A stretch of 64,000 nt of DNA from the NCBI GenBank assembly GCA_048772705.1, contig JBLWGC010000133.1, positions 62,001-126,000 on the forward strand, in the 5' to 3' direction. This document shows, in pieces, positions 1 to 64,000 of this stretch. Position numbers and translations under genes: made by a program. Within the stretch, counting starts at the first letter, position 1. Every line of letters begins with the position of its first letter. The notes beneath the pieces are model-generated. The model made no database searches. It was given only the letters and a program-made list of their open reading frames with translations, and was not told the origin of the DNA. Source of the DNA: Leidyana gryllorum EB-2025a (lineage: Eukaryota > Protista > Apicomplexa).

Positions 1-2152
1 GTACCCACGCAGGCCATGGACAGGTTTACCGACGTCAATAGAGCTCGTGACACAGTCTCGGTGGCACAGGCTGCTCTGCGATTTGAAAGTAGGGGCGGGG
101 GCGGCACTCACTATTCGGTTGGATGATCTACGAATGGGAGATCTTCAAAGGCCAGGTGCTTGGGTTGAGTGTGGGGGAGATCCTTGACACCGCAGTAGGT
201 GGGTTTCTGACGGACATTGACGTAAAAGGATAAGATGCCTTTGACGATAACGTCGCGCGTAAAGTGAACTTTGTCGATGCACACTCTCAGTACATCCACT
301 GGAGCGGGAAGGTCCTGGGTCTCGCGCTTGGCTCTGGGCATTAGCACTGAGCTCCAGGGGGGTGAGATAGGACATATCAGCGGCAGGTCTGGCGGTGAGT
401 GAGAAGGGCATTGAGTTTACGGACTTCTTATAACTTACGACTGAGTAGAGCTCTGAGGTGAGGGGGGGAATGTCTATCGAACCACAGACCCAAGTCTCCT
501 GGGAGAATGGGGTCGGGACGAGGATCAGCTGCCTGCGCGAATGTCATGTTACAGAGAGTCTCTGCAAAGCTGGATTTGACGGCGTGAGGCGCAGCCGCGG
601 CCTCGACGTGCCGAGCCACGTAATGCAACAAGGATCCAGACGTCTTGAGCCGCTGATGAGGGGGTGGCGGCGCTATGTGGAACTTTGGTTTGTATGTGAA
701 TGTGAAGAAAGCGACGTTCTCTGTATCCTGGAGAACAGCGAGGGACTCCTGAGTGGAGTTTTGGGCCATTGTGTATATGTGAAGAGACGATAGTTTCACT
801 CACTGTCTTCTCAAAGTCCCGGTCAAACGCATCACTGTGGGACACCGAACACTCTTCGACGAGCGGGAGACGTTCCGACTCATGTCGAGTTGGCGGTGTG
901 GCAGAGAGGACGAATTCCTGGAAGCAGCACTCATCTCCATACACCAAGTCCAGCACCAAGCACACTTGGGTGTGACAGAGGTCTCGCAAGCGGTCTGTAA
1001 TAACGGCTTTGAGATCTTTGATGAATACTCCGCCAGATTGGGGATGGAGATAGATTTTGGCATCCTCAGCATTCACCTTCCACCCTTCCGGATGTTTGGA
1101 GGTGAAGGGAATGTGATCGAATCCCGTCCAGGTGTGCAAATAGATGAATACGGCTTCACCCGGTTGGGCTGCTTGCAGGAATTGGTCCAAACTATTCTGC
1201 GTGGATGTGAGTTTGGCTGAGCGTCCATTACCAATAATGTGCTCTCCTGAGTCTCTCCGGGACTCGTCAGACACCTGAGTCAAAGTGTGTGGTGATTGAG
1301 CGTTGCGCATCAAACAGACTGCGTCTTGTTGCAGTGAGAATAACTTCCACAAACCGGAAGTCTCACTTACTCAGAAATCGTTACTCCACTCTGCTTCAGG
1401 ATATGGAGCGATTCGTTCACAGCCCCACTTAGGAAAGAGGGTTTGTGGTATCGGTCTTCGTCATCACAGTACACTATGAAAGCTCTGACGGGTTCGTCAC
1501 TAACGGCAGAGGGGAGGACGGAGACGGGCAGAGGCGCAACGGGCTGCTGATGATGATGATATATGTCCACCCAAGGCTTCACAAAATGGCGCTCCTCTTT
1601 CAGAGACACAGGCAGGAGCTCCTCGGTGGCGGAGGAGGACGAGGCCTCCTCGTCATGTAGACCGCCATCGCGCTCGTGTCGGACCATTGACGGTACAGTT
1701 TGGATCATAGCGTTCATATTGTTGCGCATCACCGTTGGATTTGGCGGGTTGGACACATCGGCCACCGTCACTCCCTGAGGAATGCCCAACACCGCACGGG
1801 GGTCGGGATACAAAATAGTGGTGGTCGGCATAGAGGTAAAGACAGCGGGGGTCTCTGCCCTTTTGACACCGGTTGCGGGGAAACGGCGGCTGGCAGATCG
1901 CGTGTGACGGCCGGTGGACGGGGGCGAGCCGGTGGAGGTCGTTCTGCGAACATCACTTCCACTTCGCAATACGGGAGCGATTCGTACATCTCTTCTGCGG
2001 CACAGTGGATCGTAGGGACTCGGATCAGTTCGCTCACTTTGCGGTGGATTTGGCGATGTCATTGCGTCTGCTCATCTTTACGCGTGGAGGAGGTGACGAG
2101 GGGGGCCCCGGGCTCGCGAATGATACTGTGGGGCCGGCCAATGTGTTGACAT
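1..2152 (-). CDS. Metacaspase-like (caspase-fold) protein with degenerate catalytic motifs; multi-exon, runs off the window start; start codon uncertain (2062, 2152 or 2318)
   Basis: ORFs 1367-2062, 549-1352, 428-799 and 111-347 can be joined in phase by GT-AG introns (about 750-803, 389-438 and 76-111; the junction near 1370 is less certain). Motif order resembles metacaspase p20: RAFIVY...LSGAVNE, STQNSLDQFLQAAQPGEAVFIYLHTWTG, IYLHP..GGVFIKDL, CLVLDLVYGD. Confidence 0.5.
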
Positions 2153-2399
2153 GACGGATAGTCCGTGGGGGCAAATCAACATCGACAGCAATTGGGGGGG
2201 ATGCGCTCGGATGATTAGCCATCCGAGGCATCGGGGGCAGGACGTTAGCACCGGCATCGATCGGGCAGGTCAGGCGATAGCCGACTTTGTGATGTAAGCA
2301 CTCAGCGTCACTGTTCATCTATTCTATATATATTTCTACACCCCTAAGCTATCTGTGATGTTTGATACTACTAACACTGCCAGAATATTCGAATTGCGG

Positions 2400-4652
2400 T
2401 CACGGAGCAGTTGCTTTGATTCGAATTGCGCGTGGGATGGAGTGTTCTGGACAAAATGAATCGTTCACCGTCACCTTGATGCCCTCGCCCAATGCCCTCT
2501 CAATTTTAGCCGCGTGAGGGATCCATCGGTGCGCTTGCTGCGTTTGGAACAGAATAGGGAGCAAAATACTGGGGTCCGTCGGCAGCGGAAGCTGTGACTG
2601 TGAATCACGGTTTGGTCTCAAACAATCACTTACACTGTCGTGTGTGCAATAACACGTATTGGGCAATTTGGGTGAAGTTATCGAGGTGTCAGAATCCGGC
2701 GGGGGTGCTGAGGATCCAGAGTTCGATGCAGCTGTCGTTTCGCGGTGGTGCGGTCGAGGCGATATCGGTGGGAGACATTCCTTCCGCGTTGGCGAACTCA
2801 AAAGATGAGTGTCCGACACAAACGGGAGCACACCAGAGCCTTTGTGGATATCTTTGATGATCTCTCTCTTATCGTCTCTGTCACGAGGCGAATGGAACCG
2901 CGAGCCTCCAAACACAGACTCAAATGCCGACGAGGACGAGTTGATGCTACTGAAACTCCCCTTTGAACTCGACGAAGCCGACGAAAAGGTCATTCCAGAC
3001 TCATTGGAGGGCAGTCTCGCCAAATCCTCGTGGTCGTCCTGCATACCCGTCCACAGCACACTTCTGCCGCTGAGTCGCGCGCTGGTGGCTACCGCCTCTC
3101 GACTCTTCTTCGAGGGATCGGTGGGCCCCGGAACAGCCGTACGAGTTGTCTTACTGTCAACAACACTGCCGAATTTGCTTCTTAGAGAAGAATCGGTCGC
3201 GGCAGTGTCGCCGGTGGTGGGCTGGCGGTTCACCAAATAAGTCTCCAGCTGCAGATTGTCCGGTTTGACCACCACAGCCTTATTGGCCTCCAACAGATGC
3301 ATCAACCCCGAAAAGGAGTCATCCCGAATAGTTACGTTCCTCTCAAGCAGCAGATCGACAGACGTTTTCCCGTCAGAAGAGTCCAGGCTACACAGATCAA
3401 TGACTTCCATCGCTCGCTCAGTGCGTGTGGCCTCGATGATCGATTTCGATCTCTCAGCCTCATCAGAGTGCGGTAACCCCTCCGTAGTCGCAACAACGTC
3501 GTGAGGCGCCGCAATTGGGACTTTCTCTGGCAGTACCGGAGGCCATTCAGAATTGGATGGGGGGACTATTTGATGGGCGGGGGGAAGACTTGGGTTCGGA
3601 TTCGGATTCTTTGGTACCACTGGACGAGCTTTGAGATTGAGGGGCGGAAGACTTCTGGACTTTTTGGCAATATTTACGGGAGAATTGGCGGCGGTCTTTA
3701 CGGTCTCACACTCTGTTGGGCGCAGAACCCGCGCTTCCTGTTGGTGTCGCAGGGTTTTCGCGCGGCCGACGAGTTGTGGTTCCAAATCTGTGTCTTCTTC
3801 GCCGAGCTCTCGTTGTTCCAGGCGAGCTTCAAATGGGTTCCAAACGGTGAATACGGATTTGGGAGACGCGCCCGGTTGCAGGAGTCGCTCTCTGCGCCAG
3901 TCTCTAATTGCACGATACCGTAGGATTTCCATTAGGCCGTATATATCGCGGTTGACCAAACCACGGGTACAGTTGTCGAGACAATAGGTTCCTTCTGAGG
4001 TCATACTGATCCATACCCGGAACATTTCCATAAACCACAGGTGATCAGCGGCGGGATGCGGGGCCGGGGTGACATAGTACCACTGCCAGAAAGCTCTGGT
4101 GGCAAAGATGCTGGGGTTATTGGTGGGCGGAGCACTGTTGGCTCCGCTTTGCAGAATCTCCGCAAACTCGGGACTGCGGGGCTGGAAGGAGTGCCATCTC
4201 TGCTTCCAGTTGGCGTAGAAGACTTTGAGAGCGGCGTAGCGGCCGCCCGCGGCATCGGCGGCTGGGGTTCGCACGCGTGCGGCGAGTCGTTCCGCCCTCA
4301 GGGGGTCCTGACACAGCCAGCGGAAGGCCGACTCAAAGTAGTTACCCTCGTGATGCACCAACGGCATCGCTTTGAGAACAAAGGTACTCTTCGGGAGTAA
4401 GGCGGGGTCGTCGACAGTGGTGGGGCTGCTGTTCGGGAGCAGCGGCAGCACCGGGGAGGTGGAGTCGTCCACCACCCCGCGGCCGGCCGCATCGAGCTCG
4501 CGATCCCTACCGAAAGAAGGAGGAGATGTGGGAAGCGTTACTGGGGGAGAGGAGAATAGGGGGCTGTCATTTGGCGGCAACTCTCCTCCTTCGGATTCGA
4601 GCCAAATGAGTGTTTGCGAGTTGCTGTGGAGACGAAGTTTCTCGTCTGACAT
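2400..4652 (-). CDS. Hypothetical 750-aa intronless protein with a Trp/aromatic-rich N-terminal domain and Ser/Pro-rich disordered remainder
   Basis: Long ATG-initiated ORF flanked by AT-rich gaps; no family recognised. Confidence 0.75.
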   Translation of the reverse strand: MSDEKLRLHSNSQTLIWLESEGGELPPNDSPLFSSPPVTLPTSPPSFGRDRELDAAGRGVVDDSTSPVLPLLPNSSPTTVDDPALLPKSTFVLKAMPLVHHEGNYFESAFRWLCQDPLRAERLAARVRTPAADAAGGRYAALKVFYANWKQRWHSFQPRSPEFAEILQSGANSAPPTNNPSIFATRAFWQWYYVTPAPHPAADHLWFMEMFRVWISMTSEGTYCLDNCTRGLVNRDIYGLMEILRYRAIRDWRRERLLQPGASPKSVFTVWNPFEARLEQRELGEEDTDLEPQLVGRAKTLRHQQEARVLRPTECETVKTAANSPVNIAKKSRSLPPLNLKARPVVPKNPNPNPSLPPAHQIVPPSNSEWPPVLPEKVPIAAPHDVVATTEGLPHSDEAERSKSIIEATRTERAMEVIDLCSLDSSDGKTSVDLLLERNVTIRDDSFSGLMHLLEANKAVVVKPDNLQLETYLVNRQPTTGDTAATDSSLRSKFGSVVDSKTTRTAVPGPTDPSKKSREAVATSARLSGRSVLWTGMQDDHEDLARLPSNESGMTFSSASSSSKGSFSSINSSSSAFESVFGGSRFHSPRDRDDKREIIKDIHKGSGVLPFVSDTHLLSSPTRKECLPPISPRPHHRETTAASNSGSSAPPPDSDTSITSPKLPNTCYCTHDSVSDCLRPNRDSQSQLPLPTDPSILLPILFQTQQAHRWIPHAAKIERALGEGIKVTVNDSFCPEHSIPRAIRIKATAP

Positions 4653-4835
4653 TGAGACAGAAATATGAATAAGCGGTCTATAAAGCTATGCTAGCAGTTG
4701 TGAGAGGTGTGACCTTAGGGTGAGAGAGAGTGTGTGTGTGTGTCGTGGTCTACCGAAAAAGAACGGAAGAGCCCTCTTCGACGTATGGGTGCGTGCGGCT
4801 TATAGTTGTGGGTGTCTTGGGGTGTGAGTGAGTCG

Positions 4836-5290
4836 TCAAGAGTCGTAGGTATCGATAATTTGGGAGGCGATGTCTCCGATCATTGGTCTTTGCTGCTGTT
4901 GTTGTGAGGACGGCGTAGGGAACGAAGGGGAGCGTTTCACCATGTTCCTATGGATTTGCTCTCGGAAAGCCTGCGGAGGTGCGTAGTATGCTGCCATTCT
5001 CCCCACCTCATAACTGGGCTCCTCCTGACGCCTGCGCGAGCCATAATCCAAACAGACCAAGACGACACAAATGATCGCCACTAAGAGAGACAACAGGACC
5101 CAACGACGGGTCGGTAGCGGAGGTTCGGGTGGAGCGACTTTGTCCACAACGTGTCCTGATTGGGGGGAGAGGTCACAGGAAAACAAAGGCGTGGTCACGC
5201 ACCGATTATGTTTCCGATTCCAACGCCGAGTAGCAGAACTGCGGGAACGGCAGATGCCGTGATCGCGCATAGGGCAGAGGGAATGGCCAT
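4836..5290 (-). CDS. Small membrane protein with two hydrophobic segments, 2 exons
   Basis: ATG at 5290 gives MAIPSALCAITASAVPAVLLLGVGIGNII. A GTGCGT...AATCAG intron joins in phase to ORF 4836-5348, which carries WVLLSLLVAIICVVLVCL. Confidence 0.55.
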
Positions 5291-5356
5291 TGCTCAGTGG
5301 CGCATGCAAGGTGCACCTGTTTTGGAGAGGAAGGACGGATTGGTTCAACAGTTCAC

Positions 5357-7839
5357 TCAGACCTTCTCGCCTCTTTTCAATATAATACGCGGAGGTGGTT
5401 TCGAAGGTTTGGCGGTGGAATCCTCCTTACTGACCACGCTGGACAGTGTGGGTACATCCACATCACCAGTCACCCGCCCCAATTTGATTGACTGTCGAAT
5501 CGACGGAAAGTCCTCCGAATCCATCACCAACCCGTTCCCCGCTCCACCACCGGCCTCTGGACTCTTCTTCTTATTCCACAACCGCTTCTTCTTCAGCTCA
5601 CTTCCATTCGTCTCCACGCCAACGTGTTGTTTGCCTCCCGGCAAAGCACCCACCGTCGAGTTCTTCCACCCACCGCTGCCTTTCGCGAAACCCGGCGGCG
5701 GCAGAGGCGGAGCGCTTCCAACCGGATGGGCAGTGATCTCCGCGGCAGACCGTTGACGCCCCCGCACACCCGTCGTCGACGGGTCGGGGACCGCCGAGTG
5801 ACTGCTCGTGCGTTGGGGAAGTGGAGCTCCGCTCGTAGAAGTGGCCTTTGTTGTCAATGGCTGAACGTAATCTGCTCTCGAAACCGCACTCGGGGCGACA
5901 AAACCGCTCTGAGACGGCGTGGGCTCTGAAATATCGTCCAGCGACAGCCCGACGTCACTCAGTAAACGAGAGAGGAGGTCGCGCTGGTCCCGATCACTCG
6001 TCATCAGTATGCCATCCGCACCGCCGTCGCCTTCCGCAACGACTTCACTCATCATCGAGTGCACTGACGGTACATTGCGATCCTTACCAGCGGCCTCCGT
6101 CGTCCCCCTTTCCGCCCCCGCCGCCGCTGGCGCTGTCGGTCTTCGTCGGGGAGCGGGTTTCACCGTGGTGGCTGCCGAAGAGGCGACGGACTGAGAGCGC
6201 GCCTTGGAGGCGGCGTTCACGGCTCCTCCTGCGGCGGCAGACACTCTGTGAGAGGCAGCGGCCGCTGTTTGGGGGCTGGCGTCGGGCCTCTGGAGTCTCT
6301 CGAGCTCCATGGGACTGATGCGCCTTTCCCATTTGGCGGGTCCGTGTTCTTGCAGGACTGAGATCCACGCTTGCATAGCCTTTATGAAAGGGATCACGTG
6401 ACTGCTGACAATGACAGGCAATTTTCTGAAGGACGTTCAGAGAGACCGTGCGTGGGGAAACTACTCGTGTTTGGGTCGCGCTTACGTAGACTTGATTCTG
6501 TGCGATACAGATACACTCGGCCGCTGGCCGCCAGAGAAGACGGTGGTGGAATGGAATTTCAGTCGACCTCCCCGCTTTCCAGCGACTTTGTCCCGTTTGC
6601 TCGCCCCTTTGCGACCCACGTCGCCGAGAGCTGAGATCCATACCCAGCGAATCTCGGATATCTCTTTGCGCTTCTGAGGCCCAAAAGCCGTCTTCTCGCA
6701 TAGACCGGGAATGAGAAAGAGCTTCACCGCTTGCTTCCCCACAGTCCGCTCAACAAACATCTGCAGCCGTCAATTTGAGGCAAAGAGGGGAAGAGGGGAA
6801 GAAGAAGAAAGTAGTGTTTTAATTACCTTTTCGTTTATGGTTTGAGATATGTCGAGACCAATCTCTTCGGCAATCTCGCGGATGGCACATACGACATCGG
6901 ATTCCTGTTCGTCCATTTTCCCCCGCGGGAAAGTCCAGCGACCTCCTTTCCATCCCTGGACTGATGGACAGTGTCGCTTTTGCCGAGTGCAGTGTCTCAC
7001 CTAACAAAACCTTTGTCAAATCCTTATTGAGAATGATAGCGCCCCGTAGGGGAATGGTTTTGCAATACGTAACCCAATCGCGCATTATGTGGTCTCTCCG
7101 GTTGGCGGGAATGTATCGTCTGCGCGCGGGAGTCGGAAAAGGACGCGGCGGTGGTGACGGCTTACTGGAGGATGGGGAAGGTGTCCCACAGGACCAACCC
7201 AAAGTGCCGCAGAGACAGTCTGGGCAGAGTGTTCTCATAGTTATCGTAGTAAAAATCCTCGTACCACCATTGCGCTTCCTGTTAACGAGTTGCTGTGCGT
7301 TGTGCGTTGTGGATTACCTGCACTTGGAAGTGGAGATGCACGTGGTCCTGGAGCAAACTCGGGGGGAGATTTATGAGGAAGCGGCCGAAACAGTCCAAAA
7401 GAGCGTTTTCAAAGAGGCCAAAGTCGACATGGCTCAGGGATTCGGGGGCAGTCTCGAGGATCTGAGCCAGACGGTCGAGGCTGATGCGGCGGAAATCTCG
7501 GCCGTCCGGCGGGGGCGGGTCAGGGTCGTCACAGTCTTCTTCTTCTTCCTCGTCGTCGTCTTCTTCTATTTCCTCCTCTATAATATCGTCGTCTTCCTCG
7601 ACTGCTTCTGGCCGAGGGGCCGTGGCAGGGGGGAGCATCCGCTCGTCTTTTACTACGGAAGGGATGGGGATCGAGTGGGGTTCTAGGCCGAGGTGGCAGT
7701 AACAGGGGGGCGGGGCGACAGGAAGGGAAGGGCGGCAATAGCGGCAAGCTTCCGCGCACGCCCGGCAGTAACAGTGAGGGCGAGGTGGTGGGTATCTCCG
7801 TCGGTCATTGTAGTCTTGCGGCAGCCAGGGTTCTAGCAT
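5357..7839 (-). CDS. DCP2: mRNA decapping enzyme Dcp2 (Box A, Nudix domain, disordered tail), multi-exon
   Basis: Box A LLDCFGRFLINLPPSLLQDHVHLHFQVQ|EAQWWYEDF; Nudix box GKMDEQESDVVCAIREIAEEIGL; KRKEISEIRW. Five phase-consistent introns. Confidence 0.93.
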
Positions 7840-7892
7840 GGAGCAAGAGGCCCCGAATTACAAAGAAATTTCTATCTAAACCCCACGAAAAG

Positions 7893-9021
7893 CTACAAGG
7901 CCTGGACAGACGTACTTCGTCTGTGTCCGCGTTCTGCCACGGAACGTTCCAGGTGGCGGAGAATGTGAGTAGCATTCAGGCTCAGCGCCAGGTTCATCGC
8001 ATTGTAACCACCCTGCAAAACGAAGCGTCCACCTACGACCGGCCCCCGGAAAACTGACTTACCGGAGTCGTCATGCGCGGATTTGCGCCAGAGTCCAGCA
8101 ACAACCGGACAATGTCCTCCGACATGTTGTGCACTGCCGAGTACAAAGCTGTGTTCCCAGTCTGCAACACCAATCAATCAGTCAACCACCAATCAAACAC
8201 ACACACACTCACCTTTGTATAACGGTTCGGGTCTGCCCCCGCCTTTAACAGGCGCTGCACCACACCGGTGTGACCCTTACTCGCCGCTAAATGCAGCGGA
8301 GTCGCATCGAGCTGCAATCTTAACTACACCAACGCACACACACACGGTAGAGACTCACCTTGGACAGGGCGTCCGGGTTCGCGCCATGGGAGATCAGTAG
8401 ATCAGCCGCCTCGGTACATCCACGCAGTGCAGCAAAGTGCAGCGGAGAGTATTGATTCTCTATCTTGCCCGTAGAATTCGCGGCTTCCTTCTGCTCGGCT
8501 TCCGATTCCAGAGCCTCGAGCAGGGCCTGCAGCACTTGGGGCATCCGCGTATTTACCGCAAGGTGAACCAGCGTGAATCCTTGCAGGTCAGTCGCGTGAC
8601 ATATGAATTTCAAGCGATCGCTCCGCGGCATTGCACGGAGGAGGTTCCGCAACGAATGGGGCTCGCGACGTGCTATTGCCGTCTGCAACACCGTCTGTGT
8701 GGTCGACTCCACACAGTGCGAAACGCTTCGGCGCAAAGGAGCGATGGGAGGCCGTCGAGCCTTCAACTGAGCAGTCGATACCCGCGGGGGGAGGGATGAG
8801 GAGGCCGCAGAGGATACATTGGAGATGCTTGGTTTGGGAGCCGTCCGTGGAGTCGAACTCGCTGTTGTCACAACTCCCAAACTAGGCTTCACCACTTGTG
8901 GTTCCGCCGTCTGCAGAGCGCTCCGCACCCCCCGCCTAGCACAGAAACCCGCCATCAGCCATGCCCAGGGCATGACCAGGAACCTCCCGAGGTACCGGAT
9001 CCATGTGTGCGCGATAATCAT
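7893..9021 (-). CDS. Ankyrin-repeat protein, 4 exons
   Basis: Repeats GFTLVHLAV, YSPLHFAALRGCTEAADLLISHGANPD, DATPLHLAASKGHTGVVQRLLKAGADPN, GNTALYSAV...LLLDSGANP. Confidence 0.88.
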
Positions 9022-9086
9022 CACGCTAAAGCAGGCAGGGAGTGGGTGCTCTTGTTATAGCGGAAAACCACTGGGCACACAAGATT

Positions 9087-12000
9087 TCACTGTAGGATCA
9101 GCACTAGTAAAGACGCGCTTCTGCTGCGACTGGTGTTTGTAATATCGTAAGACACAGCAGGTGGGATGATCAGCTGATCGCCTAACTTCAGACAAAAGTT
9201 CTGTGACCCGGTCATGTTCAGCCGGACCTCGCCCGACACCATGTAAATGCAGAAATGACAATCCTTTGTCGAGTCCAACCCTTTACTTTGGAGCGGCCGC
9301 AGAGATATCAAACAACAATTCATCCGCGCTCCACCTCCCAATTGCAGAATCAACCGAACCTGCACAAAGCCATCACTCTTTACCCCACCCGTTACACGCC
9401 CGATATCACTCACCTTGTAAGTCTCTCCCTGGCCACCCACAATGTCCATCCAATCAATCGCGCGCCATCGCACCATCCGCACTGAAACACCACATTCCAT
9501 GATACATACACACGTCTCGTAATCGAGCGACTTACTTCGCTCTTCTCCCCCGCCTTCATTCTCACTATAAACCGGCTTGGCTGGCGGGTTCTGCACAATA
9601 CAGCATGACACCCACGTGTGCGCACACACCGAGTCGCCTACCTGTAATCGGTCCATCCATTCCCTGGACACGCTGCATGGCTGAATTTCGATGACATCAC
9701 GTCCAGTGCGTTCAGTGGACGGGGGAGGTGCTGCCCCATTCACTTTGTTGTTCTCAGACAAGTCACCACCAGCACTCTGGGCGGCAGACACCGGGGGCAC
9801 GTCATCAGCGGATGGCCGCCGTCCAGCGCGCCCTTCTGCGCTGTTTCCCCTCTTCGGTGCACTGCTGCCAGAAGTCCGTCGGCCGTTGGCTGAGGATTCA
9901 CGAGCAGAGCTCTTTGGTCGAGCACTTGAAGATGCCGCCCCGGAGTTCCGTTTCGCACTGGCGCTCTTAGCTGAGGCTTTCTTCTTGTTCTTCAGGATTT
10001 TGCCATCCTCAATGGCTTTCTCCTCCACCTTATATATGGCCTTGGCTCTGTATGCGCGCGTACCGACAATGTCGGTGGCTTCGTACTCAATATGCTCATT
10101 CTCCCACCACTTCAGGGGAGCTATCCGGACTCTCTGGGGTCGCTGTCGCACTGCTTCAGGTTTCGGTTCAACGGGAGGAAGAGTGGTCTCTGTGATGCTG
10201 ATACGTCGTAGACTGGTGGCTTTCGGAACCGGCGGTTTCAACTTGTCGCGTTTGATTCTCTTGGCCGCGCCCTTGCGAGTGTCCGGTTCAGGACTGGCTT
10301 GAATTCCACATGACACTCTCCGGTCGGCGCTCGTGATCATTTCGGCAGCCGAACGTCGCCGAGGAGCGATTGGCTCGCCCATGACTTGGACGGGTGACTC
10401 ATTGACATCCACAAGATCGTCATCTGGGCCCAGCTGTCTTCCTCCTCCGTAACTGGAGTCGGAATCCAACATGTCAATGCTGGGGGGCGCAACGTCTTCA
10501 TCTTCGTTGTCTTCCTCGAATTCCGGTAGTTCTTCGGGTGGTGGTTCAGAGACCTTTGACGTACGTTTGGGCGCACCCTTGCGAATTGGAGGTGCTTTGG
10601 CTTTGGGCTTGACTTTGGCTTTTGCTGTGGCTTTGGCCTTTGCCCGCGAGCCCGCCTTTGTGGTGGCGCTGCCTCGCTTCTCTTTACTGACGGCAACTGC
10701 GTTGCGCTCCTCGTCGAGTGATGGTAAACTAACGAGAGGGTCGACCTCAGGCGAGGGCGCAGGCTCGGCCTCAGGTTCGGATGACGTGGGTGGTAAGTTC
10801 TCAGACGCTGGGGGATCGGGAGGGGCTGACGAGAGGACCGTTGGTAACGGGGTTGGATCATCCACCTCGATAGCTCGAGGACCGGCTGAGTCACCCTGAG
10901 TTGGACGAGGGGTGATCCATTCCGGCGAGTTCGGTTGCTCTGGTTGTTGACGTTTGGGTCTCTTTGGATTTTCCGCTGCTCGGGGAAGCGCATCGCTGTT
11001 AGACCGGCTTCGCTTACGCTTCGGGTTGGTCGGAGAAGGGTGATCCCGGACTGGAGAGGGGGAAGCCGATTGGACAAAGACAGCTTCTTTGAGCTTGTTC
11101 GCAGGCCTTCCCGGACGAGGCTCTTCCGGCAGCACCTCCTGCAGGACGTTTGCTGGCGGTTTCTTGGGAGGAGACGGCAGTGGAGGCTCAATTGGGGAGA
11201 CGGGATCGCTCCCGCTCGTAATGTCAACGATCATCGAATACGGCTCCGGCTGCTCCGCAGCGACGATGGACTGTTCATCTTCGCCGCCACCGGCGCGCGT
11301 TCCAAACGAGAACTGCTCCACCGATGAGGGGTCTTCTTGACTACGCCGTTTAGGGCGCTCCTCGTGGGCCCGGTGGGCCACACGTTCCTGTGGCGGCCCC
11401 GGAGGCGGAAGCGGTGGGGGAGGAGGCGGTATTGGTGTCGGTGGATAGTGTTCAATGAGAACAGGGCGGCGAGACGGGTGTTCCTCCAAATAGTCCCGGC
11501 GAGCTGGAGCACCGCGCACAGGGAGTGGGGGTGTGGAACGCGCGAATGCGTCCTTCTCGTGAAGAGGCGTGGAGGAAGGCCTCGCGAGGAATGGAGGTAA
11601 CATTGTCTAATTGAAGAATGTGACAAACGACTGTAACTCTCACCAGTGAGACCTCTTCAATGCCAGCCGCACGCAGTTGTTCTTGCCGATCTTGTTCAGC
11701 TCTCAGCTCGCGATACCGCTCGACTCCAGCTGACCCGCATATCGCATGAACAGCCGGTGTCAGACTCGGGAGTGTGGGCTGTTCTGCGGAGATCTCCCGA
11801 TCTTCTTCTTCTTCTCCGTCAACAAAGAGGGGAGCGGGGCGCTGTGGCTCGAGTGTGTGTCTACGTCGGGCCACCTGGGCCACAGCACGCGCAAGCGGCA
11901 GGGGAAGGGACACATTGTGGAGGAGATCAACGAGGGGATCTTCCTGTTGGGGTCGAGCACCGACGATAGCCGGGGGCGGCGGCAAGGCGTCGTCCTCGTC

Positions 12001-12280
12001 GTCGACATATTGAACCTCTGCTTCCCCATTGAGAGCAGCAACTACATTAAGGAGAGCCTGTCGGAGGGAAGCGGAGGTGGGCGAGGGAGGAGAAGGAATG
12101 CCATTGTTGGAGGGTTGGTAGCTCGATGCCTGAATAGCGGCTAACTCAGCTATGAGGGGTCCAGGATTAGCTTGAAGGTCTTCGAAAGTGCGTGGAGGAG
12201 TTTGCACTCCGCTGAACTGTCATTTGTATTTAACATACTGAAGGGTACTTTACCTGCTCGTCAGACTTGAAGGAATACAT
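9087..12280 (-). CDS. CENPC: Inner kinetochore protein CENP-C/Mif2
   Basis: CENP-C motif RQRPQRVRIAPLKWWENEHIEY and C-terminal cupin (LRPLQSKG...IYMVSGEVRLNM...LKLGDQLIIPPAVSYDITNTS). The first exon MYSFKSDEQ (ATG 12280) and ORF 11452-12207 splice in frame to the 838-aa ORF. Confidence 0.85.
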
Positions 12281-12346
12281 TCTACAGTAGCATTAAGGTG
12301 GAGCGTTTTTGAGGTTGTTGGACCTTTTCCCTACTAAACAACTCAT

Positions 12347-14198
12347 CTAGTGCGGAATCAGCTTGCCTATAACGACTACAGCGGTGCCTGTGTACCCAAT
12401 CTGGAAACAAGAATGTTTGTCTGGGAGGGGGGGAACTTTCGAAGCGCTCACCACACCAACAATCCACAGAAGTGCGGTGGTATATCGAAAATCCAATCGA
12501 CTCCACTTTGAGAACTTTTCGTCAGGGTATGCTGGTATGCTGGCAGAGGAATACGTTGGTGTCGAAGAGGTTGTGGATGTCAAAGAGCTGGAACTTTGAG
12601 CTTTCATGAGTATTGCTTTGCCATCCAGCCTTCGGGTTGTGTAACGACTTCTGAGAAGGGCAGGCAACGCACACATCAAAGTCGTAGTGCCGATTCCTCC
12701 AACTATCGACAATAAAGTCGCCACCTACGGGAGAGGGGATTGTAAATCTGAGGGGGGACAGGCGACCCCACCTGGTTAGTCACTAGAGCGCACAGTGTTG
12801 AAACGCCAATCAGGATGACAGTGGCCAAGGTTAGAGTGTGTCGGTGGATTTCAATTGACGCAAAACAGCCCGAACCTCGTTTACGGCGCCATAGTTCGAC
12901 CATGGAGGTCGAAATCGCGATGAATTGGTATGGAGCCACAGCTAACTGTCAGAAAGGAGACATGCCACACACACGAAGTCCGCGCAAATCTGATTGAACT
13001 CACCAAGGTGATAGAGAGTACGATCCGGAGGATCAGAACCGGTGGGGCATCGACTGGCAGATCCATTGTGAAGTTTTGGCTGACGTTTCGGACATCTTGA
13101 AGATTCCCGACAACGACGCAGCCTGCTATTGATACCAACAAATAGAATATTAATAAGCCACCATGTGACAATGTGAGGCTGGAAATGAGGCATTGGCGGC
13201 TCATTCGGGGAGAATCCTTGATCAATGGGATAACATTGGAGTGCATCATTGTTGCGAACAAGAAGATGTTTAACGCCTCGACCAGGCGAAATGTCGGTTT
13301 GACCTCCAAGAGCGCCCAGAAGGTCAGTTTGGCCGAGTCCCAAGAACTATAGGTGAACATCTGCAGGAGTGAGTGATTTTGAATGAAAATGGTGGATGTG
13401 GGGCTGCCATCGGTCAGAGTTCAGGAACTCACCATATAGCAAATGCAAAGGAAAGCACAGGTTAGGCCAACCACTGGGATGGCCGAGAGCCATGCGATGG
13501 CTGACAAGTCGCATATTGAACATAAGAAAGTACAGAGGCAGCCGGAAACCACCACAATGGCGGTACGGCTAAATATGATTCGTGTCAATGTATCAGAGAT
13601 CCACATGTGAGCGAGATTTCGAAGTGGTGGTCCAGCAAAGTCAGCCAGAAAGATCTGCGGATGTATTGGGTATGAACGACAGTTCCGCATACTCGCGAGC
13701 TCGCTCACCAGAAAGGAGATTGCTACTCCAAACCCATTGAATATTATAATTCCTTCACAGATCTCAGCCCATCGTCTTCCCAGAACTCTACGTACCAAAT
13801 CCGGCAGCGTGGCTGATTGAACTGTTTGAGGAGTGCCAAGCTTCGCTACTTACTTGGACATGTTGAGGGGAGTGCGCGATCGGTCCAGGATTTGGCATCG
13901 ATCTTGGCTTGAGCTAGAATTAGTGCGGCTCGCGCACTGAGCCAAGTGGACATCACCAGAAAGGCCAATGCGACGGGTGCTCCTGATTTGGGGGATGGAA
14001 AAGTGCTCTGGACCTCAAAGTTGGCTCACCTGCTCGGGAGGTCGCATAGGGTAGTGTGAGGAAGCCCGGTCCGATTGCCGATAGAGCAAAGTGTAATGCC
14101 AGGGAGGGGATGGTCTGAGGTTCATTGACAGGTTTCTTTGATTGCTGTCCGCCTGGGCGATCAGCCACCCCATCCAGGATTTGTACGTAGTTGTCCAT
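12347..14198 (-). CDS. Amino-acid transporter, Aa_trans (SLC38/AVT-like) family, multi-exon
   Basis: SAIGPGFLTLPYATSRAG, IIFNGFGVAISFL, LFATMMHSNVIPL and many TM segments across ORFs 13953-14198, 13421-13798, 12881-13360, 12703-12939 and 12347-12724. Confidence 0.87.
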
Positions 14199-14251
14199 AA
14201 AGGAGGCGACTATAGACTAACGGGCGTGTAGTTTTCTCTATACTCAGAAAT

Positions 14252-15867
14252 CTAATGGCCGGGCGGTCTCATGGATCCTCGAGGCTGCAGCTGTTGGCCC
14301 TCCACCCGAGTCGGACTGGCCAAAGCGTTTTCTCGTACAGCATCGCGAGAGTATGGGGTCGCCTGTTGCGACACGCCGAACAGTCGCTTAAGCCGTTCCC
14401 CGTAAGCTCTCCACAGGATGTAGAGCATTCCCAGCACAGTCAACACACAGCAAACAGCCACTATTGCGGCCATCACGCCGTTGACCTTCCATTCTGAATA
14501 AACTACATCTTCTTCCACGTCTTGTAACTCCAGGTCGTCAGCTGGAACACACATCGGCTCGGCTCGGCTCTGTCTCGGTCAGGAGGGCACTTACCTCGTG
14601 TATAGCCGCACTGTTTCGGCATATAGTACGCTACGTAGAAGGCAGGGTCGTTCGCGGTTTCATCGTAGACATTGTCTGCTGATGTGCAGCCATTAGGTGC
14701 CAGAGTCCAAATATAGGCCATCTCCCCATTAGGCCACGCCTCATCCACCACCGCCCGCAACAGCACCAACACACCGGGTTGATTCACCACCATTGGGAAG
14801 AACGCTGGTTTCATACATTGTGACTTGAGGTTGAGTCGAGTGACGCCGTGGGAGTGAGGCAGAAACTCGTTCGGAGCCTGGAGTGTGGATGGGGGCGGCC
14901 ATTCATTTGGGGGACGACGCACCAGTTGATGGACTTCGAGGGTCGCACTCGTTAGCGGGAGGGCTGAATCAGACGAATTGCTCCAAGCGATAATGTCGAT
15001 GGTGTGCGGGGCGGTTGCTCCGCTCGATGATTGTTGCTCCACAAAGTACTTCCCGTCCTTGAACATCAGATCGACTGAGCGCTGTGACATCCCCTAAATG
15101 GTGGAACACTGTGTTAGCAACAGCCAGAGGTCTCGCATCCGCCCCCCCCCCCATCTTCACACACCTGCACAAACACGAATGGAGGTCCCTCGTCGAATTG
15201 GAAATGTTCAGTGTTGCCGTGGAAATACGGGGGCGGGAACACGACTTCCGTTCGTTCGGCTGCCTCAATCTCCATTGCTGTCAGATAGTAGTAGTGTTGA
15301 AGGTGGCGTTGTCAGCCCACCAACGAGAGTGTTGCCCACACCATATGTGTAAGCTCCCGGGGAGACTACCTACACAGATATGCCCCGTCTTCCCCCGTGC
15401 GAGAGAATATTACCATCAAGAAGACGTCTGCGACCTCTTGAGACGTTGACGAAGTGCCCGGACCTGATAGAGTGAGCATCCGTTGTACCGAATTGAAGCT
15501 GAGGCAACAGATTCGAACCAACCTGAAGGATCATTGGTATCAGTTGCCCCGGTTGGCGCCCCTGTACTCGAGCGCGGGCAACTGGCGATGGTGCGTTGGA
15601 TGGTTAAGGTCTTCTTGTCAGTCCATTCGGTTCTCAATATATAGGAAGCTAAGGGTTTGGCCAGGCCTGCTACGACAACCTTTGTTGCTCCAATGGGTGT
15701 CAATACAGTCTGGCCTCCTTACAGGTCGAGGATCCTCGTCAAACGTTAGTACGTATGGCTCGAGGCCCACTAATCGGACTTGTACAATCCGAAGGGGATG
15801 CTTAGTTTGATTGACCGACGAAACTCTCTGCTCAGCTTACTTGGTTCAAAACACGAGAAGTACTCAT
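14252..15867 (-). CDS. Hypothetical single-pass membrane protein with Cys-containing ectodomain and short cytoplasmic tail; 5' end uncertain
   Basis: ORFs 15416-15703, 14503-15090 and 14252-14554 are separated by intron-like GT..AG gaps; C-terminal TM VMAAIVAVCCVLTVLGMLYILW followed by RAYGERLKR. Confidence 0.55.
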
Positions 15868-15877
15868 CTAGGAATTT

Positions 15878-18800
15878 ATGCTGCGATCCGCGTACTCCTC
15901 GAGTGCTGGAGGGTCCTCTTCTGTACCCGGGTCGGAGGATGTACCTGCACTCGAACATTTGACGCAAAGCACATTGAATGGGGGTCCTGAAGCTGCAGCT
16001 CTGGTGGGATCATTGAGAGTCGAGGGAGAGAATGAAGCTATCTTTGTCGCCGCCAAAGAGGCCGGCTTCCACATGAGACGCTCCATAGTGAGTGGTGTGC
16101 GGGAAACGTGCATCCCTCCGATCGACCGACCTTTGACACACAGGAAGACGAGAATCTAAGAGAAGCTCTGAGACATGCGACAACGTTGTTGTGGGAGCTG
16201 AGAGTACCCAATCTGAGCCATCTGCACTACTTTGGGCTCTGTAAGTCGACGAGTTGAATTGAATCCCTCTCTCAAGTATCTCCTCTTCCTCTTCTCCTCC
16301 AGGGTGCGCCGTAGTAGCTGAACTGAGCAAACTGGACGCTTTCTTCGGCCAGCCCAACTTCCGGTTCGCGGGGCGCTTCCGCGATCTCTATGAGACTGTG
16401 CAGCACGCTGGTAACGCAGTTCCGAGGGCGTATTTGATGATTTTGGTCGGTGAGTCAGTCGACTTTCCTTTTCCGCCCACATATACATCTCCATCCCTCA
16501 CTCACAGCTAAACAGCTTGTTGGGTCCGGTGAAGAGCCAACGCACAATGTCCTCGCCGATCTGTTGCGGACAATGAAGATTGTACAGCACCCTTTGCGTG
16601 GACTCTACGTCAGACACTTTATGGTCAAGTTCCTTAGCGATCGCATAGCGGAAGCGGTAGCGCCTCTGAGTGCGAAACGCAAAAAGCTGTCCAAATCCCA
16701 ACCTCCTCCCGCTGACCATATTGGAACCGTACCGACCGAAGATGAAGCGACTACTCTGGCCACCTCGGCTCCGCCCGACATATCCTGTGACCCTCCCCAG
16801 AACGCCGCCGCCAAGTCAGAGGGCTTCGGAACTGAGCAGCAGCCGGCCTCACCACCAGCGACAGTGATCAAAGATCTCAGTTTACAGGATGCATTCGAGT
16901 TCTATATGGGTGTTATCGAAGCGGTCAACAAACTGCTCACCCGACTGGGATACCTTCAAGGCGGCGGACAAGGAGGCCGAGAGGCCCGCCGAGAACACGC
17001 CTTTGTTTTGAGGCTCACAGTCGAGAAGATGGCAGCCCTCCCGGGAATGAATCTCCAGTTCTTCAGTGACGTCGTCTGTCCCCGATATTTGGGGCTCATC
17101 GACACTTTACAAGACCCCCAATCTCAGGAACTGTTGTTCCAATGTCTCATCCAATGTGAGCGAGTGGTCGCCGTCTCCCGCACATCTCTGTGTCTCAGCA
17201 TTCCCCCCCGAGCTCTTGCTGATCCGGCTGGGCAACTTGGTAATGTGTATGTTTCAATCACGAATGCTGGGTGAGTCGGGGATGGAACACTTTGCTGAAT
17301 GATCCGCCCGCGCGTAATATCAGAACTCGACGGTCCTTTCAAAGAACTGAAGCTCCGATTCAGCAATATTGATGAACTGCTGGAGGGACGAGAGTGAGTC
17401 ATTCATTCTCGCCAACCCCAACTACGTTCCAAAAATCAGAGAGGAACTCGAACTCCCCCCCACCGCAATCTCAGTCATCACGGATCAAATGACCGATTTG
17501 GCAAACCAGGCAGTCAATGCTTTGGGCCAATACCTCAGTGATCTTTTGAGGTCCGAATGCATGGCCAGTGTAGTGGCCCCAGGTGATCGATCCCCTATGT
17601 GCTGCTGCTCTCTCTCCACACTCTGTTAACAGCGTTGGTGCGCCACTGGACCGTCTTAGTCAAGTGTATGGGGCTGGTGCTGCCGTTGTGCCTCCCGTCT
17701 CTCAAGATGATTGACCCCCTCCAGAATGTCCTGCGCCATTTCCGCGGAAATCTGCGCGAAATGCTCGACACTGATAACATTTCTGACGCAGCTTTAGATA
17801 TTGTCGATGCAGCCCGCACACCTCGTGATATGACTGATCTCATCACCACGTTGGGCGGTGTTCTTCGCACACTCGTAGCGCACCTGGGAGTTCAGCCTCC
17901 TGTCGCTGAGGTCGTGGCTGAAGTGTTCGGCCACACAAACGAGCCCGAGCACCGATCACAACGTAAGTCCAAAGCGTCAGAAGAGTCAATCTTCCTTCCA
18001 AAGTCGCCACGGCTATCCTGAAGGGTCTGAACAAGACCGAAATCAGAGGACTCGAGACTCCAGATTCCCTCGCCAATGTCCTGGCTATGGCGACACCGTG
18101 GGTTCAATCTCAGGAGGCGGTTCAGCAGCTCGCTGAACTGCCGCATCGCATCACCGGTGAGATCAAACAATGGCAGCCATCACTCAGCTGCTGCTCTCCG
18201 TCAGCTGCGGACGACTGTGATCTCACATTCACTCTGCTGGCATTGATCCGAGCTGCGTGTGATGACCTGCACGCCCACACAGTCAACGCTGCCCCGATTC
18301 TCGGGGCTCTGGTGGATCAGACCTGTGCTACGGCGCGCTCAGTGGGCCGCTTGGAGGCAACGGATTCCTTCTCCGGAGTGTTTAACTCTAAGAGACTGAT
18401 GCAGTTTGTCCACGGAGTGAGTTTGGTTCGCTTCACTTTGCGTCTTTGACTACGTTGGGCACAGTGCTGTACCGTCATGAAGACTTTGCACCCGAGTATG
18501 AGTTTCGGGATGTCTCTCTCGGCCGCAGCAACGGCTGACTTTCTGGATGGCATCCACAAGGCCAAAGGCGACGACTCTTACGAGGCGGCCACATACGAGT
18601 TTATCTCACTGGCCCTCGCTGTCTATGAGGAGACGTATGTGCATAGCCGAGATGAGTACAGCGGTAAGTGAAAGATATCTCGGCGGCGGCGGCGGTATGT
18701 CGGTCTCTCTCTTGTTAGGATTGATGCACCTCTCGGGCTTCCTGCATGACGAAGTGCGAGCAATGGGTACCGCGAATCTGAGTGACATGGCCGCCAGATT

Positions 18801-19255
18801 GTGTACTTACGCCACCAAACTGTTGAGACGGCAGGAGCAGTGTCGAGCAATTCTCAAGTGTTCACATCTCTTCTGGCGAGAACCTCATTTGGTGAGATAT
18901 GGGAGAGAGTGTATCATTTGCACTAAACCTTCCCCACAGCTCCGAGAAGGGCACAGAGTGATGGAATGTTTGCGGCGAGCACTGAGTATTGCGCGAACTG
19001 TCGCCGCGACGGGGCCTATGCACAAGGATTTGCTGATGGAAGTTTACTGGACGGGAAGGTACTTTGTTTCGCAAGGTGTAACTGAGGTGAGCTGAGAAGG
19101 AAAGATCCGTGGGGTGGGATATCGGTTTTAAGGTCGATGGGGCGCTGTTGGGTGAAATGCTGGAAGGATACGATGAGTTGAGAAAGGGTTCGGGGAGCTC
19201 GGGGTGGGTAGAGAAGACTTTGGTGGCTGTCGATGCTGGCATGAAAAAAGAATGA
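15878..19255 (+). CDS. VPS35: Retromer subunit Vps35, multi-exon
   Basis: FHMRRSI|EDENLREALRHATTLLWELR; LYETVQHAGNAVPRAYLMILVG; VQHPLRGLYVRHF; KLLRRQEQCRAILKCSHLFW; RVMECLRRAL. The last exon ends at TGA 19253-19255. Confidence 0.93.
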
Positions 19256-19259
19256 TTGA

Positions 19260-22200
19260 ATGGTAGCGACGGCGAACCCCCGCGGTGGCGTTGACGACGA
19301 AAGCACCGCAACGAGCAGTGTACCGATTCCGGCAGATGTAGTGGGGCGTACGGCTGGCAGTACGACCAATCGATGGCTCAATACCTTCCGTAAAAAGGCC
19401 GGGCTCGACACCTCTCGCCAAAAGGTGTCCCCTCAGAATCTCTTCCTCTCACATTCTGACACTGGACTATCCGATTTCGGGGGAGAGGATCAACTACCCA
19501 TCATCAATGTCGAAGACTTTAGCAGACCCCCCACAGGGCTCCTCACATCGCAGGTCTCATGCGAAGAAGAACAAGGACACCTGCAGGATATCTTAGATGA
19601 GCTCAAGTACGTCACACCACACCCTCTCTTGTCCCCAGCGCTGCGACGAAAGCTGAACCCCCCCGAAAGCTGAACCCCTCCGAATGGTGAACTCCCCAGA
19701 AAGCTGAACCCCTCCGAATCCTAAACTCCCTCAACCCCAATCCTCCGCCACTCCCCCTTCGCGATATGACCGCTCGCTGCATCGTCGACCCCATTGCTGC
19801 AGGCAAATGGATGAATACTTTTCAAATGTGGACTTGGATCACGCGGGTGCCAAGTTACTCGACCGGTGAGGGGCAAATTGAAGTTGGATCCCACTCTCTC
19901 CTCCCCAGCGACAACATGGATTTTCTCTGTCAAGCGTCTTTGGATTGCCCCCACGTGCCGACATTTGCCAACATCTACGCCAACTTTAGTGCAGTTATGC
20001 CTCTGTAAGATGCCTTATTCTCTCAGTGAGCGTACGCCCCCTCCTCTGTATATCTCAGGCCGCGACAAGAAGTGGTCGAGCGAGATCGGGAGGCCGAGGA
20101 ACAGGCCATGCTGGCCGAGTTCCTGGCTGAGGCCAACGCGGAAGAGTCCGATCCCGACCCCGACCCGGAACCTGAAGACGCCATTGGAGTCGATCCAACC
20201 AACGAAGACGACTCTGATCAGCTTCTGGTTCAACAGGGTGTGGCTACGGAAGATGAGAATCCGCCATATGAGGAGGAGGAGGTTTGCTCGTCTCCGCTTG
20301 TCTCGTTCAACGAGACCCTCAGTACTCCCAAGTCAGAGACAGAGGACCATCAAAGTCATGTTGCCCCAAGCCCTCATCAGGAGGCAGTGGCCGTAATCCC
20401 CGCTACTGCTATCGCTCCTGAACAATTAGCTCAAGAAGATCAACCTGAACTTCCATCACCGATCCGCGAAGTATTACGAACTACCTCCTCCGCTCGACCC
20501 TCTACCTTGCCCCTCCCCCCTGAACAACAAGAGGTGGAGTCACTGCCACTCACCCAACCTCGCACAGAGGAAGCTCCCACTCCCTCACGAGACGGAAGCT
20601 CAAAACACGTCACTCTCTCACTCCCCCCCTCTCCGTCAGCTGACGAAGTTCCCTCACCTAGAAACATGATGGAGAAATCCCCGCCGCCAGCCATCTTATC
20701 CCGCGTCGAGGAACAATCAGAACACAGTGACAAATCCCCCACCGACGACAACAAATCCCCGACCGACAACACCACGCCATCGTCAGAACCACCCTCGGTG
20801 ACACCGGAAGCATCTGCTCCTTTGACCTCAGCCGAAGAGGAAAGTCGAGAGACACCCGTTGTCGAGGTGTCGGCAGTCCAAGTAGAGCCGTCTCCAGTCA
20901 GTGACACTCTCGCCGAGGCCAAAGAGTCTGTCGACCCAGTGGAGACGGCTGTCGAGCAACCCGAGACGGCTGTCGAGCAACCCGAGACGGCTGTCGAGCA
21001 ACCTGAGACGGCTGTCGAGCAACCAGAGACGGCTGCTGTCGAGCAACCCGAGACCGCGGCTGTCGAGCAACCCGAGACCGCGGCTGTCGAGCAACCCGAG
21101 ACCGCGGCTGTCGATGTACCGAGTTCGCCTGCTGAGCCTTTAGAATTGCCGGAAATGGCAGCAAACGTCGACGAGTCCACATCTCCTTCACTCAATGAAA
21201 ACGTGGTCGAGCCGGCCGGTGAGGAGAGTGAGCCTCCGGACCAGAATCCGCCACCAGAGCCACAAGCGTCTATACCCACCACCACCGTAGACGAGGTAAA
21301 AGACGCGACACCAGTGACTGTGATGCGATTCACTCAATCTATCTCCAACCCGCCGACCGCCGCGGCCACAGAAGAGTTTGACACCAAACAGGAATTGGAG
21401 CCGGTGTCGCCTCCTGGAGTGTCGCCGGCGTCTCCTTCGACTGCAGCACCACCTCCATCAGCCTCTCCACGTATGCGGGTTGAATTGAGAAAGTCTGACT
21501 CGGAAGGACTGATGATGACAGGAAGTGGAGAGTCTGGAGTGATTAGTAAAGCACCGCCATTGAGAATGGAGACAACTGGCGAAGACGAAAGCTGTATGAC
21601 GGAGCGGTCATTGGGGACTCCCATTCCACAGGGAGTGTCTATTCAGATTCCAGTGTATGAACCCGTTGTGGCGAGCACTCCGTCCGGCCACGGCGATAAG
21701 GTGCCGAGCCTGAGCTCGTTGACGATTTGTGGTTCGGTGTTGGCCGCTGCTGAGGCAGGATTTCACATTTCGTCTCCGCGATGGGGTCCGTCTCTGATAC
21801 ACTGTGACGAGAGCAGCGATGTTCAGAGGTTTTGTGTCCGAGTGCCTCTGGAGACCACTTTGGATGCGAGACAGTGCTGGTTTATGTCAGCTTTATTGGC
21901 AAATGAGCGGGACGTGGACATGGGGGATCGGGACGAGTCGCGATGGAGCGAGTTACATCAAATGCTCTCGGTGAAGATGTCTGTGGCCTACGGCGGTCTG
22001 GTTGAGGCCAAAACAGATCACACTCTGTCCCTTCGACGGCGTCACTCGTGTCCGTGCAACAGCGCATCCGTGATGGCTTGGGCGCATCAAGTGTTGCAGG
22101 TTGACGATGACGCTTTGCGGTCGCAGAAGAACGCCTTTTCGCGTCGTATCCGGACTCAAACCGAGAAATCTAATTGGAGAGATGGATTTGAGGCCCACCA

Positions 22201-23089
22201 TCGCGTCACATTCGGACAGTGGAGTCTGAAGCCGTAAGTGGCTGAGTTGCCTTTGAGGTAATGATCTAATGACACCTCTGCAGAAATCGATCTGATCCCT
22301 ACTCGCCGACGGCGGCGCAAAGTCCTCTGGATCAGGTCCAATTGAGACAGTGAGTTTGATTTATTCGTCGGATTGAAGGTGACATTGCGACAGAGGCGAG
22401 CGCCCAACTCGTTTGGATCACGCGGCGTATCACAAGGAAACCGAGAGGAAGTTCCAGGAACAGTTACAGGCGGTACGCCAGCGGATGAGATCATCGAGTT
22501 CCAGGCGGATGGGGTCCGCTACCAGGTGAGTGATGGAGGGTATCAGAACGTTGTTCACTTCGCTCAGGAGTCCGCCAGCGCCGCCAAAACAAGTCCAAAT
22601 GGCTCCGAGTGCCGCCAAGAAGGTGATTCCTGCGCCCGAAACTCCTGGCCCCACTACCACCAAGATATCGCGTGTTCAAGCACCAGAATTCAAAACATCG
22701 CCTTTGCCGCCCAAACGACTACCGCCAGCACGGCCTGATCCGAATGCGGCCCCCGCAGAGAAAGTGACAGACTTCCGTCACGTGTTGCGCAAGTGAGTAT
22801 CTGTTGGTCTGCGGCCATGTTTGTGTTGCCTCCTTTGCAGAACTGGTCGTCTGGAGAAGTTGGCGCAGCGGGGGGCGCCCAAAGCGCAAGACACCGGTCC
22901 CACGGGAGGGGCCATCTTAGAACATCGAGCCATGAAGCCTTCGGACGCGGTGAGAGGTTAAGGGTGGTTGGCTGTGTGATCATTGTTGGTCAGAGGAACA
23001 TGTTCGAACGGAAAGCTCGAGAGACTGAGGGAGACGAGCCTTCAGCAGAGTGGTTCCTGCGACAGGTTAGCAAGTATCAGAAGGCCTAA
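19260..23089 (+). CDS. Large acidic/Pro-rich protein with tandem repeats and C-terminal DFRHVLRKT motif (candidate actin-binding protein); linkage of the 19260 exon is uncertain
   Basis: ORFs 19766-20008 and 20072-22237 plus four downstream exons splice in phase to TAA 23087-23089. The link across the minisatellite at 19648-19732 is ambiguous. Confidence 0.65.
19648..19732 (+). repeat. 17-nt minisatellite, 5 imperfect units (GAAAGCTGAACCCCYCC)
   Basis: Units start at 19648, 19665, 19682, 19699 and 19716. Confidence 0.85.
20942..21114 (+). repeat. Coding tandem repeat: 4 x 21 nt (ETAVEQP) followed by about 3.7 x 24 nt (ETAAVEQP)
   Basis: GAGACGGCTGTCGAGCAACCC units, then GAGACCGCGGCTGTCGAGCAACCC-type units. 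Confidence 0.95.
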
Positions 23090-23138
23090 GAGAAGTTTTT
23101 GGTTCTAAAGTTTCCCCTGGCTTGCACCTGCACCCCCC

Positions 23139-25097
23139 ATGTATGACTCCCCTCAACAAAAGTCCGAACGTCCTACCAGTGCTAGTTCCAGTGGGCACAA
23201 GAAAGCTATAACTAGGCAAGACTCCGATAGTTCATATGAGGAACTGAAGAGTGCGCCTTTTTCCCCCCAAAGGTCTCGGACACAGGCAGCAGCCACAAGC
23301 GGTAGTACATCCTTCTCTCGTATCTACCCGCCCGCTGCCGATATCAAAGCGACTGTTTTCCTATTTGTCAATCCAACATCGGGAGGAAATGCGGCCGCCG
23401 CTTTCACCAAGGCTGGACTCGCAAACGCAGTTCTGCGTAACCCAAATGTAGAACTGTATGTTGCGGACATACGCGATGGAAGTTCCGGAGACAAACCGGC
23501 TTTCCTGCAGCTGCGCGAAGTGGTACGCCCATACGCAACCCCAAAGCGACGCCATGTCTCTTTCTAGGTACAAAGGGCACAGCCTACCGATCGTATAATC
23601 GCTGTCATGGCTGGCGGAGACGGCACAGTGCTGTGGGGAATCAGTGAAATCTGGGAACACGGAATCGATGACTCTAAGCTCGTAGTTGGTGTCATCCCCT
23701 ATGGAACAGGTGAGCTCGAAACTTATCACTTCCAAGTTCAAAGTGTTGTGGAGCGGAGTGTTATACCCTGTGTGTGTGTGTGTGGGGGTGTGTGTTTGGA
23801 ATGTTATACCTCCAATGCCGCCCCCCCCCAAAGGTGTCTCTATCTCCACGTCTCCCCACTCTCTGTTCGTCTCTTTGCTAAATCGCGTGCGTCGTTTCAG
23901 GGAATGATTTTGCGCGGGCATTGGAATGGTCCCAGTTCAACGCACTGAATCCGTTCAGTCAAGACATGTTGGCGTTGAAGGGGCTGGCGCAGGAGTGGTT
24001 GGACGCTCCGGTAATTCTTCACGATCTCTGGGATGTTACTGTGACGGTCAAATCGAGGGGCAGCTTCAAGAAGATCGATAGTAAGAGTCGAGATAAGAAG
24101 GTGCTGGTGGACTCGGAGGGTCGGCCCCAGAAATCATTGAAGCGGAAGATCTGCAATTACTTTTCGTGAGCGATCGATTTCACACAACAACGGGCCCCTT
24201 ATGTCTCGCAGACTTGGCATAGAATCGCGAATCGGAATTGGTTTTGACAGACATCGGAGTACGAACGCTGTCCGGAACAAGATGGTCTACGTGCAGGAGG
24301 GCGTCAAAAAGACGTTCCTCCACCACAGAATTGAAGTTAACAAATTGATTAGACGTATGGTGACTTATGACGAAGGAAGTGAGTACAAGCGATCTTCTGC
24401 CCCAAACAAATCTCGCGCGCCCTCCACAGAGAACAACGCTGTTGTGGTCTTCGACAACGACGACCCCAAAGCTCGGCACTTGTATCGTAAGTGACCTTTG
24501 ATCGGCGGGTTGTAGGAATAAATCGCCGCCGCAGGGTGCGGGAGTTTGATCGCAAGCAATATCCCCTCATTCTCCTCCGGTCTGGATTTATGGCGCCACG
24601 CGGGCCGTCTCGGTCTAAAGGCTGATAACATCAAAGAGGACGTAAGCTACGATCACTACAGGAGGTGCAACCCGCTTTTCAACAGCCTGATATCAAAGAG
24701 CTCTTGTCGGCTCAACAGTATATGGGCGATGGAAAGATTGAATGGGTATCCTTCAGCGGGATACCCACGCTGGGCACAGAACAGGTGAGCCCGCGCGCAC
24801 ACGCACACACACACACCTTCTTATGGCAGCTGGTGGAGGGTTTGGGGAAACGTGTTCATCAGGGGGCGGGGCCCTTCGAGTTGGAGTTTTACGATTTGGA
24901 AGAAAATCATCGCGTATACTTCCAGATTGACGGCGAATTTTACCAGATGACTCGCCCTGACAGGTGGGTGTTACCAGGCGGCATTGAGGGGTCGAACGGT
25001 TTTCTATGGCAGGATCGTCATCAGTCACTTTAAAAAGGTGTCGTGCTTGGCTAACAAGGAACGAAAGGGCGCCTGTATACGGAGTGATTCAGCATGA
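23139..25097 (+). CDS. Diacylglycerol kinase (catalytic plus accessory domain), multi-exon
   Basis: FLFVNPTSGG, AGGDGTVLW, VIPYGT|GNDFARAL, NYFS|LGIES, NIPSFSSGLDLW, QYMGDGKIE, YFQIDGEF. Confidence 0.92.
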
Positions 25098-25177
25098 ATA
25101 GTTGGGGGGTGCAAGTTGCACTCAGTGAGCCTATAAACGGAACAACTGTGTGATCTGTAGCAGAAGGCTGAGTCCCA

Positions 25178-26308
25178 ATGTCACCCGGTTTCGCCGGACT
25201 CAGTGCGGATGTCTTCACCCACATCTCCTCGTTCCTGTCTCACTTAGACGTCTTGCGAATCGGTCGTCTGAATAAGTACTTCAACCAACTGATAGCTCGA
25301 GACGACCTGTGGCAAGTGAAATGTCTTCGAGAGAAGCTACCCCCTCGGAGGGGGCAGGCACGAGCCCACTACGAGGCACATCAGTCCGCCTACTACGTGA
25401 TTGAGATAGCCTCGCCCAGCCTGCACGAGGATCTGCATCTCTGCAGAGATTTGCACCAGGTACAACAGGTCCTTCAATCCGAGCTAGCGAGTGAGGATCG
25501 AGTCTCCATCCAAGCCCTGTGCCGCACCGGCCTCGATCTACTACTCTATACCGTATGTGGCAGCAGGTAGGCCTTTGGTCCCGAGAAAAACGTTCGATGT
25601 GTGTTTGTGTGTCTCGACAGAGTGTTGTCCGTGACTCCGCTTTATGACGCCATTACGGTCAGTGCGGGGACGACGGTATTTGAGTTTCACTATCTGGGAG
25701 GTTTGACGGACGATTTGCAGCAAGACACGAGCAGAGAGACTGTAGACCAACAACAAAGTGAAACAGCGTCCGAGGCAGACGGCGGACTCAACCAGCCCCA
25801 CCACGGAGTACCACCGATAACACGATATCGAGAAGGGAGCATCTGTCGATATCAGTTGACATGTTGGACTCTGAACCACCAGAAAGCATTCAGTAGAAAT
25901 CGCAGCCCATTGGATCCGGCTGTGATTCCGGAGGTCTTTTTGGATATCACTCTGCAGCCGGTAACAGTGGAGTTGGACTGCCAGCACCTTCCTCCTTTGC
26001 CATTGGCCGGTGTCGTACTGCACCCTGACCGGATGACTCAACCGTTTCCAGTGTGGATGCCTTTGTCCAGAGTGATTGTCGGCGCCCAGGGCACGACTCT
26101 CTTTCTGAAGGCACCGCCCAAGGAGGAAGCGGTGCGGGAACTCGAGGACCAAGCGGCTGTCAATTTGCAAATATTTGACGGAGTCACATACAGTCGCAAA
26201 CTATTGCGCATTGGGAAGAATGAAATGCGAATCACCGCGCCCGCGTACCACGTTCAGCCGCTGGATGGGATGGCCCTCGAGATTGCCCCTGTGGTCTCTC
26301 TCACATAA
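25178..26308 (+). CDS. F-box protein, 2 exons
   Basis: N-terminal F-box LSADVFTHISSFLSHLDVLRIGRLNKYFNQLIARDDLWQVKC; intron at about 25567-25620 joins in phase. Confidence 0.8.
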
Positions 26309-26348
26309 ATTGGGTCTCGGAAAAAAATAAGAAACCCCAATACCAATA

Positions 26349-26680
26349 ATGACCGAAGACTGGGCGACAGCGCTGCTTGCGGCCTCAGCCCCTCCAACCA
26401 CAACAGAGGCTGTGAAAGGTGAGTGGTCAGAGAGAGTGTGTGTATATATCTGTGCAGTTACAGGCGACCATCAAGTGATATCGTCAGCCGTTGTCGAAGA
26501 CAAAGTGCAATATTACCATCGTATGATGGGGGCATATCGTGCTCCAGAAACATTTTTCAAGCCAAATGGGAATGTAAGTTGAATTGTTGGTTCAGATTGA
26601 AGCGAAAAATTGCTTTGACACAGAGCAGCAATCCTCTATTTACCGAGGTGATTCAGACTGAAATCGCAAAGATGAAATAG
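26349..26680 (+). CDS. Small hypothetical protein of about 80 aa, 3 exons
   Basis: Two GT-AG introns give MTEDWA...VEDKVQYYHRMMG...NGN|SSNPLFTEVIQTEIAKMK*. Confidence 0.55.
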
Positions 26681-26681
26681 A

Positions 26682-28278
26682 TCAAACCGCCTCAATTCCT
26701 GGAGGCATCGGAGTCGGACCGCTGTCAGCAATTACTCCTTTATCAGCTGTGGAACTCGACGGTGGCGAAACCGCCGTCTGTTTCTCCTCCACATTCTCAT
26801 TGTTCCCTGCGAGAGAGAAGAGCGCAATAATTATGCCCACCAGCGATCGACTCTATATTTTATGAATCAAATCAATTTACCTCGGTCTGCGGCGCGCTCC
26901 TTATCCCAGTTGTCGTGACGGCTGAATCTGCTGCCCCCTCCTCCACCACCTCGAAATCCGCGGCCGCGATATCCACCTCCAGCGCGGTCTTGATAATACG
27001 ATCCTCCACCTCCGTACCCACCACCTCCCCGTCCCTCACCACGATAGTAGTTCCGGCCACCTCGCTCGTGATGCTGGAACGGGCGCTCTCCGTCTCCATA
27101 GTGGTGCTGCTGTCCGAATGACGACCATCCACCTTCATGTCGATGAAATGTCCCGCCACGTCCGTAACCACCGCGCCCTCTGCGCCCACCGTCTCCGGAC
27201 CCTTCATAGCGACGTCCTGTCCATTCGGTATTGTGCGGTCCATCCCGGTAGTTAGGGGAGTGATAGTCGCGGCGTACACCTCCGCCTCCTCCACGCCCGC
27301 CTGCACCCCGGAAGCAAAATGAGTCACTCTCAGCAGAACAAAATAGATCTTTTCTGTCTAACAGTGTGGCCAAACAACCAATCAACTACATCAACCGACC
27401 CAGGCAGGAGTCAGTCAAACCAACCAACCAACCAACCCACAATTTCAACTCATAAAAATAGCCACTCAATGACTCAAATCAGGCAATGATAGATCGATCG
27501 ATTGGTCATAACATCTTACAACAATCACATTGAGCATCTTCAATAACAATTTTACATACAGTTAATCAGTGTGTGCACAGACACCCAGGTGTGTGTTTGG
27601 CATTGGGAGACACAGGGTTTGGTTTTGACGCTCACCGGAGTAGCCTTGATGAGAGCCCTTGGGTGGGCTGTGTGTAACGTCGGCTGAAGACCCACCAGCG
27701 GTGGCGTGGGTACTGCTCTTATCTCGATCTCTTTCAACGCTGCCGTCGCCCGGAACCGATGAGGCCTTGGGTTCAACAGACGGAGATGCGGCTGAGTGAG
27801 AATGCTTGCGTCGCACTCCCACATGCAGTCCTGCCTGACGTCGACGTTGTTCCATCTTAAAGTACCAGACACAGTCACGACAGTCACATTCTGAGCTGGG
27901 CGTCATGTCTCGCCGTCTCACGCCTCGCTGTGAAGGTCGATGGGGTTTGTCTTCGACTCCCTGAGAAGCGCTGACAGAGCCTGATCGTCTTTCACTGGAA
28001 GTTCGAGACCCACTTCGCTCCTGAAGTGGTGGCCGTTCCTTCCGATTCCCGTTCCCCTTCCGATCACCTCCTCCTCCTCGATCAGACTCTGCCTCTGGCT
28101 GTTGCTTCTCGGCCGGAGTGGGAGGGGGAGGTGGCCCGGAGTGCTTATTCGGGCGGCGGGGCGATTCCTGCGCTACATGTTTGCGCGCGCCCTTATTTCG
28201 GAAGGCCCTATCCAGCTCTGAAGACTCCGAGTTCTGAACCTGTGGCCCGAGCTGGCGACGAGGGGCCGGCGGCGGCAT
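26682..28278 (-). CDS. Disordered RGG/RG-rich protein (probable RNA binder), 3 exons
   Basis: ORF 27562-28278, a 335-nt intron (27301-27635), an RGG/YGG-rich exon, an intron at about 26807-26880, and a last exon ending at TGA 26682-26684. Confidence 0.7.
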
Positions 28279-28333
28279 ATGTCTTGATCTAGACGGGTCG
28301 CAATATCTTAATTTTTTCCTCTTTCGCTTCCAC

Positions 28334-30018
28334 CTAAACCATGAGCAGTATCAGTGATAGGGTACCTGCAGTGTGACCCAAATGCGTCCATACTACAGTT
28401 GACTGTTTGTCCACGGATGTGGAAAGCGACCCGCGCCTGCGATCATTAGTGATAATTCACTGCTCGTCCTCACAGCGACTTACGCGACACCGCCAGCGAT
28501 TATGAGAAGGACCCACGCCCAATTGGCAAAATCGAATGTTTGGTGTGTGCGACATCTGTACACCAGCATCCCAGCGATCGTAATCCACGCCACCAATGTG
28601 GATATTATTCCGCTCGTCGCGCTTCTGTTGGAGAAAGTGACAGACATTTGGCGCCAACATCACTTACATCCCGACTATTCGTCCAAACTGCCACCACGCG
28701 GGTTTGTAGGTACCCAGAATGTTGTTGGCCATGTTGGCCGGGATGACAAGAGACTCTCCGTATGCCGAGAGGAACGCTGCGATAGAGTTACGTAGATACT
28801 CCCCAAACGTCGCGTGATCGGCCAGAAGATTGGCCTCATCGCTCTCATCCGCCGATCGATCAGTCATGGCTCCGGACATTCCATGTGGCGTGGAGTGGCC
28901 TGACATTGAGGGAGACTGAGATGCAGATATTGGTGACGAGGGTGAGCCCTGAGGGATGCGGAGAGGAGGGCGCAGCGCTTTGGGGGGAGCCTCTGATTCA
29001 TCGCCAGGCGACTCCGGAGACTCTACAGGTCTGAATGCTCGGGCTTCTTCTGCAGCGTCTTCGGCTGCTTCTTCCAGATTCACGAAGGGGACCACCTCTT
29101 CAGCCGCGGTGCGGGCCTCTGAACTGTCACCAATGTCCCGAGCACTTCTCGGCTCGTCGCCGTTGGCCTTCTGAATCTGTCCGTGTAACTACGGAAGGAG
29201 GCAGTGATGCTTTCAAAGCTGCTGTGAGGCCTACCAGGAGAGCTGTGAAGACATCGTCGAGGACGATGTATACGACTGAAAGTCTGAGAACGATGGGAAC
29301 GCTATCTGCAATGGCAATGTAAACTCGCTGGGTGGTGACACACACGTACCCACAAAGTACATTAATATCATAGAGATCAGGAAGGGAGAGAGTTGTCCTT
29401 CGGCGTGCACTAAGGGTGGAATGGGTGTCACTGAGCGAAGACTGCTCCCTATGAAGGATCCCAGAATTCTCAGTACTCCGACACAGACAGCAGTAGTGAC
29501 ACAGACGACGGCCGGGTCCCTATTGGCAAACAGATTGTGGAGCGAAATTCGGTCTCACTTGATGCTAATGATACTCTCGAAGGTGACGGTTAAAAGTGCT
29601 GCTTGGCCTAATAGCATCCAGGCCATCAAGCGATAGCTACGTTTGACAGTTTCGATGCCTAAGATCGGCCATTGAGACCGATCCTTGGGACGGAATCGAG
29701 CTCCCCAGTAGCCGAGGATGTGGCCGAAAACCCATCCCAACTGTATCGATAGAGAGAGCCACGGAGTGTTGGGGTGCTGGCGTTATTGGCTATAGACTTT
29801 TCTTCTCTGAAAAGGAGACTCACGAGCTTCTGCTGGATGAGAGAGGCATAGATAATGGGGAAGAGCTCGTTGCTTTTAGCGACGACAAATGTGCTCAGAA
29901 AACGAAAGCTGATCTCCGGATAGGGGAATTGGTGGCCGTGGACGACCCAAAGGAGAGAGTCCCGAGCTATTCGGACCGAAGCCGAACTCAGACGTCTTAA
30001 ACGCTGACCGTTTGCCAT
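28334..30018 (-). CDS. Multi-pass membrane protein (possibly MFS-like), multi-exon
   Basis: About 10 hydrophobic segments in two halves separated by an acidic Ser/Pro loop (28664-29095); final exons reconstructed to TAG 28334-28336. Confidence 0.6.
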
Positions 30019-30069
30019 CGACCGATCAATGCACCCTGCCAATATCAAGAGCCAAAATTCTGTTCCAGA

Positions 30070-30790
30070 TCATACACCCAGTGCACCAGGAGCAAATGCT
30101 CTGAACATGCCACCCAACTGGCGGGAATCTATCGTAACGGATCCAGGACTCCGTTTGCAGTCTACACCCATCACATTCTCAATAGGCAGGGCTTTGGTGG
30201 AAGCAGCAGCCACCACCATACAGTCTTCACCAGGCGAAATGGCGCAATGCAACCCCCGTCCCTCACTGCCACCCATCACAGCCCAGGTGATGCCATCGTC
30301 CGTGGTGTCCTGATTTTCAGAGATCCAAACATTGCTCCCTGCTGCTGCCAAATCCATACTCACCTTCTGAGTCAGATGGAACTTGGACCCATTGAAGAAA
30401 AGGGTGGTGCCTTCGCCCGCAATGAAAGCTTTCACAACGGAAGTCTCGTCGTCAATTTGAATCTTAGACTGCAAACGGGAGAGAAGGGAGGTGTTGAAGA
30501 TGAAAATGACGCCGACCGCTTACCCCGTCGCCTTGGGTGTAGGTATATCCTTGAGTGGAATACATGTAAGAGTCTTGGGCCAAGTCGCAGTGCCAGTACC
30601 AGCCGTTCATCTTGTCTTGAGACCAGGCCCACATGACAGAGCCGTCGCCATTGAACATGGCGAGGGCATCACAACTGCCGACCAAGGCATTCATGTAGGC
30701 CTCGTTCTCCGGAGCGCCCTGAGGACCCGGAAGGTTCTCCACACGCTTCTTGATGAGATCCTTCATGGCCTGGCTTGGTTGGGCAGACAT
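30070..30790 (-). CDS. Divergent apicomplexan-type profilin-like protein, 3 exons
   Basis: LVGSCDALAMFNGDGSVMWAWSQDKMNGW...KIQIDDETSVVKAFIAGEGTTLFFNGSKFHLTQK|DTTDDGITWAVMGGSEGRGLHCAISPGEDCMVVAA follows the profilin strand order, including the apicomplexan hairpin insertion. Confidence 0.68.
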
Positions 30791-30902
30791 TGTAGAGTTG
30801 CGACTGACGAAAGCACAAAATTAATAGAAATCAAAGTTACGATACACTGTCTCCTCCTAACACTGTGTTACTGGCCCAGATCTGCTATATAGTCACGAGT
30901 GA

Positions 30903-33900
30903 TTATCGCCAGTAGAGTGCCCACTCATGCAGTTTATCCACTACAACAGGGAAAAGAGAACGAACCGACACATCTACTACATCCCTCATGAGATACTGCA
31001 CGGCCTCCGCTCCGTCCAAATCCAGCCGTAAACGCTCTGCAACCTTCGACTTGAACAACCAAAAGGAGTCTTTGAAAACTCGTCTGTGGCTGGGACTGCT
31101 CCCAATCGTAGCATTCGCCACCCCAACTTCCTCCCCTCCGTTCACCTGTTGGACGAGCAGATTACGTAACCGCCGTACGTCGGGGATGTCCGATGAAAAC
31201 GTTAACGACAACAAAGTAGAGAACTCTGAATTGCGACGACGCATTATATAGAACAAATGGGCACACTGCCCGCAAAAGGCTTCGTAAGTCGCACTCTGCA
31301 AACCCCCCAGCGAGTCCACCATCTCCTTGGTAATCTTCATTGGCACTTGGGCAAAAGGCTTGGGGTCATTGCCCAAGATGTACCCAAAGTCGATATGGAA
31401 AAAGCGGCCAAGGGTATCAACCATCAAGTTATCCTACGAAAATCAAAGATCATGTCACCAATGGCCAATCCAGACGACCAGGATATAGCGGCTCCGAACC
31501 ACACACGTGTGTGTGTGTAAACACCGCATGGAGGAGACATCCGTTTGAAACTTACTTGATGTCGATCGCCAACTCCAAGCACGTAGGTGAGCACCGAATA
31601 CGCGGCGGAAGATGCTATGAAAGCATTGAAGTTGTCAACTCCGGCGCTCAGCAACTCGCAAGTGGGACTTGCATTGTGGTGTCGGCCTGAGAATGCGAGG
31701 TAGGTTCAGGGTAAAGATGCCAAGGTTCCTACCTTCGAGGATGGTTTTGAGTGAAATTTCATTGGATTTCTTCAACTGCGAAATCGGGGTTGCATTCTCT
31801 ACAAATTCGATGAGACCTTCGTGACACGACATTGGGAGAACTTGATATCGGAACAGATGCGTTGCAATTCCATATAAATCTTGAAATATACGACCTTCGA
31901 ACCATCTCAGCAATTGGATAGTGAGTAAATCTTGGCGCAAGTCATCGTTCGATTTGAATAGGAATTTCTTTGTGGTTGTCGCACCAGTGTTGGGGTTTCG
32001 CACATTGCACGACAAAACCAGGGGATACTTGGAGCTCTTGATCACGAAGCTCTGTCCTGGATTGACGCCAGTAAACCACAGTTCGGGGTCGGTCGGAAGG
32101 GGGAAGGAGGCGTTCAATGGTTTCTCGAGGTTGCCCCGAGGTCCTTTGGTAGGATCTCGGAAGCTGTTGGTCGCCCTCAAGCTGGTTTCCAGCAACGTTT
32201 CGTGCTCCCGAACGGCTTGAGACCGTATCTCATCGTCTCCAGTGGGGTTGAAGAGGGCCGAGAGTCCAAAGAGACTCCCGGTCTGTTTCAGACGAGGCAG
32301 AGGAGTCGAAGCCTGAACTTCTGACCCTGATCTCGCTCGATGAAGTATTAGAGGGGAGCCGCGGGGAGGTGCGGGTTCACTGGCGAGCTGACGAGCCATG
32401 CGTGGAGTTGTTGGCGAGCTTCTGGGGGAGGCTGGGAGGGAATAGGACATGAGTACGGGAGGGGCGGATGCCATGGGTCCTGCAGCACTCTTGATGGGGG
32501 GCCCGGACATTCCAGTGGCTAAGCTTTTGCGAAGCTTTTCGGTCCGGCGATCAGCCGTGTCCTGTCTGTTGAGGTTCTCGGCCAATCTCGTCAAAGTGCG
32601 TTTGAGCTTCACTTGGCAGTAGAAGGCTTTCAAGAACGACATTGACCCCGGCGGGAAATGTTGAGTCTCGACCTCGTCGGCCTTCTGGATCAACGCGAGT
32701 AGGAGCGTTCGAGCTCGCGTAGGAGTGGCCACCAGCGGTCCTCCCACATCACGACGGCGCAGTTGGATGGCCTCCGAACTCAAGAGCCAGAATAAGTCGA
32801 TCAAGTAGCCAAGACAAGCCGTCTTGGTCTCCGGACAAGTGCTGAGAGTCCCTAGGAGCGCATCACGCATCGTCTTCTGTAGATAGGTTTCCAGCGACGT
32901 CAGCACCAACTCGTCCTCCGCGTGACTCCCTTGAGTAAGTGCGTCCGCCGCAGTCGGCTCACCAGCGAGGGGAGCGGCAGCGTTAGGCTCAGCGGCAGGC
33001 GCTGATCGTTTTCGCTTATTCCGTCCAGACTGATAAGGTATCAGTTGAACAACAAAGAAGAGCAATGCGTGTCGATCTTTCCAGCTGGTGATCACCGAGG
33101 ACAGATTGTTGGCCACTAAATCGTGGGAATGGTCGCGGGGCAGCATCGGACTCATGGCCAACGTTTCGAGAACTAAGGTGGGACTCAAGAAAGTGCCGTG
33201 CGCAATGAAGATGGATCGCAGCTCTGAGAATTTGGACTCGGCCCATATCTCAAATAGAGCCAACTGTATTCTCTCGGAACCTCGTGTGAGATGCAATATG
33301 GCTGTGTGTGTGCGTGTGTGTGTGTGAGACGCAGGGGACTATGGAGGAACTTACTGCTGAATCCGTCCTGAGTTTGAGTGACTCGGGAAGCTTTCAGACG
33401 CGATTTGAGGCTGAAATCCGAGGTGGTGCTATTTAGGTCTCTCCAGACACAGTCTGGAAGAGCAGTCATGTAGCGCAAGCGGCATCGAGAACATACCACC
33501 CATTGGGGCAACGGGCGGATGGGGCCACGGTGGCGGGGATAATAGCGGACCGGCAACCAGATGGGAGGTGGCTTGTTGGTGGCGGCTGCGGCTGTGCTAT
33601 TATCAGAAGATCCCTTGGGAAAGGAGCGTGAGGTACGCGCGCCGCCTCCAGCCGTGGTGGGGCGCGACGTAGTTTGGGGTGAAGTTGGGTCGGAGGGGTC
33701 AGCTGCGGGGAGGTCAATAGCCACCCCGAGTTCGGAGAGAAACTCCTTTGCTTCATCGTTGAAAAGGTGGAAAGGAGGAGGTCTGTTGACTCCTCCTCTG
33801 CGTGTGAGTGCAGCAAGGGCCTCCCCTCGTGTGCGACAAGGGGGGGGCAGCGCCTCCCAGCACGCTTCAATTTTGGAAGGGCGGCATCTGACCTGTGAGG

Positions 33901-34704
33901 GAGCCGAGGGGTCCGTGCGCGCGGCCGGTGTAGTCCAATTGCGGAAGGATACCGAAGACGTTCCGAAGGTGTTGGGGAACACAGCGGGGGCTCGTTTGGG
34001 AGGAAGATCCGCAGCAGCTTTGGAGTTGACATCGCGAGGCGCACGGTTGCGGGGACCAACGGGATCCTACTGAAGGGGATAGAGGGCGGTTGATTTGGAC
34101 CGGATGACATTAAACTCACCGTGACAACCGAGACGGGGGGGAAAGCTACATTGACAGTAACATGGGGCATGATTTCGGGCCAATGCGTATCGGTGGTGGT
34201 GGTGGCCGGATGAACAGTGGCACCGTTCGGTTTATACAAAATGACCCAACCGACATCAATGGAATTCAGTGCCAAAGCCGCTCTCTCGAACCTTTTGACT
34301 ATGGCATCTATGGTGGCTTGGTGAAGCGGGTTGTTAGATTTCGGAGTGGCATAGACACTGTGGACAGCCTGATCAAGGACGGACTGGAGACGTTGAACGA
34401 GAGGTATTTTGGTCTGGTGAGGCAAACAAAGGGTGGCACAGGTTAGGCCCGCTGATGAAAAGTTCACTTGGGCTCTTCTTTGGACTCCTTCAGTGGGCGC
34501 ATAGATCGCCAGTGAGCAGCTTTTAGCAGTCTGTGGGACGTCAACCGCGTGGTTGGCCAATACTGCCAAGCCATCGACAGCGCGAACCAGAATCCGTCGA
34601 GTGCTTTCGTTCTCAAATCTCACCCTCAGCCATAGTGGCAATACACCATCAATTCCTGGCCATTGCACAGAGAGCACACGCAGCTGCTGCTCCAAGGCGG
34701 GCAT
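30903..34704 (-). CDS. VPS34: Class III phosphatidylinositol 3-kinase Vps34; 5' end uncertain (may extend to about 34961)
   Basis: FKSNDDLRQD, YVLGVGDRHQ|DNLM, FFHIDFGYILGNDPKPF, C-terminal VVDKLHEWALYWR. Confidence 0.93.
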
Positions 34705-34987
34705 ACAAATAAATTTAGTCGCGCCCACGATTTTGAATCCCGACGCGCGATCGATCCCTCTCCCGGACAGCGGGAGATCACAATACTATTCTCCCAATAA
34801 AGATGTCAGGGGCCTATGCTTTGTGTGTTCGTTCGTTCGTTCGTTCGTGACTTGGAGAGTGAGTGAGTGACAGGCGGTGGCTGGGCAAAAAAGCTGATTG
34901 GGGAGGGAATCTGTCAATCTTGACAGAGAGAATGGACAGCCAAGTGTTTGGAAGGGGTCATTTTTTTTTTGAGGGCGTTGGTCCGCT

Positions 34988-36556
34988 ATGTCTGAAGAGG
35001 TGAGTCCGGGGGCCGTTTCAGGGAGCCGGAAAAGCAGCGTAGTATCTCTGAAAGGAGACGTTGCGGCTCTTTTGGGGAGGCCCAAGGGCTCTGAGAAGAA
35101 ATCGGATGCAGAGTGGGATCGTCAAATCGAGGAGAAGGCAAAACTGGATGAGCCTCCTGAATCATTTATCGAGGTAATCAAGAGCGATGAGAGCAAGAAT
35201 TATGTGTCTCAAACGGATTGGAAGGAAATGAACATCCCGGATCGGCTGTATATGAACCTCATCAACAATGAGTTCATGAAGCCAAGTCGTATCCAGGCTG
35301 TGGCTCTCCCTATGATATTGAATAGCACCACGCATATGGTGGCTCAGGCCAAAAATGGCACGGGCAAAACTGCTACCTTTATTCTGTCTTCCATATGCAA
35401 GATCGACCCTGACATTCTCCGGCCTCAGGTCCTTCTCCTGAGTCCGAGCAAAGAGTTGGCCCAACAAAACCTGATGGTCTTCGAAAAACTGGCCGAGGGG
35501 ATGAACTTTACCACAATGTTGGGGTGCCCTCCGCTCGTGGACCCCATTACAACGGCTCAATTCGTCTCTGCCACCCCCGGCAAAATGATGGGCTGGACTC
35601 AACGGAACGCCTTGCCACTGGACCGAGTCAAACTCTTCATACTCGATGAGGCCGATATACTCGTCGACGGGACTCTGCCAACCTCTCTCGGCGGTCAGAC
35701 CTGGAAGATCGCCAAGTGCCTCACGCGATACTCTCCCGACGCTCAAGTACTCCTATTCTCGGCCACTTTCCCAGAACGAGTACACAGCTTCGCCAAACTC
35801 ATGGCCCCCAAAGCTAACAGACTCATCATGAAGACTAAAGACTTGAAACTCACCAGTATTTGTCAATTCTATCTCAAAGTTGGGAGTACACAGGAAGCGA
35901 AAATCAAAACTCTCGCCGCCATGTATGCTGCTCTCGTCATCAATCAGTCAATCATCTTTGTCCGCTCTCGACAAGACGCGGTCAAAGTTGCCAAGACTGT
36001 TCGCGAGTTCGGTTGCGAAGTCGGTCTAATCTACGGATCCGGCGCCATGGCTGAGGAGGCCGACAAGATGTCTCTCGAAGAGAGAGATAGAGTCATGGAG
36101 GAGTTCAGAGAAGGCGTTATCAAGTGTCTTGTCACCACCGACCTCTTGGCCCGAGGTATTGACATCCCTCAAGTCTCCCTCGTCGTCAACTATGACCTTC
36201 CTATGGCAATGCAACAAAACAGAGATGTCTTCGACCCAGTCACAGAACGCCACGTTGCTATGGTAAGCCACCTATCAATCCGACCAGTCTCGCAAAACAC
36301 TCTCCACAGGAAACCTATCTGCATAGAGTTGGCAGAACCGGACGATTCGGCAGCCGCGGAGTTGCTATAAACTTTGTCTGCAATGAGTCTGAGGTCAGAT
36401 ACATCAAAACCATCGAAGACTACTATCAGTAAGTGCACAACACCTCCATCTTCCCAATATCATGCTATCGTTCACAGGATCGAGATTCAAGAGATTGGAC
36501 AGGATTTCGAAGCCCTTGAGCAGATGGTTCGACAGCTTCGCACCGTCCCGGTCTAG
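34988..36556 (+). CDS. DBP5: DEAD-box mRNA export helicase Dbp5/DDX19
   Basis: KPSRIQAVALPMIL, AQAKNGTGKT, LDEAD, FSATF, TTDLLARGIDIPQVSLVVNYDLP, ETYLHRVGRTGRFG after splicing. Confidence 0.9.
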
Positions 36557-37294
36557 TAGAACAACAAAACCGAATAAGAGTCACTCCCAATATCATACAA
36601 TCTGTGTGAATATCGTCTGGACAAAAACAACACTGTTAGCATTGAATATTACCTTCTGCACCTATACATGTGTTGAGGAGACGAGCTGTGACGGGCGTCT
36701 GATTTTGATAGCGTCCATGGGGTGGGCAACCAGATGCTTTGAGAGAGATCGCACGTGTGTGCGCCGGCTGGGGAGACGGCCCCCACATTCTCTCTGAGTA
36801 CACTTACTGCTAAGGTGGCAATCCAAAACCCCCCCAGTGTCTACACAGCTCCGACTACCCTTTGAGGACAATCGAATGCTGAGATTCAGATCCCCAAACC
36901 ATTAGTTGTGATTGTTGAGTGTTGTGGGAATCAATGTCGCCAAAAACGCAAAGCAGAATAATATGCAAAGAGATATGTAAAGACTCAAAATGGTCGGGCC
37001 CAACCATTATAGAAGTCAATGTCGCCAAAGTCGTGTATCAAAATATCACCTCCACGTAAGTGGAGAAGCATGCCAACCCCGAGATTGTGGATCCTCAGGC
37101 TTGGCATGTGTCGCAAATTCGCAAAAGGTGCAAGAAAACTTGAGGGAGAGCTCCAACATTATGATTGGTCGCATTGGAACTTTCCCAGTCGAGAGCCCAA
37201 GGCTTTGAGGCTCGGTATCTTGTTGTGTAGTAGTCGCCGATAGATACTTGGGCAATGTGATTTCGTTGTACAATGAGTTAGTCGCGCGTTTTGC

Positions 37295-38635
37295 TTAGTT
37301 ATTTTCAGCACTGGCGGTTACAGTCGCAGTGGCGTTCTTGGATTTGTGAGTGGGCAATTCGGCCTCATCGTCAGAGGCAGGAAGTGGCTTGGTGCAGAAG
37401 CAAGGAACAGCGGTGCGGAGTCCCTTGTAGATCTTGGGAGTACGTTCCTTGTTGATCCAGGGTAGGAGGAAAATGAAGGTGAAGAAACCGAGGACGACCA
37501 GAATGAGCGCAATGAGGTTGGCGTGAGTGTAGTCGCTCCATCTGATGGCCATTTCGATGATCCAGACGGTGGGTGAGCGCATGGCAAAGAGGACACTTCT
37601 GACGAGACCAGAAGTTAATTTAGTCGTAGCAAGTCCGGCAGCGTTGGCAATGATACTGACAAAGTAGTACCAGATGTTGCCTCCGATCAAAGTGCCAGAG
37701 CGGCAGAACTGATACCAGGAGTCAGAGATCGAGAACCAGCCGGCATAATGGACGATAATGATGGCAATAATGTTCATCGGAATGCCGGCGACTCCCTGGA
37801 TACCGACTCCTTTGAGAGGAGCCATGTAGCCGTGTTTCATGTAATGTTCTTCCAGCACCATGTGGAGGGAGCCCATCCAGACGCTGACAAGAGCAGCGAT
37901 GATACCGACCCAAGCGAGATCGCCACCACTGTTGTTGGACTCATCCGGACTGAGGATAGCCCAGACGCCTGTGGCGATCATACCAGCGGTAGAGAGGAGG
38001 GTGCCCAACCATTGGTGAACACGAAGAGGTGTTCGGAGAATGATGAGAGTGCCAAAAGCGGTCCAGATGACACTGGAGTTACGGATAACACCAACAGTGG
38101 AGGCGTATGTGAGAGATAGAGCCCAGTTTGCGGCGGCGACTCCGATCAGATCACACATAGCCAAAGTAGTCCACCAAGCCCAGTGGCTGGGCGGTTTGTT
38201 GAGGGACTGGGCACTGTTGGGGAACTCGAAGACGCCAAGACGCTTCTGACTGCGCTTTCTCCACCACTCGTCCAAGAAGTAGAGAGGGTAGCAGGAGGCT
38301 TCAGCCAAAAACATCACCATCGTTTGCCAGAAAGGATTAGTAAAGAAGATTGGGTCCCGATCAGTACCGTCCGGATTTTTCCCCGGAACTGACTCGACAC
38401 GGTTTTGTAACTTGGTACTGAATGCTTGGCATATCCCAGCTCCAAAGTACAGAATAGCAACAATTGCCAAAATTGCCATCCCGGGTTTCTTCACAACAAA
38501 TGACGCAGCGCTCGAAATGTGTGATACCACAGTCGACGCCCGTCCTTCCTCCATTTTGCCGTAATCATTTTCATCACGCTCCATACCCGCGTCATCGTAA
38601 GCGGGCGTTTCAGGATTAACAGGTTTGAAACTCAT
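37295..38635 (-). CDS. Drug/metabolite transporter superfamily (SLC35F-like) 10-TM protein, intronless
   Basis: FTNPFWQTMVMFLAE, MCDLIG...LTYAST...IRNSSVIWTA, VLEEHYMK, TTKLTSGLVRSVL...RSPTVW. Confidence 0.85.
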   Translation of the reverse strand: MSFKPVNPETPAYDDAGMERDENDYGKMEEGRASTVVSHISSAASFVVKKPGMAILAIVAILYFGAGICQAFSTKLQNRVESVPGKNPDGTDRDPIFFTNPFWQTMVMFLAEASCYPLYFLDEWWRKRSQKRLGVFEFPNSAQSLNKPPSHWAWWTTLAMCDLIGVAAANWALSLTYASTVGVIRNSSVIWTAFGTLIILRTPLRVHQWLGTLLSTAGMIATGVWAILSPDESNNSGGDLAWVGIIAALVSVWMGSLHMVLEEHYMKHGYMAPLKGVGIQGVAGIPMNIIAIIIVHYAGWFSISDSWYQFCRSGTLIGGNIWYYFVSIIANAAGLATTKLTSGLVRSVLFAMRSPTVWIIEMAIRWSDYTHANLIALILVVLGFFTFIFLLPWINKERTPKIYKGLRTAVPCFCTKPLPASDDEAELPTHKSKNATATVTASAENN

Positions 38636-38834
38636 TCTTGTTTGTAACAGTAAGCAAGTCAAGCCACTTCTGCCAGTTGACACAAATTTATTTTCCCCTC
38701 CCCCGAGGGGCTCCTCTGTTATGTATCGTCTCGTCAGACCCCCTCTCAACCCTTAAAACTCTCATATCTACGCTCAGCATGCGGACCGGCTCGCATGTCT
38801 TGTCACACGTGCTCTCTGCGCATCTCCCTCCAAC

Positions 38835-41800
38835 ATGGCCAAAGGACGCAAAGGGGGCAAAGGGGGCAAAGGAAAGAAAAAGTCGTCCAAAGCTTCTCAG
38901 AAACGCCACCGCCAGAAAGGAACCCAAGATGTAGCGCCTTCAAAGAGCAAAGAACAGCTAAACTCACCAACCTCCTCCAATGAAACCTCACCAGCAAACA
39001 CTCCCAAAGACTCCCCTTCACACGAGTCACACCCCTCCACACCACCCAATCAGCCCTTAGAGCTCTCCAAATCCCCCTCTCCAGCTGACAAACCTTCCCA
39101 ACCTCCCGAGGCTGATAATGTTTCAAAAGGGTCCTCGACCCCGCCTGAACTCCCCTCAAGATCTTTTGAGAGTTCAAAAGGCTCTCTGACAACAGATTTA
39201 CGCAAGTCTCCAACCCCACCACGGGAACCACAAAGTCGGGAAACACACAGTCGGGAAGAAGCCTTCCCTCATGACGAGGGATCTGCCACTTTACAGCCGT
39301 CCCAAGAAAGTAGTCTCCCGCACAATAAAGGCACTGAGCCAGTTGCCGAGAGGACAGATCTGACGGCTGAAGAGATCGGGCCGCGGACGACGGAGAATGC
39401 TGAGGTCACACCGGAAGGAACCCCGGCGATTGCGGAGCGGTTTCCCATACCGACTATAAATAACGAGGATCCATTCAGAAGGTCTTCGTCCCCTTCCCGA
39501 GAGTTCCCGCGTTTGGCTAACGCGTCTGCGTCACACCATGCGTCTCGAGAAGATAACTTGCCGTCACCCGAACCCCAGGAGACACAAAGACCGAAGACAC
39601 CGCCGGCCTTCTCACCACCTCCCCTCTTCTCCGGGACGCCCGCGGAGGGCCACCACTACGATTTCACTAAAAGAAGTTCGGAGAGCGACTTGCCTCCCCT
39701 ATGTCCTTCCCCGCCAGAGATCGAGCCGCTCCCTTTGGGGACTACTCGACGGCGTCGTACTAAAGAAAGGATCGAAACGGGTGGGGAGGAGGACGGCGAA
39801 GATGAGGACGACGAGTCAATGAGTCGTTCTCAAGTCACTCCTCTGATATCACACGCTTCTCGGCACTCCGATGAAGGTGATGCCGGACGAGTCGACACTT
39901 CAGCGTCGGCACGGAAGCGTTCACGCGAAGAGTTCGAGGAGTGTCACTGGAAACCGTCGTCGACTCGACGATTAGAGCCGCAAGACAACGGAGGCTCTGT
40001 AGTGAGTGACGGGAGAGTCCTCACAGAGGAAGTGCTGAAGGACTGCACGCAGCGTGTCTCTCGGTCCCCCGTGTCCGACTCTTCGAGCTGGCTGGATAAC
40101 GAGTCCAGCCAAGTCTTCCTGCGAGCTTCAGAATTGCAGCAGCAAACCGACTCTGTTGCGACAGATTGGGACCGTGAGGATGTCAGTCGAGGTCGAGGAA
40201 CCCCTGTCTCCGTGCGCCTGAGGTCACCTCAGTCACCAACGCAGCCTCCTTCGCTGTATGCGGACCCCCATCAGCCATTCGGTAAGCATCACTCGTCACT
40301 ACTCGTCCACGTCAGCAATCGCAGTAGCAACGGGGTCCACGAGAGAACTGGAAGCCACTGAGCCTTTTGTGTATCCCAGATCGGAGGAAGTCGCTTTGAG
40401 TCCGCGCTTCGGACTGGATGAATCAGTCTACGGTCGGCGGGGCAAATCCGCCGAGACGCTGCACCCCAATGACTATCTGGGAGAGCCCATTGAAGATGAC
40501 GAGGACAAACCGATCTCCGGAGAAGTGGGCATCGATGTGGAACTCGATGACGAAGACTCGTGCTCGAGTGTGCAGTCTCCCATCAATCGCTCGTTGAGCA
40601 GCGACTCTGCAGCTCCGCCTCTCAAGGTGAGGAGTCCACCCAGTGACTTCCCGGTCTCTGCTTTCCCACCACTCGGTGGGGGTACCTTCTCTGCTGAGTT
40701 ACCTCAACCCCACTCGGAGACACCACATCTCGAGCGGCTGGCGGCCATCTCGTCCAATCTCAGTGAAGACGTGGAGGACATCGTAGCCGAATCGAAAGGC
40801 GATGAAGAGCCATCGACCGACGTTCGCGAGAGTGCCGCTGAGGTGGTGGCCGAAGAGCGCACTCCCGAAGAGAGCACTCCCGAACCTAATCTCGTGTCAA
40901 ACTCGAGCCCAATGGCTCAACGTGAATCACAGACTGTCGCCACCGAAGCTGTCTCTCCAAACGAGGAGACCTTAGACGCGACCACAGAGACACCCCATAA
41001 CGTCACCAGTTCTCGCGTTGGTTCTCCTCCGACATCTCCCCCTCCGGTACCACCGCCCTCAGGATCGAGCGAATCTTCGCTCTTACGAGAGCTCTCTACC
41101 GGTTCCATCCGTGGCTCGCCGCCGGAACCCACCTCACTGAGCACTGCTATGGGGGCCCAACCCGACGACGGACCCGTGGCTCCAATGGATGACAACGGAC
41201 GGAGTGACGAACAGCACCACGCGCCTGGCGGGACACCACCTTCGCCAGTCTCGGATTACCGAAGGAGTCCACCCTTCCTGACTGAAGGTCACACCTCATC
41301 ACCCCCTCTCCCGCCAGCCGAGACGCAGAAACCTGTCGTCTCTCCCGCGCGCTTGGCTTCGACCATAGATCGCCGCCAATCGCCCCCAATCCGGTCGCCG
41401 TCTTCTCTGGGCGAAGTGGGAGTGAACCCCGAGTTGCCATCACATCAGCCCGAGGCCGTTGCCGTTGCCTCAGAACGCGACATTTCAGCATCTGTGGCAC
41501 CCGAAGTAACTAAACCCAACTCACCAAAGACTCCTCCGATGCCAACGAGCATTCAAATGGCGTCCGCACCAATTGAGGAAGGCTTTGGACGAACGCTCAC
41601 TCCTTCGCCTCAGCCGATGGGAATGGAAGAGGCCACTTTGAGAGAGACCACTTTGAGAGAGGCCACTTTGAGAGAGTCTCACGACATGGGGCCGGCCACA
41701 CGGAGCCCTCTGCACCCGTCAGCGAACGAAGAGACCAAAGACTCGCCAATACCCGTCGCACGGGCACCGGACGCTGCACGCGGCGCCGAGTTGCCGCCAC

Positions 41801-43803
41801 GTCGGTCTCCGCCGACGCTCTTTGGAGCGGACGACCCCGCCTTCGAGCATCCGGTGCCCACAGTGGCAGCCGGAATGCTCTCGCCGGCGCGTCACTCACC
41901 GATGCCTCTGGAAGCGGCTGTGAGAGACGTGGGACCAAACACTGGACGTCCCGCACGCGTATTGGCAGCCCGTCGTGTGGAAGAGTTGGAAATCCCGCGC
42001 TCCCCCGCGCTACTCAACGTGGAGGGGGGCGCTCCCTCCCCAATGCGGCCCGCAGTGGGGGAGAGTGCCGACTTTGACCACCACAACCCGGAGGTGCCGT
42101 CTGTGGGACTCGCCGCCCAGTTGACACCCACAACTGGAGAATCTGATGAGTCGCACAGAGTTTTGCAAAGAGAGGGCGAACCGTTGGATGGGAGCTCTCA
42201 GTTGATGGATTCGCACATTGCGGCGAGAGTTCCATGGGTGCCCCCGACTCCAACTGATCATTTCGCGTCTTCTCTCCCCCACCCGCCGGAGAGAGTGGAC
42301 TCAGCAGAGGAGCTCCCAGAGCTTTTGTTAGGGAAGGAGATTGACGAATTACCCTCACAGGACAGTTTCTCGGACAGAGAAGCGATCTTCTCAGCGCCAC
42401 AAATGGTTCGAGCGCGATTGGAACCGAGTCGCCCGGCTGCTGCGAGGGGAGTTGGAGATCCACTGGTGGATGGCATTCGGGAGGTGGAACACGACGCCGT
42501 TTGTTCACCAGTCAGAGACAGAGAGCACTTTCTCTCTCCGTCGACTGGGGGTAACTCGTATCCACAGCGTTCTTTGTCCTCTAACGAGTCGAGTACTCAA
42601 GACATCTTTTTGCCCATTGAGATCCCCGAGGACTGTTTGATCTCCGAAGACGGGGAGGGTGAATTGGTGCTCGAACTCGATATCCCTGGAGACATCTTGG
42701 ACGAGATCCAGTTGATCGAGGAGGCTCGCAGAGAGGCCGCGGCCGGCCTTCTCCCCAATCCCCCTCCTGCCTTACTGACCGGAGACGTGCCAACGGCAGA
42801 CATTATGGAAGCCCTGAAGACGACCCAAGCCGACGAAGGTGTGAGCGATGAGAGTGGATTCGATACTGATACCGAGGAAGTCATCAACGGGTTCGTTCTG
42901 TATCTGAAAGAGGAGGAAAGAGTGGAGGAGGAACCGAAGGCCCCGAGGGAGGAACCGAAAGCCGTCAGGGAGGAACCGAAGGCCCCGAGGGAGGAACCGA
43001 AAGCCGTCAGGGAGGAACCGAAAGCCGTCAGGGAGGAACCGATTCTTCTTCAAGTTGCTGCTGAGGGGGGAGAAACGGATGTTGATGAACCGATGACGCC
43101 TGCGAGAGTGGCAGCCACGAGCTGGCAGGATATTTCGTCATTGTCGGAGCCAGAATTCCCGGAGTGTCGGCCTGACGGAGCGACTCAAGAGTTCTTGAGT
43201 TTTTACTCGGAGCGTGTTGACGCAGGCGACATAGATTACGTGCACTGGGCTCATGAATGTTTGATCGGACTGAGAGACCCCGAGGACGGGCCGTATCCCA
43301 TTAAACCCGATCGTTTTTGCATCAGAGCATTCCGAGAGTGGGATTTAGCATTGGAGCAACGTGGTGGAGATGCAGACAGCGACTTTGGTGGCGCGTCTGT
43401 GGTGAGCGAAGGGGCGTTTGAAGTCCAATCAGACTTTACGTTCTCTCCCAATGGAGTACGGGATGCCAGTCGTCGATCTTTGAGCAGCAGTGACAATGGG
43501 AGTGAGAACGGAGACCTGTTTGGAGAGTCGGCCGACATCAGTAGTGACGGAGCAGTTGTGGACGGTGGGGCCGGATTGACGGCTGGTGCGAGTTCGATAG
43601 GATTGGCGGCGGCGGCACCCCCACCGCAGTCAGGGGGTGTGTTGCGACGGGCCCGATTCTGGAGCAACGCTGCGGTTGGATGGGCAGCCGGTGAATGGAC
43701 AAAGATAACAGGTTGTGATACGTTGGAGAGAGTGGAGGCGCGCGCTCAGAGAGAGTTGAGGCATAATGCATATGGAGCATATCATAGGGTTTGGAATGGG
43801 TGA
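38835..43803 (+). CDS. Very large (about 1650 aa) acidic, Pro/Ser-rich disordered protein with a basic Gly/Lys N-terminus, 2 exons
   Basis: The 508-aa and 1181-aa ORFs are joined by an intron with donor GTAAGC at 40282 and in-phase acceptors at 40315, 40324 or 40327. Confidence 0.75.
41629..41676 (+). repeat. 3 x 15-nt coding repeat (EATLR/ETTLR)
   Basis: GAGGCCACTTTGAGA / GAGACCACTTTGAGA units. Confidence 0.9.
42928..43041 (+). repeat. About 5.4 x 21-nt coding repeat (EEPKAPR/EEPKAVR)
   Basis: GAGGAACCGAAGGCCCCGAGG and GAGGAACCGAAAGCCGTCAGG units. Confidence 0.95.
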
Positions 43804-43891
43804 AACAATAATTTAAGGGTGTACGCATTGGGGGTGCACACTGCACCGCCAAGGATTTTTGACAACAAAATCACGGCTAATTTCTTCTGAG

Positions 43892-44264
43892 ATGAACGAA
43901 GCGGGCCGTGAATCTGGGGGTCTCTCTCTACCTCCGGCTAACCGTGAGCTGCGGGAGCAGGAAAAGCTGACTTTGCACGGGGATGAAGTTATGGTCAACT
44001 TCAAGATGCCGTCAGGCGAGACCATCTCGTTGCAGGTAGAGTTGGCACCGACACGAGGGCGATCTGACTATCAACAAATTGCAGGCGAAGGCCGGGACGG
44101 AGGTAAAGAAGATCAAGATGCAGATAGAGGAGAAGACTGGTCTGCCACATGGCAAGATAGAGCTGACCTACGACGGGAAACTTCTCATTGACCCGATTTC
44201 GTTGGTGGACGGATGGGGACCCAACCCCAAACACTACGATGTTCTGGTCAAGCTCAGAGAGTGA
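43892..44264 (+). CDS. Small ubiquitin-like domain protein, 2 exons
   Basis: VMVNFKMPSGETISLQ|AKAGTEVKKIKMQIEEKTGLPHGKIELTYDGKLLIDP; no C-terminal GG. Confidence 0.8.
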
Positions 44265-44270
44265 AAAAAT

Positions 44271-47132
44271 ATGGGGGAAGTAGACAATCACCCCTTGCTT
44301 GGTTCTGAATACAACGTCCACGACGAAGCTTTCGACCTGTGCTTCGTCTTCAGAACACGTCAACACATCAACCGACGAGTTACTCGACTCGAAGGGGAAC
44401 ACAAAATCAAACGAATTTGTTGTGCAAGAGAGACGTATAACCTGAGTAATGACATATCGCAATTGCCCGCCTTCTACCGTCTTGACGATCTCAACCTCTC
44501 CGAGATAACTATCGCTCAACTCAACACATTCTTCTTCGATCTCTTCGTCAGACTCGCCGAAGAGCAATGTGGTGCCATCGTACGGCAAACCACCAGTAGA
44601 AATGGACTGTTCATAATGGTCTTCCTCACGCTACCCGAGCTGGTCGCGAGAGAAGTAGCCGACGAAATGAAGTACCCTCTACAGATCGAACCTACCCTGG
44701 CGCCCCGCGCCTTCTACAAGTGAGCTCCTACCTCTGCCTTTGCTGCTGTGCCCCCTAATTCTCACCCACCTCCAATCTCTCTGTGTGTGTGGGGGGGGTG
44801 TCTTTTTGTGTGTGTGGGGGTGTGTCTATGTGTGTCTCTGTCTCTGTGTGTCTCTGTGTGTCTCTGTGTGTCTCTGTGTGTCTCTGTCTGTCTCTGTCTC
44901 TCTGTCTGTCTCTCTGTCTCTCTCTCTGTCTGTCTCTCTGTCTCTCTCTCTGTCTCTCTCTGTGTCTGTGCTGCTTAGCCGTCCCCTTTGCCGCCCTCGC
45001 CGACATGTTTTTGCATTTACAGAGAGAATCCCCATTTCACTACTCCCTTCAAGCACTTCGATAAAGCCATTGAAGCCGACGACGGGATGGCCTGCATGGC
45101 GACGTATGGCCAAGTGTGGCGGCGTTATCCCCGGATGACTGTGGCGGGTCGAGAAGAGCGTTCCATTTTCACGTGAGTGCCGTCTCCTTTTTGTCTCTCC
45201 ATTTTTAGGTGTGTACAGAGAAATCGATCGCGCGCGTCTGCTGATGCGATGTCTTGAAAAGGTTTTGAGTATTGAAGACATGTGTCAATTAACCACTATG
45301 GAGTGTTATTATCTGCCTCCCCGTCCCATTGAATTGTCTATTCTCACGAGTCACTGGGCATCCTGGCGAAAAATACATCGCTTGGATCAACCCTTGTACC
45401 ACATTCGTAACTATTTTGGCGAAGATGTTGCCTTATACTTTGCTTGGACTGAAGAATATGCCCGAGTACTGATGGTTCCGGCAATTGTCGGAGTACTTTT
45501 TGCCTTTGCTCGGTGGAAATTAGATCCCAAGGAGAACTATAAGTCCATAGCAATGGACATATTCCGAGTCCTCTATTCCATCGGAAGTGCTGTTTGGTAT
45601 ATGTGGTTCATTCAAAGATGGAAAGCACGCCAGGATCTCTTGAAACTCCAGTGGGGGCTCCACCTCACAGAGTCGTCCCTCACCGAGCAACCCGAGAGAT
45701 CCGGGTTTGAAAACGATTCCTGGATTGTGGACCCCTCGAATCCCAATCGAGTCATAACGTGGTACTCTCCCGCGAAATGGCGAATCCGCCAATTCATCTC
45801 TGCGGTAGGGACACTGCTGGCCACAATTACAGCTGTGATCGTCGTAAACGGCGAACTCCACGGTAATTGTAAACCATCTTGCCACACTGTCAATTCCCCT
45901 CGCCGCAGAGTCCATTTTGCATTGGATGAACATTGACGATGATATTGAGGCGACTGTCGAATCTTATTTTCCCGACTGGTTCACGGCTATTATATCGCCA
46001 CGACCAGTCATTGTAGCTCTATTGGCGTTTGGCTGTGAGATTGTGTTCACAGTCGTGTCAGAATCCTTCACTGTCCTGGAAAATCACAAATACCACAGAA
46101 CGTTCGACCGTTCTTTGATCAAAAAGCTCTTCTTATTCGCCGCATTTGACTACTTTATCCCCCTCTACTATCTCGCATTCGTCAAGGTAAGCCCAGATCG
46201 GTCAATCGATCGATCAATTTCTTTCAAACTCCCAATTCCATCAGATGTATTCTCACCCTTGCTGGGACGAGGATCCGGAGGAAGGGCGGTGTCTGAGAAG
46301 CTTGGAAAGCCAAATCAAAACGTTGTTTGTGGTAGCTGCCTTCAGCAATTTAGTTGAAATCGGCAGACCGTAAGTTGTTCGTTGAAGATGTGATACTGAG
46401 TCCTCTGCTGCTCCAACAGACGCATTTTGAGCCGCATCCAACAATGGTGGTATAATCGAAAGTGCGACAAAGCTGCGGCTCCATTTGAAAAGGAGTTTTA
46501 TAAAAGTGCTTACGATGGAACACGCGGAGACTTCCAGGAGATGATGTTCATTATGATGTTAGTAGGCTTCTTCGGGGTCGCGTGGCCCATCCTTTCCGCT
46601 CTGGCCTTCATCATTGTCGTCCTTGAAGTAAGTTTGCTCCTCCGTAAAGCGTGTTCGATCGAGAGACACACACTTTTCGCCTCCAACAGATCAGAGTAGA
46701 TGCAATGAAATTGACACGGTCGCGCCGTCCTTTTCCAAGACCCGCTCATGATATTGGTGCTTGGACAGGCGTTGTTACCACAGTGTCTAACATTACGATT
46801 GTCACCAATATAGCGCTTTGTGCGTTCACGACGTTCGGAAAATCCCTGCCACTGTTTGACAAGTTAGTCATAACTATAGTGAGTTTGTGGTTATTGCAGT
46901 GCGGTGTCATGTTTCATGCGCACAGATATGCACGCTCGCGGCTCACGTCGCGAGAGAGTTTACCAGATGGGGCGGGACCCGAATGCGAGAACAAGTCAGA
47001 TTACTGAGGGCTCAACAAGCAATAGTGGAGTTCGAGGCGACCTGGGGAAAACATGTTAAGAAGGTTGATCTGATGAACACGCGAACGGTTGTTCAGCAAG
47101 ACTGGGCAGCCACGGCAGCACTAACTAAATAG
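44271..47132 (+). CDS. Anoctamin/TMEM16 family scramblase or channel, multi-exon
   Basis: QPLYHIRNYFGEDVALYFAW, LENHKYHRTFDRSLIKKLFLF, DFQEMM...FGVAWP, E|IRVDAMKL..RRPFPRPAHDIGAW. Confidence 0.92.
44776..44970. repeat. Compound (TG)/(TC) microsatellite inside an expanded anoctamin intron (about 44720-44979)
   Basis: TCTCTGTGTG decamers grading into TCTCTG and TCTG repeats. Confidence 0.95.
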
Positions 47133-47133
47133 A

Positions 47134-50066
47134 CTATACAATTTGTGGAGTTCGGAAGGCTGACTCCTTCTTCTCAGGTCCACCTTTTCTTTTAGGGGAA
47201 ACTTGTTGTTCATCGTTCTCCGGCAGAAGCGGCTCATCGAGCCGAGCATTCTGTGTCGTGTCAGGGGACCTTTCCACGTCATCATCGACCTCTTCAATCG
47301 TTTGTGGAACGATTCGAACGTTCGTCAACCGACTGAGATGGCGTACGAAGTGAGCAGCACTATACTGCGGAGGTGGCAGTAACCGTGCTGGAGACACGGT
47401 GCCAGGCACTCTCTCTTGCGAAGGAGGCCAGGACTCGAAAGACCCGCGACTCCGGTCGATACTCTGTTCGTGCTGCTCACTCAGCTCGCTGTCCGAGTCG
47501 GCAGAGATCGGCGTCACGATTCCGCACTTGAGAGCGACAGTCTCTATACATCCTCCCAAGCAAATGGTGGTCACGAGAACCATAGCCAGAGTGGTAGAGA
47601 CAACCAATTGACGGTTATGTTTGGTTGATTCGCCATCAGAAAACTTGGGTAGTGCCAGCGATAGAGCGAATGCAATGGCACCTCTGAGTCCCGACAACCA
47701 CAGTACGAATTGGCATGGGAAGTTCAGATAGGGTCTCCGTCGCACTCCAGCTCCTTCTCGAGCATTCTCAGCCCATGTCCGGGCCACTTCATCATTCGAA
47801 GGGGAGATTTCTCCGCTCTCGTGCATTGAGACCCACACTTGGTGTCCACCCTGGCCTCCAGTCATTACCAGACGTCTCAGCGCGCTGCCGTCATGACCCC
47901 GACTGGTTGGTGGCAAGACACTAATTCCCGGAGGCGCCGGAGAGTGGTCTCCGGGGGCTGCGACTGCATATTGTTCAGCGCTCAGCGGCGGGTTGTCTCC
48001 CTCTCGGAAGGTCGGGTAGGGTGACTTGCGGCCCTTCCCACTCATTTCACTCTCCACTGGGAGCAGAGCCAACGTCTCTCGAGCACGTCCTGAGAGCGAC
48101 GTCTGCCGAGAGAAGAAAGATTCCTCTTCAACAACTTGGGCTGCGCGTCCGAACTTTTGAGACGACATGTTGGACGACAGATGATCAATCCTCTGAGGCC
48201 GACCAGTGGACCGAGCCATCGGGGTATGCGTTAACGACTCCTGGTGGTTCAGAGCACCCAGCAAAGATCGAATTGATGACTTGGCCTGGAACATCTTGGA
48301 TCCAGGATGATGAGGGGTCCAAGCCCAACTGCGCAAATTGTGACCATCACCCGGACACACAGACTCACATTGCGTTCAAAGCCACACACGATGGGAATAC
48401 AGAAATCGCTCTTCCCAGCAGAGTCAACATCAGTGTCACCATTACGGCGTTACGGTGGAAGGCCTTGCCGGATATTATGCTGAACACACAAGTAGAATGA
48501 AGGGCAGCTCGCAGTAAAGGAGCGCTTACGAGTTTACAAACACCACGCCAAAGAGCACATAGATGAAGGATTCAGACAAGACTGCCAATACTTTGAACAA
48601 CAAAGCCGATGAGCGTTGAGAAGTAGGGGAGAGATTCTTCCTGCAAGCACACACAGTGTCCAATACCCAGCGCACACATCAAACTCACAGGCTATAGTGT
48701 CCCATAAACGATCCCAAGACAAAAAGAGTGAGGATACCGGATCCCTTCAATACCTCACTCAGGGCGAAGGAGAAATACGACAGCAATAGTAAAAGCCCCA
48801 ATTCATATTCAGGGAATCTGTCACACAGCGATAAACAGATAAATCAATTAACTCACTTCTTCAAACCCTTGGAAACTCTAAAGGCGGCATACGCGCCCAC
48901 ACTGACGGCTATGCCGACCACCAACGATATCAGTGTAACATGTCCAACTTCTAAAATCACCTGGAGCGATCAACAACCATTTGTGGTCGACCCGTCCTTC
49001 AGCGACGTACCGAGAGCGCTCCAGGTGCAGTGTGGTCGACGAAGAAGAGGCGTTCAACGGTTTTGAAAATAACAATCGCCACTGCATCGTTCAAAATGGA
49101 TTCGCCAAATACTATAGAGAATAAACGTTCATCAGCTGTGAAACGACTTCCGCCCAATATGCTCAAGGTGGCAACCGGATCAACAGCGGACAACAGAGTT
49201 CCCAGAAGCCAACAGTACGCTCTGCGTTCGCGATCGCTGCCTTGTAGACCAAAAAAGCCCCCTGAGTACATAGCATGATACTTAGAATAATGTCCGGTCA
49301 TGCATTTGTGGAGCAGTCGCTCGCACAGGCATCTCTAAGACACGTACACACAACACAGCAGCTCGCCAGCGTGGCGAAGGCAACACGGTCGCAAAGCAAC
49401 AGGCAGCAAGCACGATCAACGAGGGGCAGTTCAACAACGCCAGGTTGATGCCAATTCCGCACGTCCCAGAATCCAGACGCGCGATAATGTCCCCGTGATG
49501 AGCGTCATAAGAGAGCGCAAGGGCCCCGGCCTTCTCGAGAGATCGCTTGGGATGCCTCGCAGCACTCCAGGTACGACCGATTGTTTGCGTTCGTGCACAC
49601 ACGTGTGTTTCGATAGGGTAGATTCGTGCAAGTTCAGTTCACAGATATATGTTACCGGCATAGTAGGCGCCTTCTGCGACAACAAGTGCAGACACAAGTG
49701 TGCCCGCGACAGCAAACCAGAGGATTGCGCCGATGTTATTGAGGAAATTGGGTCGATCTAAGGAGAATCCGGCCTCGAGCACAATCGGGGGCAGGAGGAA
49801 GAAGTAGAAGAACGAAGCATTGAAGTTGAACAAGGCACCGTTTTCGATTCCAAACAAATGAATAGCGAGTCCTACACTCACGCTGTGCTTTCACTATATG
49901 TACAGAGAGGGTTAGCACGTGTGTGGCATTACCCGACAAGTATGGAGGCAGTACTCTGAGGGCAGTGTTTGATCTTGGATGTGTTGATAAAATGGCCGAC
50001 GATGAAGGCGGCCAGCAGACTTGTTGCTGCCAGGAAGGTGACCTGAGCCTGATCGTCAAAGGCCAT
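47134..50066 (-). CDS. Na+/H+ exchanger, CPA1 (NHE/NHX) family, multi-exon
   Basis: FFYFFLLPPIVLEAGFSL...FLNNIGAILWFAVAGT; LSAVDPVATL; FGESILNDAVAIVIF; WLSGLRGAIAFAL. Confidence 0.93.
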
Positions 50067-50216
50067 GGCTAACTATATTTTGGACTCAAAATCGCCAGGA
50101 CTGTATAATTAAGACCGAGGAGGTAGATGAAGTTGCCGATGAGCCTAGAATAGAACAGTTAGCTCGGAGGTCTCTTTTTAGTTTTTAACGAATGATTCAA
50201 AAGGGGGGTAAGACGT

Positions 50217-50971
50217 CTAGGCAACAGGCTCTGGTTCAGCGGTCTTGGCATCGGCCTCCTCTCCGGTAGTGTCAACGGCGGCTTTGTCTTCGGTCACGTC
50301 CTGAGCGGTTTCTTCGTCGGCCTCAATCTCATCCTCATCGGACACAGGGTCGTCTGCGATAAGAGGAGTGATGATGGCAATAACCGATGTGCAAAGGCAG
50401 CTTACCGAGATCATTGAAGTCCATTCCACCCATGTCACCCAGGTCTCCCATACCGCCCATGCCTCCCATTCCTCCCATGCCGCCCATCATGTTGCTCATA
50501 TCGAAGTTGCCAAAGTCCATACCGTTGGCTTGGTCGCCGTTGCCCTCCTCCTCATCGCTATCAACCCAACGAGACCAGTCGACTTTGAGGTTGCTGCGCT
50601 TGGTGGAGTCGGAAACGAGTTTGGGCCATCTCTCAGCCTCCTGCTTCTCGAGCAAAATCATGATGTTGCGGGCAACAGACCACTTGCTTCGCTGTGTAGG
50701 GAAACGAGAGTGTGACACCGACAGGCTCATGTCCTGGACTTACGTTGAGGTCAACTTTGCCGTAGAGGGGAAGAGTGAGTTCGTACTCTTTGCCATCTCC
50801 CTTGCACTGGACAGTGAGAGATTGTTCCTCAATTGTAACTTTTACATCCGTGGGGTCGACGACCTCAACGGTAACGACAGCGGAAGTCTTCCGCTGAGCC
50901 CAAGTAGCAGTCGGCTGCACCCTGCGGAGACAAATGATGGGGAGGCATCAGATATCGACCACTTACGGCAT
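50217..50971 (-). CDS. SBA1: Hsp90 co-chaperone p23 (CS domain), 4 exons with a 5-nt first coding exon
   Basis: QPTATWAQR, WPKL...LKVDWSRWVDSDEE, GGM-rich acidic tail; ATGCC|GTAAGT micro-exon at 50971. Confidence 0.9.
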
Positions 50972-51059
50972 GATGAAAGTGGAAGGGGTGTTAGTGAGTG
51001 GAAACTATTCTGAAAAAAATTAACGGAGGCAGGCGGGTTCTACTGCGACTGTCCCAACC

Positions 51060-52024
51060 TCAAAAATGCTCAAGCACTTCTTTGGGCAGGGGACGTGTCT
51101 CAACTATCTCCTTGACCGTCTGAAAAGAGGTCTCATTTCTATGTTGGGCACAATGATCCGATCGTACCGATTCATCGTCAACTTGGTCGAAAATCTCCGC
51201 CTCTCCAATCCCGCACCAGTCGGTCTGTAATTGCGACCCCTCTCTCTCTTTCTCACCAGCCGGATTCCCATTGATCGGCCATTCGCACAATTTCAGTCCC
51301 TCACACCGTTCCAAAATCGGAACATTCTTAATCGAACCGCTCAAGACACACGACACTGTGTCGTGAACCCTCAACTGGTGGTGGCAGAGCATTGATGTGT
51401 GTGTGTGTGTGTGTGAGCTTACCTGGCGAGCGACTAGCCAGAAAGTGCAATTTGAACAGTCATCAATGGAGACCGAGGTGCGTGCGGCCGGCAAGCTGAG
51501 ACGACGGAGTGAGAACGGTGGTTTGTTGTCGCTGTCACTCACCAAACACGACATGTCTTGAGTTCCTGGAGTCTGGCTGTCTCCACGATCGCCTTGACGA
51601 TAATCGTTTTATCGCAAATACCCTTCAATACCAAAATACCATTCGCAGGGATCTGAGTCTGAGTGATTAGCAAAACAGTCTCGTCGTGTTGGGGGTCAGC
51701 CGCGAGGTCAGCTCTGCTCCGAATACTAACAGCAGCCACACCAGTATCCGCACCCTCTCCTCCTCCAGTGTCAGTGCTCAGCAGCACCGGCTGTTTGGCG
51801 AGTTGGGACTCGTCCGCCTCCAAGTTGGTGGTGAGGTGTTCCAGATTTACCCGTTCGGCGGCACGGCGGAGGGCGGCAGCGCTGTCAAGATACCACCGCT
51901 GTCGGCGGGGAGGCAGCCGGGAGTGTTTGACGTCGTTCTCGAACGCTCGGATATCATGTGTACTAGGAGTGGTGGATTGTAGGCTGTTGAGTCGTTCCTG
52001 GAAAGTCGCCTCTAAGCCCGACAT
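51060..52024 (-). CDS. TBCC: Tubulin-binding cofactor C
   Basis: Beta-helix SVSIDDCSNCTFWLVARQ|LRVHDT...PILERCEGL...FDQVDD. Confidence 0.78.
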
Positions 52025-52050
52025 TTACCCTATATACTTTTATTTTCTAC

Positions 52051-54275
52051 CTAATGCATGTGGGGGTGAACAGCATTCTGCTGCTCCCCGGATTCTGCCA
52101 TTGCCGCCTCCTCAGCCTGAACAACGCGATGCCAATTCACACCTCTGGGCCCGGTATTCGATGTTATACGAGTGTGATTCACCAGATCTGCAGCCTTCTT
52201 CCATTCACTGATCTTCTCGCCCGTCGTAGACTCCCATTTTAGAATATTCATAGACTCCTCCCACGATATGGGAATCCCCAACTCTGGCACAACCAATGTC
52301 AAAGTCAGACGATCGGCGTCCCGATGCAGTGTCTTTGGCTCCACCTCTGTCTCCAAATCCCGTATCACTTGTTCAGCCGCCGACTGCAACAATCAATCAA
52401 TCCTACCCACATCTCGCTCAAATCACTCACCCCCGCATCAACGATGGTGTCCGCCAGTGATCCCTTTCCGCCAGATCGCACCCAACCGGCAGCGTAAACT
52501 GGACACTGACCAGACTCAGAACCCGCAATCTTATTGCCTTGCGGGGCAAAGTTCTTCTTCCGCAGATTGTTCTGAAATCGCCATTCACGTTGTCACCCCT
52601 CTCACTTCCCTTACGTTATGCTCGGCGTCATAGAAAGTTTCCCAAGGCTTCTGTGGCGCTGTCGAGCCAACAGTGCCATACCCTAAGCACTTGACAACCA
52701 AACGAATGCGATCAAGCAGCTCCCGGGGAGCATCATCGGCGGGATTGGAAGCCAACGCATCTCTCGCAATCCGCCCACCCCGTGGCATATACAGTTTAGT
52801 CTTGGCAATTTCCACTCCAGTCACAGTGTCTTCCATTCGCGGGCCCTCGGTCAAAATCCGAGTCGGTTGATTACAGAATCGCAGCCACACATTCACAGCG
52901 TCCGGACTACGCTCCACCGCATCCAATCGGGGGTTCCCGTTGCGATCCAAGTCGGCCTCAGCTACAAGTCTCTCATAATTAGCTACACCTTGTTCTATCA
53001 ATGCCGCCATTCGCTGAGCCTTCCGATCACGCTGCAATCGAGAATCAAATCATTTGCCGTTGTCAACCACACACGTGTGTGCAGAAGCAAGTGGGTGTCT
53101 CCGCTGCCTACCTTCAGTTCCTTGGCACATGCGGGCAAGTCCAAGCTGGCTTTATATTCATCGGGCTTCACCAACACTGTAGCTTTGTCGCTGACACCAA
53201 ACAACTGCAAACAAGACCATGGGAGATGATTCGGCAGCAACTTCTCGTGTCAGTACCTCTCGTAGCGTGGCAATGTCCCAGCTGGATTGCAGGAACCCAC
53301 GGCGACCAATCATCTGGAAATCTCGAATGTATTTGCCATGGAGTTGATGCAGAAGACGACGGCCTGCTGGCGGCAGGTGGCGACAATCAATAGTCTCGGG
53401 GTCTCTCAAGAATATACGCACTATATCAGTTGCCACGTTGCCTTGGCTGAATTCAGGATCGAGGACTCTGCTATGCGGTGGGGTCTTCGGAGCGAGAGAG
53501 CTCACCCGATCAGGACAACTCGATCATCTACATTCGTGGGGTCAAAGAAACGTCCGAATCCCCGTGCTACGCGACTTGTGATTCCTCCCTGCTCAGACGT
53601 AGCCGAGACTGATCGAGCAAGGGAGTAATCCAACAAGTGCGAATCGATCGTCCATTGACCCAATTCGATCATAACACCCGGGACTTTGCGATAGACGTCA
53701 TACAAGTGCCCTGGAGGGGCCAGCGGTCGCCCGTTGTACCATTCAATAACATCTTCGGCGGTGGTGACCCCCTTGGCGAACTCCCCGGGGATGGCCAAGT
53801 GTGGATGGTCTTTCCGCTCAGAGACGCTCGCTATTCCGGTGCAGAGAATGACTGCGTCATAGTTCTTGCGCAGCATTCGCAGCTGCAGGAAGCGTCCCAA
53901 CTCCACCCCGCCGAAGAACTCGAATCTGAAACTATCATCGTCCACTTCTCTATAGCGAGCCGCTCCTTCAACCAAAGAGTCTCCTACGGCTTTGATGCTT
54001 GGGTGGTCTGGTGCGACACCGAGACGCACCAATCCCAGTGGGACCAAAGAAGCCTCGAAGACATCAACCTAAGATCAGATGATTGATCGGTAGTGGGGAG
54101 AGTTGCTCACTTGGAGAGGACAGGGCGCCGGGTCCTTTTGCGTCCAGCGTTTCCCTAAAGCGCGGAGGGTGGCGAGTCCTGCAGGTCCCGCGCCACATAG
54201 GGCTATACGATAGGAAGGAGGATGGTGGGTGAAAAGCTTAGTGGCATAGAATCGACTGCGGGGGGCTAATAACAT
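52051..54275 (-). CDS. FDXR: Mitochondrial NADPH:adrenodoxin/ferredoxin reductase, multi-exon
   Basis: GAGPAG, GLVRLGVAPDHP, YDAVILCTG, WYNGRP, IG|QGNVATD, IGRRG, VYAAGWVRSG; N-terminus MLLAPRSRFYATK resembles a mitochondrial presequence. Confidence 0.9.
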
Positions 54276-54296
54276 TGAGAATAGTTGTTTTTGCAC

Positions 54297-55298
54297 TCAA
54301 GAGGCGCCTAGAGAGGCTTCGCGTTCAGAACCAAATCGAGCAGTGGCACGTCTACCCTTAAAGGGATATGGGATATGTGTGAGGGAAGATGAGGAGGATT
54401 GTGTGGACACAGGTCTCGGACGAGGATGATACTGGGGATTGTTGGAATCGGATGAGATGGGCAACCGAGACTCATAGGAGATTGGCAATCTGGAACTCGG
54501 GTCTGTACTGGACCCCTTGAGGATACTGGTCGGGAAGAACTGAAATCTAGAAGGAGGTATGGGTTTGGTCCTCGGCTGGTAGGCAGGATCATCGAAGCCA
54601 CCTTCGAATGGAAATCTCCGGGATTCTGCACTCAAACCGCTAAGCAACCAGTTGCTCGGCCGGCTGCGCGGAGGGGGACTTCGAATCAGCACCGGATCGT
54701 CTTCCGAATTACTGCCACATAACTGGTGTTGGTGGCCAGGGAACAAGGGAATGCGTGTACTATTGGTGGACATCGAGGGTGCTGGACTAAAAACGCCGAC
54801 TCGAGCGTCCCACTCCTCCGTACCTTCGAGCAGGAGACAATTCGGACTGCCTCCGTAATTATTATCACCCCCGCGGACAGCAGCAGCTCCACCGCCGCCG
54901 CCCCCTCGGTGATCGACTCCCAATGAACTACTATCCACCTCACTCGCCAGATATCCATCTTGATAGACATAAGCTTGTACATCCGCATCGTCGTAGTCGC
55001 AGCCGTTGCCATCGCCGCCCCGACGATCCTCGAAACTCGCGTCGCCGTCACGGGCTAACACAGGGTCAAAAGTGACGCCAGCAGTTCGCTGCTTGGCATA
55101 GACTATGGGGACTTGGCCATCGCGTGTTTCCATTAGACATTTTCTCGGTACTTCAATCATTGGGTTTAAGAACCGACCTGAAGCCGCCCGCGTGACGCTT
55201 CGAGGGAAGACGCGGTGATACGGTCGACACGGAAAGCCAGAATCTGGCCCATATTCACGCAGACCTCCGATGGTGACCGACCTCTGTACCGAAGCCAT
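54297..55298 (-). CDS. Hypothetical intronless protein of about 333 aa
   Basis: First ATG of ORF 54297-55502 downstream of the MIP18 stop (MASVQRSVTIGG); fills the gap almost exactly; no family recognised. Confidence 0.6.
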   Translation of the reverse strand: MASVQRSVTIGGLREYGPDSGFPCRPYHRVFPRSVTRAASGRFLNPMIEVPRKCLMETRDGQVPIVYAKQRTAGVTFDPVLARDGDASFEDRRGGDGNGCDYDDADVQAYVYQDGYLASEVDSSSLGVDHRGGGGGGAAAVRGGDNNYGGSPNCLLLEGTEEWDARVGVFSPAPSMSTNSTRIPLFPGHQHQLCGSNSEDDPVLIRSPPPRSRPSNWLLSGLSAESRRFPFEGGFDDPAYQPRTKPIPPSRFQFFPTSILKGSSTDPSSRLPISYESRLPISSDSNNPQYHPRPRPVSTQSSSSSLTHIPYPFKGRRATARFGSEREASLGAS

Positions 55299-55309
55299 CG
55301 CATTAGCAG

Positions 55310-55967
55310 CTAAAAAATCGTCATCAAACTGATGTCCGTGACTTCGTGATCGGGTCTGTCCGAGGTTCCAACACCACCAAACCAGACGTTCCGTTTGACC
55401 GCATCGTCCAATGTCCGAGTTCGGCTCACTCCCTTCACAATCATCCCCAACACATTCGGGTTTTCCAGCGCAGCAATCACTCGTTCTGCGACCAAGTGTC
55501 AATAGTACAGCCCAATGTCAATTTCTCACCCTTGTCTGCCAACTGTTTGTTGATGGACTTCTCTGACGCATGAGAACCCGGTGTCACGCGCACCCATACG
55601 CTGTACCCCACCGGCAGTGACCATAACAAGACACAGCGTAGCATCAACCCTATCAATGTGGCCTGTGAACAGTGCGGTACAGTCGGCGTGAAGCGCAATT
55701 GCACTCGCTGCCCGCTGACTTGTATCATATCCAGTCCCACTACACCTAACTCCTCCAGACTCAAAGGGTACTCGGGGTCTTTAAGTCCCCGTATAATCTC
55801 GAAGATTTCCTGCAGCCGCAACCTGTCAAAGAAAGATCTCCATTGGTCCTTACCAATGCGTCAATAGGTTCATATGGGTGGTTTGGCTGTCGTAACTCAT
55901 TCGCTGAAGGTACTGTCAACCTCTGGACCAGAGATTTGGATATAACTGAGGGCGCGGGGTTCTCCAT
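55310..55967 (-). CDS. CIA2: Cytosolic Fe-S assembly component MIP18/CIA2 (FAM96), 3 exons
   Basis: EIFEIIRGLKDPEYPLSLEELGVV, FTPTVPHCSQATLIGL, PGSHASEKSINKQLADK|ERVIAALEN. Confidence 0.93.
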
Positions 55968-55981
55968 GCACAGTTTTTTTG

Positions 55982-57589
55982 TTATTTCTGCACGAACTGT
56001 ACGAAAGGAGTTATTTCCATTGAAACATAGGGATAGTAATCCCCTTCTTCCTCGGCACCAGCAGCACCTTCGTCCTTCACCCCAAAGTAATTCTTCCCAA
56101 TCTGATGCTTGGAAGCGAACAGATCGTCCAACTCCCGACGCAACTTGGTCTCTTTCACTTTCGGAGCCAACCGTATGATGAAAGCGCTGAAGTCGGGTGG
56201 TAAACCGTATCGCAACGTCGCCTCCACAAATACACGCACAGCCTTCAGATGAACCCAGTTCGTGAAACACTCAGAGAAGGCGGCTGACACAATACGCGAC
56301 AGCACACTTTCCTGACGAGATCGTTCTGCCTCCAGTCGTGCCCGTTCACTCGATTTGAGCTCATATGCTCGTTCACTAAACTTGAACTCGCGAATTGTGA
56401 TACTGCAAGAAGTGGTCGGCAAGAAACAACGACGCGGGTGGGATAGCAGGGGAGACACCGGTGATTCGAACAACGCCTACCGATGATCGCGGGCTTTCTC
56501 CTTCACGATGTCAATTCGTGACTTGAAGCATACGAAAGTCCAGATTGAAGCACCGTCTTTATCAATTGGACTGTACTTCCTGTGGGAGCACACACGTGTG
56601 TGTGTGGGAGAGCTTCCGGCAGACATGATCCAGCTTACTTGTGACTATATGGCACGACCTTGTCGTCCCACTTCCAATACTTGTCAGCAAAGCCTGTCTC
56701 AGTTCTTCATAGACGCAGACGCATGCCCTCGAAATTCACTTGAACGCTCACCTGGGTACAATGGCTACTACGGTAGTGAGATGCTCCGTTTCTATGAAAT
56801 CCTGCAAGCCGGCCGAGCATGGGTGAGGACGGATAGTGTTCAAGACTTACCTGTGAACTGCATATCTGTGGAGTCAGTACATCGATCAGATCTCGTGAGA
56901 CGAAAGACAGACTATGCAGCATTTAGAATACAGATCCCGGCTTTACTCTCACCCCTCTGACTTGTTGCTGGCTGTTGAGGTAGTTTTGATTTCAGCAAAG
57001 AGAGCCGCCTTGACCCGTACTTCCTCGTCCAATTTAGCCACATTCTGCAGAATTCACCTTCCAGTTCAAGCAGCCTGTCGAGCGAGTTGTCGTTACTCAC
57101 CGCCACCAGTTGATCAACATTCTGCTTGAGCGACCGGTTGCGAGGATACTTGGCTTCATCCCAGATGAACCGTCCCAGATACTGTTCGGCGGAGACTTGA
57201 GAGGAAGAATTGGAATGTGTGTCTCAGATTAGATGTCTTGAGACTCACAAGTATTCCGTTGCCAAACGATTTTGAACTCTGTGCTCGGATCTATTTCCAG
57301 GCCCATACGCTCAAGGCGACGGCAAGCTTGCTCAACGAACGAGTCCTGTTTGACCAGATCATCGGCCATACGCACAAGGTCATCTAGTCGCCCATACTTG
57401 AAGTTCTTGGGAATGTCGAAGACCTGTGTGAGAGAATGGATCACGTGGGTCGAGTTGATACTGTGTGCTTACGGCAGAGAAATCTATGAGACGGCCACCT
57501 TGTAACCGGGACTTTAGCAGAGAGTACATGGCCTCCCGACTGTCCTGTTCAGTAGGACTGGCGACTATCCAGAAGTCATTCCGTGACAT
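55982..57589 (-). CDS. VMA5: V-type ATPase subunit C, multi-exon
   Basis: FDIPKNFKYGRLDDLVRMADDLVKQD, WDEAKYP, FTNWVHLKAVRVFVEATLRYGLPPDF, DYYPYV. Confidence 0.93.
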
Positions 57590-57610
57590 CGCCGTGCGCT
57601 GTGGTGACGA

Positions 57611-58690
57611 CTAATTGATGTTGTTTCTTTTGAGCTTTTCAATCACAGAGAAGAATATTGGACCACATCCTTGGCACAAGTCTGGCAAAGCCAGCAATCC
57701 ATATTCTGTTCTACGTAAGACCATTCTCTTGGGCCCCTCGTCGAGTCCCTCGGCGTCTAGCGAGATGACCAGTTGCTGAGAGTCCAACTTGGAGTTGAGT
57801 TCTGCCACTACAGTCGCCTGGGGAACAGTTTGCAGCTTTCCGGCGAATTTCTTGAGAGCAGCGGCGACTACTTTGTCATTCTCAGCCTCGCTGAGCGAGC
57901 ATGTGGAGTATACCAAACGGCCGTCTCGGGCCGCTAATTGGTCCAGGGCGGTGTTGAGCAGCTTGACTTGAACCTCGCTGATACTTTTGGAGCTCGCAGG
58001 GGTCCAGTTGGCGAGAGTCCCATCCTTGAGGCGATGCCGATCACTCGAGCAAGGTGCGTCCACGAGTATCCTTGTATATGGGCCGTATCGGCTGATCTGG
58101 GTGTTGTTCTTGGCCGCGTCCGAGCAGACGACCTGGATTGTGCCTCTACGTTGCGGAAAGTACGAGAAAAGGTTGGTGGATAAGCGTTGAATCCGAGGAT
58201 GGCTGCTCTCGTTGGCGACCATTCTGACGCCCAGTGCTTTGGGCTGCTCCGGGGGGAAGAGTTGACTGGCTATCAACAAGGCTTTGCCACCAGGTGCCTG
58301 TGAGAAGGATTGATTGCGAAGGCTCTGTCTCGCTATGGGTCTCTCTTGAACTCACTGCGCATAGGTCGAGAGCGTTGTCTGAAGGACGAACATTGAGGGC
58401 CACGACGGGAAGGATGGATGCCGGATCTGTTCAGGAAGTCCAAAGATTATATCAGTTATTAGAGAGAATTGTGTTATACCCAAGAAATAGTCCACTTTGT
58501 TATCAGTATCCTGAACGGGTGATATAAAGCAGTTCGGAGCTAAGAGGGGAGTGGTTCCCCCTGGCGGCGGCGCGTGGGCTATACGGGCGAAGAGCTGAGG
58601 ATCCTCTATCATGGCTTGTATGAGGTTGGCACGCTCCTCATCGGACTTTACTGGGAGGCTTTTGGCCCATTCCTCCGAAGAATTGCTCAT
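57611..58690 (-). CDS. RNA m5C methyltransferase, RsmB/NOL1/NSUN family (NSUN3/4-like), 3 exons
   Basis: YFL|DPASILPVVAL...LDLCA|APGGK, ILVDAPCSSDR, LVYSTCSLSEAEND, GPIFFS. Confidence 0.88.
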
Positions 58691-59432
58691 ACGTCCTTGC
58701 CCAGCAGCAACAGAAAGCCCAAAATTCCAAGGACTCCCCATTTGAGACTGAAGTGGGAAACCATCGAGGGAGACTCCGGTGTTTCTTTCCACTTACGCAG
58801 GATAATCATTAAGCCAAATTGTGACCATTCCAACCTTTGGCGCGATACTGCATAGATTGTGAAGAGAGTCTAAAATCTCAGTTTGAACGTACCCAACAGC
58901 CTTTCCAACAATATCAGAGTTTCGCAGCCAATTCTGTCCTTCATTATATAATCCTCTGTCATCAACGCGGTTGTTGTCTCCCTTTGTGAGCAGCCACGAC
59001 TCGCCCTCAACTCTGTGTGTGTGTGTGTGTGTGTATTGTGAGATCTGAGTGTGGCTTACGGCTCGTGGACACTCAGGACTCTGTGTACAATGGGGATGCC
59101 TCGGCTTTCCACTTGGTACACAACAATGTCTCCGGCGTGGAGTGTGTCGGCTCCGGTGAGGAAGAGTACGTCTCCTCTGTACATTCCGGGCTCCATGGAC
59201 CCACTGAGTACGACGACCACAGGAGACTCGCAGTTAGTGACAGTCATGAGACATCTCCAGAGTACAAAGGCCGACAGAATGATACATCCTGTAGTGATAA
59301 CTTGATTGAGGGCCTAAAGTTGCAATAGTGGTGGGAAAGGGTCTCGAGTTTCACCTTGCGGGGTTTGCGGAGAATGCGTTTGATGTCACTGACGAGATCG
59401 CTAATACCTAAGCTCTCTATCAGGCTGCCCAT
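58687..59432 (-). CDS. SEC11: Signal peptidase complex catalytic subunit Sec11, 5 exons
   Basis: [57 protein letters not shown]|[19 protein letters not shown]. Confidence 0.95.
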
Positions 59433-59455
59433 CTTGAGTTTTTTTATTGAAGAAT

Positions 59456-62033
59456 ATGGCTCGTCGGAAAGCTGATGAGCTGGATGACGACCCCGACGCG
59501 AGTGACGGCAGAGTGAGTTTCGTACAGCGAGGCACCAAATGCTGCTTGAAACCCTCAGGGACCTCCCCAGAAGAAGAGGAAGAAGAAGGTCATAAGCTTC
59601 GTTGAGACTGAAGCTCAAGAAGACGAAGAGGGAGATTCTGAGGAGTACGAGGTGGACGGGGACGAAGATGGCTTTGTGTTGGACCACGACGAGGCAGAAG
59701 AGGCCCGTGAACTCGAGTTGGCTCAGAGAAGAAGGGCCGAGGATCGCATGAATAACCAACAGAGACGAGGTGGCGCTGGCCACTTTGCCACCAAAATCGG
59801 AGATTTGGAACGACGGTACCAGGACGAGGAGTATGACGCTGGTGAATTCGAGGAGGCCGTCGATGAAGGAGGAGACGGAGAGGTCGAGGGAGACGATGGA
59901 AACTATTACGAGGGCGGCTTGGAAGACGATTTAACTCGGATGCTGCCCAACGTGGGCGCCTGGAAGCTCTGGAAAGTCCCCACCATACGCCCGGGCGTTG
60001 AGAGGGAGACAGTTATCGCTATTTTGAAACGCTATGCGGAAACCCCCGAGGCGCAAAGAGCCACATTCCAAATCGGTTCGGCGTTCGCAAGTGACAATGT
60101 CAAAGGCGCTGTGTATGTTGAAGCCATCTCGCCTCTATATATCATCGACGCTCTCCGAGACATCAGAACCCTCGTTCTGGTCCGCAACCAAATCAAAATG
60201 GTCCCTATCAAAGAAATGACCGATGTCTTCAGGGTGGCGGGAACTGGCGAAGACTTCCCCCGCCGGGGAGAGTGGGCCAGATTCGCTCGCGGGCCCTATG
60301 CCGGGGACATATGTCTCGTTTCGGACGTGGATGAGTCCAGCCAGTCTGTCACTGTCCGTGTGGTGCCCCGTATCGACTTGGCTTACGAAGCCAAAGCCAT
60401 CCAAAAGGAGAACGAAGGACTGGAGAAGGTCCACGCGCCGCCCAAATCTCGACCTGCGCCCGGGTGTATCACTATCGCTGACCTCGAGGCACGCGGAATA
60501 GAGCCCGAGCGCGTCAATGATCTCGCAGAAGCGTTCAAATTCCGAAATTATGTCATTGAAGAGGCTACCGGGTACCTCTTCAAGACCACAAAGATTTCAC
60601 AACTGGTCACCGGAGAACGAGTCAAAGCAACGTCACTGGAAATCGAAGAGTTTATTGGAACAAGAGACCTCAACGAAATCATCACAGACTTCCAACTCAG
60701 CAACCGGGGTGTTGCAGATGCCGGCTTCGACGTCGGACAACGAGTTTGGATTATGAAGAAAGATCTCATGGGTATTAGTGGAGTCGTCAAAGCTAAAGAA
60801 GATGACCGTCTCGTCGTCCAACCGGAGGACTCGAGTCTGATGCCCATCACCATCGAACCCTCCTTTTGTGTCAAACGCTTCGACCGCGGCGAATCTGTCA
60901 AAGTCATCGCCGGACAGAACGAGGGCGACGTTGGACTCATCACCAAGTTGGAAGTTTCCAAGAATATCGCTCACGTACTCAGTACTGAGACACATAGACA
61001 GATCACTGTCAGTCTCGCTCATCTCGCCCCCATCCCCAATGACACTGTCACCCCCGTCGGGCTCACAAAGATCGACGGATACGCCATCGGTGACTTGGTT
61101 CAACTGGCTACCTCGCTGGAAGTCGGCGTCATAACAAAGATTCTCAAGACAAGGTGAGCTGCTGCAGCGCAGCGATCAACTCTCATAAAACAATGCTTCT
61201 CTCTCAGACGGATTGAAGTGCTCTGCAAAGATGGCACCATATCTTGCGATGTGTCTCAGCTGAGCGGCAAAAAGCAGCTCAAGTTGGCCCACGCGTTGGA
61301 CAGTCAAAACAACCAGTTCGGAACTGGCGAATCGGTCGAAATTCTGGAAGGCCCCTGTGCCAAGAAGACCGGAACCGTCAAGTATATATGGAAAGATACG
61401 GTATTCATACAGGTGAGTCGCATTGCCTCACTCACTCACTCAATTTATCGCATATGCCTTCTCTTTCGCAGATCCCCTCAGCTGTGACCTCAGCCGGTTT
61501 GGTCGTCTCGGAGGCCAACGCTCTGCGGTTGATGCAGGGAGACCGCGAAAAAGAGGCAGGAACCGGCGGAGGGGAGAACTTGGAGCTCGGGGCTCAACCC
61601 CGGCCGCAGAATGGCCAGAGCAACTTCCGCGGACGTGGTGGCTTTGCGGTAGGTGCCTTTCGGGCGGTATACGTAGTGATCGTGTGATCGTATTGGCGTA
61701 CGCAGGGTCGGGGTCAAATCAGCTTCCGGACGCAATTCAATCTGATGGGTAACCGTGTGAAGATTGTGGGCGGTCAGTATAAGGGAATGCTCGGAGAGCT
61801 CCGTGCAATTCACGGCCCTGATGCAGTGTAAGTGGGCGATTGAGGGACGACGACACTGATACTCTGTGTGATTTTGTTTTTGTAGGGTCCTGATATCAGC
61901 CCTGGGAAAGGAGGTCCCTTTGCCGCGCGTGCAGGTTACCCTTTGCGAAGGCGGGGGAGAGGGCGTGCAACGTTTCTTCCGTCCTTCTGGGGGTGGACGG
62001 GGACGCGGTCGGGGTCGTGGAGGCAACTTTTAG
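59456..62033 (+). CDS. SPT5: Transcription elongation factor Spt5 (acidic N-terminus, NGN, KOW domains), ending in an RGG tail
   Basis: FVETEAQED, LPNVGAWKLWKV, KGAVYVEA, WARFARGPYAGD, VPRID, FDRGESVKVIAG, VKIVGGQYKGMLG; stop TAG 62031-62033. Confidence 0.92.
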
Positions 62034-62678
62034 TCTGCTGGGGGCCTGTGGGAAGGGAAGAAGCGATCGGCAGCTATGACCAGACAGGCGCCGGTGAAGC
62101 TATAGAGGCAGACGCTGGAGAAAGCGTCAAAGTGCGCTGGACGATTGAGGCGCAGGATCCACAGAGCAACGAGTATAAGGAAGAGTAGACAGTGAAAAGT
62201 CCGACTAGGCGAATGCAGCGCGAGAACTCTCCGAACTCGCAACACATTCATGGTGAGAGACAACGAAGCTTCACTGCGTCCGGGCAGAGTTTGGTCGGGC
62301 GTGGGCTCATTAGGAGCTTCGGAAATGACGACATGAATAACAGAACCTTCCCGTATAGAATTATGAGTAGCCGTCATCCACGTCTGTTGAGGCGAGAGTA
62401 ATCGACCCCCCATGATAACTCGGATTGGTTTGCCTGAGTGAGTGAAAGAGAGAGAGTGTGAGTGAGAAGAGAGAGAAAAGTTGACCTCACACACTCACCC
62501 GCTCGAATCTCATCTTCGTACTGCTCCTTGAGACTCGATTTGATGGTTTGATTTGGGTCAATTTCAATGTCTACAGGCGAAATATGGGCTCCAACGACAC
62601 TGGGTAACCACTCCGTAACTCACCTTGACTCGTGCCACCCAGCTGTCCTGGCAAAGTGAGCAGAATCCGAATCCGCAT
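62030..62678 (-). CDS. Ubiquitin-like domain plus C-terminal TM protein (Dsc3/TMUB-like)
   Basis: MRIRILLTLPG...|DIEIDPNQTIKSSLKEQY...|KPIRVIMGGRLL...IREGSVIHVVIS, then two hydrophobic segments. Confidence 0.72.
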
Positions 62679-62699
62679 TCTGTATTGACTGAGAAAAAA

Positions 62700-64000
62700 A
62701 TGCGATGGCCACCAGAGGTTATAGAATCCTTCTGGAAAGTATGTTGTGGTGTAACTGATCTACGCCAAGCGAAGCTTCTCGAGGCCAAATTGAGGTGTGT
62801 GCCCGAACAGACACGGAGAGATTGACATTATTCTTTCGCAGGAAGGGCACAGGCACTGAGTATCTATTGGAGATCAACACATGTCACTGCTCTGGTGCCC
62901 AAGGCGACGATTGTGGCGGGGCGGCACATCACCACAAAGAGGGAGACGCCACGCATACTCACGGCGGCCGTAACTCTCTCGCGCCCTATTGTTTCCGCAA
63001 GAGCACCGGTGAGCAGCGAGCTGTCTGTCTGCGCGTGTCGAGACACTTTTTCGAATTAGATGACGAGTTGGGAGATTTGTTGCAGCGCTACACTCATCGT
63101 ACCATATTTATCCGAGACTATTTGGCCGAAGTCGCTGAAGTGGCAGCGGACACTTTCAATAAAGTCGTCAAACGGGCTGGGATCAGTGAGTGCCAATTTG
63201 ATCGACTTGAACACTTTGGAACACTAACACAGCGCAGCTGGAGAGATCAGAGAAGGCCTCTCTATCTCGAACCTGTTTGGAAAATGCCATCAGTCGAGTC
63301 ATCTCGCAGGCCATTCTCAAAGACGTGAGTTCCGGAAATTAGCGTCACGCCAACAAGGCTCTCCCTCTCTCTCTCTCTCTCTCCCTCACTCTCTCTCTCT
63401 CTCTCGCAGCGGCGCCAATCTCGCCAACACACTCAGCGAGACGGGGGTCTCGTGGCCTATGCCAGTAGTTATCCGAAAATGTATCCTGACTCCCCGTTTG
63501 TTGAGCTCGCATCGCTCAAGCCGGACCATATGGGAACGTTGATGAACAACGGTGTGGCCATTATCGACCATTGGCTCTCTCCCTCGGATGCGAACGCGTT
63601 GCGCGATAACTTTGATTGGCTCGAGATGAACAACGTCTATAACGATATGGTCAGACCACAGATATACTGAGAGCACAACAACGCACAGACACCGTTCTCT
63701 CCGGACCCTCATCGCACGGATCACTCTGCCTGGATCAACGGCGCGGAGATTGTCGAAAAAGTGCGGCTCCCCGTAAGCCACACTCTCGAAATCGTTTCTT
63801 TGTCACCCACCGGCGTCTCCCACCTGCAGGCCGTCAGACTGTTGCTGCAAAAGTTTGCAAGTTTGCCGTTTGAGCTCAATGCGAAGGCCAATCTCTCGCT
63901 GACTGTAAGTGGAGCCGCTGTCGGTGTGGAGCAAAGGATTGATTGTCGTCCTCAACAGATCAGCAACTCGGCACTGTTCAGCCTGTTCAGGAAGGAGGCC
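62700..64000 (+). CDS. 2OG-Fe(II) oxygenase, PHD/EGLN prolyl-hydroxylase-like; runs off the window end
   Basis: LMNNGVAIIDHWLS, spliced HRTDHSAWING, LLQKFASLPFELN; the catalytic HxD..H is not within the window. Confidence 0.6.
63360..63404. repeat. (CT)n microsatellite forming an intron polypyrimidine tract
   Basis: Direct sequence; ends at a CGCAG acceptor. Confidence 0.9.

Follow-up and report, generated by a model that had tools for sequence, protein, structure and literature searches.

Nine tightly packed, co-oriented genes in the gregarine Leidyana gryllorum: probable overlapping single-gene transcription units rather than an operon

Results

At positions 47134-59432 of the window, a 64,000-nt stretch of DNA from the gregarine Leidyana gryllorum, nine genes follow one another head-to-tail on the minus strand with hardly any DNA between them. 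We lean towards the view that they are separate, overlapping transcription units in an extremely compacted nuclear genome and not an operon. This reading is favoured because diverging genes are packed as tightly as the genes of the run, and because internal genes carry the same A-tract in front of the start codon as the first gene.

Gene boundaries were read directly. In transcription order the genes are SEC11, NSUN4-like, V-ATPase C, MIP18/CIA2, an orphan ORF, FDXR, TBCC, p23 and NHE, with stop-to-ATG gaps of -4, 21, 14, 11, 21, 26, 88 and 150 nt, which agree with those listed in the first-pass annotation. The nine coding sequences named there were all recovered; its heading had spoken of ten genes, of which we found nine, micro-ORFs being outside the count. 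The intergenic share of the run is 331 of 12,299 nt (2.7%). Nine same-strand genes among about 35 would arise with p ~0.05 under random orientation. The genome is intron-rich with a GC content of 53%, and GT-AG introns of 41-59 nt were present in all genes of the run (8/9) except the orphan ORF. Database searches were run exon by exon, spliced translations being used only for frame reading, and Pfam matches on single exons were obtained for SEC11, NSUN, V-ATPase_C, MIP18, TBCC, p23 and NHE. Distinct conserved families account for eight of the nine genes, and their functions are unrelated to one another.

The SEC11 signal peptidase gene (58687-59432) starts with an ATG at 59432 and ends with a TGA at 58689-58687. 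It consists of five exons separated by introns at 59354-59314, 59059-59013, 58892-58848 and 58796-58748, with a match to Pfam Peptidase_S24/S26 on exon 2, and the spliced reading runs through a hydrophobic tail into the TGA. We take the product to match human SEC11A end to end. The NSUN4-like RNA methyltransferase gene (57611-58690; Pfam Methyltr_RsmB-F) overlaps the SEC11 stop with its ATG, the two codons forming the motif ATGA at 58690-58687. It ends with TAG at 57613-57611, and both its N- and C-termini align with full-length relatives (P0001-P0005). An A-rich tract (57624-57631) lies within the last NSUN codons, followed by a gap of 21 nt (57590-57610). The NSUN stop is at the same time an in-frame stop 5' of the next start codon, that of V-ATPase subunit C (55982-57589; ATG 57589, stop TAA 55984-55982). 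This gene has many introns, and three of its exons match Pfam V-ATPase_C at profile positions 32-79, 91-123 and 243-371 of 371, while its first exon of 39 codons takes up positions 1-31.

An A-tract (55973-55983) overlaps the TAA of V-ATPase C and reaches into the 14-nt gap (55968-55981) before MIP18/CIA2 (55310-55967; Pfam FeS_assembly_P; ATG 55967, stop 55312-55310). Both MIP18 introns (55853-55810 and 55529-55486) are shared in position with the gene on a related gregarine contig, L018, where the C-terminal tail is also similar and the first exon has 37 codons as compared to 38 here. For V-ATPase C and MIP18, the first exons of 38-39 residues had no informative match in the PDB. The next gap, of 11 nt (55299-55309), has a T-run adjoining the MIP18 stop and leads to the orphan gene, a low-complexity open frame of 333 codons (54297-55298; ATG 55298, stop 54299-54297). 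For this ORF no relative was found by word search among 5.8 billion proteins, no usable match in the ESM Atlas, and no significant match to the ORF 3' of MIP18 in L018.

Between the orphan ORF and the ferredoxin/adrenodoxin reductase gene FDXR (52051-54275; ATG 54275, stop 52053-52051) there are 21 nt (54276-54296), including an A-tract at 54285-54292. The FDXR exon at 53505-54068 resembles residues 34-134 of adrenodoxin reductase 1cjc (E 8e-17, PDB search), with a presequence and a GxGxxG motif in the first exon. The gap of 26 nt that follows (52025-52050) contains an A-tract at 52038-52046, and the tubulin cofactor C gene TBCC (51060-52024; Pfam TBCC; ATG 52024, stop 51062-51060) has an in-frame TAA directly 5' of its ATG. 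The last two gaps are wider: 88 nt (50972-51059) with a T-run at 51012-51020 before the p23/CS-domain co-chaperone gene (50217-50971; Pfam CS; ATG 50971, stop 50219-50217), whose intron at 50966-50922 begins 5 nt past the ATG, and 150 nt (50067-50216) with an A-rich island at 50171-50193 before the Na+/H+ exchanger gene NHE (47134-50066; ATG 50066, stop 47136-47134), which matches Pfam Na_H_Exchanger on two exons. Homology to relatives or profiles supports most of the predicted gene ends, and with them the small gaps.

Upstream of SEC11 lies an Spt5-like gene on the plus strand (ATG 59456), which diverges from SEC11, the ATGs being 23 nt apart (59433-59455). This spacer contains a seven-A run on the minus strand, that is, seven T on the plus strand. 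The first exon of the Spt5-like gene, 19 codons in length, is joined to an acidic Spt5-like ORF via a canonical GTGAGT...CAG intron. Genome-wide statistics were taken from one contig of 213.5 kb (C133), on which four further back-to-back pairs with a shared A/T tract and 17-36 nt from ATG to ATG were found. In three of these four pairs the start of one partner was placed by a Pfam alignment from profile positions 1-10, the placement being clear for DPM2 and PPPDE and weak for V-SNARE. One tail-to-tail spacer measured either 1 or 126 nt. Neither tandem (-4 to 26 nt) nor diverging (17-36 nt) pairs thus leave room between them for UTRs and promoters, and as the two kinds of neighbours are equally close, no class of operon spacers stands apart. 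Since diverging genes cannot be expressed from one polycistron, the genome must have very small promoters. The tiny gaps, as read from the DNA, are a property of the genome and not peculiar to the SEC11-NHE run.

An identical nine-base A-run ending 5 nt 5' of the ATG was found at SEC11 and at MIP18, and A-tracts also precede V-ATPase C, FDXR and TBCC, so that internal genes share the element of the leading gene; NSUN is without a tract. In four gaps the A-tract falls on the stop codon or in the stretch from there to the ATG. Of 74 sense-strand A-tracts on the 213.5-kb contig, 20 had an ATG at most 40 nt downstream that opened at least 60 codons, as compared to a mean of 6.5 over the other 60 sense triplets (Poisson p 2e-5), ATG ranking top among the triplets. 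Enrichment of T-tracts before such starts was weaker (16 of 74, 8.4 expected). AT-rich islands in the region lay at most 40 nt from a gene boundary in 7 of 15 cases. Base composition 5' of the first ATG in long ORFs, as well as counts of stop-to-ATG and ATG-to-ATG distances against control triplets, were noisy due to internal exons and shadow ORFs. At the V-ATPase C locus of G. niphandrodes (public annotation) the spacers are 267-611 nt wide, and an A-run nevertheless lies 3-30 nt upstream of four of the six ATG starts, indicating that the tract goes with starts and not with compaction. The sense-strand bias of the A-tract also fits a role at the RNA level, such as an A-rich translation leader. 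The gene order of the run was not kept in G. niphandrodes or in L018.

Discussion

In the arrangement that we favour, each of the nine genes would be its own Pol II transcription unit. Transcription would start at or just past the short A/T tract, from a few to about 35 nt 5' of the ATG, giving very short 5' UTRs, and the remaining promoter sequence would lie in the 3' part of the preceding gene. That gene would form its own 3' end and terminate within the gap or in the gene that follows, so that adjacent transcription units would overlap. Occasional read-through RNAs covering several genes are to be expected as a by-product. The first-pass annotation had offered two explanations, polycistronic mRNAs or overlapping transcription with promoters inside upstream genes; the 23-nt diverging spacer and the internal A-tracts speak for the latter, with promoters in or abutting the upstream gene.

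The other explanation, in which mature mRNAs of two to several cistrons, cis-spliced but not trans-spliced, are the main templates and ribosomes reach the downstream cistrons through termination-reinitiation, leaky scanning or internal entry, perhaps aided by the A-rich leader, is in our opinion unlikely. It would account for the gaps of -4 to 26 nt and for the bias of A-tracts towards the sense strand, and the ATGA overlap of SEC11 and NSUN would suit a bicistronic RNA with coupled translation; only at this overlap does the sequence make a polycistronic mRNA most credible. The best relative of NSUN, from Gregarina sp. Poly, is ORF p5 on a transcriptome contig of 14,129 nt with at least five ORFs, and from this contig multi-gene RNA coverage is probably real among gregarines, although in an assembled RNA contig one long RNA is indistinguishable from overlapping short ones. 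Polycistronic transcripts of 2-4 genes, involving about 10% of genes, have been described in C. parvum (10.1101/2025.01.17.633476), and in E. cuniculi polycistronic and monocistronic forms occur side by side (PMC2803860). Against this, the upstream cistrons have 186 to ~900 codons with many internal ATGs, which would defeat leaky scanning and ordinary reinitiation; equally close diverging genes imply minimal promoters anyway, the start-proximal element of the first gene recurs at internal genes, and gene order is unconserved. It is more doubtful still that long polycistrons, likewise cis-spliced, are made from the whole run or from a section like SEC11-NSUN, with internal ribosome recruitment by the A-tract or efficient reinitiation after long ORFs. 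Somewhere between these two in likelihood, though still improbable, we place strictly non-overlapping monocistronic mRNAs with 5' and 3' UTRs of a few nucleotides that fit within the 11-26 nt gaps, where only promoter DNA would overlap the upstream gene. The position of the A-tract in the four gaps would suit such mRNAs, and in Giardia the 5' UTRs measure 1-14 nt and some of the 3' UTRs 9-16 nt (PMC3610916). However, they cannot apply to the ATGA overlap, the 11-nt gap is almost too small for two UTRs, and in the compact genomes that have been studied 3' ends usually enter the neighbouring gene (PMC2803860, PMC3610916).

Spliced-leader trans-splicing is found in nematodes, tunicates, kinetoplastids and dinoflagellates, and to our knowledge in no apicomplexan. 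A polycistronic precursor resolved in this way would agree with co-oriented genes and very short gaps, and an AG was present within 25 nt 5' of every ATG, though at near the frequency expected by chance. As stated in the first-pass annotation, no consistent polypyrimidine-AG precedes the ATGs: a pyrimidine run with AG was seen at two of the eight junctions, those of the orphan ORF and p23, with A-tracts or nothing at the others. A search of the 15.5-Mb assembly for a spliced leader of the dinoflagellate/perkinsid type gave only one match, with three mismatches, no Rfam families were found in the window, and in C. parvum no spliced leader has come to light (10.1101/2025.01.17.633476). We hold trans-splicing to be extremely improbable. 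Hardly better are the chances that faulty gene models, such as fused genes or missed exons, account for the small gaps. Ab initio models did merge neighbours via chance GT..AG pairs, and the orphan ORF is without a homolog, but the remaining eight genes are conserved families with first and last exons matching the ends of relatives or profiles. A bacterial-type operon was rejected, eight of the nine genes having introns and bacterial promoters or terminators showing no excess: there were 11 sigma-70 promoter-like sites (8.2 ± 3.3 expected) and 9 intrinsic terminator-like sites (10.2 ± 3.2 expected), none of either in the gaps.

Our literature search found no paper on gregarine transcript architecture. 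The overlapping single-gene units that we favour have precedents elsewhere, and multi-gene mRNAs are reported for Cryptosporidium parvum (10.1101/2025.01.17.633476); the undescribed expression system for which the first-pass annotation saw its best candidate here is not supported. Overlapping transcription with ultra-short UTRs has been described in microsporidia (PMC2803860; PMC4654818, citing Williams et al. 2005), and in E. cuniculi 5' UTRs are <7 nt long, with motifs near the start and overrunning transcription (PMC2803860). The present run resembles microsporidia (Encephalitozoon cuniculi, Antonospora locustae) and nucleomorphs in its spacers too short for UTRs or promoters, its start-proximal motif and its unrelated genes, and ultra-short 5' UTRs and overrun are to be expected here from the DNA. 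Unlike these, the organism here is an apicomplexan of 53% GC whose genes hold many introns of 40-55 nt, and its motif is an A-tract as compared to the CCC/AAATTT signals there; its gaps of 11-26 nt are very short.

Giardia is almost intron-free and belongs to another eukaryotic supergroup. Its 5' UTRs, at 1-14 nt, are a likely analogue of the very short ones predicted here, and 3'-end overlap of neighbours is pervasive, involving 81% of tail-to-tail pairs (PMC3610916). Spliced-leader operons of Caenorhabditis, Oikopleura, kinetoplastids and dinoflagellates share with the run the co-orientation and the short intercistronic distances, but here no leader of the dinoflagellate/perkinsid type was found in the assembly, there was no consistent acceptor, and tandem and diverging neighbours are equally close. 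Cryptosporidium is generally placed near gregarines. The polycistrons of C. parvum are similar in their compact apicomplexan genome, co-oriented neighbours and Kozak-like sequence around the starts of internal ORFs, no spliced leader having been found (10.1101/2025.01.17.633476), whereas the run described here, known from its DNA, comprises nine genes and has a start-proximal tract at internal genes. If nine-gene polycistrons did exist, they would extend the Cryptosporidium finding to gregarines.

If a tract of about 10 bases, 5-35 nt 5' of the ATG, starts transcription of each gene and the remainder of the promoter is provided by the coding sequence of the neighbour, these would be among the most extreme minimal Pol II promoters and UTRs, in an intron-rich, GC-balanced gregarine that contrasts with microsporidia and nucleomorphs. 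Such a genome would be a good system for studying the minimum of DNA with which eukaryotic promoters, terminators and translation starts can work. Gaps of this size make automatic annotation fuse neighbouring genes; coding bias is weak here, and three versions of our dynamic-programming gene finder merged neighbours and were kept out of the statistics. The A-tract can aid the placement of start codons.

Gene content and boundaries of the run

The assembly of Leidyana gryllorum comprises 15.5 Mb in 237 contigs, and the window corresponds to positions 62001-126000 of contig JBLWGC010000133.1. Database searches were run exon by exon. Exon-level Pfam scans placed SEC11, an RsmB/NSUN methyltransferase, V-ATPase C, MIP18/CIA2, TBCC, a CS-domain p23 and a Na+/H+ exchanger (NHE) on the minus strand of the run at 47134-59432, and an adrenodoxin/ferredoxin reductase (FDXR) was recognised by PDB search. 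For the 333-codon open frame that separates MIP18 from FDXR, no relatives were found in the protein databases searched. The nearest database proteins for the genes of the run were gregarine proteins, with identities of 61% to Protomagalhaensia wolfi and 63% to a Logan contig for MIP18, 49% to Polyplicarium and 44% to Gregarina niphandrodes for V-ATPase C, and 40% to Gregarina sp. Poly for NSUN. Eight of the nine genes carry spliceosomal introns (GT-AG, mostly 41-56 nt, donor GTRAG, acceptor YAG). A p23 intron (50966-50922) begins 5 nt past the ATG. One SEC11 intron (58848-58892; 45 nt) is a multiple of three without a stop codon and, if retained, would add 15 residues in frame; with it removed, the residue-level alignment to human SEC11A is regained.

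Direct reading of the minus strand gave stop-to-ATG distances of -4, 21, 14, 11, 21, 26, 88 and 150 nt, identical to the values in the first-pass annotation, and a count of nine genes instead of the ten claimed there. Of the 12.3-kb run, 2.7% is intergenic. Most gene ends are fixed by outside evidence. Both termini of NSUN align with those of full-length relatives. The V-ATPase C profile match runs to position 371 of 371, close to the stop, and the 39-codon first exon covers profile positions 1-31; upstream of its ATG, the sole in-frame stop is that of NSUN itself. In MIP18, both intron positions are identical in a genomic contig of a related gregarine (Logan SRR11177099), where the first exon has 37 codons compared with 38 here, and the C-terminal tails are alike. 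The second FDXR exon begins at adrenodoxin reductase residue 34, so that the first exon, which carries the GxGxxG motif, is the N-terminus. The spliced SEC11 reading terminates in the expected hydrophobic tail.

MIP18 (55310-55430) extends approximately 35-40 residues past the usual family end, and the extension is coding sequence that does not reflect a drifted stop, since part of it, an S/T-R-S/T-I/L-D-x-A-V stretch, is shared with the homolog on the Logan contig. A 48-nt GT..AG pair (57599-57646) extends across the NSUN stop to a point 9 nt short of the V-ATPase C ATG. The pair would join both genes in frame, has an off-consensus donor and is probably due to chance, and it illustrates how annotation can fuse neighbours in such a genome.

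Spacers between genes on opposite strands

At the head of the run, 23 nt (59433-59455) separate the SEC11 ATG (59432, minus strand) from that of a Spt5-like gene (59456, plus strand). This spacer, scarcely more than one seven-base A/T run, is a candidate minimal two-way promoter. The full 213.5-kb contig was assembled, and genome-wide statements rest on this one contig. It holds four further back-to-back pairs with a shared A/T tract and ATG-to-ATG distances of 17-36 nt; Pfam alignments beginning at profile positions 1-10 placed the starts of DPM2 and PPPDE, with weaker placement for that of V-SNARE. Because diverging genes cannot share a polycistron, transcription in this genome must be able to start with hardly any spacer DNA, and the tight gaps between tandem genes thus require no operon explanation. 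On the Logan contig (2006-2033), a minus-strand WD40 gene and a plus-strand ORF of 90 codons diverge from ATGs separated by 22 nt, and tiny diverging spacers may be common to relatives.

Beyond the other end of the run, a plus-strand anoctamin gene (Pfam Anoctamin on four exons) ends at 47005-47007 or, one intron later, at 47130-47132, 1 nt from the opposite-strand NHE stop (47134-47136). If the later end is correct, the two genes would have to overlap in antisense at their 3' ends. A TC/TG-rich, microsatellite-like stretch at approximately 44700-45130 lies between a ubiquitin-like gene and the anoctamin gene and reads as Cys/Val/Leu/Ser repeats in every plus frame.

A-tracts at start codons

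A-tracts were defined as at least 7 A in 8 bases on the sense strand. The window contains 19, of which 11 have an ATG within 37 nt downstream, and 10 of these 11 ATGs begin frames of 40 codons or more. Among them are the starts of SEC11, V-ATPase C, MIP18, FDXR and TBCC, and an identical nine-base A-run ends 5 nt ahead of the ATG in SEC11, the first gene, and in MIP18, an internal one. On the 213.5-kb contig an ATG opening at least 60 codons follows 20 of 74 A-tracts, compared with a mean of 6.5 for the other 60 sense triplets (p 2e-5); for T-tracts the figures were 16 of 74 and 8.4. As the tract-to-ATG distance varies (0-34 nt), a start-site or promoter element suits better than a fixed Kozak context, and the sense-strand bias makes an RNA-level role possible. 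Seven of 15 AT-rich islands in a 12.9-kb region lie no further than 40 nt from a gene boundary.

At the annotated V-ATPase C locus of G. niphandrodes, spacers measure 267-611 nt and an A-run lies 3-30 nt upstream of four of six ATG starts, which argues that the tract is linked to start codons throughout gregarines and is no by-product of compaction. Within G. niphandrodes KK211726.1:194583-216024, three annotated stop codons (at 3049, 11442 and 12481 of that stretch) are followed after 1-30 nt by runs of six to eight T, and A-runs lie immediately upstream of ATGs; these may form a pair of stop-side and start-side signals. The gaps of the run, in a genome more compact than that of G. niphandrodes, mostly retain only the A-run.

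Transcription of the run

On balance, the run is, slightly more likely than not, a series of separate transcription units that overlap one another, every one of them having an A/T tract close to its start. That multi-gene mRNAs serve as the main templates appears unlikely. The gene order is kept neither in G. niphandrodes nor on the Logan contig, where gaps of 91 and 181 nt flank MIP18, and the cluster is therefore not a conserved operon. The top NSUN relative is ORF p5 on a 14,129-nt transcriptome contig of Gregarina sp. Poly, uninterrupted at the positions of the L. gryllorum introns, which suggests spliced RNA coverage extending over several genes; overlapping and polycistronic RNAs both predict such coverage. 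Polycistrons of 2-4 genes, without a spliced leader, involve ~10% of genes in C. parvum (10.1101/2025.01.17.633476), and 140 multi-ORF transcripts are known from T. hominis (PMC4654818). E. cuniculi has mono- and polycistronic RNAs side by side; its 5' UTRs are shorter than 7 nt, and it shows transcription overrun and motifs close to the start (PMC2803860). Non-overlapping mRNAs with short, Giardia-like UTRs are decidedly unlikely here. In Giardia, 5' UTRs measure 1-14 nt, and overlap affects 81% of tail-to-tail pairs (PMC3610916). The Porospora genome has 84% coding density, its transcript architecture not being reported (PMC9250747), and a literature search for polycistronic transcription in gregarines or G. 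niphandrodes RNA-seq found nothing on the topic. The kind of expression favoured here is already known, and the undescribed system proposed in the first-pass annotation was not borne out.

That gene-model error created the small gaps is very improbable; the near-gapless run of co-oriented genes proved real, with boundaries read directly and most ends anchored by relatives or profiles. Least probable of all are spliced-leader operons: the dinoflagellate/perkinsid leader was not found in the whole 15.5-Mb assembly, and a pyrimidine run ahead of AG occurs at only two of eight junctions. Matches to sigma-70-like and terminator-like signals were at chance level, with none within the gaps of the run, and no tRNA or Rfam families were found in the region. 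The run is not a bacterial operon and very probably not a trans-spliced one. If any of its junctions is truly coupled on a bicistronic RNA, the strongest candidate would be SEC11/NSUN, where stop and start overlap as ATGA and NSUN lacks a preceding tract.

Follow-up and report, generated by a model that had tools for sequence, protein, structure and literature searches.

In the genome of the gregarine Leidyana gryllorum the stop codon of a SEC11 gene and the start codon of an NSUN gene overlap in the tetranucleotide ATGA. AUGA overlaps serve translational coupling in bacteria and termination-reinitiation in some eukaryotic viruses. The locus raises the question of whether the overlap joins the translation of two spliced nuclear genes in a similar way, or whether it came about as intergenic DNA was lost to an extreme degree. 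We analyzed it within a stretch of 64 kb (the window, to which coordinates refer unless another sequence is named); the assembly from which this stretch is taken comprises 15.5 Mb in 237 contigs.

SEC11 and NSUN gene models

Spliced models of the two genes were searched one exon at a time. SEC11, the catalytic subunit of the signal peptidase complex, is encoded at 58687..59432 on the minus strand by five exons (59432-59355, 59313-59060, 59012-58893, 58847-58797 and 58747-58687) with a total length of 564 nt, corresponding to 187 codons and a stop. In the exon models the four introns are of the GT-AG type, 41, 47, 45 and 49 nt long, and their phases are consistent. Pfam analysis of exon 2 identified Peptidase_S24/S26 (PF00717/PF10502), and a search with the same exon yielded 1689 homologues, including named SEC11 proteins of plants, Entamoeba and Babesia. 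The catalytic motifs are intact in the exon translations: the serine in SGSMEP, the histidine in IVHRV and the Asp-rich GDNN..DD. The second intron (59013-59059, minus strand, 47 nt) is for the most part a (CA)n microsatellite, which reaches the acceptor AG.

The second gene encodes an NSUN4-like RsmB/F m5C RNA methyltransferase of 322 codons plus a stop and is located at 57611..58690 on the minus strand. Its three exons (58690-58480, 58426-58356 and 58297-57611; 969 nt in total) are separated by two GT-AG introns of 53 and 58 nt, and the reading frame ends with TAG at 57613-57611. Exon 3 matched Methyltr_RsmB-F in Pfam (PF01189, 8e-20), and the nearest PDB structures are those of NSUN4. Catalytic and SAM-binding motifs are intact (DLCAAPGGK, DAPCS and STCS, with the motif IV PC and motif VI TC cysteines). 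The best homologues in the protein search were gregarine NOL1/NOP2/Sun proteins of Blabericola, Protomagalhaensia, Gregarina sp. and G. niphandrodes, at 34-40% identity. This was the highest level reached in that search, and a metagenome scan revealed no closer relatives in which conservation of the junction could be followed. The exon models and Pfam data bear out the description in the earlier note of two spliced nuclear genes: both are intact and both contain introns.

The ATGA junction

Read 5′ to 3′ on the minus strand, the junction is ...CTG CTG GGC AAG GAC GTA TGA GCA ATT..., the shared nucleotides (58687..58690) being A at 58690, T at 58689, G at 58688 and A at 58687. The last exon of SEC11 is closed by TGA (58689-58687), and ATG (58690-58688) opens the sequence MSNSSEEW..., which is in frame with the NSUN exons. 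Direct reading together with the exon models therefore confirms that the SEC11 stop and the NSUN start share ATGA, with an overlap of 4 nt. The further claim that this overlap is invisible among unspliced ORFs turned out to be wrong, as a plain ORF list contains both 58687..58833 and 58352..58792 on the minus strand.

A crude scan of ORF geometry detected four ATGA sites in the 64-kb window with two open frames that each score as coding; three of the four are plainly not gene junctions. By ORF geometry alone the SEC11/NSUN junction is not beyond chance, and the scan is too noisy for counting further tight junctions; Pfam analysis of genes at the other candidate junctions gave mostly no match. 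We consider the SEC11/NSUN overlap to be real because homology supports both protein ends.

At the SEC11 end, full-length homologues terminate 19-22 residues past an (N/T)(D/E)YP motif, and the tail in the present protein has 20 residues. Exon 5 and the tails of five homologues aligned over their full length. Because this alignment extends to the final residue, the TGA is a stop typical of the family. The SEC11 C-terminus is accordingly normal, as had been proposed, with a hydrophobic tail of the usual length. Direct reading also located an ATG in the last SEC11 intron (58766..58768, minus strand), which is in frame with exon 5. On an unspliced RNA, or on one started within the intron, it would be predicted to open a 26-codon uORF ending at the same TGA.

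The start codon of NSUN

The N-termini of gregarine NSUN proteins have in common a Trp followed by a helix (W....YG..W..L..AL); the corresponding sequence here is EEWAKSLPVKSDEERANLIQAM. Three homologues (P0003, P0006 and P0077) start 3-5 residues before the conserved Trp, which is Phe in P0077; the gregarine orthologues begin with M-x(2-4)-W. In the G. niphandrodes gene an in-frame TAG is present five codons upstream of the annotated ATG. Judged by these alignments, ATG 58690 is the predicted start that fits the gregarine orthologues best. The expectation that the protein read from this ATG would include the N-terminal helix was upheld, the conserved Trp and helix both aligning with the gregarine orthologues. 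In G. niphandrodes there is also an out-of-frame ATG 7 nt upstream of the NSUN start (L001 5990-6003), and a back-to-back neighbouring gene ends 61 nt away.

Two other in-frame ATGs had to be weighed. The upstream one (58739..58741, minus strand) lies in ORF 58352..58792 without an intervening stop. Initiation there would add 17 residues and extend the coding overlap from 4 to 55 nt in two frames, with ATGA reduced to an internal Met codon. The NSUN frame is indeed open from 58792, ATG 58741 is the first ATG met by any mRNA that starts between 58767 and 58742, and longer N-termini occur in homologue models P0001, P0004 and P0075. We nevertheless regard this start as improbable: the 17 added residues have no match in the homologues, the G. 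niphandrodes orthologue is not extendable past its upstream TAG, and P0003, P0006 and P0077 begin close to the conserved residue. A 34-codon open frame has a chance of roughly 0.2 and is not unusual.

The downstream ATG (58610..58612, minus strand; MIEDP...) is 26 codons from ATG 58690 and was named in the earlier note as the alternative that would speak against the overlap. Were it the true start, ATGA would be a coincidence of no translational meaning. It is in frame, and the context of ATG 58690 has C at -3. Its use would, however, delete residues 1-26, in which the Trp and an L..A(L/M) helix are aligned to homologues from gregarines, Guillardia and Picochlorum. Because this conserved N-terminal segment would be lost, initiation at ATG 58612 is very unlikely, more so than at the upstream ATG.

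Gene packing around the junction

Gene packing was measured within the 64-kb window, from which all spacer statistics are derived. SEC11 and NSUN are the first members of a run of seven genes on the same strand (51060..59432, minus) in the order SEC11 > NSUN > V-ATPase C > CIA2/MIP18 > orphan > adrenodoxin-reductase-like > unnamed. The seven genes have no common functional theme. Stop-to-ATG spacers along the run are -4, 21, 14, 11, 21 and 26 nt, and the following two are 88 and 150 nt, which makes SEC11/NSUN the tightest of six consecutive same-strand junctions. Since spacers of about 80-700 nt also occur elsewhere in the window, the run is unusually tight even locally.

At the first three junctions of the run (SEC11 > NSUN > V-ATPase C > CIA2) both ends are fixed by homology. 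The spacer between NSUN and V-ATPase subunit C (57590..57610, minus strand) comprises the 21 nt from the NSUN TAG to ATG 57589; V-ATPase_C matches in Pfam were obtained for the downstream exons, the second exon piece covering profile positions 32-79. The 11-nt junction between CIA2 and the orphan is less certain, with an out-of-frame ATG at -5 and an unusually long CIA2 tail. The CIA2/MIP18 frame (55310-55450, minus strand) continues for about 45 residues past ALENPNV, longer than is usual in the family. This may be a real tail or an unrecognised intron, and in the latter case the 11-nt spacer would change. The orphan ORF (54297-55298, minus strand) has about 330 codons and no Pfam match and is flanked by two Fe-S-related genes; where it starts is uncertain, the out-of-frame ATG being 5 nt upstream of the first in-frame ATG.

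On its other side SEC11 is back to back with SPT5, which was identified by its Pfam domains. Only 23 nt (59433..59455) separate the SEC11 ATG at 59432 (minus strand) from the SPT5 ATG at 59456 (plus strand). This spacer could be a minimal two-way promoter, or the 5′UTRs could be shorter than 23 nt. It is A/T-rich, with a T7/A7 run at 59439-59445. The six tight junctions and the 23-nt SEC11/SPT5 spacer together imply that in this genome transcripts would start within or beside neighbouring coding sequence.

Another very tight junction was seen outside the seven-gene run, at 44262-44273 on the plus strand. Here a gene with a ubiquitin-like end (Pfam ubiquitin, 1.9e-6) stops with TGA at 44262, and the next long ORF begins 6 nt further on (TGA AAAAAT ATG).

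Automated gene finding failed at such places. A dynamic-programming gene finder set to a high gene penalty joined the entire run into a single 'gene' with false introns across the junctions, and at a low gene penalty it split genes; both sets of predictions were discarded. Zero-spacer junctions thus make gene finders fuse or split genes, and gregarine annotation needs care at these points.

A/T tracts near start codons

An A or T run of at least 5 nt was present within 30 nt upstream of 5 out of 10 verified starts, the corresponding figure for all ATGs in the window being 2.7% (P about 3e-6). The enrichment is partly expected because the spacers are non-coding. The 64-kb window contains 12 A/T runs of at least 6 nt (26321-26327, 34961-34970, 44264-44269 and 62694-62700 are examples), and at least 9 of the 12 adjoin candidate starts, 1-45 nt upstream. 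A T10 run is found 17 nt before the ATG of a DEAD-box helicase gene at 34988. In appearance, the short A/T tract upstream of most neighbouring starts looks like a minimal promoter.

The arrangement AAAAAACT-N4-ATG is common to the start of SEC11, which is in the back-to-back pair (59430-59444, minus strand), and the start of CIA2, which follows a 14-nt tandem spacer (55965-55979, minus strand). AAAAAAC-N(4-9)-ATG has only two matches in the window, these same two starts, where 0.47 would be expected by chance. This suggests that one start-proximal element may be common to tandem and back-to-back genes, in which case tandem genes would have initiation sites of their own.

Neither NSUN nor V-ATPase C has an A/T tract of at least 5 nt within 30 nt upstream of its ATG. 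For NSUN the tract is missing because there is no spacer to hold it; the nearest A/T stretch, AATTTT, is at about -35, inside SEC11 codons. As no upstream tract is visible, a promoter belonging to NSUN is assumed rather than seen. No ATG occurs in the 50 nt before the NSUN start codon, so that any transcript starting there would have a clean leader. Depletion of ATG upstream of starts was not significant among the 10 genes compared (median 76 vs 49 nt, P = 0.14).

Search for signals of translational coupling

In viral termination-reinitiation, TURBS motif 1 (UGGGA) pairs with 18S rRNA and is expected within about 100 nt upstream of the junction. UGGGA (TGGGA in the DNA) was absent within 120 nt upstream of the SEC11/NSUN junction and of every other tight junction; the TURBS-like element complementary to 18S rRNA that the earlier note had proposed to look for was accordingly not found in this interval. 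The predicted fold of 171 nt of RNA around the junction was no better than that of shuffled sequences (z = 0.33), and Rfam gave no match in the 47-62 kb part of the window. With its 187 codons, SEC11 is of a length after which reinitiation by eukaryotic ribosomes is poor.

No spliced-leader gene of the dinoflagellate/perkinsid type was found in the 15.5 Mb, in which the pattern had a single match with 3 mismatches; a divergent spliced leader may exist. An acceptor-like AG situated 7 nt upstream of the NSUN ATG was considered as a site of trans- or alternative splicing. Such a role is unlikely because it reads cAAG, whereas six verified acceptors have YAG.

In G. niphandrodes the neighbours of NSUN are a zf-A20/AN1 gene and an LSM gene, not SEC11. 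Coupling of the prokaryotic style, or termination-reinitiation of the viral style, is therefore unsupported at this locus: there is no UGGGA, the fold is ordinary, the gene pair is not kept in G. niphandrodes, and the overlap stands at the far end of a series of tight junctions.

Expression of the overlapping genes

Our preferred reading, to which we assign a probability of roughly 0.55, is that the ATGA overlap is a by-product of extreme intergenic loss and that SEC11 and NSUN have separate, overlapping mRNAs. As spacers shrink, an overlap of 4 nt (ATGA) or of 1 nt (TGATG, TAATG) would be the natural end point, because in neither case does a protein lose a residue. Each gene would most likely keep its own mRNA. 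Transcription of NSUN would begin within the last part of SEC11, and the SEC11 mRNA would have its 3′ end within NSUN. Ribosomes would then reach the NSUN start by ordinary cap-dependent scanning and would not be passed on from SEC11. The positions of these transcript ends are what we infer; what we observe is the overlap, the gene models with their protein ends, the tight packing of the neighbourhood and the lack of known reinitiation signals. The unrelated functions of the genes, the non-adjacency of SEC11 and NSUN in G. niphandrodes and the start-proximal tracts all suggest that separate mRNAs may be made.

A different possibility is that SEC11 and NSUN, and perhaps all seven genes, are carried on one polycistronic RNA, with NSUN expressed either by AUGA termination-reinitiation or after RNA processing to single-gene units. 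At the overlap there is no space for a promoter, and the A/T tract of most other starts is missing at NSUN. Because NSUN has no visible start element, a bicistronic RNA is somewhat more plausible here than at the neighbouring junctions. In Blabericola, Protomagalhaensia and Gregarina sp. the NSUN homologues (P0001, P0003 and P0004) are ORF p4 or p5 on RNA contigs of 5-14 kb. These homologues come from rnaSPAdes/TransDecoder transcriptomes (PMC8051059), and multi-gene RNA contigs seem to be common in gregarine transcriptomes. Such contigs fit both readings, since overlapping mRNAs and true polycistrons assemble alike. Non-trans-spliced polycistrons of 2-4 genes exist in Cryptosporidium parvum, which is closely related to gregarines. 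The cell probably requires little of an NSUN4-like enzyme, and for such amounts inefficient reinitiation could suffice. Against this, the length of SEC11 and its several internal ATGs exclude leaky scanning past it, and without a special element reinitiation is expected to be poor. The 120 nt without UGGGA, the fold z of 0.33, the lone imperfect match to a spliced-leader gene and the separation of the pair in G. niphandrodes all count against a shared RNA, as does the start-proximal tract that neighbouring tandem genes carry, like that of the back-to-back promoter. We therefore hold this explanation to be doubtful, though it has more in its favour than either of the other NSUN starts.

The two genes might also share one promoter through alternative splicing, if SEC11 exon 1 were joined directly to exon 5 to give NSUN an N-terminal extension of 45 residues. 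By frame arithmetic alone, exon 1 ends (59355) in phase 0, and the NSUN frame is the one that begins with the first base of exon 5 (58747). The latter part of the resulting extension is basic. NSUN4 is mitochondrial in other eukaryotes and needs a targeting peptide, which MSNSSEEW... does not resemble. The agreement of frames is, however, a 1-in-3 coincidence, and the orthologue in G. niphandrodes lacks the extension and is preceded by a different gene. The chances of an isoform of this kind seem slimmer than those of any other explanation considered.

Comparison with known systems

In likeness the locus is close to the genomes of microsporidia (Encephalitozoon, Antonospora) and nucleomorphs, in which hardly any intergenic DNA is left and neighbouring genes touch or share a few bases. 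For microsporidia, transcripts that overlap and 5′UTRs that are very short are described in PMC3629993, which cites Williams et al. 2005, and that article and work cited there document overlapping transcripts in compacted genomes. In these systems transcripts are known to start in the upstream gene or to end in the downstream gene, whereas here the arrangement is known from the genes. A further difference is that the gregarine is an apicomplexan with many spliceosomal introns of 41-58 nt in these genes, while microsporidia have few or none.

Cryptosporidium parvum produces non-trans-spliced polycistronic mRNAs of 2-4 genes, as revealed by long reads (bioRxiv 10.1101/2025.01.17.633476). It belongs to a related lineage and resembles the gregarine in its compact genome, in its unrelated same-strand neighbours and in that no spliced leader was found. 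Its polycistrons contain an internal untranslated region, whereas the spacers in the seven-gene run, as read from DNA, are -4 to 26 nt.

The geometry of the junction is that of the TURBS viruses (caliciviruses, and influenza B with M2/BM2), in which a long upstream ORF ends, and the next one starts, in AUGA. SEC11/NSUN differs in being a cellular and not a viral pair, with no UGGGA in 120 nt and no distinctive structure. Bacterial operons coupled by ATGA have the same 4-nt overlap in a dense array on one strand, but SEC11 and NSUN are eukaryotic genes with introns, are read by 80S ribosomes, have unrelated functions and are not kept as a pair in a relative.

Among gregarines, the genome paper of Porospora gigantea gives a coding density of 84% and does not discuss spacers or overlapping transcripts; introns of that species peak at 28 nt, compared with 41-58 nt here. 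Our literature search brought up no article dealing with overlapping genes or with polycistrons in this group, and in the literature searched a tight architecture on a genome-wide scale has not been described for them.

Significance

The SEC11/NSUN overlap looks like a further case of the gene overlap that is known to be driven by compaction, and not like a singular device. It is a less probable proposition, and one that we would put forward with reserve, that gregarines express runs of intron-containing genes as true polycistrons, the downstream protein of a zero-spacer pair being made by TURBS-less reinitiation after a long ORF, or as an exon-skipping isoform that shares the promoter and first exon of SEC11. 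If this were true, either the polycistron with reinitiation or the shared-promoter isoform would be a mode of gene expression undescribed for apicomplexans.

The locus illustrates how little intergenic DNA may be left in a free-standing eukaryotic nucleus still rich in introns, and it raises the question of where promoters and poly(A) sites are placed when there is no spacer at all. Should the genes of the run prove to be transcribed as polycistrons, the Cryptosporidium finding would be extended to a much tighter architecture. If they have overlapping mRNAs, as in the reading that we prefer, gregarines would be the third independent case after microsporidia and nucleomorphs.
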